Positions 1 through 64,000 of a DNA stretch of 64,000 bases are shown here, piece after piece. Origin of the DNA: Planctomycetota bacterium (GTDB lineage: Bacteria; Planctomycetota; B15-G4); assembly GCA_021604805.1 (NCBI GenBank), contig BQJR01000002.1, positions 133,078 through 197,077 on the forward strand. Direction: 5' to 3'. The position numbers and the translations under genes were made by a program. The first letter of the stretch is position 1. Every line of letters starts with the position of its first letter. The notes beneath the pieces were generated by a model. The model had not been told where the DNA came from, did not search any database, and saw only the letters and a program-made list of their open reading frames with translations.

Positions 1-1657
1 TCGGCCCGCCTGCGCCTGCGCGAAGAGCCAGCGACGCGCTCGCGGGATGCAGCGCGTGCAGCTTGTCACGACTCATGTCGACGCCGCCCCGGAACGACCC
101 GGCCAGCAAGCCGAGCACCACGAGCGCGACCACGCTCACCGGCACGATCCCCGTGAACACGCGCAAGCCACCGCGCGCGCGCCGCCCCCAGCGCGAGGCG
201 CCACGCAACAGCGGCAAGAGCAGCAACACCGGCAGTGCGCCGAGGCACAACAAGCGCCAAGCCACGCGTTGTTCCGACGGGAGCGGCGGCAAGGGCGGCG
301 GCGGCGCGAGCCCTGCGCCGCGTAACACGCGCCGTTCGGGACGCAGCTGTTCGTCGAGCAAGACTTGCAGCAGGCGTTCGTGCGCCATGCCGATCACTGG
401 CAAGAACGCGTCTTGGAAGGGGCTCGCCGCCGCGCTCGCCAGCAGCGTGCCGCGCCACGGATCGGCGTGACGCAACTGCACGAGCAGCGCCTGCTTCGCG
501 AGCGGCTCACCCTGCTCGTGCGTGAGCGCGATGAGCGGGATGCGGTCGCCTTGCAGCACTTGCGTCCAGCTGCGGTCGGAGGTCGTGGCGAGCACGTCGG
601 CCGACCAACCGCTCGCGGCCAGGCGCTGCTCGTCGGGACGCAGCGCCGTGGGCGTCATGAACAAGAGGTGCCCGTTGGGCTCGCCGGGCAGCGCGTGGAA
701 GTCTTGGTCGAGCGCGATGCTCGTGATGCGGAAGGGTGTGGGTACGAGCGTGTCGCCCACCGGCATCGGCGCCGAGTTCTCGTCGAGCAGCAGCGCTTCG
801 ACGGGCTGCAGACCGAAGGGTTCGTAGAGCGTGCGCGCGCCCATCTGTGCGTCGTCGATCACGAGGGAGCGCATCTCGCCGGAGCCGTCGAGCGAGGGCG
901 CCTGTTCGCTGCCGGCGACCAACACGCTGCCGCCCTCTTCGAGGAAGCGCTCCAGTTCGGCGACTCGTTCGGGAGTGACGTTGCGCGGCTCGAGCCACCA
1001 GAGCAGGTCGGCGTGGTCGAGCGGGGTGTCGCCGGGGAGCACGCTGCCACGTTCGGCGAGACGTTCGCGCAGCAGGTCGTAGCCGCGCTCGGGTGCGCGC
1101 AACACGATGCGCGCCGGGCGCGGCGACTCGAGCTCGTCGAGCTGCTCCACGATGAGCGACTGCAGGCGCGGTAGGTGTTCGGGACCCAGGCCGCGCAGCG
1201 AGCTCGGCGCGCGCGGGCCGTAAGCGATCGTGAGCGTGGACCAGACTTCGCGCTCGCTCCACGCGTCGTCGCGCAACTCACGCACACGCCGCGGCGAGAT
1301 GCGACGCTTGGCCGCGAAGCGCGCGAGCTCGGGATCGCTGCCGGGATCCAGCACGCGGTAGGTCACGCGCCCCTTCGAAGCCTCGGCCAGCGACGCGAGC
1401 AGGTCGCTCACGTCGCGCCGCAAATGGCGCAAAGCCGGCGGCATCTGCTCGGGCGCGCTCACGTAGTAGTTGAACTGCACCGGGTGCGTGAGCGTGTCGA
1501 GCCGTGCGCGCAACTCGGGCGACACGACCACGAGCTTGTTCGGCCCCAGCTCCACGCGCAGCCCGCGCGCGTGCTCCGAGAGCGCCACCAATCCGGCCAG
1601 CAGCGCCAGCCCGAAGACCAGCCGCAACGTGAGCTCGACGACGCCGGAGGCTCTCAT
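1..1657 (-). CDS. GldG-like ABC-transporter auxiliary protein, partial (C-terminal end beyond left window edge)
   Basis: Absent from the ORF track because it has no stop in the window. I checked every minus-strand codon from ATG 1655-1657 down to position 2 and found no stop. The ATG overlaps the upstream permease stop (ATGA). Translation begins MRASGVVELTLRLVFGLALLAGLVALSEHARGLRVELGPNKLVVVSPELRARLDTLTHPVQFNYYVS. It has an N-terminal TM helix, a GldG-type N-domain and late TM segments (ALPVLLLLPLL, IVPVSVVALVVLGLLAG). Confidence 0.75.
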   Translation of the reverse strand, partial: MRASGVVELTLRLVFGLALLAGLVALSEHARGLRVELGPNKLVVVSPELRARLDTLTHPVQFNYYVSAPEQMPPALRHLRRDVSDLLASLAEASKGRVTYRVLDPGSDPELARFAAKRRISPRRVRELRDDAWSEREVWSTLTIAYGPRAPSSLRGLGPEHLPRLQSLIVEQLDELESPRPARIVLRAPERGYDLLRERLAERGSVLPGDTPLDHADLLWWLEPRNVTPERVAELERFLEEGGSVLVAGSEQAPSLDGSGEMRSLVIDDAQMGARTLYEPFGLQPVEALLLDENSAPMPVGDTLVPTPFRITSIALDQDFHALPGEPNGHLLFMTPTALRPDEQRLAASGWSADVLATTSDRSWTQVLQGDRIPLIALTHEQGEPLAKQALLVQLRHADPWRGTLLASAAASPFQDAFLPVIGMAHERLLQVLLDEQLRPERRVLRGAGLAPPPPLPPLPSEQRVAWRLLCLGALPVLLLLPLLRGASRWGRRARGGLRVFTGIVPVSVVALVVLGLLAGSFRGGVDMSRDKLHALHPASASLALRAGAGGP

Positions 1658-2417
1658 CCCCGCTTGCGCTCGAGCACCCACGCGTTGAGCGCGAGGAACA
1701 ACACGCAGGCGCCGAGCACGTGCACGAGCGCCGGCACGCCGAGCAGTCCGCGCACGAAGGACTCGAAGGCCGGCAGCGCCGAGAGGTGTTCGCGCATCCA
1801 GGTGCCGGGCGCGCTCACGTCGGCCAAGCCATCGAGCACGGCCACGACGCGGTCGTCACCCAAGAGCACGAGCGTGAGACCGAGCACCGTGGTGGACACG
1901 AAGGCCACGATCTGATCGGCGCACAACGAGGACACGAGCATGCCCAGCGCGATGAGCTCGGCGCCGAGCAGCAAGGTGCCGAGCAGGCCGCTCAGGATCA
2001 GGCCGCCGTCGGGCGCACCGAGGCTCCACAACATCACGATCACGGGCAGTGCCGCCGCCACGAACAGGCCCAGCAGCAGCAGCGCCGCCAAGTACTTGCC
2101 GAGCACCGCCTGTCCCGCGCGGATCGGCATCGTGAGCAACATCTCGAGCGTGCGTTGTTTGCGCTCCTCGGCCCACAGCCGCATGGTCACGGCCGGCAGG
2201 AACACGGGCAGCAGCAGCGGCATGAGGTCGAACCACGGCCCCATGTCGACGCGCCCACTCAGGAAGAACTCGTTCATGAAGATCGAGTTCGCCAGCAGCG
2301 TGAAGGCGATGGCCGAGATCATCGCGATGCGGCCTTCGAACAAGCCACCGACTTCGCGACCGGCCACGGTGAACACGCCCGACCAGAAAGGCACGGCGCG
2401 CGAACGGGTGTGCGGCT

Positions 2418-2421
<4 letters not shown>
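1654..2421 (-). CDS. ABC-2 type transporter permease
   Basis: This is the C-terminal ~255 codons of ORF 1654..3045. It is multi-TM and ABC-2-like (FWSGVFTVAGREVGGLFEGRIAMISAIAFTLLANSIFMNEFF, TMPIRAGQAVLGKYLAAL). The upstream part of the ORF is Arg/Pro-rich read-through over the ATPase gene. Start placed at TTG 2421, overlapping the ATPase stop. An internal ATG (MISAIAF) is an alternative start. Confidence 0.8.
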
Positions 2422-3191
<770 letters not shown>

Positions 3192-3303
3192 GGGCGCCTG
3201 GGGTGTTTCGAGAGTGCGTGCGGTGCGCGCCGGGTAGCGCACGTTGCGCGACCGCGAGGCAGGCGACGAGTATAGGTCGCGGAGGGCGACGCCCGAAGAG
3301 GGC

Positions 3304-4665
3304 TCAGCCGTCGTCGCCCTCGGAACCGAGTTCGGCTGCAGGAGACGTGTCGGTGTCGGGCTCGGTGTCGGACTCGGTGTCGGGCTCGCCGTTGGCGTCG
3401 GGCTTGGTATCGGAGTCGGGCTCGGTGTCGGAGTCGGGCTCGCCATCGGTGTCGCCATCGGGCTCGGTGCCGGGAGCGGGCAACTCGCCGGCGGAGCTCT
3501 CTGCGGCCGGCGTTTCGGGCGCGAGTTCAACCGGCGGCTCGGGGTCTGGCAAGGGCTGCAGCAGATCGTCCCAGTTGGTGCGCAAGGCCTCGGCCGACGT
3601 GGCGCTCACCACGTAGGTCCACGCGCCGCGCTCCACGTGCAGGGCTTGGGCCTCCCCGTTCAGCGCGGCGGCGCTGCCCTCGAGCGCGGAGAAGGTGAGT
3701 TGGAGCCGGTGCTCGCTGCCGATGCGCGCGATCGCCGCCGCGATCACCAAACCGTCGTGGGTGGTGAAGCTTGCGTTCCAGCGCTCGTCGACTTGATCGA
3801 GTTCGGGCTCCAGCGCCACGCGTTGCATGCTCAGCGAAGCCAGCGCGTCGGCCAGACGCTCCAAGGGTGCGGCGTCGCGCAAGTTGCGATCCTCCGGCAC
3901 GTTCGCCACGCGCCACGCCGCGCTCGACGGCTCGGGCGGCACGGACGCGACGCTCGCGGCCTCGCCCGTCTCGGACTCCCCTGCTTCGGTCTCGGCATCG
4001 GGGTCGGCATCGGGCAACGCTTCGCGCTCCAGCAGCAACGGCTCGCCGTCGCGCGTGCTGATCTCCACGGCGGCCATGTCCTCCGCCGGGCGCGCGAGCA
4101 ACTGCAGGCTGACCCACTGCGCAGGATCCGAGGCAGGACGCCGCGCACCGTCGATCAACCAGGTTTGCGACGCGTCGCTCAGGCGCGCGTTCAATCGATG
4201 CGTGCGCGGCGGGCCACGCACGCTGCTGCCCAACACGACATCCGCGAGCGACGCGCCGGCCTCGTCGGACAAGCGCACGCGCAGGGCATCGCTGTCGGGG
4301 GCCGCCGGCTGCTCCACGCCGAGCAAGTGATGTCGTGCGGCGAGCGCCGTGCGCGCTTGCATGCGCGTGGCGTCGGCGAGCGACACGACCAACTCCTTCA
4401 CACTGTCGGCTTTGGCCGGGAACTCCTGCCAGGTCGCGAGCTGCCAGTCGTTGCCGTCGCGCTCGAGCACGAGCTCGCCCTCGGCACTGTTCAGCTCCAC
4501 GCGTGCCACGTCGTTGATCGACGCGGCGAGCGCGGGCAGCAATGCCTCGCCCAGCCCTTCAGGCGCAGCGCCGACGCTCGACTCCGAAGCCAGCGACGCG
4601 ATCGCAGCCGACGTCGCCAACACGGTGACCACCAACAACACGATGAACGCACGAGAGCTGTTCAT
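3304..4665 (-). CDS. DUF4340-like secreted/anchored protein with acidic Asp/Glu/Thr/Pro-rich C-terminal tail
   Basis: Starts at an internal ATG (MNSSRAFIVLLVVTVLATSAA) with an ATGA overlap to the gldG-like stop. It sits directly after a GldG-like gene, as is typical for DUF4340 (family call from memory). The C-terminus carries EPDSDTEPDSDTKPDANGEPDTESDTEPDTDT repeats. Confidence 0.7.
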   Translation of the reverse strand: MNSSRAFIVLLVVTVLATSAAIASLASESSVGAAPEGLGEALLPALAASINDVARVELNSAEGELVLERDGNDWQLATWQEFPAKADSVKELVVSLADATRMQARTALAARHHLLGVEQPAAPDSDALRVRLSDEAGASLADVVLGSSVRGPPRTHRLNARLSDASQTWLIDGARRPASDPAQWVSLQLLARPAEDMAAVEISTRDGEPLLLEREALPDADPDAETEAGESETGEAASVASVPPEPSSAAWRVANVPEDRNLRDAAPLERLADALASLSMQRVALEPELDQVDERWNASFTTHDGLVIAAAIARIGSEHRLQLTFSALEGSAAALNGEAQALHVERGAWTYVVSATSAEALRTNWDDLLQPLPDPEPPVELAPETPAAESSAGELPAPGTEPDGDTDGEPDSDTEPDSDTKPDANGEPDTESDTEPDTDTSPAAELGSEGDDG

Positions 4666-6656
4666 GACGCACGCACTCCACGACGACGCATGAGACCGAG
4701 CGCCCCCGCCACAGCGAGCAGCAACAAGGGCACACCCAAGATGTTCAGCGCTTTGAGCCAAGCTTGCAGGCCTTCGACATCGGCGCGCAGCTCGGCGCGC
4801 GTCTCGCGCAGCAACTTGCGCGTCTCGATCTGCTTCGCGCGGAAGCTCTCGATCTCCTCGGCCTGCTCGGGCGTGAGCAACAGGTTGCTGCCGTCCTCGC
4901 GCTGGGATTGCAGTTCGTTGAGCCTGCGTTCCGTGGACGACAGATCGGCCTGCAAGCGCTGTTCCTCTTGCAAGTGACGCTGCTCCGCGAGCTCACGCCG
5001 CCGCTCGAGTTCGGTGAAGCTGCGCGCCTGGCCGGTGCGCCCGCGGATGCCGAGCAGCGCCGGGTCGCCGCCCAGACTGTCGAGCTGGTTCAACACGAGT
5101 GAGCCGTTGTCGGCGGCCACCGTGAGGTAGCCGAAGGACTCGGCGGTCCAGTTCGCGTCGGCGAGCAGGTCGACGTCGGTGAACACGACCACGTGGCTCT
5201 CGCCGCGCGAACTCGTGAGCTGCGGGCCGCGCGGGTCGCTGGGTTCGGCGTCGGCGCTCTCGTGTTCGGTCTCGGCGTTGCTCGGCGGCGTGAAGCGGTC
5301 CTCGACCTCGGCTTCGCTGGGGGAGGCGTCGGCGTCGGGCAGCGGCGGCGGCCCGTCGGGGAAGGCCGTGTGGAAGGTGCCGTCGATGCGCGCGGCGAGC
5401 GTGAGTGCTTCGCCGCCGGGTTGGTAGTCGCGCAACAAGCCCTTGGGATCGGGGAAGAAGCGCAAGTGACCGGCTTGCAGTTCGCTCGCGTCGGCGCTGC
5501 TCGTCATGAGCGGGGTGACCGCGGCGCTGGCGTCGTCGCGCGGGCGCAGCAGGCCGGGCGACGAGAGGTTCAGGCGTTGCAGGCGCGACACGCTGGGTTC
5601 GTCGTCGGGCAATTGATCGGGACCCAACTCGAGCCAGACCACGTACTCGAGAACTTCCGGGCGTTGACGATCGCCCACGTTCACGCGCGCGGCGAGCGAG
5701 CGGTCGCCGACCACGGTTTCGGTGCTGAAGTCCACGCCCCAGGCGGAGAGCAACGGGCCGAGATCACTCGAGCGCGGCGCGCCCATCGAGGCCATCGGGT
5801 TGCTCGGGTCTTGCGGCGGTTGCTCCACCTCCGCGTGCGGGTCCACGAAGACCAGCGCGCGTCCGCCGCCGAGCACGAACTGGTCGATGGCGTAGAGCGT
5901 CACCTCGGACAGCAGCTTCGGGTGCACGAGCCAGAGCACGTCGACATCGTCGGGCACACTCTCGAACTCTTGACCGAGATCGCGCACCTCGAACCGTTCG
6001 CGCACGTACTCGACCACCGCCCAGCTCGGTTGCGCGGGCGGCGCGCCGGGCATCGGCAGCGCCTCGCGACCGAGCATCGGCAAGCTCGTGACCAAACCCA
6101 CCACCGGCTTCTCGAGCGCGTCGAGCTTGGCCAGGAAGCGCGAGACCTCGAACTCCACGAAGTCCGCGCGGAAGGGATCCAGGAAGGGGATCACTTCTTG
6201 TTCGCCCAGCGCGTTCGTGGCGACGAGCCCGAAGTAGAGCCGGTCGCCGATGGTGTTCGCGGGCAGGCCCACGAGCCCGGCGGCCACGGCTTCGTCTTCG
6301 ACTTCGCTGAAGGGTTCGGGGTCGAGCTCGACCACGCGCAGCTTGCCGCCGCTCTCGGCTTCGTACTCGCGCAGCATCTCTTGCACGCGGCTGGCGTGCG
6401 CGATGATCTTCTGCGCGACCTCACCGGCCACGGCCGGGATGTTGCGCGCCACGCTCGACGAGTAGTAGAGCTGCACGGTGATCGGCTCGGCGAGCTGCGC
6501 CGCGATGTGACGGCTGCCGTCGCTGAGCGTGTAGAGCTCGTCGGCGGTGAGGTCGAGGCGTGCGCCGGCGAGTTGATCGTCGGACAACACCGTGAGTGAG
6601 AGGTAGAGCAGGGCGGCGAGCAGCACGCCGGCTCCGGAGTAGACGCTGCGCTTCAT
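4662..6656 (-). CDS. GldG-like ABC-transporter auxiliary component
   Basis: 664 aa. N-terminal TM helix (VLLAALLYLSLTVL), then LDLTADELYTLSDGS...ITVQLYYSS as in GldG. A C-terminal coiled stretch and a TM anchor (LNILGVPLLLLAVAGALGL). It follows an ABC ATPase and permease. Confidence 0.85.
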   Translation of the reverse strand: MKRSVYSGAGVLLAALLYLSLTVLSDDQLAGARLDLTADELYTLSDGSRHIAAQLAEPITVQLYYSSSVARNIPAVAGEVAQKIIAHASRVQEMLREYEAESGGKLRVVELDPEPFSEVEDEAVAAGLVGLPANTIGDRLYFGLVATNALGEQEVIPFLDPFRADFVEFEVSRFLAKLDALEKPVVGLVTSLPMLGREALPMPGAPPAQPSWAVVEYVRERFEVRDLGQEFESVPDDVDVLWLVHPKLLSEVTLYAIDQFVLGGGRALVFVDPHAEVEQPPQDPSNPMASMGAPRSSDLGPLLSAWGVDFSTETVVGDRSLAARVNVGDRQRPEVLEYVVWLELGPDQLPDDEPSVSRLQRLNLSSPGLLRPRDDASAAVTPLMTSSADASELQAGHLRFFPDPKGLLRDYQPGGEALTLAARIDGTFHTAFPDGPPPLPDADASPSEAEVEDRFTPPSNAETEHESADAEPSDPRGPQLTSSRGESHVVVFTDVDLLADANWTAESFGYLTVAADNGSLVLNQLDSLGGDPALLGIRGRTGQARSFTELERRRELAEQRHLQEEQRLQADLSSTERRLNELQSQREDGSNLLLTPEQAEEIESFRAKQIETRKLLRETRAELRADVEGLQAWLKALNILGVPLLLLAVAGALGLMRRRGVRAS

Positions 6657-6657
6657 C

Positions 6658-7392
6658 TCAGTTGGCCTTGCGTCGTTGGAGGATGGCGGCGTTGAGGAAC
6701 AACCAGAACGCCATGCTGAGCAGGAAGAACACGAGGTCGCGCAGCTCGAACACGCCTTGGGCGATGGCCTCGAAGCGCGTCATGAAGCTGAGCGAGGCGA
6801 CGGTCTCCACGAGCGCGTCGGGCGCCCAACCGGAGAAGGCGTCGAGCACCACGGGCCAACCGGCGAGCGTGATCAACAAGCTGGCCATCAAGCTCAGCAC
6901 GAAGGCCACGACCTGGTTGCGCGTGAGTGCGGAAAACGCTGCGCCCACCGACAAATACGCGCCCGCCATGAGCGCGCTGCCCAGGTAACCGGCGAGGATC
7001 ACGCCGTGGTCGGGCTCGCCGAGGTAGCTGACGGTGAGCCACATCGGGAGCGTGCCGACCAGCGCCGCGAGCAGGAACAACCAGGCCGCGAGGAACTTGC
7101 CGAACACCGCTTGTTGCATGGTGACGGGCAGCGTCATGAGCAACTCGATCGTGCCGCTGCTGCGCTCTTCGGCCCACAGTCGCATGGAGATCGCGGGCAC
7201 GAGCAACATGTAGAGCCACGGGTGGTACTTGAAGAAGGCCGAGAGATCGGCGCTGTTCAGCTCGAAGAAGCCGCCTTGGTTGAAGGTGAGGATTCCCGCG
7301 AGCGCCAAGAAGATGACGAGGAACACCCAGGCGACCGGGGTGGCGAAGTAGCCGCGCAACTCGCGGCGCGCGATGTGCATCACGACGCTCAT
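6658..7392 (-). CDS. ABC-2 type transporter permease (GldF-like)
   Basis: Starts at an internal ATG of ORF 6658..7653 (MSVVMHIARRELRGYFATPVAWVFLVIFLALAG). ATGA overlap with the upstream ATPase stop. Multi-TM. Confidence 0.9.
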   Translation of the reverse strand: MSVVMHIARRELRGYFATPVAWVFLVIFLALAGILTFNQGGFFELNSADLSAFFKYHPWLYMLLVPAISMRLWAEERSSGTIELLMTLPVTMQQAVFGKFLAAWLFLLAALVGTLPMWLTVSYLGEPDHGVILAGYLGSALMAGAYLSVGAAFSALTRNQVVAFVLSLMASLLITLAGWPVVLDAFSGWAPDALVETVASLSFMTRFEAIAQGVFELRDLVFFLLSMAFWLFLNAAILQRRKAN

Positions 7393-8252
7393 GCGCGTTC
7401 CTCCGAGTCGGGTGCAGACCCATCGGCGGCGGCGGGCGGCGTGTCGCCAGGCTGCGCCGTGTCGACGGCCCGCGCGTCGCCGCGCCCTGAACCCGACGAC
7501 ATCATGAACGCGGCGGGCTTCTCGTCGCGCGGGGCTTGCACGGTGGTGAGCTTGCGGAACACGTCGTCGAGGCGGCGGGGATCGGGGGACAGACCCTCGG
7601 GCGTGTCGTCGACCACCATGCGCCCGTTGGCGATGATGATCACGCGCGTGCACACGGCGAAGACCTCTTCGAGGATGTGCGTGGACAGGATGATGGCTTT
7701 GTCTTTGCCCATCTCGCGGATCAGCGCGCGGACTTCGTGCTTCTGGTTCGGGTCGAGACCGTCGGTGGGCTCGTCGAGGATCAACACCTCGGGGTCGTGC
7801 AGGATCGCCTGCGCCAGGCCCACGCGACGTTTGAAGCCTTTGGAGAGCGTCTCGATGCGCTGGTGCAGCACGCCGTGCAGCTGGGTGCGCGCCACGGCGC
7901 GGTCGACCTGCTCCTGCACCTGGCTGCCCCGCGCGCCGCGCACACCGGCCACGAACTGCAGGAAGCTGAGCGGTGTCATCTCGGCGTAGCTGGGCGCGCC
8001 TTCGGGCAGGTAACCGAGCGCGCGTTTGAGTGCGAGCGGCTCGCGCAGCACGTCGTGGCCGGCCACGCGCGCGGTGCCCGAACTCGGCGGCAGGAAGCCC
8101 GTGAGCATCTTCATGGTCGTCGACTTGCCGGCGCCGTTCGGGCCCAGGAAGCCCAGCACTTCGCCGCGGTCGACGGAGAAAGTCAGATCGTTCACGACCG
8201 TCGTCGACCCGAAGGTCTTGCTCAGGTGATCGATCTCAACGAGTTGAGACAT
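7389..8252 (-). CDS. ABC transporter ATP-binding protein (GldA-like)
   Basis: MSQLVEIDHLSKTFG. Walker A GPNGAGKSTT, signature LSKGFKRRVGLA, Walker B LILDEPTDGLD. First gene of the ABC/GldG operon. Confidence 0.93.
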   Translation of the reverse strand: MSQLVEIDHLSKTFGSTTVVNDLTFSVDRGEVLGFLGPNGAGKSTTMKMLTGFLPPSSGTARVAGHDVLREPLALKRALGYLPEGAPSYAEMTPLSFLQFVAGVRGARGSQVQEQVDRAVARTQLHGVLHQRIETLSKGFKRRVGLAQAILHDPEVLILDEPTDGLDPNQKHEVRALIREMGKDKAIILSTHILEEVFAVCTRVIIIANGRMVVDDTPEGLSPDPRRLDDVFRKLTTVQAPRDEKPAAFMMSSGSGRGDARAVDTAQPGDTPPAAADGSAPDSEERA

Positions 8253-8601
8253 GGCCAGCTACCCGGTGTTGCGAGGGATGAGATGGACGCGTGTTGTTCG
8301 GGGTCGGTCGGTGCCCACGGCGGGCCTTGCCCACCTTGCCGCCGGGGACGGGAGTCCGTCGACCGGGCAGCCACCGAAAGCTTCGAGGTGTTCTGTCGCG
8401 CGGCCCTACGTACTGGGTCCGCGTGGTGTGGGATGGTACGAAACGAGACAGGGCGAGGTGAACGGCGTCGCCCCGTGAACTCACGTCGGGGGATCGAACT
8501 GCGCGCGGAGCTCGCTGGGACAGCGGCTGGGAATCAGCGTGCGCGTGCGGGCTTCTCAGCAGCGAAGAGCGTGACGGCGGGCCGCGTGGCGCGGGGACGC
8601 C

Positions 8602-10932
8602 TCAGTCCACGTCGATCGCGCCGGACTCCAGCGCGCCACTGCGCGCCTCACCGCTGAAGTCTTCGCTCACGGCGTGAGTCGCGGAACCGGCGCCGAGGAT
8701 CGGGCTGCCCGCGACCGGCGTGGCGTCTTGATCGCTGCCGTCCCAGGCCATGTCGACGAAATCGCTGAGGCCGCCGCCGGTGATCGCACCGCCGCCCGGT
8801 GCGCCCGAAGTGCTGCCGCGCAACACGTTGCCGGCCCAGGCCACGCCGCTGCTGCCGGAGCCGAAGGTCACCGACTGGTTGTCCTCGCTGTACACGACGT
8901 TGTTGGCGAAGACCATGCCGGCGCGCCCGCCCCAGTCGGCCAGGTGCGCCCCCTTGTCTTTCGTGACGATCGTGTTGTGCACGAACACGAGGTCGCGCGT
9001 GTTGCCTTGATGGTCGTGGCTCTGGAAGCCGGTGCTGCCGCCCATGATCAGGTTGTTGCGCACGATGGCTTCGCCCTGCACTTGCAGCACTTGGTTCGTG
9101 TCGCCGCGCAGACGGTTGCGCTCGATCAGGTTCACCGCGTTGCCGTCGGTGCCGTAGGCGATGATCGCGGGGAAGCGCGTGTCGTGCACGTCGTTCTCCA
9201 CGATCCAGTTGCCCCAGCTGCCTTGCTTGACCTCGATGCCGTCGCCCTGACTGCCCTCGGTGTCGTGCACGTGGTTCAGCGCGATCACCGACTCGCTCAT
9301 CACGTGCGCCGAGTTGTTCGCGCCGAGGTACATGCCCTCGCCGGTGCCGTTGGTGCCGACCGAGATGTGATGGATGTGGTTGCGCGTGATGTAGAGGTGG
9401 TCGGTGTCGGCGGTGTTCGCCGTGATCGCGTTCTCGGGCGTGTCGTGGATCTCGTTGTCGTCGATCCACAGGTTCGACGCCGCGCCGATGCGCATGCCGG
9501 CCGAGCCGCCGGTGATCTCGAAGCCGCGCCACACGCCGTAGTCGCCCGCGGGGTTCATCACGTTCTGGCTGGCGTCGGGACGCGTGAGGATCGGCTTGGC
9601 GCCCTCGGCCGCCACCACCCACACGGGCGCTTGCGCCGTGCCGTGGAACACCGGGCTGAACTTGCTCGGGATCGACCAGGTGCCCGCGCCGACCACGAGC
9701 ATGTCGCCGGCTTGCAGTGAGCCGACCGCGTTCTTGAGGGCCGTGCCGTTGGCGGTCGAGCTGGCGCCGGCGTCGTAGTTCAGCGTGATCGTGTTGAGCG
9801 GCGCGATGTCGGCCCAGGCGGGATCGTAGGGAGAGGCGGCAGGTTCGCCGCTGCCGCCACTGCTGCCGCCGTCGCCGGGTTCGCCATCGCCGGGTTCGTC
9901 GTCACCGGGATCGACTTGGCCGTCGCTGTCGCCTTCGGAAGTCGTCGTCACTTCGATCGGGTTGCTCGGCGCGCCGAGTTCGCCGCCCACCACGGCCGCC
10001 ACGATGGCGTGGAAGGTGAAGCCCTCGGGCAGACCGTTCACCACGTGCGGACTGCTCACGTCGTCGATCAAGTTGCCGGTTTCGGGCGACACCCCCGCTT
10101 GCGTGGACCAGAACAACTGGTAGCTCTGAGCGTCGTCGATCGCGGAGAAGGTGAGCACGACCTGGTGCGCATTCGAGAGCGCGGCGAGCTGCGGGCCCGA
10201 GCTCGATTGCGCGAAGTGACCGGGGTCGAGTTGCTCCAACTTCGAAGCCAGCGACGATTGCTTGGCCTCGTTCTTGTCGATCTTCTTGCCGAGCTTGGCG
10301 AGCAACTTGGCGGCCTTCTTGCTGGCTTTCTTAGCGGCCTTGAAACCCTTCTTGGCGGCCTTCAACTCGAGCTTGGCGGCCTTCACAGCGAGGTTGCGCG
10401 CGGCGATCTCCTGCGCGGTGCTCGCGGGCAGCGCGAGCGCGTCGGCCAACCCGACTTCGGCGTCGGCGAGCAGACTCTCGGCGAACGAGAGTGCGATCAC
10501 CGCGGTGGCTGCGGCGACTTCGGCGGCTTCGTGATCGGCTTCGAGCTCCACCAGCGCAGCCTGCTTCGCGAGCAACTTCGCGTCGAGCTTGTCGACTTTC
10601 TTCTGGAGCTTAGGAGTGAGCGCCGCGAACTCGGACACGCCGGCTTGCAAGCTCAGGTCAAGTGAACGCTCGAACGCGCGCGGCGTCTGCGCAAGCGGGC
10701 GCGGCGAGGACGACCCAACGAACACAGGCAAGGCTTCACCCGCTGACGACGCCCCGTTGCGTGCGGCGGAGCGCGCGGCCTCCCCGGCACCGAGAACCCG
10801 CGCCGTGTCGAGCGTGCGCGTGTCGAACTCGAGCGTGTCGAGGCCGGGACGCACCACCGCCAGCGTCGCCAGCAACACGGCAAGCACCGACGCGCTGCCC
10901 AGCAGCACGAGGAGGCGAGGTGATCGATTCAT
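8602..10932 (-). CDS. Secreted right-handed parallel beta-helix repeat protein with N-terminal coiled coil and FN3-like domain
   Basis: Starts at an internal ATG (MNRSPRLLVLLGSASVLAVLLA, signal-like) of ORF 8602..11265. It contains a Lys/Ala-rich coiled-coil segment, an FN3-like block (SYQLFWSTQAGVSPETG...VAAVVGGELGAPSNPIEV), a Gly/Asp/Glu/Pro-rich linker and repeated beta-helix turns (NHIHHI, NHVHDT, NDVHDT, NNLIMGG, NNVVYS). Confidence 0.75.
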   Translation of the reverse strand: MNRSPRLLVLLGSASVLAVLLATLAVVRPGLDTLEFDTRTLDTARVLGAGEAARSAARNGASSAGEALPVFVGSSSPRPLAQTPRAFERSLDLSLQAGVSEFAALTPKLQKKVDKLDAKLLAKQAALVELEADHEAAEVAAATAVIALSFAESLLADAEVGLADALALPASTAQEIAARNLAVKAAKLELKAAKKGFKAAKKASKKAAKLLAKLGKKIDKNEAKQSSLASKLEQLDPGHFAQSSSGPQLAALSNAHQVVLTFSAIDDAQSYQLFWSTQAGVSPETGNLIDDVSSPHVVNGLPEGFTFHAIVAAVVGGELGAPSNPIEVTTTSEGDSDGQVDPGDDEPGDGEPGDGGSSGGSGEPAASPYDPAWADIAPLNTITLNYDAGASSTANGTALKNAVGSLQAGDMLVVGAGTWSIPSKFSPVFHGTAQAPVWVVAAEGAKPILTRPDASQNVMNPAGDYGVWRGFEITGGSAGMRIGAASNLWIDDNEIHDTPENAITANTADTDHLYITRNHIHHISVGTNGTGEGMYLGANNSAHVMSESVIALNHVHDTEGSQGDGIEVKQGSWGNWIVENDVHDTRFPAIIAYGTDGNAVNLIERNRLRGDTNQVLQVQGEAIVRNNLIMGGSTGFQSHDHQGNTRDLVFVHNTIVTKDKGAHLADWGGRAGMVFANNVVYSEDNQSVTFGSGSSGVAWAGNVLRGSTSGAPGGGAITGGGLSDFVDMAWDGSDQDATPVAGSPILGAGSATHAVSEDFSGEARSGALESGAIDVD

Positions 10933-11288
10933 GAAGCATTCCCTGGTGTTCAGCGCGGCGCGACACCGCGAGGACCTGCGCTTGGCTCGTCTTTCACACA
11001 GGGTGACTTGAACCGAGGCGACCCGCTCAAGCGTCGCAGCGACTCTGCTTCTCGGCCCACATCGGGCGCGCGCGGCCACGTGAGCACGCGCGATCCGCCC
11101 CCTCCCCTGCCTCCCGCAAAACCACGCCGAAACACGCGGCAGCGCCTCGATGGCATCCCTCTCCGCCGCGGATACACTCCGCGCGCGATTTTCGCTGCGC
11201 CGCGCCCCCCGCTCCTCCCGCGAACACTCAGCCGCCTTTTTGAAGCGGCCGCGTGGCCCACACATGCTGCAGCATCCTGAGAGTTCCC

Positions 11289-12995
11289 ATGAAGCCCGCC
11301 CCGTTGTTCACCTCACTCGCGCTCGCCGGCAGCTTGCTGGCCGCGTCCGCCTCCGCCCAACAACCCGGCACCGTGAAGTCGTGGTCCAAGATCGGCTCGG
11401 GCATCGGTGGCTTCAAAGGCACGCTGCAGTTCAACGACTCCTTCGGCCTCGACCTCGCGGCTGTGGGTGACATCAATGGTGACGGCGTCAACGATCTCGC
11501 GGTGGGCAACTCGGGCGACGACGGCAGCTCGTCCACACTCACCGACGACTTCGGCGCCGTGTGGCTGCTGTTCCTGAACCCCGACGGCAGCGTGAAGGGT
11601 CACCAGAAAATCGGCCGCGACGAAGGCGGCTTCACGGCCCCGCTCAAGCGCAGCGATTGGTTCGGCTACGGCGTGGAGCCGGCCGGTGACCTCGATGGCG
11701 ACGGCACCTTCGACCTCTGGATCGGCGCCGGCGGCGACGACCAAGCCGGCTTCGGTCACGGCGCCCTCTACACGCTCTTCATGAACCCCGACGGCAGCGT
11801 GCGCGAACACGTGAAGCAGGTAGACGGCCTCGACTTCCCTGCCGAGGTCGACAACCTCGATCACCTGGGCTTCTCGGTGGCGCGTCTCGAAGACATGGAT
11901 GGCGACGGTGTCGCCGAGGCCGTGGTCGGCGCTGTGTTCGACGACGACGGCGGCTTCACCGCGGGCGCCTTCTACCTCCACTTCATGAACGCCGACGGCA
12001 CGATCAAGTCCACCACCAAGGTGTCGACGCTCACCGGCGGCGTGGTGCCCGAACTCGGCGCGCTCGACGAGTTCGGTCGCGCGCTCGCCAACGCAGGCGA
12101 CGTGGACGGCGACGGCCTCGACGACCTCATCGTGGGTGCCTTCGGCGACCCCACCGGCGGCCCGCTCGCCGGCGCCGCCTACCTCCTCTTCATGAACGCC
12201 GACGGCACGGTGCGCAACTTCGTGAAGTACGGCCCGGGCCTGGGCGGCTTCAGCGGCACGATCAACCCGCAAGACCGCTTCGGCGCGTCGGTGGCGGGCG
12301 TGGGCGATCTCAACGCCGATGGCACCGTGGACATCGCGGTCGGCGCGTCACGCGGGCCGTTCTTCGCGCTCGGCGAACAGTCGATCTACATCCTGTTCCT
12401 GCGCCCCGACGGCACGGTGAAGTCGCACACCAAGATCACCACGGGCCTGAGCGGTTTCGACGGCGAGCTCACCGACGGCGATCGCTTCGGCAGCTCGATC
12501 CACTCGATGGGCGACTTGGATGGCGACGGCGTGGTCGAGCTCGCCGTGGGCGCCAACGGCGACGACGAAGGCGGCCTCGAGCGCGGCGCCGTGTGGATGC
12601 TGCGCATGCACGGTGCCAAGACCGCCAACTGGAAGAGCCTGCACGGTGGCTTGCGCGGCAGCGCCGGCAAGCCCCTGCTCGTGGGCGAAGGCGCGCTGCA
12701 AGGTGGCGACGCGGGAACGCTGCGCGTGTCGGGCGCGCTGCCCGGCGGCACGCTCACGCTGGTGGGCGGCTTCGGACAGCTGAACGCGCCCTTCAAAGGC
12801 GGCGTGATGGTCCCCACCCCCGACGTGCTGCTCAGCGGCTTCTCGGTCGGACCCAGCGGCCGGCTCGTGGTGCCCTTCACGTGGCCCGCCGACTTCCCGC
12901 GCGGCTTCGAGCTCGTGCTGCAGTTCTGGGGCGCCGACCCCGGTGCCGAGCTGGGCTTCGCGGCGAGCAACGGGATGTTGCTCACGCAACCCTGA
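11289..12995 (+). CDS. Secreted FG-GAP repeat protein with shared C-terminal domain
   Basis: ATG at 11289 gives a signal peptide (MKPAPLFTSLALAGSLLAASASAQQ). There are seven or more FG-GAP-like repeats (GDINGDGVNDLAVG, GDLDGDGTFDLWIG, EDMDGDGVAEAVVG, GDVDGDGLDDLIVG, GDLNADGTVDIAVG, GDLDGDGVVELAVG). The last ~120 aa resemble the C-termini of four other exoproteins in the window. Confidence 0.85.
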   Translation: MKPAPLFTSLALAGSLLAASASAQQPGTVKSWSKIGSGIGGFKGTLQFNDSFGLDLAAVGDINGDGVNDLAVGNSGDDGSSSTLTDDFGAVWLLFLNPDGSVKGHQKIGRDEGGFTAPLKRSDWFGYGVEPAGDLDGDGTFDLWIGAGGDDQAGFGHGALYTLFMNPDGSVREHVKQVDGLDFPAEVDNLDHLGFSVARLEDMDGDGVAEAVVGAVFDDDGGFTAGAFYLHFMNADGTIKSTTKVSTLTGGVVPELGALDEFGRALANAGDVDGDGLDDLIVGAFGDPTGGPLAGAAYLLFMNADGTVRNFVKYGPGLGGFSGTINPQDRFGASVAGVGDLNADGTVDIAVGASRGPFFALGEQSIYILFLRPDGTVKSHTKITTGLSGFDGELTDGDRFGSSIHSMGDLDGDGVVELAVGANGDDEGGLERGAVWMLRMHGAKTANWKSLHGGLRGSAGKPLLVGEGALQGGDAGTLRVSGALPGGTLTLVGGFGQLNAPFKGGVMVPTPDVLLSGFSVGPSGRLVVPFTWPADFPRGFELVLQFWGADPGAELGFAASNGMLLTQP

Positions 12996-13055
12996 GAACG
13001 GCTGCGACGTACGCGGCCCTTGGGCATCGGCGCCGCGCGCGCATAGGATGAAGGC

Positions 13056-14495
13056 ATGTCCTCCTCGCGCCTTGAAGTCCTGAAGCAACCTGCCACCACG
13101 TCGCAGCGCTGGCGGCGCACGCTCGGAGGCGCGCTCTTCCGCCTGCGTGCGCGCGCTCGGCTCGGCGCTCGCCACGGAGCCGTCGCTCTGCTCACGCTGA
13201 GTCTCGGCGTGGCTTGTGGCGACGCGCCCGCGCGCAGCGAGTCCCCCACCCCGCGCGTGGTGCTCATCACGCTCGACACCCTGCGCGCCGACGCTCTGCT
13301 CGACGAGAACCCGAGCATGCCCAAGCTCGCCGCGCGCGCGCAGCAGGGCCTCAACTTCACCGACTTCTGGTCGGCCTGCACGACCACGCAGCCCGCACAC
13401 GCGAGCCTCTTCACCGGCCTGCATCCCTGGGAGCACGGCGTGCACGCCAACGGCTTGGTGCTGGCCGACGACGCGCTCACCGTGGCCGAGATCTTCCAAC
13501 TCGCGGGCTGGCGCACCGAGGCCGTGGTGGCCAGCTTCCCGCTCGAAAAGCGCTTCGGCTTCACACAGGGCTTCGACGCCTACGACGACGAGTTCCTCGT
13601 GACACTCAAAGGTGAGTGGGCCGGCGAAGACGTCGACAACGATCGCTTCTACACGCTCGCGCCCACGATCCTGGAGCGCGCGGGCGCCGTCGTCGAACGC
13701 ACAGCGGGCGAACCGCTCTTCCTGTGGACGCACGCCTTCGACCCGCACGCCCCCTACGGTGACCTGGCCGGCAAACCCGAGCTGCACCTGCGCGCGCTGT
13801 TCAAGGCGGCGCGCAACGCCCCGAGCGAGATGCCTGCCACGCTGGCGCGCGCGCGCGCGCTCTACAACGCCGACGCGCGCGCACTCGACGACGCGCTCGA
13901 CGTCTTCCTCGACACGCTGCTCGACGATCCCGACCACGAGACCCACGTGGTCATCACCGCCGACCACGGTGAGTCCTTCGGCGAAGACATGTCCTTCGGG
14001 CACGGTCGACGCGTGAGTCGCGTGCAGCTGCAAGTGCCCTGCATCGTGTTGTCGTCGAAGGTCTCAGCGGCCGTGCGTGACGACACGGCGGGCAGCGTCG
14101 ACATCCCGCACACCTTGCTCGAACTCGCGGAGCTCGCGAACCCCTTGCGCACGAACGGCCGCAGCTTGTTGTCGCGCGGGAGTGGCGGCGAGCTGCAAGC
14201 TGTCGGGATGCGTCAGACCTTCCCACCCGGTCATGGCGACCCGCAGATCGACGGCACGGAGCTGAGCATCGAGGGGCCGAACTTCTTCGTGGTGCGCGAG
14301 GGTCGTCTGCACGGAGGCGACGCGAACAGCGTGAAGTCGGAGGGCGAACCGCTGCCTGAAGCGGCGCAGGCCTCACTGCGCGAACGCTTCGCCACCTGGA
14401 CCAAGCTCGTGGAAGCAGGCGCCGCGCAAGGTCTCAACGATCCCGAGACCATGGAAGCGATGAAGCAGCTCGGTTACGTGGGCGAGGACGGGTAG
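13056..14495 (+). CDS. Sulfatase-like hydrolase/transferase (alkaline-phosphatase superfamily), probable lipoprotein
   Basis: Lipobox-like LTLSLGVAC. VVLITLDTLRADAL...NFTDFWSACTTTQPAHASLFTGLHPWEHGV matches the sulfatase-family N-terminal metal/nucleophile region. A TTTQPAH segment occupies the place of the canonical CxPxR motif. Also ADHGESFGE. Confidence 0.8.
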   Translation: MSSSRLEVLKQPATTSQRWRRTLGGALFRLRARARLGARHGAVALLTLSLGVACGDAPARSESPTPRVVLITLDTLRADALLDENPSMPKLAARAQQGLNFTDFWSACTTTQPAHASLFTGLHPWEHGVHANGLVLADDALTVAEIFQLAGWRTEAVVASFPLEKRFGFTQGFDAYDDEFLVTLKGEWAGEDVDNDRFYTLAPTILERAGAVVERTAGEPLFLWTHAFDPHAPYGDLAGKPELHLRALFKAARNAPSEMPATLARARALYNADARALDDALDVFLDTLLDDPDHETHVVITADHGESFGEDMSFGHGRRVSRVQLQVPCIVLSSKVSAAVRDDTAGSVDIPHTLLELAELANPLRTNGRSLLSRGSGGELQAVGMRQTFPPGHGDPQIDGTELSIEGPNFFVVREGRLHGGDANSVKSEGEPLPEAAQASLRERFATWTKLVEAGAAQGLNDPETMEAMKQLGYVGEDG

Positions 14496-14508
14496 CGCGG
14501 AGCGCGCC

Positions 14509-15702
14509 TCAAACGGCGACCTTCTCCGCGGCCTCCGTGCACACCTGCTCGAGGATCTCTTCCATCGCGTCGGCACGCGACGCCCAGGAGTAGTGCTCGA
14601 GTACCGTCTCCCGACCCGCCACGCCGAGCGCCACGCGACGCGCTTCGTCGCTGAGCAAGCTCACGACTTCGCGGGCGAACGCGGCGGGCTCCTCGGCGAC
14701 CACGATGTTCACGCCGTCTTTGAGTTTGAGGCCGCCGCAACTCACGGGCGTGGCCACCACCGGCCGCTGCATGGCCCAGGCCTGCAGGATCTTGTTCTTG
14801 ATGCCCGCGCCGCGGCGCAAGGGGCACACGAACACCGAAGCCTTGTCGACCCAAGGGCGCACGTCGTCCACGAACCCTGTGACAGTGACGCCCGGGAGTT
14901 CGCCCAGCGCCTGCACCTCGGGTGTGGGGTTCTTGCCCACGATGAAGACCTTGAGTTCGGGCAGCTCGGCTCGGATCAGCGGCAAGGTGTCGGCGCAGAA
15001 GGACACGATGCCTTCCACGTTGGGCTCGAAGTTCATCGCGCCTTCGAAGACCACGCTGGGATGTTCGGGGGGCGTGTCGAGCGGCTTGAACACGTCGGCG
15101 TCGACACCGTTGGGCACCACGCGCACGGCGAGGCGCGGGCAGTTACGGCCCAGCGTCGCCCGGTCGAACTCCGACACCACGGTGCACACGCCGGTGTGTC
15201 GCAGGTACTTGCGCTGGTAGCGCCAGGTGTTGAGCACGTTCTTCAATGCCCAGGCCAGGCGCACCGGGGAACGCGCGCGCTTGAGGTCGGCCACCGCTTC
15301 CTTCACCGCTTCGTCGGCGATGTCACCGAGCGTGGGCAACCCGAGGCGATGGCTGTGCACGAGCATCTTGGCGCCGGAGGTCCAGCACACGTCGATGCCT
15401 TCGCGCTGCACGACTTCGCTCGCGGCGGCGAAGACCGCGGGGTCGTTGTCGAAGACCTGGTCCACGTCGAGCAGGTGCACGATGCGTTGCGGGATCGAGC
15501 GCTGCTGTTTGGGCGGCGGCGGGATCACGCGCACGCTCTGGAACAACGCGGCGATCTCGTCGGGCAGGTCTTCGGCGTGCCCCACCGACACGAGATGGAA
15601 CTCGTGACGCTCGTGGAGCTCGCGCACGTAGTGGTAGTTGTGCAGGTTGTAGCCGTCGTGCAGCGGGAACGGCAGCTTGTGCGTGAGCAACAGGATCTTC
15701 AC
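14509..15702 (-). CDS. Glycosyltransferase, GT4/GT-B family
   Basis: 397 aa with a GTG start. MKILLLTHKLPFP at the N-terminus. C-terminal GT-B motifs (VFVCPLRRGAGIKNKILQAWAMQRPVVATP). Confidence 0.85.
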   Translation of the reverse strand: MKILLLTHKLPFPLHDGYNLHNYHYVRELHERHEFHLVSVGHAEDLPDEIAALFQSVRVIPPPPKQQRSIPQRIVHLLDVDQVFDNDPAVFAAASEVVQREGIDVCWTSGAKMLVHSHRLGLPTLGDIADEAVKEAVADLKRARSPVRLAWALKNVLNTWRYQRKYLRHTGVCTVVSEFDRATLGRNCPRLAVRVVPNGVDADVFKPLDTPPEHPSVVFEGAMNFEPNVEGIVSFCADTLPLIRAELPELKVFIVGKNPTPEVQALGELPGVTVTGFVDDVRPWVDKASVFVCPLRRGAGIKNKILQAWAMQRPVVATPVSCGGLKLKDGVNIVVAEEPAAFAREVVSLLSDEARRVALGVAGRETVLEHYSWASRADAMEEILEQVCTEAAEKVAV

Positions 15703-15954
15703 GACGAAGCCGAGCGTGCAGGAGCGGAACCTCGGACGAGCGATCGTCCAGTGGGAGGCATCGAGGCGAGTCTACAGCTCACGAGCGCCCGATTCGATGC
15801 GCGTGCCGCGTGACTCGCGTGACGCTGTGGTTAGGATTTCAGCCGTCGGGCGCCGCGGTCCGATGAGGACCCCTTTCGCCCGGCCGCTCGCCGCCTCTCC
15901 CGGCCTCGCGCCGCATCCCGTCCGCATCCGCCCCCGCTTCGCTCGAAGGTTCCC

Positions 15955-16821
15955 ATGGCCCGCCCCGACCGGCTCGTCTGCTACTTCGGCCACCACAAGA
16001 GCGCGTCCACCTGGATCCACACGATCCTGAGCACGCTCTGCGACGAGGCCGGCCTGCGCTGCGCCTACCTCGCCAACGAAGGTATGTTCGACGGCGACCT
16101 GCCCGGCTGGGTGCGCGCCAACGACCCCGACGTGCTCTGCTACGTGAACGCCGATTGGGAGCACGTGAAGCCGCTCGCCGCCGAGCGCGAGATCGTGGGT
16201 GTGCACGTGGTGCGCGACCCGCGCGACATCCTCACGAGCGCGTACTTCAGTCATCTTCATTCGCACAAGACCGGCGCCTGGCCCGCGCTCGTGGAGCACC
16301 GCAAGAAGTTGCAGTCGCTCGAGAAGGATGACGGCCTGCTCGCCGAGTTCGACTTCAACGCCGACGTGTTCGGCCACATGGCGGGTTGGAACTACGAGCA
16401 ACCGAACGTGCTCGAGTTGCGCATGGAAGACTTCACGCCGGACCCGCTCAACGGCTTCGTGGACTTCTTCCGTCACCTCGACCTGATCGACGAAACGCAC
16501 TGGGGCAAGCCGCGCCAACTCGGCTGGTTCCTACGCAGCTCGCTCAACATCTTGGGCGCCAAGACCGCCATGCCGCTGCGCTTCCCCACGCCGCGCGTGC
16601 CCGCCGAACGCCTGCTCGGCATGGTCCACGACAACCGCTTCGAGACCAAGACCAAGGGCCGCGCCGAAGGCCAGGAAGACGTGAAGTCGCACTACCGCAA
16701 GGGCCTCGCAGGCGACTGGCGCAACCACTTCAAGCAGCAACATGTCGACGCGTTCCACGCGCGGTACGACGAGCTGTTGCTGAAGCTGAAGTACGAGGAG
16801 AGCGCGCACTGGGGCCTGTGA
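15955..16821 (+). CDS. Sulfotransferase family protein
   Basis: PAPS-binding-like 5' motif FGHHKSASTW, then VVRDPRDILTSAYFS, and a C-terminal YRKGLAGDWRNHF typical of sulfotransferases. Confidence 0.8.
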   Translation: MARPDRLVCYFGHHKSASTWIHTILSTLCDEAGLRCAYLANEGMFDGDLPGWVRANDPDVLCYVNADWEHVKPLAAEREIVGVHVVRDPRDILTSAYFSHLHSHKTGAWPALVEHRKKLQSLEKDDGLLAEFDFNADVFGHMAGWNYEQPNVLELRMEDFTPDPLNGFVDFFRHLDLIDETHWGKPRQLGWFLRSSLNILGAKTAMPLRFPTPRVPAERLLGMVHDNRFETKTKGRAEGQEDVKSHYRKGLAGDWRNHFKQQHVDAFHARYDELLLKLKYEESAHWGL

Positions 16822-17372
16822 CTGACACGCCGACGAAGTTCAGCCCCGCGGCGCGCGCGTTGCTGATCGCGTTGGCTGTCGCCGGTGGACGAGCCGTGGT
16901 CTTCGTGGCGCTGGGCAATGAGGTCGACGACGCCGTCGGCGGCTCGCTCACCATCGGCTACGGCTTGGTCACGTCACTGATCACCATGGTGCTGCTGTTC
17001 TTCTTTGCGTGGCTCGCGCTACGTGGCAAGGAAAGCCGAGCCGTGCGCGGAGTGCTCTGGACCTTCGCCGCACTGATCAGCTTGTGGACGGCGCGAACCG
17101 TGGTGCTCATGGAGCTCGACCGCCGAGCCTACGCCGCGGCGCGCGACCCCGACGCCACGCCCGAGCGCCTGCACGAACTCGACTTGAACGATTCGATCGT
17201 GAGGTGGCGCGTGGCGTCCAACCCAGCGAGCCCACCGGACTTATTGCGCGAACTGAGCGAGCTGCGCTTCGTGTCACGCAGCGTGCGCGCAAAGCTCGAG
17301 CGCCACCCGAACACGCCCGCCGACCTGCGCGCCGAGCTGCGCGCCGAGCTCGCCGCACGCGAGGCGCGCTGA
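16818..17372 (+). CDS. Membrane protein with C-terminal leucine-rich-repeat-variant-like motifs
   Basis: Starts at a GTG that overlaps the sulfotransferase stop (GTGA), within ORF 16386..17372. Three or four TM helices, then ASNPASPPDLLRELS and ERHPNTPADLRAEL repeats. The upstream part of the ORF overlaps the sulfotransferase gene and is Arg-rich. Confidence 0.6.
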   Translation: MTDTPTKFSPAARALLIALAVAGGRAVVFVALGNEVDDAVGGSLTIGYGLVTSLITMVLLFFFAWLALRGKESRAVRGVLWTFAALISLWTARTVVLMELDRRAYAAARDPDATPERLHELDLNDSIVRWRVASNPASPPDLLRELSELRFVSRSVRAKLERHPNTPADLRAELRAELAAREAR

Positions 17373-17376
17373 CGGT

Positions 17377-17925
17377 TCAGTGGCTGCTGAACGAGCGCCA
17401 GGGCGCGCCCGGCGGCGGCGCGTGCACCACGGACTGCTCGTCGCCGAAAGTGACCCAACCGACAAGGCTCTCGTCGCCACGACTGGTGCTCACGCTGCCG
17501 TCGGGATGGACACGCACGCGCAAGTGGTCGCCCACGCGCAGCACCACCGGGAAGAGCATGCGTGTGTCGTCGGGCAAGCGCAGCAGGCAACCGATCTCGC
17601 CCGCGCCCGTGGGGCCGCCGCCGCCCAGCGCGCGCCCGTGCATCACCGGGATCACGCCGAACTCGCGCTGCGTTCCGGGCACGATGTTGTGCTTCGCGTT
17701 GCCCGCACCGCCTTCGAGATCGGCGACTCCGGGCGCCAGGTGCTGGAAGCCCACGGCGACGTCTGAGTCGTTCTGCACGTGCAGCGTGGCCCAGTGGTCG
17801 CCACGATCCGTCCACGGATAGGTGAGTTCGCGCCAGCTGGCGAGGAAGAGCGCGAGGTAGCCGAGCAGCGCCACCGTCGCGACCGCCGCAGCGGCGAACT
17901 TCAGCAGCTTGACCACGGCGGCCAT
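17377..17925 (-). CDS. Hypothetical membrane-anchored protein
   Basis: 182 aa with an ATG start and an N-terminal TM helix (AAAVATVALLGYLALFLA). Composition is not Arg-biased. I recognise no family. Confidence 0.6.
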   Translation of the reverse strand: MAAVVKLLKFAAAAVATVALLGYLALFLASWRELTYPWTDRGDHWATLHVQNDSDVAVGFQHLAPGVADLEGGAGNAKHNIVPGTQREFGVIPVMHGRALGGGGPTGAGEIGCLLRLPDDTRMLFPVVLRVGDHLRVRVHPDGSVSTSRGDESLVGWVTFGDEQSVVHAPPPGAPWRSFSSH

Positions 17926-17990
17926 GGACTCACTCCCGAGGGATTGGACGGCGCTGCGAGTCTACACGCGTTTCGAACTTCGGGTGCGCA

Positions 17991-18027
17991 GCGCCGCACG
18001 CCGCCGCACGCCGCCGCACGCCGCACG
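17991..18027. repeat. About 3.5 tandem copies of a 10-nt unit (CCGCCGCACG)
   Basis: Read directly: gcgccgcacg ccgccgcacg ccgccgcacg ccgcacg. Intergenic, between the genes at 17377-17925 and 18036-19247. Confidence 0.7.
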
Positions 18028-18035
18028 CCCCGCGC

Positions 18036-19247
18036 TCAGAACATCTCCATCATCCACGGCCCGTTGCCGGCGAAGAGCGCGCCGAGTCGATCCAAGCTCT
18101 CGGGCGGGCCGTGCAGCAAGCCCTGACGCGCCGCCGCGCGGGGCGTGCTGAAGCCGCCGAAGACGGCGGCGGCGCCGCGCTCGCTGAGTTCGATCTCGCC
18201 GTTGCCGCCGGGTTCGACCTGGGCGACGCCGTCGGCCACGCGCAGGATCCAGTTGCCGGTGTGCGCGTCGCAGAGATCGTCGTTGAGACGCAACGAGACT
18301 TCGGCCGACAGGCCCGGCGCGTAACCGCGCGCGCGCAACACGGCGGGCAAGTCGAGCACGCGATTCATCCACGGCATGAACAGGCGCGAGCTCGGACGCC
18401 ACTCGGACAGCAGGCCGAGCAACTCCGGGTGCGCCGCGCCGTGCAGCGTGACCTTGCCCGCGAGCGACGCGTGCGTGGAGAGAAACGCGAGCAGCCGCTG
18501 CCCGGCTTCGTGTTCGCGCACGACCAGATCGGTGAGCACGAGGTCGTAGCCGATGTGCCCGTCGGTGCGCTTGGGCTGACGCAGCGACAAGTACGCGCCG
18601 AGGCCGTCGCTGCCCTCCACGAGGTAATGCCGCGACGTGTCGCCGCGCGGTGAGCGCACGCGCTGCCAGATGTAGTCGCCGCGATCGAGCGTGCCGTCGT
18701 GTTCGCGGGCGGCGGCGCTCTGTGCGCGTTCCATCTCGGCGTAGTCGTCGGTCGTGCCTGGGCGCACGCTGAGTTCGCCCGAGCGCTGCGTCCAACTGTC
18801 GAGCGGGAGTTCGTGTTCGAAGCGCTGGCCCGCGAGCTCGTAGCCGCCCGAGCGATAGAGCGGGACGGTGGCCGGGTAGAGCGCCGAGAGCACCGCGCCG
18901 CGCGACGCCATGTAGGCCACGCTGCCGCGCACGAGCGCGCGACCGAAACCCTCGCCGCGACGTTCGGGCGCGATGCCCACCGCCGCCACGCCGCACATCG
19001 GCACGGAGCGTCCACCGAAGTGCTGCCCCATGTCGATCAGGATCAACCCGCCGACGACCTCGCCGCCGTGCCGCAGCACGACCAGCGGGTCCATGTCTTG
19101 CGCTTCGAGCAGCGCGCGCAGGTCGGCTTCGGGAATGCCGAAGCAGAGCCCCAGGATCGTGCCGAGCGTGTCGCGTTCGGCGGCGTTGGCGGGCTTGCCG
19201 AGCTCCACGTCGTTGCGGCCCATGGCGGCATTCAAGTCGGTCGTCAT
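18036..19247 (-). CDS. GNAT N-acetyltransferase, Eis-like (GNAT plus SCP2-like C-terminal domain)
   Basis: Starts at an internal ATG (MTTDLNAAMGRNDVELG) of ORF 18036..19934, with an ATGA overlap to the upstream aminotransferase stop. Acetyl-CoA loop GIAPERRGEGFGRALV. ~400 aa, the size typical of Eis-family proteins. Confidence 0.75.
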   Translation of the reverse strand: MTTDLNAAMGRNDVELGKPANAAERDTLGTILGLCFGIPEADLRALLEAQDMDPLVVLRHGGEVVGGLILIDMGQHFGGRSVPMCGVAAVGIAPERRGEGFGRALVRGSVAYMASRGAVLSALYPATVPLYRSGGYELAGQRFEHELPLDSWTQRSGELSVRPGTTDDYAEMERAQSAAAREHDGTLDRGDYIWQRVRSPRGDTSRHYLVEGSDGLGAYLSLRQPKRTDGHIGYDLVLTDLVVREHEAGQRLLAFLSTHASLAGKVTLHGAAHPELLGLLSEWRPSSRLFMPWMNRVLDLPAVLRARGYAPGLSAEVSLRLNDDLCDAHTGNWILRVADGVAQVEPGGNGEIELSERGAAAVFGGFSTPRAAARQGLLHGPPESLDRLGALFAGNGPWMMEMF

Positions 19248-20461
19248 GCGCGTTCCTCCGCGAGCAGTGTCGTGAGCGCGTCGGCCAGCGTGCGCGCGTC
19301 GTCGAGCGTGTTGTAGGCCTGGGCGGACACGCGGATCATGCGCGCGGGCGACGTCGGCCAACCCATCACAGGCACCTCCACGCGCGCGTGTTCCGAGAGG
19401 CGCTCCTGCAAGCCGTTGAGCTGCAAGGCGCCACTGGGTTCGGGCTTCGGATCGGGCGGCAAGGGCAGCGCGGCCATGCAACCGAGCAGTTCGTCGGGGG
19501 CGGGCGCTTCGATCTGCAAGGCCTCGCAGAGCACGTCGCGCATGGCGAGCGCGAGCTCGTGGTTGCGACGCATGTGCTCGTCGAGTCCACCGGGGTAGAG
19601 CGAGCTCAAGAACTCGATCGACGCCGGGATCGCGAGCACGTTCGTGGGATCGTGCGTGCCGGTCCAATCGAAAGACTCGAGGAAGCCCGAGCGATCGCGG
19701 CGCGAACTGTTCGCGTAGTGACTCACCACGCGCGGGCGGATGCGTTCGTGCCAGTCGGGGCGCACCCAGAGATACGCGGCCCCCTTCGGCGCGCACAACC
19801 ACTTGTGAGCGTTGCCGGTGACGAAGGTCGCGCCCGACTCGGCGAGCGACAACGGCAACTGCCCCGGCGCGTGCGCACCGTCCACGAGCAACTCGACCGT
19901 GCGCCCAGTGTCCTCCGCGCGCTCCGCGAGCCAAGCCGCGAAACGCTCCACCGGCAGCCGCAGCGCCGTCTCACTCGTGATGTGATCCACGAGCGCCAAG
20001 CGCGTGCGCTCGCTGACCGCAGCCCGCAAGCCCTCGAGCAGCGCGTCCTCGGAGGGGGCAGGGAACGGAAGCTGCGCCACGACGACCTTCGCCCCGCGCG
20101 CCTCGGCGAACTGACGCGCGGCGTTGTTGCACGCGTTGTAGCCGTGGTTCGTGATCAGCAGCTCGTCGCCCGCTTCGAAAGGGAAGCTGGCGAGCACCGC
20201 GTTCACGCCGGTGGTGGCGTTGGGCACGAAGGCGATCTCGTGCGCGGGCGCGCCGATCACAGGAGCCAGGGCGGCGCGGGCGACGTCGAGCGCAGGCTCC
20301 AAATCGCGTTGAAAGAACTGCACCGGGTTGCGCTCCATGCGCGCGCGCCACTCCTGTTGTGCGTCGAGCACCACGCGCGGGCACGCGCCGAACGAACCGT
20401 GGTTGAGGAAGACGATCTCGGGATCCAGGTCCCAATGCGTGCGCGAGTCGGCGGTGTTCAC
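19244..20461 (-). CDS. Aminotransferase class V (isopenicillin-N epimerase / cysteine desulfurase-like, PLP-dependent)
   Basis: GTG start. FLNHGSFGACP N-terminal motif. PLP-lysine context TGNAHKWLCAPKGAAYLW. Confidence 0.85.
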   Translation of the reverse strand: MNTADSRTHWDLDPEIVFLNHGSFGACPRVVLDAQQEWRARMERNPVQFFQRDLEPALDVARAALAPVIGAPAHEIAFVPNATTGVNAVLASFPFEAGDELLITNHGYNACNNAARQFAEARGAKVVVAQLPFPAPSEDALLEGLRAAVSERTRLALVDHITSETALRLPVERFAAWLAERAEDTGRTVELLVDGAHAPGQLPLSLAESGATFVTGNAHKWLCAPKGAAYLWVRPDWHERIRPRVVSHYANSSRRDRSGFLESFDWTGTHDPTNVLAIPASIEFLSSLYPGGLDEHMRRNHELALAMRDVLCEALQIEAPAPDELLGCMAALPLPPDPKPEPSGALQLNGLQERLSEHARVEVPVMGWPTSPARMIRVSAQAYNTLDDARTLADALTTLLAEERA

Positions 20462-20474
20462 AGGAGAGTTCTCG

Positions 20475-21035
20475 TCATCGGTAGGTGTTGCGGCCGGCGA
20501 GGGTGAGCTCGCGGTTGAGCAGCACGAGGGCGGGCGGGTGCAGCTTGAGCAGCTTGATCAGACGCGAGGTGCTCAAGCCCAAGTCGGTGGCGGCGAGCTC
20601 CACATCGAAGGCGCGCGCTGCCAGGCGGTCGAGCGCTTCGGCGATGAGCGGGGCCACGTCGCGGTGCGTGGCGGCGAGCGTGAGACGCGCGCCAGCGGTG
20701 CGTTGCGTGAAGCGTTCACTCGGCGCGCTCCACGCGGCGTCGGCGGGCTCGCGATGCTGCACGGCCAGCGCCAAGCGCAAGCGACTCAGCGCACGCTTGC
20801 GGTTGTCCTGCGTGCTGCGACGCTCGCTCGCATCGACCGTGATGCCGGTGGGTGTGTGCTCCCAGTGCACGCCGGTCGCCACCTTGTTTCTGCGCTGACC
20901 GCCCGGTCCACCTGCCTTGCGACGCACTTCACGCACTTGCGCGAGCAGCGTGTCGTCGTCGAGCGCGGCAGGGTGTGGCGACACGTGCGAGACCTCGGTG
21001 CGGACAGGAAACGGCGCGCCCTGAACGCGACGCAC
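20475..21035 (-). CDS. Class-I release-factor-like GGQ domain protein (ArfB / peptidyl-tRNA hydrolase domain family)
   Basis: RRKAGGPGGQRRNKVATGVHWEHTPTGI contains the GGQ motif. There is an extra ~90-aa C-terminal region. The start codon is uncertain: GTG 21035 or a downstream GTG. Confidence 0.7.
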   Translation of the reverse strand: MRRVQGAPFPVRTEVSHVSPHPAALDDDTLLAQVREVRRKAGGPGGQRRNKVATGVHWEHTPTGITVDASERRSTQDNRKRALSRLRLALAVQHREPADAAWSAPSERFTQRTAGARLTLAATHRDVAPLIAEALDRLAARAFDVELAATDLGLSTSRLIKLLKLHPPALVLLNRELTLAGRNTYR

Positions 21036-21247
21036 AAGATGAGAAGGAGACGCAACATCGCATCAGATCGCGGCACGTCGGCACACACTTCGACACGCTG
21101 TGTCTTGCGACGAGCCGCGAGCCGCTACACTGTCGCCCGCACTGCCGCGCACGACAACACTCGCTTCGCGAGGTCACGACAACGCGCGCGCCGCGTCTGG
21201 TCCCTTCCAGTACGCGCTCACAACTCCTCCACACTCAGGACCATTCG

Positions 21248-21727
21248 ATGAAAGCCAAGCCCGGCATCCTCAAGGCGCTGCAAGACGTGCTCACCAAGGA
21301 GCTCACCGGCATCAACCAGTACTTCCTGCACTCCAAGCTGTGCAGCAACTGGGGCTACGCTCGGCTCGCGAAGAAGAGCTGGGACGAATCGATGGACGAG
21401 ATGCGCCACGCCGACAAGGTGATGGACCGCATCCTGTTCCTCGAAGGCGAGCCGAACATGACTCGCTACGACAAGGTGAACGCCGGCAAGAACGTGCGCG
21501 GCATCATGGAGAACGATCTCGCACTCGAGATGGGCGCGCTGAAGGTCTTGCGCAGCGGCATCAGCACCTGCCTCGAGCAAGAAGACCACGCCACGCGTGA
21601 ACTCTTCGAGCACATCCTGGTCGACGAAGAAGAACACGTCGACTGGCTCGAAGCCCAGCTCGAGAAGATCGACACGATGGGCATCGAGAACTACCTCGCC
21701 TCGCACCAGTTCGCCGAGCAGGGGTGA
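21248..21727 (+). CDS. bfr: Bacterioferritin
   Basis: Starts at an internal ATG of ORF 20852..21727. MKAKPGILKALQDVLTKELTGINQYFLHSKLCSNWGY...ESMDEMRHADKVMDRILFLEG...EEEHVDWLEAQL aligns along its full length with E. coli Bfr, including the DEM(K/R)HAD heme-Met region. Confidence 0.95.
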   Translation: MKAKPGILKALQDVLTKELTGINQYFLHSKLCSNWGYARLAKKSWDESMDEMRHADKVMDRILFLEGEPNMTRYDKVNAGKNVRGIMENDLALEMGALKVLRSGISTCLEQEDHATRELFEHILVDEEEHVDWLEAQLEKIDTMGIENYLASHQFAEQG

Positions 21728-22377
21728 GCGCTGCCACGCGGGTACGCCTGGTGCGTCACGGTGAGGTCGCCGCGGCGCACCACGGCAAGTTCTACGGCGG
21801 TGCCGACGTACCGCTCTCCGAGGAAGGCGCGCGACTCAGCGTGGAACTCGCGGAGCGCCTCGCGCTCGATCGCCCGGACCTCGTTCTGAGCAGCCCGCTC
21901 GCTCGCGCGCGGGCGGTCGCCGATCCGCTGGCCGCGCGCTGCGAACTCTCGGTGCGGGTGGAGCCCGATCTGCGTGAACTCGATCGCGGAAGCTGGACCC
22001 ACCTCTCCACCGCCGAGGTCGAGGCGCGCAGCCCCGGTGCCGTGGCGGCCTATTGTGCGGACCCGGAAGCTGGCGCCGCCCCCGGGGGGGAACCCGAGAG
22101 CGCGCTGTGCGCACGCGTGTGGCCTGTCTTCGACACCCTCGCGGCGGAGTTCCCTGGTGCGAGCGTGGTCGCCGTGGCGCACGGCCATGTGATCCGCAGC
22201 GTGCTGCGTCGCCTCAAAGGATGGTCGGCGCCGCGCTCACTCGAACTCTTCGTGCCCTATCACGCGGTCGTCGAGCTGCTGCTGCGTCCCGACGGCAGCG
22301 GCGAGGTCGTGCACCTGCCTGCGGGCGAGTTGCCCGAGGCACTCGCCCGCGCCAACCCTTCGCCACCTGATCGCTGA
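21724..22377 (+). CDS. Histidine phosphatase family protein (phosphoglycerate-mutase-like)
   Basis: GTG start overlapping the bfr stop. RLVRHGE (RHG motif). Later VAVAHGHVIR (second catalytic His region). Confidence 0.8.
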   Translation: MSAATRVRLVRHGEVAAAHHGKFYGGADVPLSEEGARLSVELAERLALDRPDLVLSSPLARARAVADPLAARCELSVRVEPDLRELDRGSWTHLSTAEVEARSPGAVAAYCADPEAGAAPGGEPESALCARVWPVFDTLAAEFPGASVVAVAHGHVIRSVLRRLKGWSAPRSLELFVPYHAVVELLLRPDGSGEVVHLPAGELPEALARANPSPPDR

Positions 22378-22484
22378 GCGCGCGGCATCGCGCTGGCGGC
22401 GCGCGGCGCCCGGGTGTCACGAGACGTAACTCGGCGAGAGGCGTAGACTCAAGCGCCTACCAGCCATCCGCCCAGGAGCCCAGC

Positions 22485-24419
22485 GTGGTACTCAGCTCCC
22501 GCGAGGCGGTGGAGGCGCTCGAGCGCGCGCGCCTCTCCCCCCTCGCGGCCTTTGCCGACGCACACCGCGAGCGACCCGATCCGGAGTCGCCGGACGCGAT
22601 GCGTACCAGCTTCACGCGCGATCGCGACCGCGTGCTGCACAGCGGCGCCTTTCGTCGGCTGCAAGCCAAGACACAAGTGTTCGTCATCGACGAGGGCGAC
22701 TTCTACCGCACGCGCCTCACGCACACGCTCGAGGTCGTGCAGCTCGCGCGCTACCTGGCACGCTGCCTCGCGCTCAACGAAGACCTCGCCGAAGTGCTCG
22801 CGCTGGTGCACGACATCGGTCACCCGCCCTTCGGTCACGAAGGCGAACACGCGCTCAATGAGATCAGCGGCGTGGCCTTCGATCACAACCGGCAGGCACT
22901 GCGCATCGTGGACCTGTTGGAGAGCCCCTATCCCGATCGGCGTGGGCTCAATCTGTGCCAACTCGTGCGTCGCATGATCTTGAAGCACGGCGGCAACGCC
23001 GAGCGCGGCGCGGCGCCCACGCGCGGTCATGTGCTCGAAGCCCAGGTGGCCGACCTGGCCGACTCCACCGCCTATCAGCACCACGATCTGGAAGACGGCC
23101 TACGGGCAGGCTTGCTGCGTCCCGAGGAACTCGAAGAGCTCTCGATCTGGCGTCAAGCGCGCGAAGAAACCGGCGCCGAGGCCAGCAACCGCCTGGGCCG
23201 CAAGACGCTGCTCAACGCCATGCTCAAAGCCTCCCTCGGCGACATCCTCGAACACACCGGCGCGGCGCTGGCGAGCAGCCGGCACGACAACGCGCAAGCC
23301 GTGGAAGACTCGGCCGAAACGCTCGTGGGTCACGGCGCCGAGCGCGCAGCACAGCACCGCGAGTTGGCCGACTTCCTGCACGCACGCTTCTACCGTCATC
23401 CGCGGGTGAAACGCAGCGCGCGCCTGGCGCACGACGCGCTCGAAACGCTCGTGGAGCACTACGCGCGTCACCCCGAACAGATGCCCGCCGACTACCGCGA
23501 GCGCCTCGAACACGAAGGCAGCGGCCGCACGACCTGCGACTACGTGGCGGGCATGACCGACCGCTTCGCCATGGACGAAGGCCAGCGCCTCGCGCAGGAA
23601 CGCAGCACGCCCGTGCCACCCGCGCCCGAGTCGATGTTGCCGCGCGTGGAGGCGCTCGAGCAGCGGCTCGACTACCGCTTCACGCGGCGCGAGTTGGCCA
23701 CCACGGCGCTCACCCACGCGTCGGCGCGCACACAGGAGCTGGCGCCCAACGAACGCCTCGAGTTCCTGGGTGACGCGGTGCTCGGCCTCGTCATCGGGCA
23801 AGAACTCTACGAGCGCTTCCCCGACGAACCCGAGGGCGAACTCTCGCGCATGAAGAGCACCACCGTGTCGCGCCACGCGCTGCACCGCGTGTCGAGCCAA
23901 TGGGAGCTGCACGACTTGCTCGAACTCGGCCCCGGCTTCCGCGCGCCGGAAGAGGTGCCCGACTCGCTCGTGGCGAACGCCGTGGAAGCCGTGCTCGGCG
24001 CCGTCTTCCTCGACAGCGGACTGCAAGCCGCGCGACGCATCATCCTGCGCGACTTCGAAGCACTCCTGGTCGTCGCCGCCAGCGGACAGCGCAGCAGCAA
24101 CAGCAAGTCGGAGCTGCAAGCCTTCACGCAGGGCGAGCGCAGCCTCACACCGCACTATCGAGTGGTGGAAGAAGACGGCCCCGATCACAGCAAACAGTTC
24201 ACCGTGGCCGTGCTCGTAGGCGACGAAGAACTCGCCACCGCGCGCGGCCGCAACAAGCGTCAAGCCGAACAACGCGCCGCGCGCATCGCGCTCGCCGCGC
24301 TGCGCGGCGAAGACGCGCCCACGAGCAACGCAGACCTCGACGCGCCGCCTCCCGCCAGCGCCCGATCCGTCGCCCCTGACACGCCCGCCGAATCGGAGCA
24401 ACGTGAGCGCGACGGCTGA
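22485..24419 (+). CDS. rnc: Fusion ORF: dGTPase-like HD-domain triphosphohydrolase (N-terminal ~380 aa) fused to ribonuclease III (C-terminal ~260 aa)
   Basis: A single uninterrupted 644-codon frame. N-terminal part: FTRDRDRVLHSGAFRRLQAKTQVF, YRTRLTHTLEV, VHDIGHPPFGHEGE, CDYVAGMTDRFA. C-terminal part: RNase III signature ERLEFLGDAVLG, a second acidic region NAVEAVLGAVFLD, and a dsRBD (TPHYRVVEEDGPDHSKQFTVAVLVGDEELATARGRNKRQAEQRAA). The linker is QERSTPVPPAPES, followed by an in-frame ATG at 23634. Confidence 0.85.
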   Translation: MVLSSREAVEALERARLSPLAAFADAHRERPDPESPDAMRTSFTRDRDRVLHSGAFRRLQAKTQVFVIDEGDFYRTRLTHTLEVVQLARYLARCLALNEDLAEVLALVHDIGHPPFGHEGEHALNEISGVAFDHNRQALRIVDLLESPYPDRRGLNLCQLVRRMILKHGGNAERGAAPTRGHVLEAQVADLADSTAYQHHDLEDGLRAGLLRPEELEELSIWRQAREETGAEASNRLGRKTLLNAMLKASLGDILEHTGAALASSRHDNAQAVEDSAETLVGHGAERAAQHRELADFLHARFYRHPRVKRSARLAHDALETLVEHYARHPEQMPADYRERLEHEGSGRTTCDYVAGMTDRFAMDEGQRLAQERSTPVPPAPESMLPRVEALEQRLDYRFTRRELATTALTHASARTQELAPNERLEFLGDAVLGLVIGQELYERFPDEPEGELSRMKSTTVSRHALHRVSSQWELHDLLELGPGFRAPEEVPDSLVANAVEAVLGAVFLDSGLQAARRIILRDFEALLVVAASGQRSSNSKSELQAFTQGERSLTPHYRVVEEDGPDHSKQFTVAVLVGDEELATARGRNKRQAEQRAARIALAALRGEDAPTSNADLDAPPPASARSVAPDTPAESEQRERDG

Positions 24420-27400
24420 AGCCCTGCGCGTGGCGCGCTTCACGTTGGCGCGCAGCCCGGCGCTGCAACGCGCGCTCGACACCGGCCTGAGTCCGCGCCG
24501 CGGATTGGGCGGCGTGTGGACCGGCGCCACCGCGCTCGTGGTCGCCGAAGCGGCGCGCGGACGCGGGCGTTGCGTGGTGCTGGCGTCCACTCCGGAGAGC
24601 GCCGAGAGCTTGCTGCTCGACCTGCGCTCGGCCTGCCCCGAACTGCTCTCGATAATGTTGCCCGCCGACGAGACCGGCATGGTCGGCGCCCCCGAAGCGC
24701 GCGCGAACCACAGCGAACGTCTCGTGGCGCTGGCCAGCCTCGACGACCCGCGCGACGGCGTGCTCGTGGTCCCCGCCGCCTGCGTGCTCGAAGACCTGCC
24801 CGCCTCGCGCGGCGAAGAACTCGTGCTCGCCAAGGGCGAAGCGGTGGATCGCGAGCGACTGCTCGAGCAACTCGCCGACGCGGGTTTCGAACGCGTGCCG
24901 CTGGTGGCGGCGCCGGGCGAGTTCTCCTTGCGCGGCGACATCCTCGACGTGTACCCGTGGTCGGCCGAAGAACCCGTGCGCCTCGAACTCTTCGACGACG
25001 AGATCGAAGAGTTGCGCGCCTTCGAAGTCGAGAGCCAGCGCAGCAGCCGCCCCTTGCTCGAACTGCGCATCGCGCTCGACGACGGCCGCGGCGAGCTGCG
25101 CAAACTCGTCGACATGCTGAGCGAGGACACGGTCGTGTTCCGGCTCGAACCGCCGCGCCTGCGCGACCGCTTGGTGGAAGTCGCCTTCGAACGCGGCCAC
25201 GAACCCAAGTACCTCGACGCGCAACTCGAGCGCCTGGCCGCGCACCCCGGCCTCGACCTCTACGCACTCGACCTCGGCGAAGACGAGCACGATCTCGGCC
25301 TGCGCTCGGTCTTGCAAGACACGCACACACCCGCCGAGCGCCTGGCCGCGTGGCTCGCCGATGACCGCCAAGTGTGCGTGCTCTGCGACGCCGAAGGTGA
25401 ACGCGAACGCCTGCACGTCGACCTGCGCGGGCACGACCTGCCGAGTCGCTGCCCGGCCGACGGCGAGCCGGCCGAAGGCGAACTCGTGTTACTCGTCGGG
25501 CGGCTCAGCAGTGGCTTCGCGCTGCCCGCACCGGGGCCGGTGGTCGTGCACCATCACGAGTTGCTCGGGCGTCGCGCGGTGCGCCGGCGTCGAGCGCCGC
25601 GCAAGGTGGCGAGTCGCGCGCTCGAGTCGCTGGCCGAGCTCAAGCAGGGCGACTATGTCGTGCACCTCGCGCACGGCGTCGCGCGCTACCAAGGCATGCG
25701 CAGGCTCGAGCGCGAGCAGGGCGAAGAAGACTTCCTGGTGCTCGAGTTCGCCGAGGAGACCACGCTCTACGTCCCCGCGAGTCGCATCGACCTCGTGGAG
25801 CGCTTCATCGGCGGCGAGGCCAGCTCACCCAAGCTCGACAAGATCGGCGGCCGCACCTGGGCGCGCAAGAAAGACAAGGTCGCGCGCGCCGTGGAAGACC
25901 TGGCCGCCGAGTTGTTGCGCGTGCAAGCCGCGCGCGACGGCGGCGAAGGCATCGGCTTCCCCGGCGACGATCCGCTGCTCGCGCGCTTCGAACGCACCTT
26001 CCCGTACGAAGACACGCCCGACCAACACACGGTCTGGGGCGAAGTGCGCAAGGACATGGAGCGCGGCCACCCGATGGATCGCTTGGTGGTCGGCGACGTG
26101 GGCTTCGGCAAGACCGAGATCGCCGTGCGCGCCGCCTACCAAGCCGTGCTCGCCGGCAGACAAGTGGCCGTGCTCGTGCCCACCACGATCCTCGCCGAGC
26201 AGCACGACGAGACCTTCCGCGGCCGCATGACCGAAGAGCCCGTGCGCATCGAAACCCTCTCGCGCCTGCGCGGCAAGGGCAGCACCAAGGTGCTCGCCGA
26301 CGCCGCGGAGGCGCGCGTCGACATCCTGATCGGCACGCACAAGTTGCTCGGCAAGGGCGTGAAGCTGCCGCAACTCGGGCTCGTGATCGTGGACGAAGAA
26401 CAGCGCTTCGGCGTGGCGCACAAGGAACGTCTCAAACAGCTGCGCGCCTCGGTCGACGTGCTCACGCTCTCGGCCACGCCCATCCCGCGCACGCTGCACA
26501 TGGCGATGAGCGGGCTGCGCGACATCTCCACGATCCGCACGCCGCCGCCGGGACGTCAGCCGGTGATCACGAAGGTCACCTACGAGAGCGACGAGATCAT
26601 CCAGCGCGCCATCCGCCACGAACTCGATCGCGGCGGACAAGTGTTCGTGCTGCACAACCGCGTGGGCTCGATCGTGCGCACGCTGGAACACATCCGCGGC
26701 TTGGTGCCGCGCGCTCGCGCTTCGTTCGCGCACGGACAGATGGGCGCGCGCGAACTCTCGAACGTGATCGCCGATTTCTCGCGCGGCGACCTCGACGTGC
26801 TCGTGTGCACCACGATCGTGGAGTCGGGCGTGGACATCCCGCGCGCCAACACGATCATCGTGACCGACTCGCAGAACTACGGCCTCGCCGACATGCATCA
26901 GTTGCGCGGACGCGTCGGGCGCGAGAGTACACAGGCCTACGCGTTCTTCCTCGTGCCGCGCGGCGGCATCAAGCAGAAGGCCGAGGAACGTCTCAAAGCG
27001 ATCGAAGAGTTCAGCAGTCTCGACGCCGGCCTCACGATCGCGCTGCGCGACCTCGAGTTGCGCGGCGCGGGCAACCTGCTCGGCGCCGAACAGTCGGGGC
27101 ACATTCTTGCCGTCGGCTACGACATGTACTGCCGCTTGCTGCGCGCCGCCGTCGCGCGCGCGAAGGGCCAGGCGCCCGAGGAAGAACCCGGCGAACTCGA
27201 GGTCGATCTCGGCCTGGCCGCCTACCTGCCCACCGACTACGTGCCCGAAGAATCCGTGCGCATGAACCTGCTGCGTCGCATGGCCAAAGCCGGCCGACGC
27301 AAACTCGAAGCGCTGGCGGAGGAACTCGTGGACCGCTTCGGCCCGCTGCCCGATCCCGTGAGCGAGTTGCTCGACCTGTTCCGCTTGCGCCGCATGCTGC

Positions 27401-27651
27401 GCCTGGCCGGCGTGGGTTCGCTGATCAGTGACGGCATCGGCGGCATGGTCATCGAGGTGCGCGACGAAGAGGCCTTCGGCGACCGACACCCCTTCCGCAC
27501 GGCCGAGCTGTTCCCGATCACGCCCACGCGTTTGCGCGTGCCCTGGCCGACCGAGGTGGCCACACCCACCCGTCGTCTGCGATACCTGTTGGAGCGCTTC
27601 GGCAAGCCGAGATCGGCCAGCCGCCCGCGCGCCACTGCCCGCCGCCGCTGA
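24403..27651 (+). CDS. mfd: Transcription-repair coupling factor
   Basis: 1082 aa with a GTG start overlapping the upstream ORF by 17 nt. CarD-like YVVHLAHGVARYQG. Helicase motifs GDVGFGKTE, IVDEEQRFG, LSATPIPRT, QLRGRVGR. TRG region. Confidence 0.95.
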   Translation: MSATAEALRVARFTLARSPALQRALDTGLSPRRGLGGVWTGATALVVAEAARGRGRCVVLASTPESAESLLLDLRSACPELLSIMLPADETGMVGAPEARANHSERLVALASLDDPRDGVLVVPAACVLEDLPASRGEELVLAKGEAVDRERLLEQLADAGFERVPLVAAPGEFSLRGDILDVYPWSAEEPVRLELFDDEIEELRAFEVESQRSSRPLLELRIALDDGRGELRKLVDMLSEDTVVFRLEPPRLRDRLVEVAFERGHEPKYLDAQLERLAAHPGLDLYALDLGEDEHDLGLRSVLQDTHTPAERLAAWLADDRQVCVLCDAEGERERLHVDLRGHDLPSRCPADGEPAEGELVLLVGRLSSGFALPAPGPVVVHHHELLGRRAVRRRRAPRKVASRALESLAELKQGDYVVHLAHGVARYQGMRRLEREQGEEDFLVLEFAEETTLYVPASRIDLVERFIGGEASSPKLDKIGGRTWARKKDKVARAVEDLAAELLRVQAARDGGEGIGFPGDDPLLARFERTFPYEDTPDQHTVWGEVRKDMERGHPMDRLVVGDVGFGKTEIAVRAAYQAVLAGRQVAVLVPTTILAEQHDETFRGRMTEEPVRIETLSRLRGKGSTKVLADAAEARVDILIGTHKLLGKGVKLPQLGLVIVDEEQRFGVAHKERLKQLRASVDVLTLSATPIPRTLHMAMSGLRDISTIRTPPPGRQPVITKVTYESDEIIQRAIRHELDRGGQVFVLHNRVGSIVRTLEHIRGLVPRARASFAHGQMGARELSNVIADFSRGDLDVLVCTTIVESGVDIPRANTIIVTDSQNYGLADMHQLRGRVGRESTQAYAFFLVPRGGIKQKAEERLKAIEEFSSLDAGLTIALRDLELRGAGNLLGAEQSGHILAVGYDMYCRLLRAAVARAKGQAPEEEPGELEVDLGLAAYLPTDYVPEESVRMNLLRRMAKAGRRKLEALAEELVDRFGPLPDPVSELLDLFRLRRMLRLAGVGSLISDGIGGMVIEVRDEEAFGDRHPFRTAELFPITPTRLRVPWPTEVATPTRRLRYLLERFGKPRSASRPRATARRR

Positions 27652-27659
27652 GCCTCGCC

Positions 27660-28721
27660 ATGATTCCCAGCTTCTGCCTGCGCTTCGCGTTGCTCGCCGC
27701 CGTCGCTGCGCCGCTGAGCGCGCAATCGCCGAGCACCCCGCCCGCCACGCAGCCGCCCCCCGCGCTCGACGACTCCGCGGTGCAAGCCAAGAGCAACGCG
27801 CCGGGCATGCGCGCCACGATCAACGGTCACGCGATCACAGCGCACGACGTGCTGGTGGAGGCTCGCGCCAAGATGCTCATGGAAGGCGCGTCCACGGTGG
27901 ACGTGGAATCGCCGCCGGCCGAGCAGCTGCAGGAGGCGCTGGCCAACAGCGCGCGCGAGATCCTGCTCACGGCCGAGGCCAAGCGCCTGGGTCTGGAGAT
28001 CTCCGAGTACGAGCTCGACGAGCTGATGCGCCAGTTCTACGGGCAGGTGCCCGACCTCGACCTCCTGGCCACGCTCACGGGCACCAGCGCCGAGTTCCAG
28101 CGCGACCGCATGCGGCGTCAGATCACGGCGGCGCTCTACACACGTCATCGATTGGGGCTCGACTTCCGCTACTCGCACCTGATCCCGGCCGACCCGCGGC
28201 TCAAGCGGCTCGTGGAGGTGCGGCCGGAGGAGTTGAAGGTCGAGTTCGAGCGTCGGCGGGAGCAGCTCGCACTGCCCGCGCGCGCCCACTACCTGATCTA
28301 CGCCTTCGATGATCGCGACGCCGCCGCGCGCGGCATCGAGGCGCTGGAGCACGGGCGCGAGGCGCTGAGCACGCGTCAGCCCCTCGATGAAACCCTGTCG
28401 ATCGACGTGATCCCCGAGCGCTTCGCCGGCCTGGCGCTGGCTGAGTGGACGCTCGAGGCCCCCGCCGGCGCCGTGAGCGACGCCGTGGTGATCTCGCAGA
28501 CGGCGCCGTCCGCAGATGGGGCGAATGGCCCGCCCGTCGAGAAACCGCTGTTCCTGGTGGTGCACATGCTCGAACGCCTGCCTGGGCGGGCTGCCGACTT
28601 CGCGCTCGACCAAGCGCTGCTGATGCGCACTTTGCGCGACGAGAACACCGAACGCGCACGCCGAGCCCTCGTGCTGGAAGAGGCGCGCAAGGCCGTCGTC
28701 TGGCCGCCGGACCTGTTCTAG
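27660..28721 (+). CDS. Secreted protein, weak SurA-N-terminal-like chaperone similarity
   Basis: Signal peptide MIPSFCLRFALLAAVAAPLSAQS. ATINGHAITAHDVLVEARAKML resembles the SurA_N / PpiD-type start. It sits after mfd, as is common for such chaperones. The function is tentative. Confidence 0.6.
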   Translation: MIPSFCLRFALLAAVAAPLSAQSPSTPPATQPPPALDDSAVQAKSNAPGMRATINGHAITAHDVLVEARAKMLMEGASTVDVESPPAEQLQEALANSAREILLTAEAKRLGLEISEYELDELMRQFYGQVPDLDLLATLTGTSAEFQRDRMRRQITAALYTRHRLGLDFRYSHLIPADPRLKRLVEVRPEELKVEFERRREQLALPARAHYLIYAFDDRDAAARGIEALEHGREALSTRQPLDETLSIDVIPERFAGLALAEWTLEAPAGAVSDAVVISQTAPSADGANGPPVEKPLFLVVHMLERLPGRAADFALDQALLMRTLRDENTERARRALVLEEARKAVVWPPDLF

Positions 28722-28795
28722 GCACCGCCAGCTGTTGCTCAACCCCGCCGACCCTATAGAATCGCCCGAGGTCCCTCGGTTCGCGGTGGCAGGAG

Positions 28796-30406
28796 ATGCC
28801 TGACGCCGCGCGCACCCCTTTGCCCGGAGAGCACAGCGTGGCCGATCACGAGCACTATCCCGACCTGGTGACGCAGCAGAGTCACGGCCCGGGAATGGCC
28901 CCCGAGCGCACCTTCGAGGACGCCCTGCGCGACCTCGTGCGCAACTCGCCGTATCTCGTGATCTCACTGGCGCTGCACGCCGTGGTGTTCGGCGTGATGT
29001 ACCTGTCGAAGGAACCGCCGATCGTGGCGGACGAGACCAAGGCGATTCAGGCCACGGCCGAGAAACCGCCGGAGATCGTGGAACCGCCGCCCCCGGAACC
29101 GCCGCCGCCGGATGAGGTCATCGAGCCCATCGACGACCCGGTCGTGAGCGACGATCCGCAAACCGAAACCACCGACGACGTCACGAACTCGGTGGATTCC
29201 TTCGACAGCAGCCCCTCGTCCACCTTGGGCTTGGGTGCAGGCTCAGGCAGCTTCGGGCGTGGCGGCGGCGGCAAGCTCGGTCGCCGCGGCACGGGCGTGG
29301 GCCCCTACCAAGAGGGTGTCGACGCGGCCCTGCGCTGGCTCATGTTCCACCAGAACTCCGAGGGCTACTGGTCCGCCAACGCCTTCGACGACGAGTGCTT
29401 CAAGCAGAGCGACGAGCCGGGCGAGATTGCCTGCACCGGCCGCGGCAAGCCCACCCACGACGTGGGCGTGACCGGCCTCGCGCTGCTCGCCTACCTCGGC
29501 GCCGGCAACACGGCCAAGTCGGGTCGCTACGCCGACACCGTGGCCGCCGGCCTCAAGTGGCTCACGAAGCAGCAGGACCGCAGCACGGGCAACTTCGGTG
29601 ACCCCAACAGCAACCTGCACACCTACGACCACTCGATCGCCACGCTGGCCATGGTCGAGGCCTACGCGCTCTCGAACAAAGACCACCGCCTCAAGAAGTC
29701 AGCGCAGAAGGCCATCGACTACCTGATGACCTTGCAGAACCCCGGCGCCGCCTGGCGCTACGCCGACCCCGCCAGCGACGAGATGCTGCTCCACCCGAAC
29801 GACGTGTCGGTCACCGGGTGGGTCGTGATGGTGCTCACGCTCGCCAAGGAGCAGGACTTCAAGTTCGAACGCGGTGCCCTCGAAGACGCGATGCTCTTCA
29901 TCGAGGAGATGACCGACCCGACCACGGGTCGCACGGGTTACATCCAGCGCGGCGGCCAGTCGGCGCGTCCGCTGGGCGTCACGGAGATCTGGCCCAACGA
30001 GCAGACCGAGGCGATGACCGCCGTGGCCGTGCTCTGCCGCATCTTCCTCGACCCCGACCTCGAGCGCCCCGGCAACGAACAGATGGTCGAGCGCGGCGTC
30101 GACATCATGAGCAAGATGCCGATCGTGTGGAATGACGACCCCGACAAGATCGGCTACCGCGACTTCTACTACTGGTACTACGGCAGCTACGCGCTCTACC
30201 AGATGGGCGGTAAAGACTGGGAACGGTGGCAGAAGGGCATCGAAGTCATCGGTGAGATGCAGTCGAAGGAAGGCGAGCAGAAGGGCTCGTGGGATCCCTC
30301 CACGGATCCTTGGGGCGGCGACGGCGGTCGCGTGTACAGCACCGCGATCCTGGCGCTCACGCTCGAAGTCTTCTACCGCTACGACACGGTGATCGGCTCG
30401 CACTGA
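28796..30406 (+). CDS. Membrane-anchored prenyltransferase / squalene-oxidase-repeat (alpha/alpha-toroid) protein
   Basis: TM helix YLVISLALHAVVFGVMYL, a Pro-rich linker, then repeats typical of terpenoid-cyclase-like toroids (ALRWLMFHQNSEGYWS, GLKWLTKQQDRSTGNFG, AIDYLMTLQNPGAAWRY). Start is ATG 28796 or ATG 28895. Confidence 0.75.
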   Translation: MPDAARTPLPGEHSVADHEHYPDLVTQQSHGPGMAPERTFEDALRDLVRNSPYLVISLALHAVVFGVMYLSKEPPIVADETKAIQATAEKPPEIVEPPPPEPPPPDEVIEPIDDPVVSDDPQTETTDDVTNSVDSFDSSPSSTLGLGAGSGSFGRGGGGKLGRRGTGVGPYQEGVDAALRWLMFHQNSEGYWSANAFDDECFKQSDEPGEIACTGRGKPTHDVGVTGLALLAYLGAGNTAKSGRYADTVAAGLKWLTKQQDRSTGNFGDPNSNLHTYDHSIATLAMVEAYALSNKDHRLKKSAQKAIDYLMTLQNPGAAWRYADPASDEMLLHPNDVSVTGWVVMVLTLAKEQDFKFERGALEDAMLFIEEMTDPTTGRTGYIQRGGQSARPLGVTEIWPNEQTEAMTAVAVLCRIFLDPDLERPGNEQMVERGVDIMSKMPIVWNDDPDKIGYRDFYYWYYGSYALYQMGGKDWERWQKGIEVIGEMQSKEGEQKGSWDPSTDPWGGDGGRVYSTAILALTLEVFYRYDTVIGSH

Positions 30407-30440
30407 GCCAGCGAACTCACGCCCCCCCTCGCGTGCGTTG

Positions 30441-30486
30441 AACCGCCGCGGTCAGCCTTCGGGTCGGCCGCGGCGGTTTCATTTAC
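30441..30486 (+). terminator. Probable intrinsic terminator (11-bp perfect stem followed by TCATTT)
   Basis: aaccgccgcgg (30441-30451) pairs with ccgcggcggtt (30468-30478). A T-rich tail follows. It lies 35 nt after the stop at 30406, between convergent genes. Confidence 0.65.
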
Positions 30487-30514
30487 GGAGCGACCACCCA
30501 GCGCGAGCGGGCAA

Positions 30515-30631
30515 CGCGAACACTCGGCGTGAGCACGTGGCGCGAACACTTGGCGCGAGCACTTGGCGCGAACACGCAACGCGAACACGCGGCGCAAACA
30601 CTCGGCGCGAACACTCGGCGCGATCACGGAG
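30515..30631. repeat. Tandem array of about nine copies of a 13-nt unit (CGCGAACACTYGG)
   Basis: Read directly: cgcgaacactcgg cgtgagcacgtgg cgcgaacacttgg cgcgagcacttgg cgcgaacacgcaa cgcgaacacgcgg cgcaaacactcgg cgcgaacactcgg cgcgatcacggag. Intergenic, between two convergent 3' ends. Confidence 0.85.
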
Positions 30632-30750
30632 CGCCATCCGCGGTACGGCGCGCGGAGTCCTGTCGCGCAAGACGATCCGCGGGGTACGGACCTCTCCCAC
30701 GAATGATGCGTGTGGGAGGGTGACCGCCCGCAGAACGCGGGCGGTGCGGC

Positions 30751-31020
30751 TCAGCTCGCCTTGACGGCGGCGGCCTTGCGCTTCACGAGCGACTTGCGAC
30801 GCGCCGCCGTGTTGCGGTGGATCACGTTGGTCTTGGCGGCCTTGTCGATCTTCTTGTAGGCGTGGTTGACCGCCTCGGTGATCACGGCGCTGTCGCCACC
30901 CGCCACGGCCTCGTCGACACGACGGATAGCAGTTTTCATCGCGGAGGCCTTACCACGGTTGGTAAGCCGACGCTTCTCATCCTGACGCATGCGCTTCGAG
31001 GCTTGACGAGAGTTGGGCAT
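30751..31020 (-). CDS. rpsT: 30S ribosomal protein S20
   Basis: Starts at an internal ATG of ORF 30751..31179. MPNSRQASKRMRQDEKRRLTNRGKASAMKTAIRRV...HRNTAARRKS is canonical S20. Confidence 0.95.
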   Translation of the reverse strand: MPNSRQASKRMRQDEKRRLTNRGKASAMKTAIRRVDEAVAGGDSAVITEAVNHAYKKIDKAAKTNVIHRNTAARRKSLVKRKAAAVKAS

Positions 31021-31177
31021 GGGGTGAATCCGGGGACAGCGTGGGGTTGCTTGGGGCTCCGGAAGACTTCCCTCCGGGCCCGTGATCGAGCCGCGCATCC
31101 TAGCGCTTCCCCCGGCAGCCGCGCCAGCCCCCAGCTGGGCGTGCGCCGCGCGGGCCGCCATGCCATCATGCGCCCCC

Positions 31178-31708
31178 ATGGATCCCGCTGAGTTTCGTCT
31201 ACGTCATTGGCCCGACCCGGTGCTGCTGCAGGCCACCGCCCCCGTGGAGCGTTTCGACGCCGAGCTGGAGGCCCAGATCGCCCGCATGTGGGAGATCATG
31301 TACGCCGAGAAGGGCGTGGGCCTGGCCGCCCCGCAGGTCGGCTGGCCGGTGCGGCTGCTGCTCCAGAACCCCAGCGGATCGGCCGACGACACCAGCGAGG
31401 CGCAGGTGATCATCAACCCGCGCGTGCTCAAGAAGTGGGGCAAGCACGTCCACCAGGAGGGCTGCCTGTCCTTCCCGGACATCTTCGTCGACATCCAGCG
31501 CCCGGCCGGCATCCGCCTCGCCTGGCAGGATGAGACCGGCGCCGAGCACGAGCAAGACCTCAACGAGTTCCCGGCGCGCATCTTGCAGCACGAGATGGAT
31601 CACCTCGAAGGCGTGTTGCTCGTGCACCGCATGAGCCCCGTGGACCGCATCCGCTACCGCTTCGAGCTCGAAGAGCTGCGCGCGGAAGCCGAAGAAGCCA
31701 CGAGCTGA
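31178..31708 (+). CDS. def: Peptide deformylase
   Basis: Starts at an internal ATG (MDPAEFRLRHWPDPVL). Motifs GVGLAAPQVG, EGCLSFP, QHEMDHLEG. Confidence 0.95.
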   Translation: MDPAEFRLRHWPDPVLLQATAPVERFDAELEAQIARMWEIMYAEKGVGLAAPQVGWPVRLLLQNPSGSADDTSEAQVIINPRVLKKWGKHVHQEGCLSFPDIFVDIQRPAGIRLAWQDETGAEHEQDLNEFPARILQHEMDHLEGVLLVHRMSPVDRIRYRFELEELRAEAEEATS

Positions 31709-31721
31709 GCGGCGCAGCAGC

Positions 31722-32684
31722 GTGCAGCGTCACCATGTTTCCGAGCTCGCGGAGCTGCCGCTGACCCTGCCCGGTTCGGTGGTCACCGTGGGTGTCTTCG
31801 ACGGCGTGCATCTCGGTCACCAGTCGATCCTGGATCACTTGCTGGCGAGCGCGCGGCAACGCGGCCTGCCTTCGGTGTGTGTGACCTTCTCGATCCACCC
31901 GCGCGCGGTCATCGGCAGCGAAGGCCCGCGTCAGATCCTCTCGCTCGAACACCGGCTCGAGCTGCTCGAGGCGGCCGGCGTGGAGCACGTGGTCGTGCTC
32001 GAGTTCTCGCCGGAGTTGGCCGCCACCGAGGCCGAAGACTTCGTGGAGCGTCTGTTGGTGCGCGCTCTCGGCACGCGCGAACTCGTGATCGGCCACGACA
32101 CGGCTGTGGGTCGCGGGCGACGCGGCGACGGCGCCTTCCTGGTGGAGGCCGGCCTGCGCTACGGCTTCAAGGTCGTGGCGCTGGGCGAGGTGCTCGTCGA
32201 CGGGCAAGTGGCGAGCTCCACGGCTCTGCGACGCGCCATCGCCGCCGGGGAACTCGTCACCGCGCGCCGCCTGCTCGGACGCCCCGTGTCGCTGCTCGGC
32301 AAGGTCGTGCACGGCGACGGCCGCGGCGCCACGATCGGCTTCCCCACCGCCAACCTGGAAGTGCTCAGCGAGGCCTTCCCCCCGCTGGGTGTCTACGCCG
32401 TGAGCGCGCGCTGCGCCGAGGGCGACCTGCGCGCCGTGATGAACTACGGCCTGCGCCCCACCTTCGAGCAAGGCGCCGCGCGCGCGGTCTTCGAGATCCA
32501 CGTGCTCGACCGCGAGGGCCTCGAACTCTACGGCCAGCCGATGGAGGTGTTCCTGCTGCGCTACCTGCGTCGCGAACAACGCTTCGCCGGGGTCGACGAG
32601 CTCGTCGCGCAGATCCACCGCGACGTAGCCGCCGCACGCGAAGTCCCCGAGCAAGCGCTGCCCGCCCGCCACGGCGCACGCTGA
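31722..32684 (+). CDS. ribF: Bifunctional riboflavin kinase / FMN adenylyltransferase
   Basis: VVTVGVFDGVHLGHQSIL (FAD synthetase nucleotidyltransferase motif). GKVVHGDGRGATIGFPTANL (riboflavin kinase). Confidence 0.93.
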   Translation: MQRHHVSELAELPLTLPGSVVTVGVFDGVHLGHQSILDHLLASARQRGLPSVCVTFSIHPRAVIGSEGPRQILSLEHRLELLEAAGVEHVVVLEFSPELAATEAEDFVERLLVRALGTRELVIGHDTAVGRGRRGDGAFLVEAGLRYGFKVVALGEVLVDGQVASSTALRRAIAAGELVTARRLLGRPVSLLGKVVHGDGRGATIGFPTANLEVLSEAFPPLGVYAVSARCAEGDLRAVMNYGLRPTFEQGAARAVFEIHVLDREGLELYGQPMEVFLLRYLRREQRFAGVDELVAQIHRDVAAAREVPEQALPARHGAR

Positions 32685-32689
32685 CACAG

Positions 32690-32760
32690 TCTCGCACGCG
32701 CCAACGCGGTCGAGCGCACGCCGACGCGGGTGAGTGCACGCCGACGCGGTCTCGCTCACG
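32690..32760. repeat. About three tandem copies of a ~20-nt unit (TCGAGCGCACGCCGACGCGG-like)
   Basis: tctcgcacgcgccaacgcgg / tcgagcgcacgccgacgcgg / gtgagtgcacgccgacgcgg, read directly. It lies between the ribF stop and tRNA-Phe. Confidence 0.55.
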
Positions 32761-32856
32761 TTGCCTGGAGCACGTTGCTCTGCGCACCCGCGACGCGCGT
32801 CGTGGTGATCAACAAAGAAGGCCGCTCGCGCCGGGCGCGAACGGCCTTCAAGAATG

Positions 32857-32932
32857 TGGTGGGCAGACCCGGATTCGAACCGGGGACACCTGCATTTTCA
32901 ATGCAGTGCTCTACCAACTGAGCTATCCGCCC
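32857..32932 (-). tRNA. tRNA-Phe (anticodon GAA), CCA encoded
   Basis: The reverse complement reads GGGCGGATAGCTCAGTTGGTAGAGCACTGCATTGAAAATGCAGGTGTCCCCGGTTCGAATCCGGGTCTGCCCACCA. The 7-bp acceptor stem contains one G-U pair. D-stem GCTC/GAGC. Anticodon stem CTGCA/TGCAG with loop TTGAAAA. T-arm CCCGG-TTCGAAT-CCGGG. 76 nt. Confidence 0.93.
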
Positions 32933-33072
32933 CGCGCCTCGGGCACTGCCCGAAGCGAGCGCGCAGTGTGGAGTTTTCCCCCGAATCGATCAAGCGGCCG
33001 CCCGCTCCTGTTGCTCCCGCCCCGCGCGCCGGCGAGCGCATGCGTGGCCCGGATCGGAACTGGGGCGCCGCC

Positions 33073-33157
33073 CAACGCGAGACCTGGCGCGAGGCTCGGC
33101 GCGAGGCCTGAAGCAAGGCCCGATGCGAGGCCTCCCAAGCGGCCTCCGACGAGCCCC
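33073..33157. repeat. Degenerate 12-nt periodic tandem repeat (GGCGCGAGGCCT-like, ~6-7 units)
   Basis: ggcgcgaggctc ggcgcgaggcct gaagcaaggccc gatgcgaggcct cccaagcggcct ccgacgagcccc. Intergenic, next to tRNA-Phe. It generates the spurious GLAS/GLAP-repeat ORF 32923..33162. Confidence 0.55.
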
Positions 33158-33214
33158 GGCACGAAGCTGGGCAGAACGCCGTGAGCACCGACAGCTGCGA
33201 AGCAGCCCGGCGGC

Positions 33215-35632
33215 TCAGCTCTCGCCGAACTCCATGCCCTCGTTGAGCGCGCGGCCGGCGTCGCGTTGCGCGCGGGCGGCGGCCGTCATCGCGTCGCTGG
33301 CTTGACGCGCGTGCTTGGCGGCCGCGTCGCGCGCGAGTTCCTGACGCTCCACGATGCGCGCGTGGGCCGCGCGCACCTGTCCCAGGCCTTCGCGAGCGCC
33401 CGTGAGCTTGTCCTCGAGTGCGCGCACTTCGGTGCTCAGTTGGCGGCGTCGCTCGACGAGTTCCTGCAAGCCGACCTGGGCCGCGTGGGATTCCCGCTCG
33501 GCGAGCTCCCGCGCCGTCACGCGCTGGGCCTCCACCGCGGCCGCCTCCTCGCGCAACGTCTCCAACTGACGCTGCGCGCGCAGCACTGCCTGCGTCTGCT
33601 CCTCGGAATCGCGGCGCGCTTGCTCCTCACGCCCGGCCCACGCCTCCACGGTCTCGCGGGCGGTCGTGGCGCGCTCTTCCAGCTCAGCGAGCTCAGCACG
33701 GCGTCGCGCATCGTGTTCGGCGTGCTTCGCGCGACGACTCTCCTCGGCTCCACGGTCGCGTTCGAGGCGCGCTGAGAGCTCGTCGAGCCGCTGCTGGGCC
33801 TCGTTCACCTCCGTGCGACGCTGCTCCAGTGTGCTCTCGAGCTCCAACAACTCGCCGCGCATGCGTTCGGTGCGCTCTTCGGCGATGCGCGTGGCGCGGC
33901 GCGCCGCGCTCTCGGCCTGCTCCTGTTCGGCCAACGCGGCCTCGCGCGCGCTCTGCTGTTCCTGCACCAAGAGCCGCATCTGCTCGACCTCGGTCACGAG
34001 CGCCGAGCTACGACCATCGAGGTCGGCGAGGTGCGCTTCGGCGGCACTGCGTCGCTCGGCCCAGAGCGTCTCGGCCTGCGCGTGCTGACGTTCCTGCTCG
34101 GCGTGCCGCTCGCGCGCTTCGCTCTCGGCCTGCTCGCGATCGCCTCGCAACGCGAAGAGTCGCTTGCTCTCGCGATCGGCTTCGTCGCGGAGACCGCGCA
34201 GTTCACTGGCGCGGGCTTCGCACTCGGCGGCGAGCTCCGCGCTCTCCTTGGAGGCCTTCAAGCTGCGCGCTTCGGCTTCCCGCGCTGCGTTCTCGAGCTC
34301 TTCGAGACGCTGCTCGCCCGCGCGCACCGCGGTCTCCACGTCGATGCGAGCGGCTGCGGCTTGAGCGCGTTCGGCCTCAGCCTCCGCCAACTCGCGACGC
34401 ACCGCCTGCTCGCGAGCGCCCGCCGCGCGCGCTTCTTCCTCGGCGCGCTCGTGGCGGCTCTCGGTCTCGCTCACGCGCGCGCTGAGTTGCGCGGCGCGCT
34501 GCTCGAGCGTGCGGATCGCCTCGCGCACTTCGGCGTGGTGCGTCTCCGAGACGATGATCTCCTCTTCGATCTCGCTGAGCGTGCGTTCGTGATCGGCCAA
34601 GGACGCTGCAGCGGCGGCGCGCGCGTGCTCGGCGTCGCGGGCTTGGTTCGCGGCCGAGTCGGCGAGATGACGTGCGCGCGCGAGCTCGTCGCGCGCCTCG
34701 ATGAGTTCGGGATCCTGACGCGGGCGCTCAGGCGTGGGCGTGGCGTAGCGCGCTTCGGCCGCGAGCGTTGCGGCCTCGGCGGCCTTGACGGCCTCGATCG
34801 CCTCGACGGCCTCGGCCGGCTTCGGCGCGCTCGTGGACTCCGCGCCCTGCAGCTCGAGCAGCTCGCGTTTGCGCGCATCGAGACGTTCGTCGGCTTCGCG
34901 GATGCGCTCGACGACCAGCTTGTAGCGCTGTTCAGCGTCGCGATGCCGAGCCACGGTGGAGCGCACCGATTCCTCAGCGTTCGTGACCCGCGCCAGGGCC
35001 TGCTCCAAGCGCGTCTCGGCACCTTTGAGTTGGAGCCGTGCCTCACGTTGACGGCGATCACTGCTCGAGAGCGCCCGAGCGGCGTCGTTGGCGGCGTCTT
35101 CGGTGGCGGCGCGCTGCAACTCGGCGCGTTCGAAGGACTGCCGCGCCTGGATCAAGCGCTGCTCCTCGGCCTCGCACTCGCTGCGCGCCCGCGCGAGACG
35201 CTCGCTCAACTCTTCGAGCTCGGCCACGCCTTCGATCTCGAGGAGTGTGGGGTCGAGAGGATGCGCCTCAGTCGACGGCGCGTTGGGAGCGACCGCGTCG
35301 GAGGCGTGCGTGTCGGAGGCGTGCGTGTCGGAGGCGTGCGTGTCTGAAGCGTGCGTGTCTGAAGCGTGCGTGTCTGAGGCGTGCGTGTCGTGCTCAGCGC
35401 GCACTCCGGGCGCGGGGTCGTCGGCGTCAGCCTCAGCGAGCGACGACGCGACATCCGGGAGCGGCGGCAAGTCGGCCGTGAGGTCTTCGAGCGACGCCTG
35501 CGCGCGCTCCTCTTCGAACTCGATCACGAAGCTGGTGTCGCAGGTCTTGCAGCGTGCGCGGCGGCCTCGGAGCGCGGGCGCGAGACGAAAGCTTCGTCCG
35601 CACGAAGGACACAGGCTCACTCGCAACGCCAT
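33215..35632 (-). CDS. Large coiled-coil protein with N-terminal zinc-ribbon and HASDT pentapeptide repeat
   Basis: 805 aa with an ATG start. The N-terminus CPSCGRSF...RCKTCDTSF is a 2xCxxC zinc ribbon. It is followed by the (DTHAS)x6 repeat and ~650 aa of Glu/Arg/Ala/Leu-rich heptad-like sequence. Confidence 0.8.
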   Translation of the reverse strand: MALRVSLCPSCGRSFRLAPALRGRRARCKTCDTSFVIEFEEERAQASLEDLTADLPPLPDVASSLAEADADDPAPGVRAEHDTHASDTHASDTHASDTHASDTHASDTHASDAVAPNAPSTEAHPLDPTLLEIEGVAELEELSERLARARSECEAEEQRLIQARQSFERAELQRAATEDAANDAARALSSSDRRQREARLQLKGAETRLEQALARVTNAEESVRSTVARHRDAEQRYKLVVERIREADERLDARKRELLELQGAESTSAPKPAEAVEAIEAVKAAEAATLAAEARYATPTPERPRQDPELIEARDELARARHLADSAANQARDAEHARAAAAASLADHERTLSEIEEEIIVSETHHAEVREAIRTLEQRAAQLSARVSETESRHERAEEEARAAGAREQAVRRELAEAEAERAQAAAARIDVETAVRAGEQRLEELENAAREAEARSLKASKESAELAAECEARASELRGLRDEADRESKRLFALRGDREQAESEARERHAEQERQHAQAETLWAERRSAAEAHLADLDGRSSALVTEVEQMRLLVQEQQSAREAALAEQEQAESAARRATRIAEERTERMRGELLELESTLEQRRTEVNEAQQRLDELSARLERDRGAEESRRAKHAEHDARRRAELAELEERATTARETVEAWAGREEQARRDSEEQTQAVLRAQRQLETLREEAAAVEAQRVTARELAERESHAAQVGLQELVERRRQLSTEVRALEDKLTGAREGLGQVRAAHARIVERQELARDAAAKHARQASDAMTAAARAQRDAGRALNEGMEFGES
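35297..35386 (-). repeat. Six tandem copies of a 15-nt unit inside the coiled-coil CDS (encode the HASDT repeat)
   Basis: gtcggaggcgtgcgt x3, then gtctgaagcgtgcgt x2, then gtctgaggcgtgcgt, read directly on the plus strand. Confidence 0.9.
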
Positions 35633-35952
35633 GCACAGACCTCCCTTCGCCGATCACGAATCCGCGGCCACACAAGCACTTTTCCGAAGCGCCGAGCCCG
35701 CACGAGCACTTGCCAGCACGCGTGTTCGCGCACCATACACCACACCACGGGGGGCTTGGGAAGAGCGCAGCGTGACGCAAAGCGTGCGTTGCGAAAACGT
35801 GTCGTCACGTCTTGACAGCGCGCGCAGTGAGCATGTGTCAGACGCCCCACATCGCGGACCGCGCGGTACAGAACTTTGCGCGCACTTTGCGCGCACTTCT
35901 GCACCTCGTCACACAAGCGACGTGCGCGCGACGGCAGCTCGGAACACCGCGT

Positions 35953-37149
35953 TCAGAGCGTGGGCGGTGTGCGCTGTTGTGCGCGTCGCATGGCTTCGGG
36001 ATCCATCACCGTTCCCGTGACCGCTGCCACTGCAGCCACAGCGGCGCCGCAAAGCACATCGCCTGCACCCGTGGGTCGTGTGACCACGCGCAACTCACCA
36101 CGCCGCGCGGGCGCGGGGAGCTGCCCCGGTGGCAGGAGCTGCGCGCCGCAACGCAACAGCGTGCCGAGCAAGCCCTGTTCGAGCGCGTGCAGCAGGCTGC
36201 GACGATCGCTCGGCACCACGGAGAGCAACAAACCCGCATGCAACGGGCGTTCGCGCAGCACTTCCACGGCGAGCGACAGCTCCTCGACATCGCCCACGAG
36301 CACCACGTCGCTCACGGTGAGTTCCGACTCCGTGCGACTCAGCACATGCCGCGTGCCCGGGTAGGGCTCTTGCAGGATCGACAGCGGCGCGTCCTGAGCC
36401 TCCAACTCGAGATCGGGTGCCGGCGTGGGATCGGGAGCCGCCACGGGCAGCGACGCTCCCGCGCCGCGGTGCCGCGCCGCGAGGAACACCCTGGTGGCCG
36501 CGTCGGGCGGAACCACTGCCGGGTGACCCAAGCGCGCCAAGTGCGCGCACAAGGACATGCGCGCGGGCAGGCTGCGTCCCGCGATCCAGTCACCGGAGAG
36601 TTCGAGCACGGTGCCGGGCGCCAGGCTGCGATCGGCCAAGCGCGCGTGGATCTCGAGCGCGATGTCGAAGGGGCCGCACCAGCGGCGTTCGCGTCCGCGC
36701 ACCGACACCTGCAGCACTTCGGGCACGCCGATCGTGAGCTTGCGTTGCCGCAGCAGCTGCTGCGACTCTTGTGGCGTGACGCGCAGAGCGAGGCTGCCGA
36801 GCCCGCCCAGCGCCCCCGCCGACGGCTCCATCGCCGCCACGAGTTCGCCGCCCCCCACGAAGCCTTCCTGCACCGCCACGGCCTCGGGGAAGCCGCCGCG
36901 CTGTGGGTCGAGCGGCAACGGTGACCCCATCGCCGCGGCATCCCTCATCATGCGGCGACGTTGCTTGCGCGGCACGCGCGCCCCGTCGGCGATCAGCAAG
37001 CGACGACCTTGCGAGCACTCCGAGGTGTCGCCGACCAGCACGAGATCCGCGGCCGGCCCGTCGAGCAACAAGTGATCCACGGGCGCCGACACCTTCTGGC
37101 CGGGCTCGACACTCGCGCGCCCGCAACGGGCCGCGAGCAAAGCGTGCAC
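35953..37149 (-). CDS. Degenerate aconitase/LeuC-fold protein lacking canonical Fe-S ligand motifs
   Basis: 398 aa with a GTG start 8 nt after the LeuB-like stop. It is collinear with LeuC at several blocks: N-terminal LLAARCG..VEPGQKV.APVDHLLLD; LSGDWIAGRSLPARMSLCAHLARLGHPAVVPPD versus the RMTLCNMAIE..GAKAG region; and C-terminal AAVAAVTGTVMDP. However, GDSHT, GSCTN, CxxC and NRNFEGR equivalents read AMEPS, LVGDVEE, PPGQLP and TRPTGAG. Confidence 0.65.
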   Translation of the reverse strand: MHALLAARCGRASVEPGQKVSAPVDHLLLDGPAADLVLVGDTSECSQGRRLLIADGARVPRKQRRRMMRDAAAMGSPLPLDPQRGGFPEAVAVQEGFVGGGELVAAMEPSAGALGGLGSLALRVTPQESQQLLRQRKLTIGVPEVLQVSVRGRERRWCGPFDIALEIHARLADRSLAPGTVLELSGDWIAGRSLPARMSLCAHLARLGHPAVVPPDAATRVFLAARHRGAGASLPVAAPDPTPAPDLELEAQDAPLSILQEPYPGTRHVLSRTESELTVSDVVLVGDVEELSLAVEVLRERPLHAGLLLSVVPSDRRSLLHALEQGLLGTLLRCGAQLLPPGQLPAPARRGELRVVTRPTGAGDVLCGAAVAAVAAVTGTVMDPEAMRRAQQRTPPTL

Positions 37150-37157
37150 GTAGTTCT

Positions 37158-38234
37158 TCAGGAGCTCAGCGCCTCGGCGACCAGGCGACCGATTTCGTCG
37201 GTGCCCTGCACGCCGGCAGAGAGGCTCTTGATCGTGTCGTTCTGGATCAGCTCGGCCACGGTGGTTTCGATCTCAGCGCTCGCCTCGGGGTGACCGAGGT
37301 GTTGCAGCATCATCGAGATCGCCATCACGGTGGCGACCGGGTTGGCCTTGTTCTGACCCTTGTACTTGGGCGCGCTGCCGTGGATCGGCTCGAAGAGCGA
37401 CACCTGGCCGGGGTGGATGTTGCCGCTGGCCGCGACACCGAGGCCGCCCTGAATCATGGCGCCCACGTCGGTGATGATGTCGCCGAACAAGTTGGTGGTC
37501 ACGGCCACGTCGAACCACTCGGGGTTCTTCACCATCCACATGCAGGCAGCGTCGATGTAGGCGTGCTCCTGCTCGATGCTCGGGAACTCTTCGCCGACCT
37601 CGGCGAAGGTGCGCGTCCACAGGTCTTGCGCGCGCACGGCGTTGGCCTTGTCGATCATGAGCAGCTTCTTGCTGCGGTTGCGCTGCACGGCGAGCTCGTA
37701 GGCGTAGCGGATCACGCGCTCGGTGCCCTTGCGCGTGTAGCGCATGGGTTGCTCGGCGATCTCGTCGGGCGTGCCCTTGTTCTGGAAGGTGGCCTGGGCG
37801 GTGTACGCGTCTTCGGTGTTCTCGCGCACGATGACCATGTCGACATCGGCGGGCGTCTTGTCTTTGAGCGGGCACAGACGCGCGTCGTAGAGCTTCACGG
37901 GCCGCAGGTTGACGAACAGATCGAGGCCCACGCGCAGGCGCATGATCACGCCGTGCTCCACCTTGCCGACGGGCGCGCGCGGATCGCCGATGGCGCCCAG
38001 CAACACGGCGTCGCACTTGTTCTGGATCTCGGCGAAGGCGCTGTCGGGCAGCAGCTCGCCACCGTTCTCGCCGCCGGTCGCGAGCCAGTGATCCGTGCCG
38101 AAGGGGTAGTCGACGGTCTCGTAGGCGATCTTGTGCTTGGCGGCGATCACCTCGAGCACGTTCAGGCCCGCGGCGACCACCTCGGGGCCGATGCCGTCGC
38201 CGCCGATCACGGCGATCTTGTGGGTCTTGCTCAT
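37158..38234 (-). CDS. Isopropylmalate/tartrate/isocitrate dehydrogenase family (beta-decarboxylating dehydrogenase)
   Basis: Starts at an internal ATG ([19 protein letters not shown]). [21 protein letters not shown] and [12 protein letters not shown] are family signatures. Confidence 0.9.
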
Positions 38235-38328
38235 GCTGACGAGGACTCCTGGCAACGGGAAGCGAATCGCGCATCTTCGCGGTGCAGGTCACGGGTGTCC
38301 AGGGCCAGGGCGGCGTGGGCGCGACCGC

Positions 38329-39531
38329 TCAGTCGTCTCCGGTCTCGTTCAGCAGCAGCCGCACTTGGCCGTCGATGTAGCTGCTGGTCACGATGTCCGG
38401 GCGGCCGTCGCCGTTGAAATCGCCCACGGCCACGCTGCAGCGCGATCCGCCGGCCTCGAGAAGCTGGGAGGCGCCGAAGCGACCGTCGCCCCGCCCCAGG
38501 GCCACGCAGACCCCCTCGCGCTCCTGCTCGAACCACGTGGAACCGGTGATCAGGTCGAGCTGGCCGTCGCCATCGAGATCGGCGAGACGCAACGAGTTGG
38601 CGGGCAGCGCCGCGAGATGGGGCGACGAGGGCAGCGCGTCGAGCCGTCCGCCGCCGAGGTTGCGCAGCACGAGCACCCGTTCGCTCTCGTCAGTGGTGGC
38701 GACGACGTCGGGTTCGCCGTCGCCATCCAGATCCCCCACGCTCAGCGCGGCCGGACGCTCGGCACCGATCACGGGAGTGTGCGCGCCGAGTCGGAAGCTC
38801 GTGGACGCGAACATGCCGGTGCCCGAGCCCGCCATGAGCGTGATCCCGTTGCCACTCATGTCGGTGAACAGCGCGTCGGGGTGCGCGTCGCCGGTCAGCT
38901 CGAGGACCTGCAGTTGCTCGTAAGGGTGCAAGTGCGCGAAGTAGGGCTGCGCGAGGGCGGGACGGAAGCCGCCGCTGCCGTCGCCGAGGTGGACGGAGAG
39001 CGCGTGCGCGTCGGGCAGCGTGGCGAGCAGGTCGAGGTGCGCGTCGTGGTTGACGTCCTCGAGCACCACGGAGTGAACGTGCGCGCGCGCCCCTGCGTGC
39101 AGCGGCACGCGGCGAGGCTCCGACTGGAAGCCGCCAGCGCCGTCCCCCAAGAGCACCGACGCGTTCCAATCGTCGTGCTGGATCACGGCCACGTCGAGAT
39201 GACCGTCTTCGTCCACGTCGCCGAGCGCCACGCGCAAGGCCGAGGGCCCCACGCGTGCAGGCTCGGGCACGAGCCGCAAGCCGCCGCGACCATCGCCGAG
39301 CAACACGCGCACGACACCGGCTTCGGGGCGCGGCTCATCACCGCAACACGGCCCGCAGGCGAGCACGACATCGAGGTGTCCGTCTCCGTTGAGATCGCCG
39401 ACTTCCGGCAGGCCAGCCTGCGGTCCGACGGCCACCGGTAAGTGCGTGGCGCTGAACGACACGCGCGCGGCGTCGTCGTCCGCACTGATGAGGGTGGTAG
39501 CCAGCAAACAGGCCGTGAGCGTCTGCCACAT
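38329..39531 (-). CDS. Secreted FG-GAP/VCBS repeat protein
   Basis: Starts at an internal ATG (MWQTLTACLLATTLISA) of ORF 38329..39867. Repeats include GDLNGDGHLDVVLA, GDVDEDGHLDVAV, GDLDGDGEPDVVA, ADLDGDGQLDLIT and GDFNGDGRPDIVT. Confidence 0.85.
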   Translation of the reverse strand: MWQTLTACLLATTLISADDDAARVSFSATHLPVAVGPQAGLPEVGDLNGDGHLDVVLACGPCCGDEPRPEAGVVRVLLGDGRGGLRLVPEPARVGPSALRVALGDVDEDGHLDVAVIQHDDWNASVLLGDGAGGFQSEPRRVPLHAGARAHVHSVVLEDVNHDAHLDLLATLPDAHALSVHLGDGSGGFRPALAQPYFAHLHPYEQLQVLELTGDAHPDALFTDMSGNGITLMAGSGTGMFASTSFRLGAHTPVIGAERPAALSVGDLDGDGEPDVVATTDESERVLVLRNLGGGRLDALPSSPHLAALPANSLRLADLDGDGQLDLITGSTWFEQEREGVCVALGRGDGRFGASQLLEAGGSRCSVAVGDFNGDGRPDIVTSSYIDGQVRLLLNETGDD

Positions 39532-39917
39532 CGTGGGGCTCCGTGAGTGAGGGATCCGGTTCGCGGAGCAAGAGCGCCGAAGACCTCGGAGTGTTAGCGA
39601 CGGATTCCCCGCCGGCGTGTGCGGGGACCGCGCGCTCCTGTCGCGCTCGACTGCAAAGGCCCTCGTGCTTGGGTGATTCAACCCACGCATCGCGGGTGGT
39701 GGCGAACCGCGCTCGTGATCCGCACGTAGCGCGCCGCCACGGGTGATCGACGCCTGGGCGGATCGGCCGAGACGGTGTAGTTTGAATCCTGCGATCTCGC
39801 GCCGCGCGGGATGGCAGGTCGATCCATCGCGCGACCGCGTCCCCGAAGGCGTGGTCCCTCTCCCCAAGTGGTCCGTCGGCTCGCGGCGTCGGCAGGCACC
39901 AAGCTGGAGTTCCCCCC

Positions 39918-42386
39918 TTGACGAAGACTCGTACGCCCACGCTCCGACACGCGCTGCAAGCGGCTGGCCTCGCGTTGTTCGGCGGCGCGCTCGCTGCCCC
40001 CGACTTGCAGGCCCAGCTCGACATCATCCCTGAGCAACCGATCCTGATTCAGGCGCTCCAAACCGGGAGCACGGAGATCTTCGCGGGGCGCTCCACCTTT
40101 GTGCGCGTGCCCGTCACGCTGGTGAACGCGGTGTCGACCCCGGTGCATGTCGACGGTCTGCTGCACGTCATCGTCGACGGCGTGGAACTGCCCGACTCCC
40201 CTTACTTCTCCGACAACGGCCCGTTCCCCGCCGGCAGCTTCGGCTCGCTCGGCGCCGAGGACTTCACGCTCAACTTCATCATCGTCCCGCCCGAGTCGGA
40301 CGACGTGGTGTTGCAAGTGGAGATCAACCCGCCGGGCCCGAGCTTCGTGGCCGAGGCGAACACGGCGAACAACGTCGTGACCACGCCCTCCTTCGAAATC
40401 GGGCGCCTCAACACAGTCACCATGGCCTACGCGCCGATCGACTACCGCCCGAGCGGCGGCCCCACGCCGAACCCGCCCGACAGCGATCTGATCAAGCCGG
40501 GCGTGGGCGACAACTTCGTGCAAGGCGTGTACCCCGGTGGCCGCATCGAGTACCGCCGCATCGACACGCCCACCAAGCTGTGGACGCAATCGGTGGCGGG
40601 CACGGGCAGCACGCTCAACAACTCGCTCGCCGGCGACCTGGCGCTCATGTCGCCGCAACCGAACTTCATCTACGGCTGGATCCCCGGGAGCATCCCCTAC
40701 AACGGGCAGGCGCTGCTCCCCGGCGTGGCGTCGATGGGCAACACGCAGCCGATCCGTCACCAACGCACCTACGCGCACGAGCTCGGCCACAACACGAACT
40801 TGTTCCACAACGGTTCACAAGCCGGCGAGGTCGGCGTGGACGTGGAACGGCACCTCAACATCACCGAGTCCTTGCCGCGCATCAAAGCTCCCACGCTCAA
40901 CGACATCATGGTGGCGGGGCAGCTCACGAACACCGCGTGGATCACGAACAGCAGCTACCAGAACTCGATCAACCACTTCGCGTGGGACCCGGGCACTGAC
41001 ACCGACACCGACGCCGCTCCCGAAGGCGAAGGCGCACGCTTGATCGTGTCGGGCATGTGGAACCGTGAGACGGGTGAGATCAGCATGGATCCGATCGTGG
41101 AGGTCAACAGCGGTCGTCTCACGCCGGCGGGGCTGGCTGGCAGCCGCGACCTCGTGCTGAGTGGTTCCGTGCGCGGCGAGACGGCGCGCGAGTTGCCACT
41201 CACCGTGCGCACCAGCCTCGACGAGTGCGAAGCCTGCCGCAACACAGCGGGCCTCGAAGCTGACACCGACTCGAACGGTTTCGCGCATCCGCTGGTGGGT
41301 TTCGTGGCCGTCATCCCGGCCACCAACGCCGCTGGCGAACGCCTCGACCAGCTCTCGATCGCGGGCCTGGGCACGCACCCGGCGCAGTCGCTCACGATCA
41401 CGCGCAGCGAGTCGGTGCCCACTGTGGCCTTCCGCACGCAAGCCAGCGAGATGCTCGTGGGCGACAATCTGCACCTCGCTTGGCAAGGCAGCGATGACGA
41501 CGGCGACGAGCTCAGCTACGTGCTGCGCTACGTGCCCGACGGCGACGCCCACATGGTGCCGCTGCTCAACAACAGCAGCGCCACCAGCTTCGACGTCGAC
41601 TTCTCACGCCTGCCGCAGTTCGTGGCCGGCAAGGGTTACTTCGAGTTGCTCGCCACCGACGGCCTCAACACCACGCGCACGCGCACCGAGCCGCTGCAAG
41701 GCAACGGCGCCTACGCGGGAGGCGGCGGCAACGCGCCCTTCGTGGAGATCTACCACCCCGACAACGGCTTCCGCTTCAAGCAAGGCGCGAACATCGTGCT
41801 GCACAGTTCGGGCTGGGACCTCGAGGACTTCGCGCTCGAAGGCGAGAGCATTCAATGGACGTCCGACGTGGACGGCGCGCTCGGCAGCGGGCGTCGCTTC
41901 ACGATCAACAGCCTCACGCCGGGCGTGCACCAGATCACGGTCACGGCCACCGACTCCGGCGGCCTGATGAGTTCGCGCACGCATGCGGTCGTGGTCAGCG
42001 CGCGCGACTTGCCCGACGTGGACCGCGTGGTCTGCTCGTCGGACATCGGCTTCGGCGGACCGGGCAACGCGCAACTCAGCCTGTGTGGCGGCGACCTCAC
42101 GGCCGGCGGCTCGGCCGAGCTGCTGCTCAGCGGCGCGGCGCCCAACTCGATGGCCTTCCTGGCGATCGGGCTGACCGCCAACCCCACGCCGCTCAAGGGT
42201 GGCACCTTCGTGCCGCTGCCCTACGCCACGCTCATGCCGGGCCTCACCGACGTGAACGGTGAGATCTCCACGCCGAACGTGATGAGCGTGGGTGGCCCGC
42301 TCGCCTTCTACGTGCAGTACGTCATCGCAGACGGCAGTCAGGCGGCCGGCTACGACTTCTCGAACGCTGTGTTCGTGGAGTTCTGA
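39918..42386 (+). CDS. Secreted metzincin-like zinc metalloprotease, paralog 1, with shared C-terminal domain
   Basis: TTG start and signal-like N-terminus (LQAAGLALFGGALAAPDLQAQ). HELGHNTNLFH (HExxHxxxxxH) at 40776-40808, followed by LNDIMVAG (a possible Met-turn). It is collinear with the downstream paralog along its whole length. Confidence 0.8.
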   Translation: MTKTRTPTLRHALQAAGLALFGGALAAPDLQAQLDIIPEQPILIQALQTGSTEIFAGRSTFVRVPVTLVNAVSTPVHVDGLLHVIVDGVELPDSPYFSDNGPFPAGSFGSLGAEDFTLNFIIVPPESDDVVLQVEINPPGPSFVAEANTANNVVTTPSFEIGRLNTVTMAYAPIDYRPSGGPTPNPPDSDLIKPGVGDNFVQGVYPGGRIEYRRIDTPTKLWTQSVAGTGSTLNNSLAGDLALMSPQPNFIYGWIPGSIPYNGQALLPGVASMGNTQPIRHQRTYAHELGHNTNLFHNGSQAGEVGVDVERHLNITESLPRIKAPTLNDIMVAGQLTNTAWITNSSYQNSINHFAWDPGTDTDTDAAPEGEGARLIVSGMWNRETGEISMDPIVEVNSGRLTPAGLAGSRDLVLSGSVRGETARELPLTVRTSLDECEACRNTAGLEADTDSNGFAHPLVGFVAVIPATNAAGERLDQLSIAGLGTHPAQSLTITRSESVPTVAFRTQASEMLVGDNLHLAWQGSDDDGDELSYVLRYVPDGDAHMVPLLNNSSATSFDVDFSRLPQFVAGKGYFELLATDGLNTTRTRTEPLQGNGAYAGGGGNAPFVEIYHPDNGFRFKQGANIVLHSSGWDLEDFALEGESIQWTSDVDGALGSGRRFTINSLTPGVHQITVTATDSGGLMSSRTHAVVVSARDLPDVDRVVCSSDIGFGGPGNAQLSLCGGDLTAGGSAELLLSGAAPNSMAFLAIGLTANPTPLKGGTFVPLPYATLMPGLTDVNGEISTPNVMSVGGPLAFYVQYVIADGSQAAGYDFSNAVFVEF

Positions 42387-42499
42387 GCCTCGCCCGTTGA
42401 ACCCGGCGCGGAGTCGGGACGCCCCCGACTCCGCGCCGCAGTCCCGCCGTCCCGATGTGCACGCTCCCTGCCGTTCCCGCCGCTGACCCCGAGGCTCTC

Positions 42500-44929
42500 A
42501 TGCGCTCCTTCACCGCTTCCCTGTTCGGCCTCGCGCTGACCTCCCTGATCGCCGCGCCGCTGAGCGCTCAGAGCATCGACTTCACCGTGTCCGACGTGGT
42601 GCTCGTGCAAGTGTTCCAGAACGGCAACACCGAACTCATCGCCGAGCGCCCGATGCAGCTGCGCGTGGGCGTGGACGTGCAGAACCAGACCAACCCCGTG
42701 AAGAAGATCGACGCCTTCGTGCGCGTGTTCGTGGACGGCGTGGAAGCCGCCGACTCGCCGATCTTCTCGAACAACGGCCCCTTCAACGCCACCGGCAACT
42801 TCCAGCCGAACCTCGGCGCCAGCTCGCTCAACTTCACCTACATCCCGCCGCTGTCGAACGACGTGGTCTTCCAAGTGGAGATCAACCCGCCGGGACCGAA
42901 CTTCGTGCCCGAAGCCGACACCGGGAACAACAGCTTCAGCACCGCGCCGCAACAGTTCCGCAACCAGGATCGACTCGAGTTGGCCTACGCGCCGATCGAC
43001 CTGCGTCCGGGCGGCGGCGGCACGCCGAACCTGCCGAACAACAACCTGATCAAACCGGGCGTGGGCGACAACTTCGTCCAAGGCATCTTGCCCACGGGCT
43101 CGATCGAGTACCGCCGCATCGACGCACCCTCGAAGCTCTGGACCGGCTCCGTGCAGGGCACAGGTTCCTCGCTGAACAGCTCACTCACGAACGACCTGTT
43201 CCTGATGAGCCCGCAGCCCGACTTCATCTACGGCTGGGTGCCCGGCTCGCTGCCCTACAACGGGCAAGCCTTCCTCAACGGCAAGGCGTCGATGGGCAAC
43301 ACCGAATCGATCCGTCATCAGCGCACCTACGCGCATGAGCTGGGTCACAACTTCGGGCTCGGGCACAACGGTGAGAACAACGGCAACTTCGGCCTCGACG
43401 TCGAGCAACACCTGTGGCTCACCGAAGGTCTCGGCAAGCAGAAGGCCGACTCGCTCAACGACATCATGGTGGCCGGGCAGCTGACCAACACCGCGTGGGT
43501 CTCGCCGAACACGTTCAACTTCATCAAGGGGCAGCCCGAGTTCACGCCCTCGCCGGCGCCGACTCCCGGTGACGAGGATCCGCCCGTCGACCGCGTGCTG
43601 ATCGGCGGCATCTGGAACCAGGAGACGGGCACGATCGCGCTCAACCCCGTGCTCGAAGTGCCGCGCACGACGCGCGGCAGCGAGCCGGCCGCGCTGGGCA
43701 CGCGCGACTTGCTCGTGCGCGCCTACGCCGGCGAACGGCTGGTGCGCGAGTTTCCGCTGAGCGCGCGCAGCACCGGCGATGCCTGCGTCGACGAGACGCA
43801 GCACTCCGACAACGACGCGCACATCGAAGCCGACCCGAACGTGGGCTTCGCGGCGCTGATCCCGGCGCGTGGCCTCGACGGCGCGCGCTACGAGCGCCTC
43901 GAACTCGTGAGCCTGGGTGCGCAGGCGCAGCCCGTCACGCTCACGCGCAGTGCCCACGCGCCGGAAGTGCGCTTCCTCACGCCGCGCGCGAAGGAGCCGC
44001 TCGGTGCGCAGGTGGAGGTCAGCTGGGAAGCCAGTGATGCCGACGGCGACGAGCTCTTCAGCACGCTGCGCTTCATCCCCGACGGCGACGACCACATCGT
44101 GCCGCTCGTCGTGCACAGCACCGAGACCTCGCACCACGTCGACCTGTCGCGCTTGCCGGACTTTCGCGCGGGCGCCGGCTACTTCGAGTTGCTCGTCACC
44201 GACGGGTTGCGCACCACGCGCGCGCGCAGCGCCCCGCTCGAGGGCAGCGGCGCCTTCGCGGGCGCCGGCGGCAACCCGCCCTTCGTGGAGATCTACCATC
44301 CCGACGACGGCTTCCAGTTCCGCAAGGGCATGAACGTGATCCTGCACAGCTCGGGCTGGGACCTCGAAGACCACCGTCTCGACGGCATGAGCATCGAGTG
44401 GAATTCGGATGTCGACGGCGTGCTCGGTCACGGACGCCGCTTCACGTACACCGACTTGAGCGTGGGTCCGCACGTGATCACCGTCACCGCCACCGACTCC
44501 GGCGGACAGATGACCTCGCGCAGCAACGCGATCATGATCAACGACCGCGACCTCCCCGAAACCGAGCCCGTGTTCTGCGCCACCGACCTCGGCTTCGGCG
44601 GACCGGGCAGCGCGCAACTGAGCTTGTGCGGCGGCGATCTCACCTCGGGCGGCACCGCCGAACTGCTGCTCACCGACGCGCCGGCGCTCACGCCCGCCTT
44701 CTTCGTGGTGGGCCTCAACAACAGCCCGGTCTTCGTGAAGGGCGGCACCGTGGTGCCCTTCCCGTACACCTCGCTGCTCACGCGCATGACGGACGCCGCA
44801 GGTGAGATCTCGAACTCCGGGATCACGAGCCCCGGCATCCCACTCACGATCTACGTGCAGTACGCCATCGTGGATGGAAGCCAGCCCGCGGGCTTCGGCT
44901 TCTCGAACGCGCTCGAAGTGGAGTTCTGA
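42500..44929 (+). CDS. Secreted metzincin-like zinc metalloprotease, paralog 2, with shared C-terminal domain
   Basis: ATG 42500 (MRSFTASLFGLALTSLIAAPLSAQS). HELGHNFGLGH at 43334-43366 is a perfect HExxHxxGxxH motif, followed by LNDIMVAG. Many blocks are identical to paralog 1 (LIKPGVGDNFVQG, IEYRRID, PYNGQA, HQRTYAHELGHN, YFELL.TDGL.TTR, PFVEIYHPD.GF). Confidence 0.85.
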   Translation: MRSFTASLFGLALTSLIAAPLSAQSIDFTVSDVVLVQVFQNGNTELIAERPMQLRVGVDVQNQTNPVKKIDAFVRVFVDGVEAADSPIFSNNGPFNATGNFQPNLGASSLNFTYIPPLSNDVVFQVEINPPGPNFVPEADTGNNSFSTAPQQFRNQDRLELAYAPIDLRPGGGGTPNLPNNNLIKPGVGDNFVQGILPTGSIEYRRIDAPSKLWTGSVQGTGSSLNSSLTNDLFLMSPQPDFIYGWVPGSLPYNGQAFLNGKASMGNTESIRHQRTYAHELGHNFGLGHNGENNGNFGLDVEQHLWLTEGLGKQKADSLNDIMVAGQLTNTAWVSPNTFNFIKGQPEFTPSPAPTPGDEDPPVDRVLIGGIWNQETGTIALNPVLEVPRTTRGSEPAALGTRDLLVRAYAGERLVREFPLSARSTGDACVDETQHSDNDAHIEADPNVGFAALIPARGLDGARYERLELVSLGAQAQPVTLTRSAHAPEVRFLTPRAKEPLGAQVEVSWEASDADGDELFSTLRFIPDGDDHIVPLVVHSTETSHHVDLSRLPDFRAGAGYFELLVTDGLRTTRARSAPLEGSGAFAGAGGNPPFVEIYHPDDGFQFRKGMNVILHSSGWDLEDHRLDGMSIEWNSDVDGVLGHGRRFTYTDLSVGPHVITVTATDSGGQMTSRSNAIMINDRDLPETEPVFCATDLGFGGPGSAQLSLCGGDLTSGGTAELLLTDAPALTPAFFVVGLNNSPVFVKGGTVVPFPYTSLLTRMTDAAGEISNSGITSPGIPLTIYVQYAIVDGSQPAGFGFSNALEVEF

Positions 44930-45030
44930 GCACGCAGCTCAGCGCGCGGGGCCGGCCTGAGCGTCACAGCGCGGAGAGCGGGGTATAGTCACCGGGAGCG
45001 CCCCCTTGCGCTGTCGACCCACCACCCGCC

Positions 45031-45639
45031 GTGCCACGCCGTGTCCGCGCCTCTCCTCACGCCACCGTTGCAGCCTTGAGTCCCTCGTCCGAACCTGTGA
45101 ACGGGAACGGCTCGAGCGATTCGCAGCCGTCGCAAACCGAGCTCCAAGAGCTCGTGCCGCAGCTGTATGAGGCGTTGCACGAGATCGCGGCGGCGCAGCT
45201 CTCGCGCGAGCGCGCGGGCCACACCTTGCAGGCCACGGCCTTGGCCCACGAGGCTTACCTGCGCTTGAGCACGCAGCATCAACCGCCCACCCACAGTCGC
45301 GAGCACTTGCTGGCGGCGGCTTCGGTGGTGATGCGTCGCGTGCTCGTGGATCACGCACGCGGCCGCGGCGCCAAGAAGCGCGGCGGCGACCGTTTGCGGG
45401 TGGAGTTCCACGAACCGTCGGCCGGCCTCAACCATGATGTCGACGTGTTGGATCTGCACGAGGCGCTCGAGAACCTCGAGAGCCTGAACCATCGCCAGGC
45501 GCGCGTGGTCGAGCTGCGGTACTACGGTGGCTTGAGTGGCGACGAGGTCGCGCGCGTGCTGGGCGTGTCGCCGCGCACCGTCGACAACGACTGGCGCGTG
45601 GCCCGCGCCTGGCTCGCCGCACGGCTCGACGGCGGATGA
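45031..45639 (+). CDS. ECF-type RNA polymerase sigma factor (kinase-associated type)
   Basis: LVPQLYEALHEIAAAQLSRERAGHTLQATALAHEAYLRL and a C-terminal HTH (RQARVVELRYYGGLSGDEVARVLGVSPRTVDNDWRVARAWL). The exact start is uncertain (GTG 45031). Confidence 0.8.
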   Translation: MPRRVRASPHATVAALSPSSEPVNGNGSSDSQPSQTELQELVPQLYEALHEIAAAQLSRERAGHTLQATALAHEAYLRLSTQHQPPTHSREHLLAAASVVMRRVLVDHARGRGAKKRGGDRLRVEFHEPSAGLNHDVDVLDLHEALENLESLNHRQARVVELRYYGGLSGDEVARVLGVSPRTVDNDWRVARAWLAARLDGG

Positions 45640-45640
45640 G

Positions 45641-48172
45641 ATGAGCTCCGGCGGCCTCAGCGCGCGTCACGAGCGAGTCGGCCAGATCTTCCTCGGCGCC
45701 GCGGAGCTCGAGGGCGAGGCGCGCGAGCGCTTCTTGCAAGAAGCCTGTGCCGACGACGCCACCCTGCGCGCCGACGTCGAGCTCATGCTGCGCCACGACG
45801 ACCCCACCGCCCTAGAGGGCGCGCGTCACCGGCGCGGCGTGCCGTCGGCGGCCTCGCTGCTCACCCCCCCCGACGACAGCACACCCAACGAACACGTGGA
45901 CGGCTTCGAGCTGCTGGAAGTGCTCGGCCACGGCAGCATGGGTGTGGTGTACCTCGCGCGTCAGCAGCATCCCGAGCGCGAGGTCGCGCTGAAGCTCTTG
46001 CACCCGAGCTTGCTGGGCAGCAGCGCGGCGAAACGCTTCACGCGCGAGGTCCAGTTCCTCGCGAAGCTGTCGCACCCGGGCATCGCGCAGATCTACGGCT
46101 CGGGCATGCACGCGAGCGAAACCGGCGAACGCCCGTACCTCGTGATGGAACACATCCGTGGGCTGCCGCTCACCGACTACGCGCGCGAAGCGCGGCTCGA
46201 CACCGTGGAACGCCTGCAGCTCGTGCGACGCGTGTGTGCAGCGGTGCAACACGCGCACGAACGCGGCGTGGTGCATCGCGACCTCAAGCCCGCGAACATC
46301 TTGGTCACCGAGTCGGGTCAACCCAAGTTGGTGGACTTCGGTGCGGCCGGCGCCATGGACATCTCGCGCCAGACACGCACGATGCTCACCGCCACCGGCG
46401 AGTGGATCGGCACGGTGGCGTACATGAGTCCGGAGCAGTGGGACGCGTCGCGGCACGGTGTCGACGAACGCGCCGACGTGTACGCGTTGGGCGTGATGCT
46501 CTACGAGCTGCTCTCGGGCAAGCAGCCGCACGACCTGGGCACGCGTTCGCTGCCCGAGGCGCTCAAACTGCTGCAGGAGAAGGAGCCCGAGCCGCTCTCG
46601 CGCATCGACCGACGCCTGGCCGGCGACATCGAGACCCTGGTGAACACCGCCATGGCCCGCGACCGGCGCAAGCGGTACGCGTCGGCGCGCGAACTCGCGC
46701 TCGACCTGCAGCGCTATCTCGAGGCCAAGCCACTCTCTGCGCGCCCGCCCGGCTTCGCGCAGGTGCTCGGTCAACGCATCCGTCGTCATCCGGTGTTCAG
46801 CGCGGTGCTCGCCAGCATGTTGATCGGCATCACGGCGTTCGCCTTCGTGCAGCGCGCCCACAGTGACGAGATCGCCAAAGAGCTGCAGCACACACGCCAG
46901 GTGTCGGAGTTCGTGGCGCGCTTCATCAAGTCGCAGCCCGACCAATACTTCGCCAGCGAGGAAACGGTGCAGCAGATGCTCGAGCGCGCCGAGGAGTTCG
47001 TCACGGAAGCGGCGGTGTCGCCGGTGGTCGAGGGCGGCTTCCGCGTGCTCGTGGGGAACGCCTACCGCATGCACGCGCCGACCAAGCTCGACGACGCGGA
47101 GCAGCACATCGCGCGCGGCGTGGAGCTGCTGGTGCAGGCGCACGGCGAACGCGACCGACGCAGCCTGCAGGCGCTGCTCGACCTGGTCACCTTGCAGATC
47201 GAACGCATGCGCTTCGAAGAAGCCGAGCAGCAACTCGCGCTGCTGGAGGCACGGCTCGTGGGCGCACCCGACGCTGCGGGCCTGCGCCTGCGTGCGGTGC
47301 ATCGGCGCGGCATGCTCGCTGAACGTCGCGGAGACACGGTGGCCATGCGCGCGGCCTACGAACGCGTGGCTCGGATCGGGCCGAGTGTCCTGCCGCTCGA
47401 CGACCGGGCTTTGCGCGACGCCATCCTGCGACTCGCAGAGCTCGACCTCGATCAGGACGGCCTGCAACGGGCCACAGAGTACGTGGCGCGTTGCGAAGCC
47501 GAGCTCGGCGAGGCACACCCCGTCACCCTGGGCACGCGCCTGGCTTGGGCCAACGTGCTGCGCGGACGCGGCCAACGCACCGGCGACACCAGCCTGCTCC
47601 ACGAGTCGCTGGCCCTGATCGAAGAGAACGCGCGCATGACGGACGCCCAGCTCGGCGCCTGCGCGCCGCGCGCCATCGAAGCCTGGATCGAAGTCGTGTC
47701 GCTGCACGCCGACCTGGGCGCCCTCGACCTGGCCGAGAGCGTGATGCGCGACCAGTTCGAGCGCTGCCCGAGCACGCCCGAGCGCACGCGCATCAGCGCC
47801 ATGCGGCACTGGACCCTCGGCAACTTGCTGCTGAGGCAGATGCTCGTGACCGAGGCGCACGAGGAGCTCGCTGCGGCCTACGCGCACTTGCCCGAGAACC
47901 CGGCCGACGACCCGCGCCTGCACGTGATCATCATCCTCGACATGGCACAGACCCTGCGCTCCACCGACCGCATCGACGCCGCCATCGAGCACCTGCGCGA
48001 GGCCCACGAGCTCACCACGCGCCTCATGGGCGAGGGACATCGCTACACGCAGCGCGTGTCTCGCCGACTCGAACGCTACGAAGCCGTGCTGGCCGGAGCC
48101 GTCGTCGAACCCAGCGACGCGACCTTGGAAGACCCCGAGCAGCTGAGCGCGAACGCGGACTCCGACAGCTGA
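45641..48172 (+). CDS. Ser/Thr protein kinase with C-terminal TPR-like repeats
   Basis: Starts at ATG 45641, 2 nt after the sigma stop (MSSGGLSARHERVGQIF). Kinase motifs GHGSMGVVY, VALKLL, HRDLKPANIL, DFG and YMSPEQ. A TM helix (VFSAVLASMLIGITAFAFV), then ~400 aa of helical repeats. Confidence 0.9.
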   Translation: MSSGGLSARHERVGQIFLGAAELEGEARERFLQEACADDATLRADVELMLRHDDPTALEGARHRRGVPSAASLLTPPDDSTPNEHVDGFELLEVLGHGSMGVVYLARQQHPEREVALKLLHPSLLGSSAAKRFTREVQFLAKLSHPGIAQIYGSGMHASETGERPYLVMEHIRGLPLTDYAREARLDTVERLQLVRRVCAAVQHAHERGVVHRDLKPANILVTESGQPKLVDFGAAGAMDISRQTRTMLTATGEWIGTVAYMSPEQWDASRHGVDERADVYALGVMLYELLSGKQPHDLGTRSLPEALKLLQEKEPEPLSRIDRRLAGDIETLVNTAMARDRRKRYASARELALDLQRYLEAKPLSARPPGFAQVLGQRIRRHPVFSAVLASMLIGITAFAFVQRAHSDEIAKELQHTRQVSEFVARFIKSQPDQYFASEETVQQMLERAEEFVTEAAVSPVVEGGFRVLVGNAYRMHAPTKLDDAEQHIARGVELLVQAHGERDRRSLQALLDLVTLQIERMRFEEAEQQLALLEARLVGAPDAAGLRLRAVHRRGMLAERRGDTVAMRAAYERVARIGPSVLPLDDRALRDAILRLAELDLDQDGLQRATEYVARCEAELGEAHPVTLGTRLAWANVLRGRGQRTGDTSLLHESLALIEENARMTDAQLGACAPRAIEAWIEVVSLHADLGALDLAESVMRDQFERCPSTPERTRISAMRHWTLGNLLLRQMLVTEAHEELAAAYAHLPENPADDPRLHVIIILDMAQTLRSTDRIDAAIEHLREAHELTTRLMGEGHRYTQRVSRRLERYEAVLAGAVVEPSDATLEDPEQLSANADSDS

Positions 48173-48256
48173 GCGCGCGCTCGCCGCGCCTGCGCACGCC
48201 CACGAAGTGCCCCCGCAGCTCTCGATCTTCCCCCCGGGCTTGCTAGCCTTGGGCGC

Positions 48257-49003
48257 ATGATGGCCAGCGCCTTCTCCGCCACCGCTCTGCTCGCCGCGGT
48301 GTGGGCTTTCCTCGCCGACGTCGACACCGGCTTGATGAGCACGCTGCGCAAGCTCTGCGTGTCGCCCGGAGCGCTGGTGCAACGCCAACTCGCCAAACGC
48401 GAGCACGTGTTCCGCGAACCCTTGCGACTGTTCGTGTTCGCGAACTTGGTGTTCTTCCTGATCGCGCCGAACGTGGGCCTGTTCACCTTCTCGCTCGACT
48501 CGCTCGAGGCGTCCAACAACGCCTACCCGGAGTTCACCACGCAGCAGCAGATCCAGCTCGAGATCAACCGCGAGATCTACGAAGAGCGCTTCAACAACCA
48601 CCTCACCTTCCGGCAACCGACCTTCGCCTTGCTGCTCGTGCCGATGCTGGCGCTACTGGCGAAGCTGCTCGACTGGCGCAGGCCCTACGGCGTGCACGTG
48701 ATGTTCGCGCTCTACGCCGTGAGTTGGATCCTGTTGAGTTGGCCGCTGATGTTGTGGTGCGTCGACACACTCACGCGCGTGTTCGAGTGGCACGACCCGG
48801 AGGTCGCTGGCCTGTCGAAACTCGTGCTGCTCGTCGGCGGCACGCTGCAGTGGTTCGTGCGCGCACAGTCCGGCGGCTACGCCAGAAAGCTCGGCCCCGC
48901 GCTGCTGCAAGGCGTGTTGCTCACGGCGAGCTGGGTGGCTGTGATGACCGCCTTCGCGCAGGTGATTTTTTGGCTGACGTACCTTCTGCTGCCCGGCAAC
49001 TGA
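48257..49003 (+). CDS. Hypothetical multi-pass membrane protein (DUF3667-like, tentative)
   Basis: 248 aa with four to five hydrophobic helices (LFVFANLVFFLIAP, FALLLVPMLALLA, MFALYAVSWILLSWPLMLW, LLTASWVAVMTAFAQVIFWL). Amino-acid composition looks normal. Confidence 0.65.
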   Translation: MMASAFSATALLAAVWAFLADVDTGLMSTLRKLCVSPGALVQRQLAKREHVFREPLRLFVFANLVFFLIAPNVGLFTFSLDSLEASNNAYPEFTTQQQIQLEINREIYEERFNNHLTFRQPTFALLLVPMLALLAKLLDWRRPYGVHVMFALYAVSWILLSWPLMLWCVDTLTRVFEWHDPEVAGLSKLVLLVGGTLQWFVRAQSGGYARKLGPALLQGVLLTASWVAVMTAFAQVIFWLTYLLLPGN

Positions 49004-49030
49004 ACGCCGCCGCACAACACCACGCCGTGC

Positions 49031-51811
49031 TCAGGGGATGTGCGCTCGCAGCGCGTTGCTGAGCGAGACGTTCTGCGCAGCGGCGAAGTCCTGGATCGCG
49101 AACTGCATGTCGAAGATCAGTCCCGCGAGGCCACTCGGGAAGCTGGCGAAGGCCAAGCTCCGGCTGCCCGACGCGTTGGTCGTGAAGGCTTTGATCAACG
49201 TCGCGGGGAACGGCACGAGCGTGCCGCCCTTGAAGGCGATCGGGTCGCTCGCGAGGGACGCGAACAGCAACGTCGGCGCGGATGCCGCCGCCAAGCTGAG
49301 CTCCACCGCGCCCGCCGACGCCGGTTGCAAGCTGCCCGTGCCCTGCAGCAGCGGCGCCTGGTCGGTGCCGTTCCAGAGCCCATGGCCGAGGTGCTCCCAA
49401 GGAGACGGCGGCACCGCGCAGCCGGCCCAGCGCGCGACGTAACTGTCGCCACTGCCAGGCACGCTGAGGAACGCGCCGCCGGCGTAGAGCGCGGCGTCTG
49501 CGCCGGTCGCGTCGTCGCTGGCGAGCAGCGCGTGCACGTCGTCGGAGGCGCCGTCGCCGAGGCTCGACCAGAGGCCGTCCCAGCGCGCCACGTGCGGCGC
49601 GGACTGCATGCCCGCCATGTTGAACGTGCCGCCGACGAAGAGCGCCGGTCCGCTCCCGTCGTCGTGAACGGCGAGCGCGGTGCCCGACGCGTGGAATCCC
49701 GGTCCGAAGGTGAGGCCGTCACCGAGCGCGGCCCAACGCACGCCGTTCCACTTGGCAATGCCGACGGCCTCTGCACCGTCGATCTCATCGAAGCTTCCCG
49801 CGAGATAGAGCTCGGGCCCGAAACCCTCGCCGTCGTCGAAGACCGCCAACGCGAAGCCTGACTGCGAGATGAGCGAGCCGACTTCTCCGACCTCGCCCAC
49901 CGCCGACCACCCCCCCACACCGTTCCAGCGCGCGATGCGCTGAGCTGGGACGCCGAGGCCGGCCTTCAGGAACTGACCTGTGACGTACAGCACCGGTCCG
50001 TCGCCGCGCCCGTCGTCGTAGGCTGCCATGTCGAGCACGCTGGGGACGGCGCCGTTGTTGTCGAACACGCCGCCGCCGACATCGCGCCATGAGTTTCCGG
50101 TCCAGCGTGCGACATGCCGCGCCGGCGCTTTGAAGTAGCCGCCCGCGAACAGCTCCGGCCCGTTGCCGAGGTCGAGCACACGCAAGCAGTGCACCTCGTC
50201 GTCGAGGGGTGCGCCGGGCAATGCTGCCCACTGCGAGCCGTCCCAGCGCGCGATGTGTGCAGCGGGCATCCCGTCGGCGAGCGTGAAGCGGCCGCCGGCG
50301 TAGAGCGCGCTGCCGCTGCCATCGTCGAACACCGCGAGGGCGCGCACGGTGCCCGGGAATCCGAAGTAGGCAAGACCGGTGCCCAGCGGCTGCCACACGC
50401 CGTCGACGAAACGCGCGATGCCGCGCAGCGAGGTGTCGCCGTACTGGTTGAACTCGCCGCCGGCGAAGAGCACGGGACCACCGCCGTCGTCGAACTCGGC
50501 GAGCGCGCGCACGCGGTCGTCGAGGTTGAGCGGACCGAGTCGCTCGTAACCGTCGGGGCCCCACGCCGTGACGTGAAAGGCGTCCACGCCGCCGGCCACC
50601 TCGAAGTCGCCAGCGAGGAACAACTTCTCGCCGGAGCCGTCGTCATGCGGGAGCAGCGCGAAGCCCTTGGGGCTGCCGGCGTACAGTCCGCCGCCGAGGC
50701 TGGCCGCGGGCGAGGCCCAACTCGAGCCGTCCCAGTTCGCGAGTCGACCCGCGGCGCTGCCGCCGGCGCTGGTGAGCGAACCGGTGACCCACAGTCGGCC
50801 CTGGTACACGGCGAAGTCGGCGGCCACGAGGTTGTCGAGCGTCTGCAGACCGCCGAGGGAGAGTCCGGTGCCGAGCTTCGAGTAGCCTCCGCCGCCGAAA
50901 CCGTTCCACTTGGCGACGCTGCGCACTTCGCCGGCGCCTTGGATCTCTCTGAAGTTGCCGCCCACGTAGAGCGCGTCGCCGCCGCCGTCGTCGTAGATCT
51001 CGAGACACGCTCCGACGCCGAGTGACGACGCGGCGCCGAGGCCCGGGCCGAGGTTCGACCAAGCGCTGCCGTCCCACCGCGCGATGCTGCGCGCCGACGA
51101 CCCGCCCGCGACCGTGAAGTGCCCGGTGGCGTAGAGCTTCGAGCCCGAGCCGTCGTCGAAGCCACGCAGGGCGCGCACTTGCGGCTGAGCGCTGGTGGCG
51201 AAGTCGAAGTCGACGCCGCCAGCGAGGCTCGACCACGTGCTGCCGTCCCAGCGCGCGATGCCCGACGCGGCCTGGCCGCCGGCGGTCACGAGCACGCCGC
51301 CCGCGAAGAGCGCGGGGCCGCTGCCGTCGTCGAAGACCTCGAGCGCGTAGACCGATCCGAGGATGCCGGTGCCGAGCGCGCTCCAGTTCGCGCCGTCCCA
51401 GCGCGCGAGTCCGCCGGTGGACAGGCCATCCGCGGTCTGGAACTCGCCGCCCACATAGAGGGCGTCGCCGCCGCCGTCATCGAACACGGCGAGCGCGTGC
51501 ACTTGCACGTCGAAGCTCGAGTCGAGTGCACCGCCGACGTTGTCCCACGCCGCGCCGTCCCAGCGCGCGAGCCCGCCCGCGTCGCTCAGTCCCGACGTGG
51601 ATTCGAATCTGCCGCCCACGTAGAGCTGCTCGCCGCTGCCGAGACCATCGTCGAAGGTGGCAAAGGCGAAGCCAGGTCGGTCGAGACCTGCGATGCCGCC
51701 GAAGGTGGGTTGCCACTCGGGATCACAAAGCTGCGCGGCCGCGGCGCTCGTGAGCACAAGCCCCGCGAGCAAAACGCACATCGTCAGCCCAACTCGTCGG
51801 AGGTTGCGCAC
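49031..51811 (-). CDS. Secreted 14-repeat beta-propeller-like protein with shared C-terminal domain
   Basis: Start at GTG 51811 (VRNLRRVGLTMCVLLAGLVLTSAAAAQ) or ATG 51781. There are 14 copies of a ~50-55-aa unit marked by (I/L/V)A(R/K)W(D/N)G..W..LG and F(D)DG.G..LY.GG.F. The C-terminal ~120 aa resemble the other exoprotein C-termini. Confidence 0.8.
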   Translation of the reverse strand: MRNLRRVGLTMCVLLAGLVLTSAAAAQLCDPEWQPTFGGIAGLDRPGFAFATFDDGLGSGEQLYVGGRFESTSGLSDAGGLARWDGAAWDNVGGALDSSFDVQVHALAVFDDGGGDALYVGGEFQTADGLSTGGLARWDGANWSALGTGILGSVYALEVFDDGSGPALFAGGVLVTAGGQAASGIARWDGSTWSSLAGGVDFDFATSAQPQVRALRGFDDGSGSKLYATGHFTVAGGSSARSIARWDGSAWSNLGPGLGAASSLGVGACLEIYDDGGGDALYVGGNFREIQGAGEVRSVAKWNGFGGGGYSKLGTGLSLGGLQTLDNLVAADFAVYQGRLWVTGSLTSAGGSAAGRLANWDGSSWASPAASLGGGLYAGSPKGFALLPHDDGSGEKLFLAGDFEVAGGVDAFHVTAWGPDGYERLGPLNLDDRVRALAEFDDGGGPVLFAGGEFNQYGDTSLRGIARFVDGVWQPLGTGLAYFGFPGTVRALAVFDDGSGSALYAGGRFTLADGMPAAHIARWDGSQWAALPGAPLDDEVHCLRVLDLGNGPELFAGGYFKAPARHVARWTGNSWRDVGGGVFDNNGAVPSVLDMAAYDDGRGDGPVLYVTGQFLKAGLGVPAQRIARWNGVGGWSAVGEVGEVGSLISQSGFALAVFDDGEGFGPELYLAGSFDEIDGAEAVGIAKWNGVRWAALGDGLTFGPGFHASGTALAVHDDGSGPALFVGGTFNMAGMQSAPHVARWDGLWSSLGDGASDDVHALLASDDATGADAALYAGGAFLSVPGSGDSYVARWAGCAVPPSPWEHLGHGLWNGTDQAPLLQGTGSLQPASAGAVELSLAAASAPTLLFASLASDPIAFKGGTLVPFPATLIKAFTTNASGSRSLAFASFPSGLAGLIFDMQFAIQDFAAAQNVSLSNALRAHIP

Positions 51812-52462
51812 GACGCTCTCCCGCGCGCCCGCTCCCCAGCAACCGCGCGGCGCACGCTCGCGCCCTCCGCTCAATCGCAACGGGCGCGCGGCACCTCGAA
51901 ACACGGTGAGTGTCCAGACGACGCCCTCGCGAGGATACAGCGACCCTGTGAACTCGCAAGCTCGCGCGACTGCGAAGCTGAACCTCCGGCCGACGTTGCG
52001 ATTGTTGCCGAGGAGCTGAGCCCTTGCCCAGCGATGTCGGACAGCGCGAGCGCTGAGGCTTCGTGCGACATCATGAGGTTTGCATCACGCGAGGCTCCAC
52101 CATCCGACGAGCATGATGACGGCGGTCAGGTCGTTGAGAAACGGCACACCGGGCTGCATTCAGAGCCCTTGGAGCACGCATTCCCCGTTCGTGTGCTCGC
52201 GACGCGACGACTCGACAACGAGCATCTGGCTCCACATCGCCGCCCTTCAGCTCGCAATCGTACTCTGGTAGGCCAGTGCCGCCACTCCACGCGAAGGCCC
52301 GAGCGTGAGCACCCTCTCCTCGGCCGTCCCCACCAACCGCACCCGGAGGGCGCGCCGTGAGCGAAGGCTGCCGGAATCGAAGCAGGGTTCGCCGCCGCGT
52401 GGCATGCTCGGAACAGCGCGGGCCAAGGCTCGCGCGGGATCTTCCCCACGTGGAGCAGTGCG

Positions 52463-55129
52463 ATGCATCGCCCTCGATCTCTCGATCTGTGTCTCACCCT
52501 GTTCGCACTCACTTGGCTTGTTGCCCCTGCACGTTCGCAGGAGAGCGCCGCACTCTTCGACGCGCCGGTTGTGGTGACCGACCCCTTGAGTCGCTTCGAC
52601 CTGGTGCTCGACCTCGATGCCGACGGCTACGCCGATGCTGTCGAGTGGTGGTGGAGCTCCGCCGACAGCTCCGAGAGCGTGCGAGTGAGCGGCTGGCTCA
52701 ACGATCAGTCGGGCAAGTTGACCAAGACGTGGACGAGCATGCTCGCCATGCCCGAACCCGACCTCGCGTTCGTGGGCGGCTCCGGTGTCGGCAACTTCGA
52801 CGGCGATGCGCGCGACGACTTCGCACTGACCTTCGGCAAGCACGTGTTCGTGTTCTCGTCGAACGGATCGGCGCCACCGACGCAGCTCCTCGGGCTCACG
52901 AGACCTGACACGATCCAATCCACGCTCGTGGCCGACTTCGATCTCGACGGGCTCAGCGACATCGCGATCAACACGCACAAGACCGTTGAGCTGCACTTCA
53001 ACCCAAGCGGCGGCTCGGGTTTCGCCCTGGCCGGAAGCTTCGGCATCGACGGCGAGAACAAGCTCTGGCTCAGTGAAGTGAATGGCGACGACGCGCCCGA
53101 CCTGATGAACGTGGACGGCCCGCAAGTTGTCTTCCACGAGATCGTCAACGGGCAACGCGTGAGCCAGTTCGCGCTCGACCACGAGCTCGGCGGCGACTCG
53201 AACCTCGCGCCGCTCCTGGGCGACATCGATGGCGACGGTGACGACGACGTCGTCGCCTTCCGCGAAGGCTTGTACCGTGTGTTCCGGCGCAGCGGGCCCA
53301 CGACCTTCAACTCCGAACTCGTGCGCGCGGGCGGCCCCGCCACGATGCTCGCCGACGTGGACGGCGACGGCGACCTCGACGGCGCCTGCTGTGCCGGCGG
53401 CGGAGGGGGTGATCCCGGCGCCTTGAAGCAGTCGGCGATGTTCGAGATCTCACTCAACGACGGCACGGGGAACTTCGCCCCGGGCTACGGCATCGTCTCG
53501 CTGGGCACCACCTCCCTGGGCATCGCGGGTGTCGCCGACCTCGATCACGACGGCGACACGGATCTCATCGCCGGCCGCACCGTGTACTACGCCTCCGAGA
53601 ACGGGCTCGGCACACCGCGCCACGTCGAACTCAATCACCAACTGTTCTATGCGCACGACGTGGTCGACCCGGATGGCGACGGCGACACCGACCTGAACTT
53701 CGGCGAAGTGACGTACCTCGCGAACCAGGGTGAAGGCGCTTTCACTTCGAGGTCGACCGACATCGCGACCCCGCCCGTAGGCGTCAAGTGGCGCGGCCCC
53801 GGCTACCCCGGCGACTTCGATGGCGATGGCGACGTCGACCTGTTGCTCAGCAAGTGGACCGGCCAGTTCACGTTCCCGGTGTTCCTCGGCATGCGCCTGC
53901 TGGTCAACAACGGCGCGGGCATGCTCTTCGACGCGGGGGACGCAGCCGCGCCCGAGGTCTTCATGAACGTGAGCGGGCTCACCGACTGGGACGACAACCC
54001 CGACGACTCGGTGATCGCGGATGTCGACGGTGACGGCGACGTCGACCTGATCTGTCGCTCGCTCGAACTCATGACGAGCCGCGTCTTCCTCAACGACGGC
54101 GCCGGCTTCTTCGTCGAAGGCGTGGAGTTCCCGCTGGCTGCCGTGCGTCACGTGGCCGACCTGAACGGTGATGCGCACCCCGACCTCGTGGTGTCTTCCA
54201 CGCAACTCGGTGTGCGCTTCGGCCGCGGCGGCGGGGAGTTCAGCGCCGTGACCTGGCTGCCCGCCAGCCAAACAGAGTTCGAAGACCTCACCGACTGCGG
54301 TGACCTCGACAGTGACGGCGATGTCGACATCGCGCTCGTCGACTCCGCCTCGAACACGATCACGCTGCACCACAACAACGGCGCGGGCAACTTCACCACC
54401 GACACAACCAGCCTCGCCGCGTACACCACGGACGACACGTCCCCCTCGCTGCGCCGCGCCTTGATCTTGGATGTGGATCTCGACGGCCGCAACGACCTGC
54501 TGGTCACGTCGCCGACCGACGCGAGCCCGGCCAGCTACATCTTCCGCCAGCTCCCCGACGGAACGCTCGACGCGCCGCTGATCCAAGTCGTGCGGCCGAC
54601 GGCCTTCGGCGATGTCGACGGAGACGGCGACCTCGACCTGCTCTCCGATCGATTCAGCTTCAACGAACTGTTGCCGACGCTCCCCTCGCGCGTGATCGAC
54701 AACCGCGCGTTCGAGAACCCCGACTCGGGTCGCGTGCTGCAGTTCGGCAGCTCGAAGCCCGGCACCGCAGGGCAAGCGCCGTTGCTCGGCGCCAGCGGGC
54801 CGCTTCGCGTGGGTGACGTCGTGACGATTCACCTCACGGGAGTGCAGGCGGGCCAGCTCGGCGTCGTGAGTGTCGGCCTCAACCAGACCGACTTGCCCAA
54901 CACGCCCTGGTTCAACGTGACCGCTTACACCTGGCCGTGGCTCGCCTTCAAGCTGCTGCCAGCGCCGGGTTCAGGCCAGCTCCCCGGTGACGCGGGGCTG
55001 CAGCTCTCCTACGTGGTCGATCCGAGCTTCCCCGCCGTGGGACCGATCTACCTTCAAGCGATCTTCGACGACCCCGAAGCGATCGCAGGACGCACGTACT
55101 CGAACGGACTCATGCTCGAGCACGAGTGA
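52463..55129 (+). CDS. Secreted FG-GAP/VCBS repeat protein with shared C-terminal domain
   Basis: Signal-like MHRPRSLDLCLTLFALTWLVAPARSQ. More than 12 repeats of the D.DGDGD.D type (LDLDADGYADAV, GDIDGDGDDDVV, ADVDGDGDLDGA, ADLDHDGDTDLI, DPDGDGDTDLN, GDFDGDGDVDLL, ADVDGDGDVDLI, GDLDSDGDVDIA, GDVDGDGDLDLL). Confidence 0.88.
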   Translation: MHRPRSLDLCLTLFALTWLVAPARSQESAALFDAPVVVTDPLSRFDLVLDLDADGYADAVEWWWSSADSSESVRVSGWLNDQSGKLTKTWTSMLAMPEPDLAFVGGSGVGNFDGDARDDFALTFGKHVFVFSSNGSAPPTQLLGLTRPDTIQSTLVADFDLDGLSDIAINTHKTVELHFNPSGGSGFALAGSFGIDGENKLWLSEVNGDDAPDLMNVDGPQVVFHEIVNGQRVSQFALDHELGGDSNLAPLLGDIDGDGDDDVVAFREGLYRVFRRSGPTTFNSELVRAGGPATMLADVDGDGDLDGACCAGGGGGDPGALKQSAMFEISLNDGTGNFAPGYGIVSLGTTSLGIAGVADLDHDGDTDLIAGRTVYYASENGLGTPRHVELNHQLFYAHDVVDPDGDGDTDLNFGEVTYLANQGEGAFTSRSTDIATPPVGVKWRGPGYPGDFDGDGDVDLLLSKWTGQFTFPVFLGMRLLVNNGAGMLFDAGDAAAPEVFMNVSGLTDWDDNPDDSVIADVDGDGDVDLICRSLELMTSRVFLNDGAGFFVEGVEFPLAAVRHVADLNGDAHPDLVVSSTQLGVRFGRGGGEFSAVTWLPASQTEFEDLTDCGDLDSDGDVDIALVDSASNTITLHHNNGAGNFTTDTTSLAAYTTDDTSPSLRRALILDVDLDGRNDLLVTSPTDASPASYIFRQLPDGTLDAPLIQVVRPTAFGDVDGDGDLDLLSDRFSFNELLPTLPSRVIDNRAFENPDSGRVLQFGSSKPGTAGQAPLLGASGPLRVGDVVTIHLTGVQAGQLGVVSVGLNQTDLPNTPWFNVTAYTWPWLAFKLLPAPGSGQLPGDAGLQLSYVVDPSFPAVGPIYLQAIFDDPEAIAGRTYSNGLMLEHE

Positions 55130-55164
55130 GCGCGCGCGGAGCAACGTGCTCGCCCGACGCTACA

Positions 55165-55232
55165 CCCCGACTGCCGCCGCGCTCCACGCCGACTGCCGCC
55201 GCGTTACGCCCCGACCGCCGCCGCGCTCCACA
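55165..55232. repeat. Three tandem ~20-24-nt copies of the terminal coding sequence of the aconitase-family gene (CCGAC[TC]GCCGCCGCG[CT]T[CA]C[AG])
   Basis: ccgactgccgccgcgctccacg / ccgactgccgccgcgttacg / ccccgaccgccgccgcgctccaca, read directly. The third copy is the start of the left direct repeat. The intact gene has a single copy at 58951-58970. Confidence 0.75.
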
Positions 55233-55637
55233 TCCCCGCCGTGTAGCTCGCGATCTTTCCTTCGATCGCCGACACGCTGACTTGCTCGGTGGTTTCCGAC
55301 ACGCCGGGGCCGCAGCCGATGCACGCGCCGCAGCCCGGGTTGATGATCGTGACGCCGGCGGCCTTGAAGGTGTCGAGCCAGCCGCGCTCTTCGGCGACGC
55401 GTTGCGTGGCCTCGCTGCCGAACTGGATGAAGAACTCCACGCCGTCGGCGACTTTCTTGCCCGCGGCGACGGCTTCGCTCATCACGCGCGCGTACATCTC
55501 GAAGTCGTCGACCTTGCTGGCGGTGCACGAACCGCCGTAGGCGATGTCGATGAACACATCGCCGAGATCGTCGACGATGGCTGCGTTCGTCGGGTCGCTC
55601 GGGATGCCCTTGTTGGGGTCACCGGGGTGCGCCACCA
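55204..55637 (-). pseudogene. Displaced 3'-terminal fragment of an aconitase-family gene (duplicate of 58942-59453) with a 78-nt internal deletion
   Basis: The translation VAHPGDPNKGIPSDPTN...YGGSCTASKVDDFEMYARVMSEAVAAGKKVADGVEFFIQFGSEATQRVAEERGWLDTFKAAGVTIINPGCGACIGCGPGVSETTEQVSVSAIEGKIASYTAGMWSAAAV matches the last ~170 aa of the 58942-60933 product. It lacks the first ~500 aa and the 26 aa NRNFQGRSGPGKLYLASPLTVAASAI. The N-terminal 20 aa of ORF 55204..55707 are unrelated junction sequence. Confidence 0.85.
55213..55637. repeat. Left direct repeat (DR-L) flanking the low-GC island
   Basis: 425 nt. By-eye alignment to 58951-59453 gives roughly 90% identity. Identity is highest near the gene's stop and decays toward the island. 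A 78-nt gap lies between two gatcgc microhomologies. Confidence 0.85.
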
Positions 55638-55750
55638 GCGGCCACTGCGTGGCCAGGCAGAGGACTCGACGGCTGCGGTTGCTTGCTCGTCGAGCAACAC
55701 TCACCATTCAAGACTCGATGCAACCAGCAATCCAACAAGCAAAGGGTCAT

Positions 55751-57157
55751 TCAATCAAAGAGGAGCAGCTGGTTCTCGTGGCTGCCGGAGCGAACAGAAA
55801 TCCACTGCGCCAACTCCGCAGCACGAAATCCGGATCGACTAAGGCGCTTTCCACGCCCGGGATTAGCAATCCCGACACAAACCCCAGCCAGCATTAGAGC
55901 TCGAGTGCATTCGATTACGTTCTTGTCTATGTGCTCGATGTCACCATTAAAGTTTACCGGATGACCACGAGACATCAGTGTAAAGCGATGCCCATCATCG
56001 TCTTTGCAGATATAGTCACCGAAAACTTTTGCATAGCGCGAACTCGGCGAGTCCACAGCACGCCACGCGGGCGAGAGCTCCAACTCGGGCATCTCCAAGA
56101 GCCCCCGATACTCGACGTCGGAGGACGACACACTTGCGAGGAATAGCGGCTTTGAATACCCCCACTTATGGAGCATCGCGACACCAGCCGAACCACCTGA
56201 CACCTTCCCCGTCGCACCGATTACTACCCAGTAATCCACTGACCGATGAGCTAGTGGCTGAATGAGATGTGAGCGTTGCAATAGCTGCACGCGAGATGCA
56301 TCACGATCGAGCCCTACAACCGAAGCAGCTCTATCAGCCAAACCCTCGCAGGTGGCCGCACCAATTGCTCCAAGCCCAACAACAACTACACCAGCCTGAG
56401 CCAATCGACAATCATATATTGCAAGTCGGTTTTCGATCTCACGCAGGCTCGCCTCGGCGATTGCTCGAGCTTCATACCTCCGCTTCCATCGAGTTCTCGC
56501 TGGAGCGAGGAAAGAGGAATCTTTGGAGATACCCCCTTCGGCGCGCATTCGCCTGAATGAATCAAGCATCTCTACACCGCTAGTCGTTTGCTCAATCACA
56601 ACAACCCTAGCGCGAATGCCAGCATTCTTGACCGACTGCCCCAGGATCCCTCCATCATCAAGCACAATCAAGCAATCGACATCAGATCCCTCATGCACCC
56701 GTACAGCACCTTCATCAACCACATCTCGAGCTACGGACTGTAAGGCATCGCCTGTCGGCATTCTCGCCATGGACGCAGCATAGTCATCCGGTTGATCAAT
56801 AACTGTGCAGCCCCAGCGCCGCAGGACCTGAACCACAAAGGGGTGCGCCGAGTACGGTTTTGTTCCGAGCACACAACGACTTGGCTCCAATCCCAGTTTC
56901 AGCAATGCTGCGACAAGCGGAAGCTGCGACGCGAGACAGTGCTGCATCCCCACGAGCACGCAACGCTTTAATGAGACTTTTGAATAGGTCGCTAGCACCT
57001 GCCCCAGCATGGGCATGCGGTAGGCATCTAGAAGTGCGCGTTCGGCAACCTCGGCAAGAGCAGGATTCGCGAGCGTTCGCTGAGCCCAGCACTCTCGCTG
57101 CAAGACGACTGACGGGTAGTCAGGCTTCATTGACAGACTTTTCATCAGCATCCTCAC
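55751..57157 (-). CDS. Divergent S-adenosyl-L-homocysteine-hydrolase-fold NAD-binding protein (island gene 3)
   Basis: 468 aa. Block-wise collinear with SAH hydrolase: RMPMLGQVLATYSKVSLKRCVLVGMQHCLASQLPLVAALLKLG versus EMPGLM..Y...[37 protein letters not shown] versus LDDGGDL; EQTTSGV versus EETTTGV; VVVVGLGAIGAATCEGL...VVGLDRD versus VAVVAGYGDVGKGCAQAL...VIITEIDP; SSSDVEY versus GHFDVEI; SRGHPVNF versus AEGRLVNL. The start is ambiguous: GTG 57157, or ATG at 57151, 57145 or 57130. Confidence 0.75.
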   Translation of the reverse strand: MRMLMKSLSMKPDYPSVVLQRECWAQRTLANPALAEVAERALLDAYRMPMLGQVLATYSKVSLKRCVLVGMQHCLASQLPLVAALLKLGLEPSRCVLGTKPYSAHPFVVQVLRRWGCTVIDQPDDYAASMARMPTGDALQSVARDVVDEGAVRVHEGSDVDCLIVLDDGGILGQSVKNAGIRARVVVIEQTTSGVEMLDSFRRMRAEGGISKDSSFLAPARTRWKRRYEARAIAEASLREIENRLAIYDCRLAQAGVVVVGLGAIGAATCEGLADRAASVVGLDRDASRVQLLQRSHLIQPLAHRSVDYWVVIGATGKVSGGSAGVAMLHKWGYSKPLFLASVSSSDVEYRGLLEMPELELSPAWRAVDSPSSRYAKVFGDYICKDDDGHRFTLMSRGHPVNFNGDIEHIDKNVIECTRALMLAGVCVGIANPGRGKRLSRSGFRAAELAQWISVRSGSHENQLLLFD

Positions 57158-58523
57158 TCGGAGAAATGCCTATCCCGTAATTCTTGCCGAGCTCGCAGTA
57201 AAGGGAAGCCAACTCAGCCAAATACTCCTGCAGCTTGCGAGCGTCTCCAACAATCGATTCAATTGGAAGCGCAGGCTCACTCGCGAAGTCAATCGTCAAG
57301 CACACTGGGCAACCACGGCGCGAGCTGCGTGAAGTCCAGTTCTTGTCCGGCACACCAAGAATGGCGACGATGCCGATCATGCGCTCCTCGAACCATCTAG
57401 CTACCTTTTCATCACCTTCAAGTCGGTAGTATAGAATCTCCTCACCCGCTTTTCCAAGACAGCGTACAGCAACGGGCTCCTGAGGATCGTCAAAAGGATC
57501 CTCATCATCTGCACCCTGAAAAACGAACCAACGCCGGGTAGGAAGCGGAAACGCTGGCTGCAGAAACTGCCTAAGTCGAAAGTCTCCCTCGCGCTCTAGA
57601 GGCTCAATGTAGGTTCGAGCATTCAGTGATTTAGAAACACCCCAAACCGTTGCACTACAGGCGTACCTATCGATTGAAACGGCGGCGTACGCGATTTTCT
57701 GCAGCAAAGCCCGCCAGTACATTCCAAATACGTTTGATGCTTCGGAGGAATCTTCTGAACCTGAAGCATCTTGGAGGTACGCCCGAAACCCTTTCAAGAA
57801 TGCGCTTGAAGGTGATAGCTCGCCCGCAATCTCTTCAAACAGCGTTTCAACCGAGCGCCTTGCAATGGGCGACCGGCGAATCCCAGCGAACAGGACTTCA
57901 CCCGCTCGGGTAGAGCGGCTCGCTGCGAGATGCGCCTCGGCCTGAACGGCAATCACGCAGTTACGCTTGAGATCTATCAGAGGCACGCCACTGAATGACC
58001 TCTCAGCGAGGACCTTGTCAGTGACGACCACAGCGTCGTACTCAGAAGTCACCTGACTGACGGGGCGGAGTTGAGGTTTCGACTCATCACTAAAGGCAAG
58101 AAGCGCAAAGTCGCCCGCGACACATGCCTTCACTCTCTCAGTTGAGAGCCTCTCAATCGAAAGCGCCTGGCGCTCGCCCGGGGATGCCGCTGAGTCACCC
58201 CCCTTCACATTCGGAGGGTGAGAGTCAAGCTTAAGCACTGCAAAATCTACATAGTGAGGTCCGAACTTGCGATAACAGACCTCCTCGACAGTGAACCCGA
58301 TCAAATCATCTGCTTGATCGGGGAATCGCACTTTGAGGTCGCGGTTAATTGCGTTTCCAAGTGCAAACAGGTGACCTGGTGCAACAACCCGATGAGCTCC
58401 CTGATCACGCCCACCTCCCAACCGAGCGAGCCAGCAGTGACAAATTCGCCGCCCACCATCAACAACAGTGCCCTCTGCTGTGACTTCAACTAACTCGGCA
58501 AGCGAATAGGAAATATTATCCAC
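57120..58523 (-). CDS. Trypsin-fold (S1/Trypsin_2-like) serine protease with an unassigned ~250-aa C-terminal domain (island gene 2)
   Basis: 467 aa. Candidate catalytic triad in canonical order and context: His in VVAPGHLFALGN, Asp in VDFAVLKLD, Ser in ERSFSGVPLIDLKRNCVIAV (the GxSGxP position). I recognise no family for the region from about aa 215 to the end. Confidence 0.75.
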   Translation of the reverse strand: MDNISYSLAELVEVTAEGTVVDGGRRICHCWLARLGGGRDQGAHRVVAPGHLFALGNAINRDLKVRFPDQADDLIGFTVEEVCYRKFGPHYVDFAVLKLDSHPPNVKGGDSAASPGERQALSIERLSTERVKACVAGDFALLAFSDESKPQLRPVSQVTSEYDAVVVTDKVLAERSFSGVPLIDLKRNCVIAVQAEAHLAASRSTRAGEVLFAGIRRSPIARRSVETLFEEIAGELSPSSAFLKGFRAYLQDASGSEDSSEASNVFGMYWRALLQKIAYAAVSIDRYACSATVWGVSKSLNARTYIEPLEREGDFRLRQFLQPAFPLPTRRWFVFQGADDEDPFDDPQEPVAVRCLGKAGEEILYYRLEGDEKVARWFEERMIGIVAILGVPDKNWTSRSSRRGCPVCLTIDFASEPALPIESIVGDARKLQEYLAELASLYCELGKNYGIGISPSEDADEKSVNEA

Positions 58524-58836
58524 CGGTAACCTGCCACTGTGCTCGAATCCTCACTGCCCCCGTTCCTCCGCACTTAATGATCCACTTCATTCCGGTTTCA
58601 CACGAAAGCTCCGCACCGAGTTCAACTTCAAGTGAAGTCGGACGAATGCCACTTGCATGCCCCACTGCGGCCGAACCGATTCTATGCACCAAACCCGCCA
58701 AGACTTGACCGATCTCTCCAAGTCGTTCGGGATTAAGTGAAGCCGCTCCGCTTTCAGCAGTTGCAACCCGCCCATCGGGGCTGGCTTGCTCGATCAGAAC
58801 GTCGACACCGTCGATGCACATTGACACGTACTGCAT
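58516..58836 (-). CDS. Small trypsin-co-occurring (Trypco / CU044_2847-like) protein (island gene 1)
   Basis: 106 aa with a GGAGGA RBS 5 nt upstream of the ATG. The pattern VDVLIEQAS...(~45 aa)...RPTSLEVELGAELSCETGMKWIIKCGGTGAVRIRAQW resembles, from memory, small proteins encoded next to trypsin-like proteases. It overlaps the protease start by 8 nt. Confidence 0.6.
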   Translation of the reverse strand: MQYVSMCIDGVDVLIEQASPDGRVATAESGAASLNPERLGEIGQVLAGLVHRIGSAAVGHASGIRPTSLEVELGAELSCETGMKWIIKCGGTGAVRIRAQWQVTGG

Positions 58837-58941
58837 CCCATCCTCCGTTAAACGTCCCCGTCCTTGCCCCTCCAGGTTTGAGCCAGCGCAGGATAGCAGA
58901 CCATTTGAGGAGGGGACCTAAAGCCACTCAGCGCCCCTCGA

Positions 58942-60933
58942 TTACCTGACGACCGCCGCCGCGCTCCACATCCCCGCCGTGTAGCTCGCGATCTTTCCCT
59001 CGATCGCTGACGCCGCCACCGTGAGCGGCGACGCGAGATACAGCTTGCCCGGCCCCGAACGCCCTTGGAAGTTGCGGTTGATCGCCGACACGCTGACTTG
59101 CTCAGTGGTCTCCGACACGCCCGGCCCGCAGCCGATGCACGCGCCGCAGCCCGGGTTGATGATCGTGACGCCGGCGGCCTTGAAGGTGTCGAGCCAGCCG
59201 CGCTCTTCGGCCACGGCTTGCGTGGCCTTGCTGCCGAACTGGATGAAGAACTCCACGCCGTCGGCGACCTTCTTGCCCGCGGCGACGGCTTCGCTCATCA
59301 CGCGCGCGTACATCTCGAAGTCGTCGACCTTGCCGGCGGTGCAGGAGCCGCCGTAGGCGATGTCGATGGCCACGTCGCCGAGCTCGTGCACGAAGGCGCC
59401 GTTGGTCGGGTCGCTGGGGATGCCGGCGTTCGGGTCACCGGGGTGCGCCACCATCGGGCGCAGCGTGGACAAGTCGATCGTGTGGACGCCGCCGTCGTAG
59501 ACCGCGCCTTCGTCGGGGGCGACGAGCGCGGCCATGAGCTCGGCCTTGCTGCGCGCGTCGCTACGGTTGGCGAGGATCCAGTCGACGAGCGCTTCGTCGC
59601 CCTCGCAGATGCCCGACTTGGCCGTGCACTCGGTGGCCATGTTGGCGAGCGTGGCGCGTTCGTCGAGCGACAGCTTCGCGAGGCCGGGGCCGCCGAACTC
59701 CATCATGCGATCGAGCGTGACCTCGTGCTTCGCGTACTTCTCGAGGATGTGCAGCATCACGTCTTTCGCCGAACAGTCGGCGGGCAACTCGCCCACCAGC
59801 TCGAAGCGCACGCTCTCGGCCACTTGCACGAAGGTGCTGCCCGACGCGATCAAGGACGCGTACTCGGTGGCCCCCACGCCGTAGGTCAGCGCGTTGTTGC
59901 CGCCGCCCATGCAGGTGTGACTGTCGGTGGCTTGGATGAAGTCGCCCGGATCCACGAAGTCGCGGCGCGCGACCTCGTGACAGATGCCGGGGCTGATGCC
60001 GTCGCGGCTCTGGTAGTCGCGCACCCCAGTGTGCTGCATGAACTCGGTCTGCAGCTCGCGCAGCGTGCCGATCTTGTCGGCGAAGGGCATGAAGCGCTTC
60101 ACGCCGTCGGCATACAGCAGGTGGTCTTCGAAGACGGCGAACTTGCTCGCGTCGGGCAACGTGTAGTCGTTCCCGTACTCGCGACGTAGGAACTCGTGCA
60201 CTTGCGCGGTCGTGAACTCGTGGCTGTAGCCGCCGTCGACCTTGGCCATGAGCGCGTCGCCGGGCTTCACGTAGTCGCCCTCGCCGATCATGTGCGCGGC
60301 GATCATCTTCTCGCCCATCGTCATCGGGCGCTTCGGCGTGCCGGGCGCGGGCACACTGATCTCGCCGGCCTTGAGCGCCTTCGCGAACGGGAACAAGCCG
60401 CCCATCTCCAACATGATCTTGGTGACGGGGTCGTAGCGCCCGGTGAACTCGTCGATCTCGATCGACTCACCGGCCTGCAAGCGCGCGAGCTGCGCGTGGT
60501 CGCCCATGAGCTGCCCGAGGTTGATGTTGTTGCGCTCGTGGATCGGCGCGAAGGACGCCGCGAACACGTATTTGATGCCGCTGAACTTCTCGCACTGCGG
60601 CGCCGTCTCGCGCGAGCTGCCGGTGCCTTTGCGGTAACCGCTCACGATGGCTTCGAAGTTGCCGTCCATGAGGCCGCGCTCGGGGATCACGCGTTCGCCG
60701 TCTTTGAGCAAGCCGGCGTAGGCGTTGAGCGCGATGTCTTCGGGGCGGTGACTGAAGCACACCCAGGCCGGGGTCATCACGTCGGTGTTGATGTCGTCGA
60801 GCAGGTCGTCGACCGAGAGGTCTTCCATGCGCAGGTTCAGCTCGCCGCGCACTTGCTTGGCGATCAGGTCGAGGTCCTTGGTGAGGAACAAGACGCGCTT
60901 GGTCGGGTCGAGCTGGATCGTGCGAGCGGCCAT
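58942..60933 (-). CDS. Aconitase/3-isopropylmalate-dehydratase family protein, swivel (LeuD-like) domain N-terminal to catalytic domains
   Basis: Starts at an internal ATG (MAARTIQLDPTKRV) of ORF 58942..60996. Swivel-domain motif GTGSSRE...ASFAPIHERNNINLG. Catalytic motifs ATDSHTCMGG, YGGSCTAGK, NPGCGACIGCG and SAINRNFQGRSG are intact. Confidence 0.88.
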   Translation of the reverse strand: MAARTIQLDPTKRVLFLTKDLDLIAKQVRGELNLRMEDLSVDDLLDDINTDVMTPAWVCFSHRPEDIALNAYAGLLKDGERVIPERGLMDGNFEAIVSGYRKGTGSSRETAPQCEKFSGIKYVFAASFAPIHERNNINLGQLMGDHAQLARLQAGESIEIDEFTGRYDPVTKIMLEMGGLFPFAKALKAGEISVPAPGTPKRPMTMGEKMIAAHMIGEGDYVKPGDALMAKVDGGYSHEFTTAQVHEFLRREYGNDYTLPDASKFAVFEDHLLYADGVKRFMPFADKIGTLRELQTEFMQHTGVRDYQSRDGISPGICHEVARRDFVDPGDFIQATDSHTCMGGGNNALTYGVGATEYASLIASGSTFVQVAESVRFELVGELPADCSAKDVMLHILEKYAKHEVTLDRMMEFGGPGLAKLSLDERATLANMATECTAKSGICEGDEALVDWILANRSDARSKAELMAALVAPDEGAVYDGGVHTIDLSTLRPMVAHPGDPNAGIPSDPTNGAFVHELGDVAIDIAYGGSCTAGKVDDFEMYARVMSEAVAAGKKVADGVEFFIQFGSKATQAVAEERGWLDTFKAAGVTIINPGCGACIGCGPGVSETTEQVSVSAINRNFQGRSGPGKLYLASPLTVAASAIEGKIASYTAGMWSAAAVVR
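58951..59453. repeat. Right direct repeat (DR-R), part of the intact aconitase-family gene
   Basis: 503 nt, equal to DR-L plus the 78-nt segment missing in DR-L. Confidence 0.85.
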
Positions 60934-61034
60934 GGTGAACTCCCGGGTCGTGTGCAGGTGCGCGCCTCGATGCTCGGCGGCGCGTGCCGTGGTCACGCGC
61001 GGTGAACACGCGCGAGGTGCTGCCCTGACATGCC

Positions 61035-61072
61035 AGCGGGCCGCGCCCTCTTCGCAGAGAGCGCGGCCCGCT
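61035..61072 (-). terminator. Strong hairpin (12-bp perfect stem) after the thiolase gene, possible terminator without a U-tract
   Basis: agcgggccgcgc (61035-61046) pairs with gcgcggcccgct (61061-61072) around a 14-nt loop. It lies between the thiolase stop (61088) and the aconitase-family start (60933). Confidence 0.5.
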
Positions 61073-61087
61073 GTGAAGCGAGCGCGC

Positions 61088-62293
61088 TCAGAGGCGCTCG
61101 ATGATCATCGCGATGCCTTGCCCGCCGCCGATGCAGGCGGAGGCGACACCGAACTGGCCGTCGCGCTTCTCGAGCGAGTGCGCCAGCGTGAGCAGCAAGC
61201 GCGTGCCCGTGGCACCCAGCGGGTGACCCAAGGCGATGGCGCCGCCATTCACGTTGCACTTGTCGCGGTCGAGTTCGAGCTCGCGCTCCACCGCCAGGTA
61301 CTGCGCGCTGAAGGCTTCGTTGATCTCGAACAGGTCGATGTCGTCGATGGACATGCCGGCCTTGGCGAGCGCGTTGCGGATCGCCGGCGCCGGGCCGATG
61401 CCCATCTCGCTCGGGTCCACGCCCACCGTGTCCCAGGACACGATGCGCGCCTTGGGCTTCCAGCCGTTGATCTCGGCGGCGCCCGCGGTGGTGAGCATGA
61501 TGGCGGCCGCGCCGTCCACGATGCCCGACGCGTTGCCGGCCGTGACCGTGCCGTCCTTGCCGAAGGCCGCGCGCAGCTTGCCGAGACCTTCGAGCGTGGT
61601 GTCGGGCTTGATGTGATCGTCGGTGTCGACGACGCCCACGACCTTCTCGCGCTTCACGATCTCGACCGGCGCGATCTCGTCGGCGAAGGTGCCGTTCTTC
61701 ACGGCCTCGGCGCCGAGCTGGTGACTGCGCAACGCGTACTCATCCTGCGCCTCACGCGAGATCTCGTAGCGCTTGCCGAGCTTCTCGGCCGTCTGCGCCA
61801 TGAACAGTCCGCAGATCGGATCGCGCAGCGAGCTCATCAACTGGTCTTCGAGCTTCCACTCCTGACCGAAGCGGTAGCCGGCGCGCGCGTTCCAAAGGAT
61901 GTGCGGGCTCTGACTCATCGACTCGGTGCCGCCGGCCAACACGGTCTTGGCTTCGTCGCACTTGATGAGGTGCGCCGCGGAAATCACCGACTGGATGCCC
62001 GAGCCGCACAAGCGGTTCACGGTGAGCGCGGGCTTCTCGATCGGGATGCCAGCCTTGAGCTGGATGTTGCGCGCGCCGTAGAGCGCGTCGGGCGAACTGT
62101 AGAGCACGTTGCCGAAGACCGTGTGGTCGACGAGTTCCACCGGCACACCGGTGCGCTCCATGGCGGCCTTGGCAGCGTGCGCGCCGAGGTCGAGAGCCGA
62201 GAAGCCGGCGAGCTTCCCGTAGCCGGGCGTGCCGTTGTACTCGGCCATGGGCGTACGCGCCCCGCCGAGGATGACGAGATCGTGCTCACTCAT
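61088..62293 (-). CDS. Acetyl-CoA C-acetyltransferase (thiolase II)
   Basis: VILGGARTPM, active-site NRLCGSGIQS, C-terminal NVNGGAIALGHPLGATG and ACIGGGQG. Confidence 0.93.
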   Translation of the reverse strand: MSEHDLVILGGARTPMAEYNGTPGYGKLAGFSALDLGAHAAKAAMERTGVPVELVDHTVFGNVLYSSPDALYGARNIQLKAGIPIEKPALTVNRLCGSGIQSVISAAHLIKCDEAKTVLAGGTESMSQSPHILWNARAGYRFGQEWKLEDQLMSSLRDPICGLFMAQTAEKLGKRYEISREAQDEYALRSHQLGAEAVKNGTFADEIAPVEIVKREKVVGVVDTDDHIKPDTTLEGLGKLRAAFGKDGTVTAGNASGIVDGAAAIMLTTAGAAEINGWKPKARIVSWDTVGVDPSEMGIGPAPAIRNALAKAGMSIDDIDLFEINEAFSAQYLAVERELELDRDKCNVNGGAIALGHPLGATGTRLLLTLAHSLEKRDGQFGVASACIGGGQGIAMIIERL

Positions 62294-62369
62294 CGCTTGG
62301 TTCCTGAACTGGGTGGTGGAGAGTCGTTGCGCCGCAGCGTTGCGGGGCGGCGCGTGTGATTAGCGTGGA

Positions 62370-63152
62370 TTACTTGCCGCTGAACTCGGCGCGACGCTTC
62401 TCGAGGAAGGCGTTCATGCCTTCCTTCACGTCGTCGGTGGAGGTGAGGAGTCCGAAGAACGTGGCCTCGTAGTTGAGGCCGTCGCTCAGCGGCATCTCCA
62501 TGCCGTGGTTCACCGCGTCGAGCGCGAAGCGGAGGGCCACCGGGCCGTGACGCGTCATGCCGATCACGGCCTTGCGCGTGGCTTCGATGAGCTCCGACTG
62601 CGGGAAGACCTTGTTGAGCAGACCGATGCGGTAGGCCTCTTCGGCGTTCACCGGCTTGGCGCTCAGGATCAGTTCCATGGCGCGGCCTTTGCCCACGATG
62701 CGCGGCAAGCGTTGCGTGCCGCCGTAACCGGGGATGATGCCGAGCGTGACTTCGGGCAGGCCGAGCACAGCGGTTTCGCTGCCGTAACGCAGGTGGCAAG
62801 CGAGCGCGAGTTCGCAGCCGCCGCCCAGCGCGTAGCCGTTCACCGCGGCGACCACCGGCTTCGGGCAGGCCTCGATGGTGTCCATCAAGCGCTGACCCTT
62901 CATGGCGAGCGGACGCGCGCTCAGCGGGCTCTGGCTGGCGAGCTCACCGATGTCGGCGCCAGCCACGAAGGCCTTCTCACCCGTACCGGTGACGATCACG
63001 GCCTTCACCGCGTCGTCGTGCGTGAGCGCGTCGAAGCAGTGCTGCAGCTCGGTGATCGTGAGATCGTTGAGCGCGTTCAGCTTGTCCGGACGGTTCACCG
63101 ACACGGTGGCGATGCCGTCGGCGTCCTCGCGCAGGATGTTCTGGTAGGTCAC
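62370..63152 (-). CDS. Enoyl-CoA hydratase/isomerase (crotonase) family protein
   Basis: GTG start. VNRPDKLNALN, VIVTGTGEKAFVAGADI and GYALGGGCELALACH are crotonase signatures. Confidence 0.9.
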   Translation of the reverse strand: MTYQNILREDADGIATVSVNRPDKLNALNDLTITELQHCFDALTHDDAVKAVIVTGTGEKAFVAGADIGELASQSPLSARPLAMKGQRLMDTIEACPKPVVAAVNGYALGGGCELALACHLRYGSETAVLGLPEVTLGIIPGYGGTQRLPRIVGKGRAMELILSAKPVNAEEAYRIGLLNKVFPQSELIEATRKAVIGMTRHGPVALRFALDAVNHGMEMPLSDGLNYEATFFGLLTSTDDVKEGMNAFLEKRRAEFSGK

Positions 63153-63155
63153 GGT

Positions 63156-64000
63156 TCAGTCCTCGTTCTTGTCGTCGGCCTTGCTCTTGGCGGCCTTCGT
63201 CTTGGGGCTCGAGCGACGCGCGGCTTTCTTGCGCGGGGCGCGCTTGGTCTTGGGCTTCTCGTCGGCGGCGTCACCGTCGTCGGACTTGTCGCTGTCCGCC
63301 TTGGCGGAGTCCTTGGCGTCGGCATCCTTGGACTTGCTGCGCGAACCGCGACCCTTGGGTGCGGGCTTCGACTCGGCCTTGTCCTTGTCGGCCTTGTCGC
63401 TCTTGTCGGCGCTCTCGTCGGCGCCGTCGTTGTCGCTCGACTCGTTGCGCGCGCCACGGCTGCGGCCGCGACCACCCTTGCTCTTGCCGTCGCCACCGTC
63501 GGAGCCACCGGACTTGCCGCCCGACTTGTTCCCGGAGCTGGCTTGCGCGTCGGGCTTGCCCTCGGCGCCTTCGTCTTCGTCGAACTCCACATCCGTGAGG
63601 TCGATGCCGTTGATGTAGATCGGGTCGCGCGGCACGGAGGTCTCGTTGAAGCGCATCTCCATGTTGGTCGGCACGTCGGCGATCTTGTCGAGCACGGCGT
63701 CGCCGTCTTCCACCTTGGCGAAAGCGGTGTAGCGCGAGTCGAGGTAGCGAGCCTCACCGTGCATGATGAAGAACTGGCAGCCGGCGCTGTGCGGGTCGTT
63801 GCTGCGCGCCATCGACACCACGCCCTTCACGTGCGGCGTGTCGTTGAACTCGGGGCGGATCGTGTAGCCGGGACCGCCGCTGCCGTCGCCCTTGGGGCAA
63901 CCGCCTTGGATCATGAAGTCTTTGAGCACGCGGTGGAACGTGAGCCCGTCGTAGAAGCCCTTGTGTGCGAGCTTGACGAAGTTCTCCACCGTGCGGGGCG
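63156..64000 (-). CDS. Cyclophilin-type peptidyl-prolyl isomerase with long Lys/Asp/Ser-rich C-terminal tail, N-terminus beyond right window edge
   Basis: (APRT)VENFVKLAHKGFYDGLTFHRVLKDFMIQGGCP...GVVSMARS...SAGCQFFI is canonical cyclophilin. The frame stays open to the window edge. The last ~140 aa are low-complexity (GGKSGGSDGGDGKSKGG...KADKDKAESKP...KSKADDKNED). Confidence 0.88.
   Translation of the reverse strand, partial: PRTVENFVKLAHKGFYDGLTFHRVLKDFMIQGGCPKGDGSGGPGYTIRPEFNDTPHVKGVVSMARSNDPHSAGCQFFIMHGEARYLDSRYTAFAKVEDGDAVLDKIADVPTNMEMRFNETSVPRDPIYINGIDLTDVEFDEDEGAEGKPDAQASSGNKSGGKSGGSDGGDGKSKGGRGRSRGARNESSDNDGADESADKSDKADKDKAESKPAPKGRGSRSKSKDADAKDSAKADSDKSDDGDAADEKPKTKRAPRKKAARRSSPKTKAAKSKADDKNED

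Follow-up and report, generated by a model that had tools for sequence, protein, structure and literature searches.

What might be the role of a protease-like protein whose C-terminal half resembles no described sequence family, encoded between two other genes in a compositionally foreign island? The question is raised by a 3.2 kb segment (55700..58900) of the window, i.e., the entire 64,000-nucleotide stretch of DNA analyzed here, which is distinguished by low GC content (approximately 0.50-0.59, compared to 0.63-0.71 in the flanks) and contains just three genes, all on the minus strand. The first gene (58516..58836) encodes a 106-aa protein of the Trypco1/Pepco family, a putative pore-forming effector; the middle gene (57120..58523), a 467-aa ORF with a GTG start, combines a protease-like domain, a predicted GAF-like domain and an acidic tail; and the downstream gene (55751..57157) encodes a 468-aa protein with profile homology to S-adenosylhomocysteine hydrolase (SAHH). 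We consider it fairly probable (roughly 0.6) that this cassette is a horizontally acquired conflict (anti-phage, abortive-infection) system of the Pepco type, in which the 467-aa ORF would be the sensor-and-trigger component.

The three genes mutually overlap: the stop of the Trypco1 gene and the GTG start of the 467-aa ORF share 8 nt, and the end of this ORF and the start of the SAHH-like gene share 38 nt. A GGAGGA Shine-Dalgarno motif is located 6 nt ahead of the ATG of the Trypco1 gene, and a promoter and terminator scan of the cassette produced scores not above those of shuffled sequences. On either side of the island, the 3′ end of an aconitase-family gene is present as direct repeats (55212-55563 and 58950-59379); no recombinase was found at the island. 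The island is present in two DNA sequencing runs of a single study, one of them possibly its source, and no RNA datasets containing it are listed. The middle ORF is uninterrupted and contains all the peptides quoted in the sequence-only reading (APGHLF at residue 48, DFAVLKLD at 93 and SFSGVPL at 176, together with the C-terminal strings). That it is a genuine gene rather than a chance ORF is indicated by P0003, a 295-aa metagenomic protein that matches residues 172-442 (E 8e-16).

The identity of the first gene is established by the Pfam profile PF19493 (Trypco1), which aligns with residues 9-102 of the 106-aa protein (E 1.7e-8; 35.4 bits against a cut-off of 24.6); the NCBIfam model CU044_2847 yields 20.9 bits, under its cut-off of 23. 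This is the sole copy of the Trypco1 gene in the genome. In a recent preprint, Pepco, which comprises Trypco1 and Trypco2, is described as a beta-barrel pore toxin that becomes active when a trypsin-like protease, encoded next to it and fused to one of various sensors, cuts it at the C-terminus; the studied protein of 117 aa is cut between I97 and R98, with the loss of a 20-residue tail (Evans et al., bioRxiv 10.1101/2025.11.14.688446). The pairing of Trypco with trypsin-like proteins has been described previously (Kaur et al., 2020, PMC7159879), and it recurs in the genomes compared here. Six other Trypco1 loci were found across 401 genomes of the phylum, and in four of them the gene directly after Trypco1 encodes a protease that Pfam assigns to Trypsin_2 (E 1.6e-11 to 1.2e-8) and that is extended at its C-terminus; one of the four carries an NB-ARC domain. 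Plasmids show the same order, with a trypsin-like protease bearing a C-terminal extension: of 40 records that matched, 10 loci were inspected and 9 have this arrangement, one of them with an identical 8-nt overlap.

The N-terminal domain of the 467-aa protein (residues 1-215; 57879..58523, minus strand) is, in the favored reading, a highly divergent Trypsin_2-like protease domain, the kind of trypsin-fold domain that is almost always encoded directly 3′ of Trypco1/Pepco genes. The sequence-only reading had proposed such a fold, and standard profiles, taken by themselves, speak against it: Pfam detects no family in residues 1-215 even at E ≤ 10, Trypsin_2 included, and none in the whole protein at E ≤ 1. 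Among the seven matches of PF13365 across the genome at E ≤ 10, none falls on the 467-aa ORF; NCBIfam, PADLOC and a phmmer search of the PDB return nothing for either half of the protein; and a word-indexed protein search recovers only the protein itself. Support comes from a custom profile constructed from 12 Trypco1-adjacent proteases, which scores 14.9 bits over residues 91-200 and places the domain at rank 1 of 2001 when compared with 2000 shuffles of the same sequence (best shuffle, 5.2). An 8-sequence version of the protease profile scores 11.4 against 7.7 for the best shuffle. With hhalign, the 12-sequence profile aligns with the domain at a probability of 55% (E 1.2e-4); earlier alignments of four and eight sequences had given only local matches around the Ser motif (probabilities of 25% and 9%, respectively). 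An Atlas ESM model resembles Trypsin_2 clusters over residues 1-219 and 1-379 with TM scores of 0.65-0.66 (normalized by target), which serves as a lead only, and an AlphaFold2 model of residues 1-221 (pLDDT ~25) contains no usable fold. The relationship of the N-terminal half to trypsin-fold (Trypsin_2-type) proteases is accordingly supported by the custom profile and the Atlas structural lead.

The catalytic triad, described in the sequence-only reading as canonical, is supported in part. Asp93 within DFAVLKLD (codon 58245..58247, minus strand) falls on the Asp column of the DvAvLel/DLALLKI motif, and Ser178 within SFSGVPL (57990..57992, minus strand), the putative nucleophile, on the Ser column of GfSGaP, i.e., on the catalytic Asp and Ser positions of the Trypco1-adjacent Trypsin_2 proteases. 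The Ser motif is conserved as G-L-S-G-A-P in P0003, the sole homologue that spans this stretch; none extends over the His and Asp positions. The His is a different matter. In four alignments (MAFFT, global hhalign, hhalign with low mact and an HMM of the His region), His51, the earlier candidate, lies six residues upstream of the catalytic column, in a non-catalytic position, and the column, which is His in all 12 profile proteases, is occupied by Asn57 (His51 to Asn57, 58353..58373, minus strand). Statistical support for this register is moderate to weak: in an ungapped PSSM window it scores 16.4, a value reached by 29 of 5000 shuffles, and in a regional HMM the target ranks 293 of 5001, which is not significant; if an insertion of 8 residues is allowed, His51 would instead fall on the catalytic column. 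On balance, the alignments suggest that it is probably Asn57, not His51, that occupies the catalytic His position. Furthermore, residue −2 from the nucleophile, the Gly of G-x-S-G in 11 of the 12 profile sequences, is Ser176. With a probable Asn in the His column and Ser176 at this position, the protease domain may be non-canonical or inactive.

If the His is indeed lost, the trypsin-fold domain could be a pseudo-protease that holds a short-tailed Pepco in the manner of an antitoxin and releases it upon a cue received by the GAF-like domain. Besides Asn57 and Ser176, the shape of the effector is compatible with this scheme: the Trypco1 protein ends five residues past the conserved Trp of the family alignment and is thus nearly tailless, compared with tails of ~19-20 residues in some plasmid homologues. 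However, Trypco1 proteins with tails just as short occur elsewhere next to apparently active proteases, the Asp and Ser motifs here are still well preserved, and the register that underlies the argument is statistically insecure. The classical motif context of the catalytic His is hVVTAAHC, and His51 within RVVAPGHLF suits this context. Given also that a literature search yielded no precedent for such sequestration, we regard a purely non-catalytic switch as unlikely, though not negligible.

The C-terminal portion (residues ~221-451; 57171..57863, minus strand) is assigned from structural models, with motifs derived from an alignment of three sequences. Two AlphaFold2 models, both shallow (3 sequences; mean pLDDT 43 and 58), were compared to 48,161 PDB chains with VIA-align, and the top 50 rows were considered. 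For the full-length model (Z 10.9-8.1) and for the domain-only model (Z 9.7-7.1), nearly all of these rows represent ligand-binding domains of the GAF or a GAF-like type, although the top Z values of 9.7-10.9 are only modestly over the background of 7-8 stated for the tool. The matches span whole GAF domains, e.g., 163 of the 177 residues of 3k2n_B. The independent Atlas ESM model of this domain has mostly GAF clusters as its neighbors (TM 0.47-0.56), and the rows given by Foldseek against the PDB are likewise GAF, with a non-significant best E of 0.039 and no row at E ≤ 0.001. The Pfam models GAF, GAF_2 and GAF_3 detect nothing in residues 215-467 at E ≤ 10. The earlier statement that this half matches no family consequently holds at the sequence level (zero hits in Pfam, NCBIfam, PADLOC and the PDB) but not at the level of the predicted fold, which is GAF-like. 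The domain is followed, as noted previously, by an acidic tail (residues 452-467; 57123..57170, minus strand), which is predicted to be disordered (pLDDT <50) and has five acidic residues among its last 14 (SPSEDADEKSVNEA).

Similarly to the GAF domains of phosphodiesterases, phytochromes, NifA/NtrC-type regulators, CodY and fRMsr, which bind cyclic nucleotides (cNMP), bilins, haem or metabolites, the predicted domain has helices at its N-terminus, an antiparallel sheet and, at the C-terminus, a long helix. In contrast to these domains, it lacks a Pfam GAF match, contains a poorly modelled insert of ~70 residues (311-384) and is attached to a protease or, in a homologue discussed below, an alpha/beta-hydrolase head instead of the usual kinase, cyclase or DNA-binding output. 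The conserved motifs include WRxxLQKxAYA, D..S...WG, LEREGDFRFRQF, G...LGIP and GCPLCLTIDF. In the model, the motif with the strongest conservation, LEREGDFRFRQF (residues ~308-319), follows the second strand of the sheet, which is where classical GAF domains form their ligand pocket. The models thus point to a GAF-like putative ligand sensor.

The same evidence has to be weighed against a different function of this fold, namely a module with a GAF-like shape for protein-protein contacts, which dimerizes the protease or docks it on the SAHH-like protein or on a phage protein, with a protein trigger as in Avs. A common fold, as the comparison tool itself cautions, says nothing about function, the domain has no recognizable ligand motif, and in the studied Pepco system a protease-fused Avs4 responds to phage portal proteins (Evans et al., bioRxiv 10.1101/2025.11.14.688446). 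Against this reading are the placement of the most conserved motif at the classical pocket site and the listing of GAF domains among the nucleotide-binding modules of these systems (Kaur et al., 2020, PMC7159879). We consider a docking or dimerization module quite improbable. The suggestion that the C-terminal domain provides the specificity of the island fares well in so far as the predicted fold is that of a sensor and the domain recurs behind another hydrolase; the sensor role itself is what we infer from these models.

The family of this domain is exceptionally small. An exhaustive phmmer search of 1.84 billion representative proteins with the 467-aa protein produced three non-self matches, and only two of these, P0003 and P0005, are true relatives of the C-terminal domain. 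The third, P0004, an Ig/PKD-repeat protein of 1769 aa matched in 11 stretches (E 7.8e-5), is likely an artefact of repeats or composition and was dropped from the alignments. P0005 is a 469-aa metagenomic protein in which the same domain (residues 296-464), with its EREG.F, LGIP and G.PLCLT.DF motifs, is likewise C-terminal, but the head is an alpha/beta-hydrolase (Abhydrolase_1/6, E 1.9e-7 and 9e-7) rather than a trypsin fold. Because P0005 carries it behind this unrelated head, the domain is, to judge from the alignment, modular. A profile search for longer forms recovered only the query itself and P0005. No loci encoding the family were found in genome contigs, metagenome contigs, viral contigs, plasmids (tblastn) or the other 400 genomes of the phylum, so that its occurrence in the phylum is one genome of 401, the one that contains the window. 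With three members known, the sequence family of the GAF-like domain is tiny and previously undescribed.

Such a distribution could also be expected of a decaying relic, i.e., a transferred defence module that no longer functions and in which relaxed selection accounts for the divergence and the missing His. The singleton status of the domain in the phylum, its two relatives among 1.84 billion representatives, the probable loss of the catalytic His and the location of the island, without a recombinase, between duplicated gene ends all fit this possibility. Yet the three ORFs are intact, with tight start/stop overlaps and a good Shine-Dalgarno motif on the first gene, and the three GAF-like domains share 25 invariant columns at 27-31% identity, which implies purifying selection on the domain family. 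A decayed cassette therefore appears very unlikely.

The third gene adds a component by which the cassette differs from the known Pepco modules. A search profile built from the 468-aa protein and P0006 was run on the PDB, where the best match is adenosylhomocysteinase (5tov_A; E 1.3e-6, residues 47-330 aligned with 17-273) and SAHH accounts for 27 of the 28 sequences at E ≤ 1e-3. Pfam gives only weak Rossmann hits, and its AdoHcyase models remain unmatched. The similarity is collinear over both the substrate-binding and the NAD-binding Rossmann domains, and the DDGG, E-x-T-T-x-G, SVTK-type Lys, GxGxxG and TG motifs are retained; in contrast, the FDN and GHFD segments of the SAHH encoded elsewhere in the same genome are replaced by YEA and SSSD. 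By these comparisons, the protein is a remote, partly degenerate SAHH homologue, and its hydrolase activity is doubtful given the unmatched AdoHcyase models, the replaced segments and the presence of a normal SAHH in the genome. A full-length homologue is encoded in another genome (G324; 25% identity, E 6e-15), with no Trypco or protease gene among the neighboring ORFs tested, so the link to the Trypco1/protease cassette is seen only once. Partial matches inside very long stop-to-stop ORFs of two further genomes (G371 and G224) have no Pfam family, and the SAHH-like family was not detected in viral contigs.

Comparison with the known Pepco-protease-sensor modules places the cassette among them in several respects: a small Trypco1 gene lies directly upstream of an overlapping trypsin-fold protease gene, the protease has a C-terminal non-protease domain, its Asp and Ser motifs are alignable, and the whole is a foreign island. 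The sensors of those modules are STAND/Avs NTPases, FGE, a vWA-MoxR partner or peptidoglycan-binding domains, whereas here this place is taken by the GAF-like domain. There is no NTPase anywhere in the island: Pfam finds no AAA, vWA or NB-ARC domain in the three genes, and the MoxR AAA+, vWA or STAND NTPase component of the vWA-MoxR (VMAP) and Avs systems is absent. Also unlike those modules, the cassette includes an extra gene of the SAHH type, a protease that is too divergent for Pfam and probably has Asn in the catalytic His column, and an effector almost devoid of the C-terminal tail that the studied Pepco sheds. In the titles and abstracts searched, no description of a Pepco/GAF/SAHH anti-phage cassette of this kind was found.

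Within the favored reading of the cassette as a Pepco-type conflict system, a plausible course of events can be outlined. In the resting state, the GAF-like domain would hold the protease domain off. An infection-linked cue, most simply a small molecule and possibly a nucleoside-type compound that the neighboring SAHH-like protein binds, produces or removes, would act on the GAF-like domain. The protease domain would then act on the pre-assembled beta-barrel of the Pepco protein, the product of the gene immediately upstream, and the activated Pepco would permeabilize the membrane, resulting in the death of the infected cell. Ligand sensing, the involvement of the SAHH-like protein and the cleavage of Pepco are the parts of this scheme that we infer. 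The most specific version, a small-molecule-signalling defence system in which the degenerate SAHH-like protein acts on a nucleoside-type compound by binding, synthesis or destruction, the GAF-like domain reads this compound and the trypsin-fold domain, its His perhaps lost, frees the Pepco pore by cleavage or release, is rather unlikely to be correct in all its elements.

Of the defence modules linked to proteases, those of the Pepco-protease type rank among the most abundant, yet few types of sensors have been described for them. To this repertoire the locus adds a compact, NTPase-free version with a predicted GAF-like sensor domain from a three-member sequence family, the reuse of this domain on an alpha/beta-hydrolase and a possible signal partner in the form of a degenerate SAHH homologue. 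Should the GAF-like domain bind a metabolite, the cassette would represent a small, tractable three-gene system for small-molecule gating of a suicide pore; should the SAHH-like protein and the GAF-like domain act together, they would constitute a new pair of signal enzyme and receptor for the logic of CBASS, Thoeris and Pycsar. The probable His-to-Asn replacement offers a test case for whether the control of Pepco always requires proteolysis, and a non-catalytic domain would be possibly the first protease-fold regulator of Pepco of this kind.

The 106-aa protein also has the residues R96-I97-R98, which coincide by residue number, not by alignment, with the I97/R98 cut of the studied Pepco. 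The shared R-I-R is a mere curiosity, given that the studied protein may be of either the Trypco1 or the Trypco2 type; among the aligned Trypco1 proteins, the position of this Ile is mostly Val.

The 467-aa protein with a protease-like N-terminal half is encoded at 57120-58523 on the minus strand by an uninterrupted open reading frame (ORF) with a GTG start. This is the middle gene of three mutually overlapping genes on the same strand: it shares 8 nt at its start with the gene for the 106-aa Trypco1 protein (58516-58836) and 38 nt at its end with the gene for a 468-aa protein resembling S-adenosylhomocysteine hydrolase (SAHH; 55751-57157). The arrangement is operon-like, and the GC content of the three-gene block (approximately 0.50-0.59) is below that on both sides (0.63-0.71). 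This island is flanked on one side by an intact aconitase-family gene (58942-60996, minus strand; 684 aa) and on the other by a broken second copy of the 3' end of the aconitase-family gene (55204-55707, minus strand), a 167-aa ORF that repeats the C-terminal part. The flanking repeats are 95-97% identical, and the spacing of the two repeat blocks differs by 78 nt (3738 vs 3816). A 22-nt unit is present in three copies at 55158-55231.

At the level of sequence, the C-terminal half of the 467-aa protein belongs to an orphan family. When 1.84 billion representative proteins were searched exhaustively with phmmer, the only matches besides the protein itself were two metagenomic relatives, P0003 (295 aa, E 8e-16) and P0005 (469 aa, E 3.5e-4), and one repeat protein, which was discarded as a relative; profile searches added no further relatives of the domain. 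P0003 starts at the Ser motif of the protease domain and is therefore probably a truncated call. In P0005, the region in front of the shared domain is an alpha/beta-hydrolase (Abhydrolase_1, E 1.9e-7), which implies that the domain is a module joined to different hydrolases. The three C-terminal domains share 27-31% identity and 25 invariant columns, with the conserved motifs WRxxLQKxAYA, D..S...WG, LEREGDFRFRQF, G...LGIP and GCPLCLTIDF.

Structural modelling points to a GAF-like fold for this domain. The full-length AlphaFold2 model reaches pLDDT 65-85 at residues 221-300 and 400-450; the alignments behind the models of the C-terminal half comprise three sequences, and residues 311-384 are unmodelled. 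When the full-length model was compared, independently of Foldseek, with 48,161 PDB chains, nearly all of the top 50 rows were GAF or GAF-like ligand-binding domains, including those of phytochrome, phosphodiesterase, NtrC-type proteins, PtsP, fRMsr and CodY and a LuxR ligand-binding domain, the remaining few carrying other names; the Z values (10.9 to 8.1) are moderately above the stated background of the tool. The alignments span nearly entire domains (150/152, 155/168 and 163/177 residues). Modelled by itself (pLDDT 58.5, pTM 0.62), the domain yielded a similar GAF list (Z 9.7-7.1), with exceptions that include a roadblock-fold chain of MglB at rank 47. The neighbours of an independent ESM Atlas model of residues 221-455 are mostly GAF, GAF_2, NifA-type and ANTAR-GAF clusters (TM 0.47-0.56). 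Foldseek returned no significant E-value (best, 0.039), although its rows were nonetheless GAF, and Pfam GAF models did not match the C-terminal half. We put the probability that residues ~221-451 adopt a GAF-like fold at about 80%. Thus, the statement of the sequence-only reading that this half matches no family holds for its sequence but not for its predicted fold.

The N-terminal half had been read as a trypsin-fold domain with a His/Asp/Ser triad, and standard profiles lend this assignment no support. The whole protein matched nothing in Pfam, NCBIfam, PADLOC or PDB sequence searches; residues 1-215 alone matched no Pfam family at E<=10; and the Trypsin_2 model, run against the source genome at the same threshold, gave seven matches elsewhere and none at this ORF. 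In the AlphaFold2 model, built for this region from single-sequence input, pLDDT is approximately 25. Measured against the refuting criterion given with the sequence-only reading, this failure of the profile searches would amount to a refutation; a narrower test, however, supports that reading. A custom profile of 12 Trypco1-adjacent protease domains scored 14.9 bits against residues 1-215, compared with 5.2 for the best of 2000 composition-matched shuffles; the alignment spans residues 91-200 and places Asp93 (DFAVLKL) and Ser178 (SFSGVPLIDLKRNCVIAV) on the Asp and Ser columns of the protease family. With the same 12 sequences, hhalign gave a probability of 55% (E 1.2e-4); an earlier 8-sequence profile had scored 11.4 bits versus 7.7, and hhalign with four sequences recovered the Ser motif alone (probability 25%). 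An ESM Atlas model resembles Trypsin_2 clusters at a target-normalised TM of 0.65-0.66, which we treat as a lead only. The position of Ser176, two residues before the putative nucleophile Ser178, is Gly in 11 of the 12 family members, and the canonical G-L-S-G-A-P is kept in P0003, the sole homologue that reaches this motif. The N-terminal domain is thus related to the proteases linked to Trypco1, retaining the Asp and Ser positions, and is extremely divergent.

The third member of the triad, proposed to be His51 (APGHLF), is doubtful. MAFFT, hhalign (global, low-mact), an HMM of the His region and an ungapped PSSM scan all chose a single register, in which GAHRVVAPGHLFALGNAI is aligned on GAGxLVxxxHVVTCAHVV; His51 is then placed at a variable position, where 6 of the 12 family members have His, and Asn57 occupies the column that is His in all 12. 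In the PSSM scan the window scored 16.4, a value that 29 of 5000 shuffles reached, and with an HMM built for the entire segment preceding the Asp the protein ranked 293 of 5001, which is not significant. In a possible alternative register, which requires an 8-residue hairpin insertion, His51 would sit within a classical hVVTAAH-type context. On balance, the canonical His is probably missing. Because of this uncertainty, two rivals to the mechanism proposed below are retained, namely a variant in which a pseudo-protease would act by sequestration, and a reading of the cassette as a relic; the Asn57 column bears on both, and against the pseudo-protease stand Asp93 and Ser178 on the family columns and the alternative placement of His51.

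The 106-aa protein matches Trypco1 (PF19493) with E 1.7e-8 and 35.4 bits (Pfam cut-off 24.6) and is the only Trypco1 copy in the source genome. The names Trypco1 and Trypco2 were given to domains of conflict systems that occur together with trypsin-like peptidases (Kaur et al., 2020, PMC7159879), and both have since been renamed Pepco; one Streptomyces Pepco is shown to be a pre-assembled beta-barrel 9-10-mer that becomes a membrane pore once the adjacent trypsin-like protease cuts off a C-terminal tail of ~2 kDa after Ile97, and the sensors of Pepco-linked proteases to be diverse (Evans et al., 2025, bioRxiv 10.1101/2025.11.14.688446). Trypco1 is present in 7 of the 401 sampled genomes of the phylum, the source genome included, and at four of the six other loci it is directly followed by a gene for a protease that Pfam confirms as Trypsin_2 and that extends far beyond this domain at its C-terminus (NB-ARC in one case). 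A Trypco1 match was present in 40 plasmid records, of which ten were inspected; in nine of these ten a protease of the same Trypsin_2-plus-extension type lies directly 3' of Trypco1 (seven annotated genes, and two ORFs that lack annotation but carry the same motifs). On a plasmid of Acaryochloris, the overlap is 8 nt, as in the island. Trypco1/protease overlaps of 8 and 4 nt occur at two loci of cyanobacterial plasmids (L021:3001-5071 and L023:2001-4114), where MoxR/AAA ATPase genes follow, with an FGE-family gene at one of them. These two loci match the published ternary arrangement, which is absent from the island. Two Trypco1 genes of the phylum (L005:1471-1800 and L009:1444-1821) have no downstream protease within the ~1.5 kb examined: in one case the next ORF is of unknown kind, and the other gene faces an opposite-strand ORF that by eye may be reverse transcriptase-like. 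Residues 96-98 of the 106-aa protein are R-I-R, numbered as the I97/R98 cleavage site of the 117-aa Streptomyces Pepco, a likeness in numbering that may be a coincidence.

The SAHH fold suggested earlier for the 468-aa neighbour is borne out by a profile of this protein and its one database relative, P0006: the best PDB match is 5tov_A (E 1.3e-6, residues 47-330 on 17-273), and adenosylhomocysteinases account for 27 of the 28 distinct PDB sequences at E<=1e-3. The source genome also encodes a normal SAHH, relative to which the 468-aa protein retains DDGG, E-x-T-T-x-G, Lys, GxGxxG and TG, with the FDN and GHFD segments replaced; this pattern indicates a remote, probably non-canonical SAHH-fold protein. 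A full-length 439-aa homologue (25% identity, E 6e-15) is encoded in another genome of the phylum (L033:2947-4266 in G324), beside unknown ORFs and a gene for a DUF1223 protein; the neighbouring ORFs tested include neither a Trypco nor a protease gene, so that the association of the SAHH-like protein with the protease-GAF protein has been seen once. The NAD-domain region also matches inside two very long stop-to-stop ORFs with no Pfam family (L034:5727-10283 in G371 and L035:5167-7998 in G224).

By analogy with the Pepco-protease-sensor modules (Evans et al.; Kaur et al.), the GAF-like domain would, in the most likely reading, sense a cue tied to infection, for which a small molecule is the simplest candidate and which may be connected with the SAHH-like protein, whereupon the protease domain would act on Pepco, which would permeabilise the membrane. 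GAF is listed among the nucleotide-binding domains of trypsin/Trypco-type conflict systems (Kaur et al., 2020, PMC7159879). Unlike those modules, the cassette has an orphan GAF-like family as the putative sensor, an extremely divergent protease domain and an SAHH-like third gene, and none of its three genes encodes an NTPase. No description of a trypsin-GAF-Pepco-SAHH cassette was found among the titles and abstracts listed in the literature searches, with the supplements of the Evans et al. preprint covered in part.

Elsewhere in the window, two tandem paralogous genes on the plus strand (39918-42386 and 42455-44929; 822 and 824 aa) have signal-peptide-like starts and share an HELGHN motif, presumably zinc-metallopeptidase-like. 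Downstream, an 878-aa ORF (45536-48172, plus strand) begins inside a putative sigma factor-like ORF (45031-45639, plus strand; 202 aa); the translation of the 878-aa ORF suggests motifs of the protein-kinase type (HRDLKPANIL) and, as a tail, a long stretch of helical repeats.
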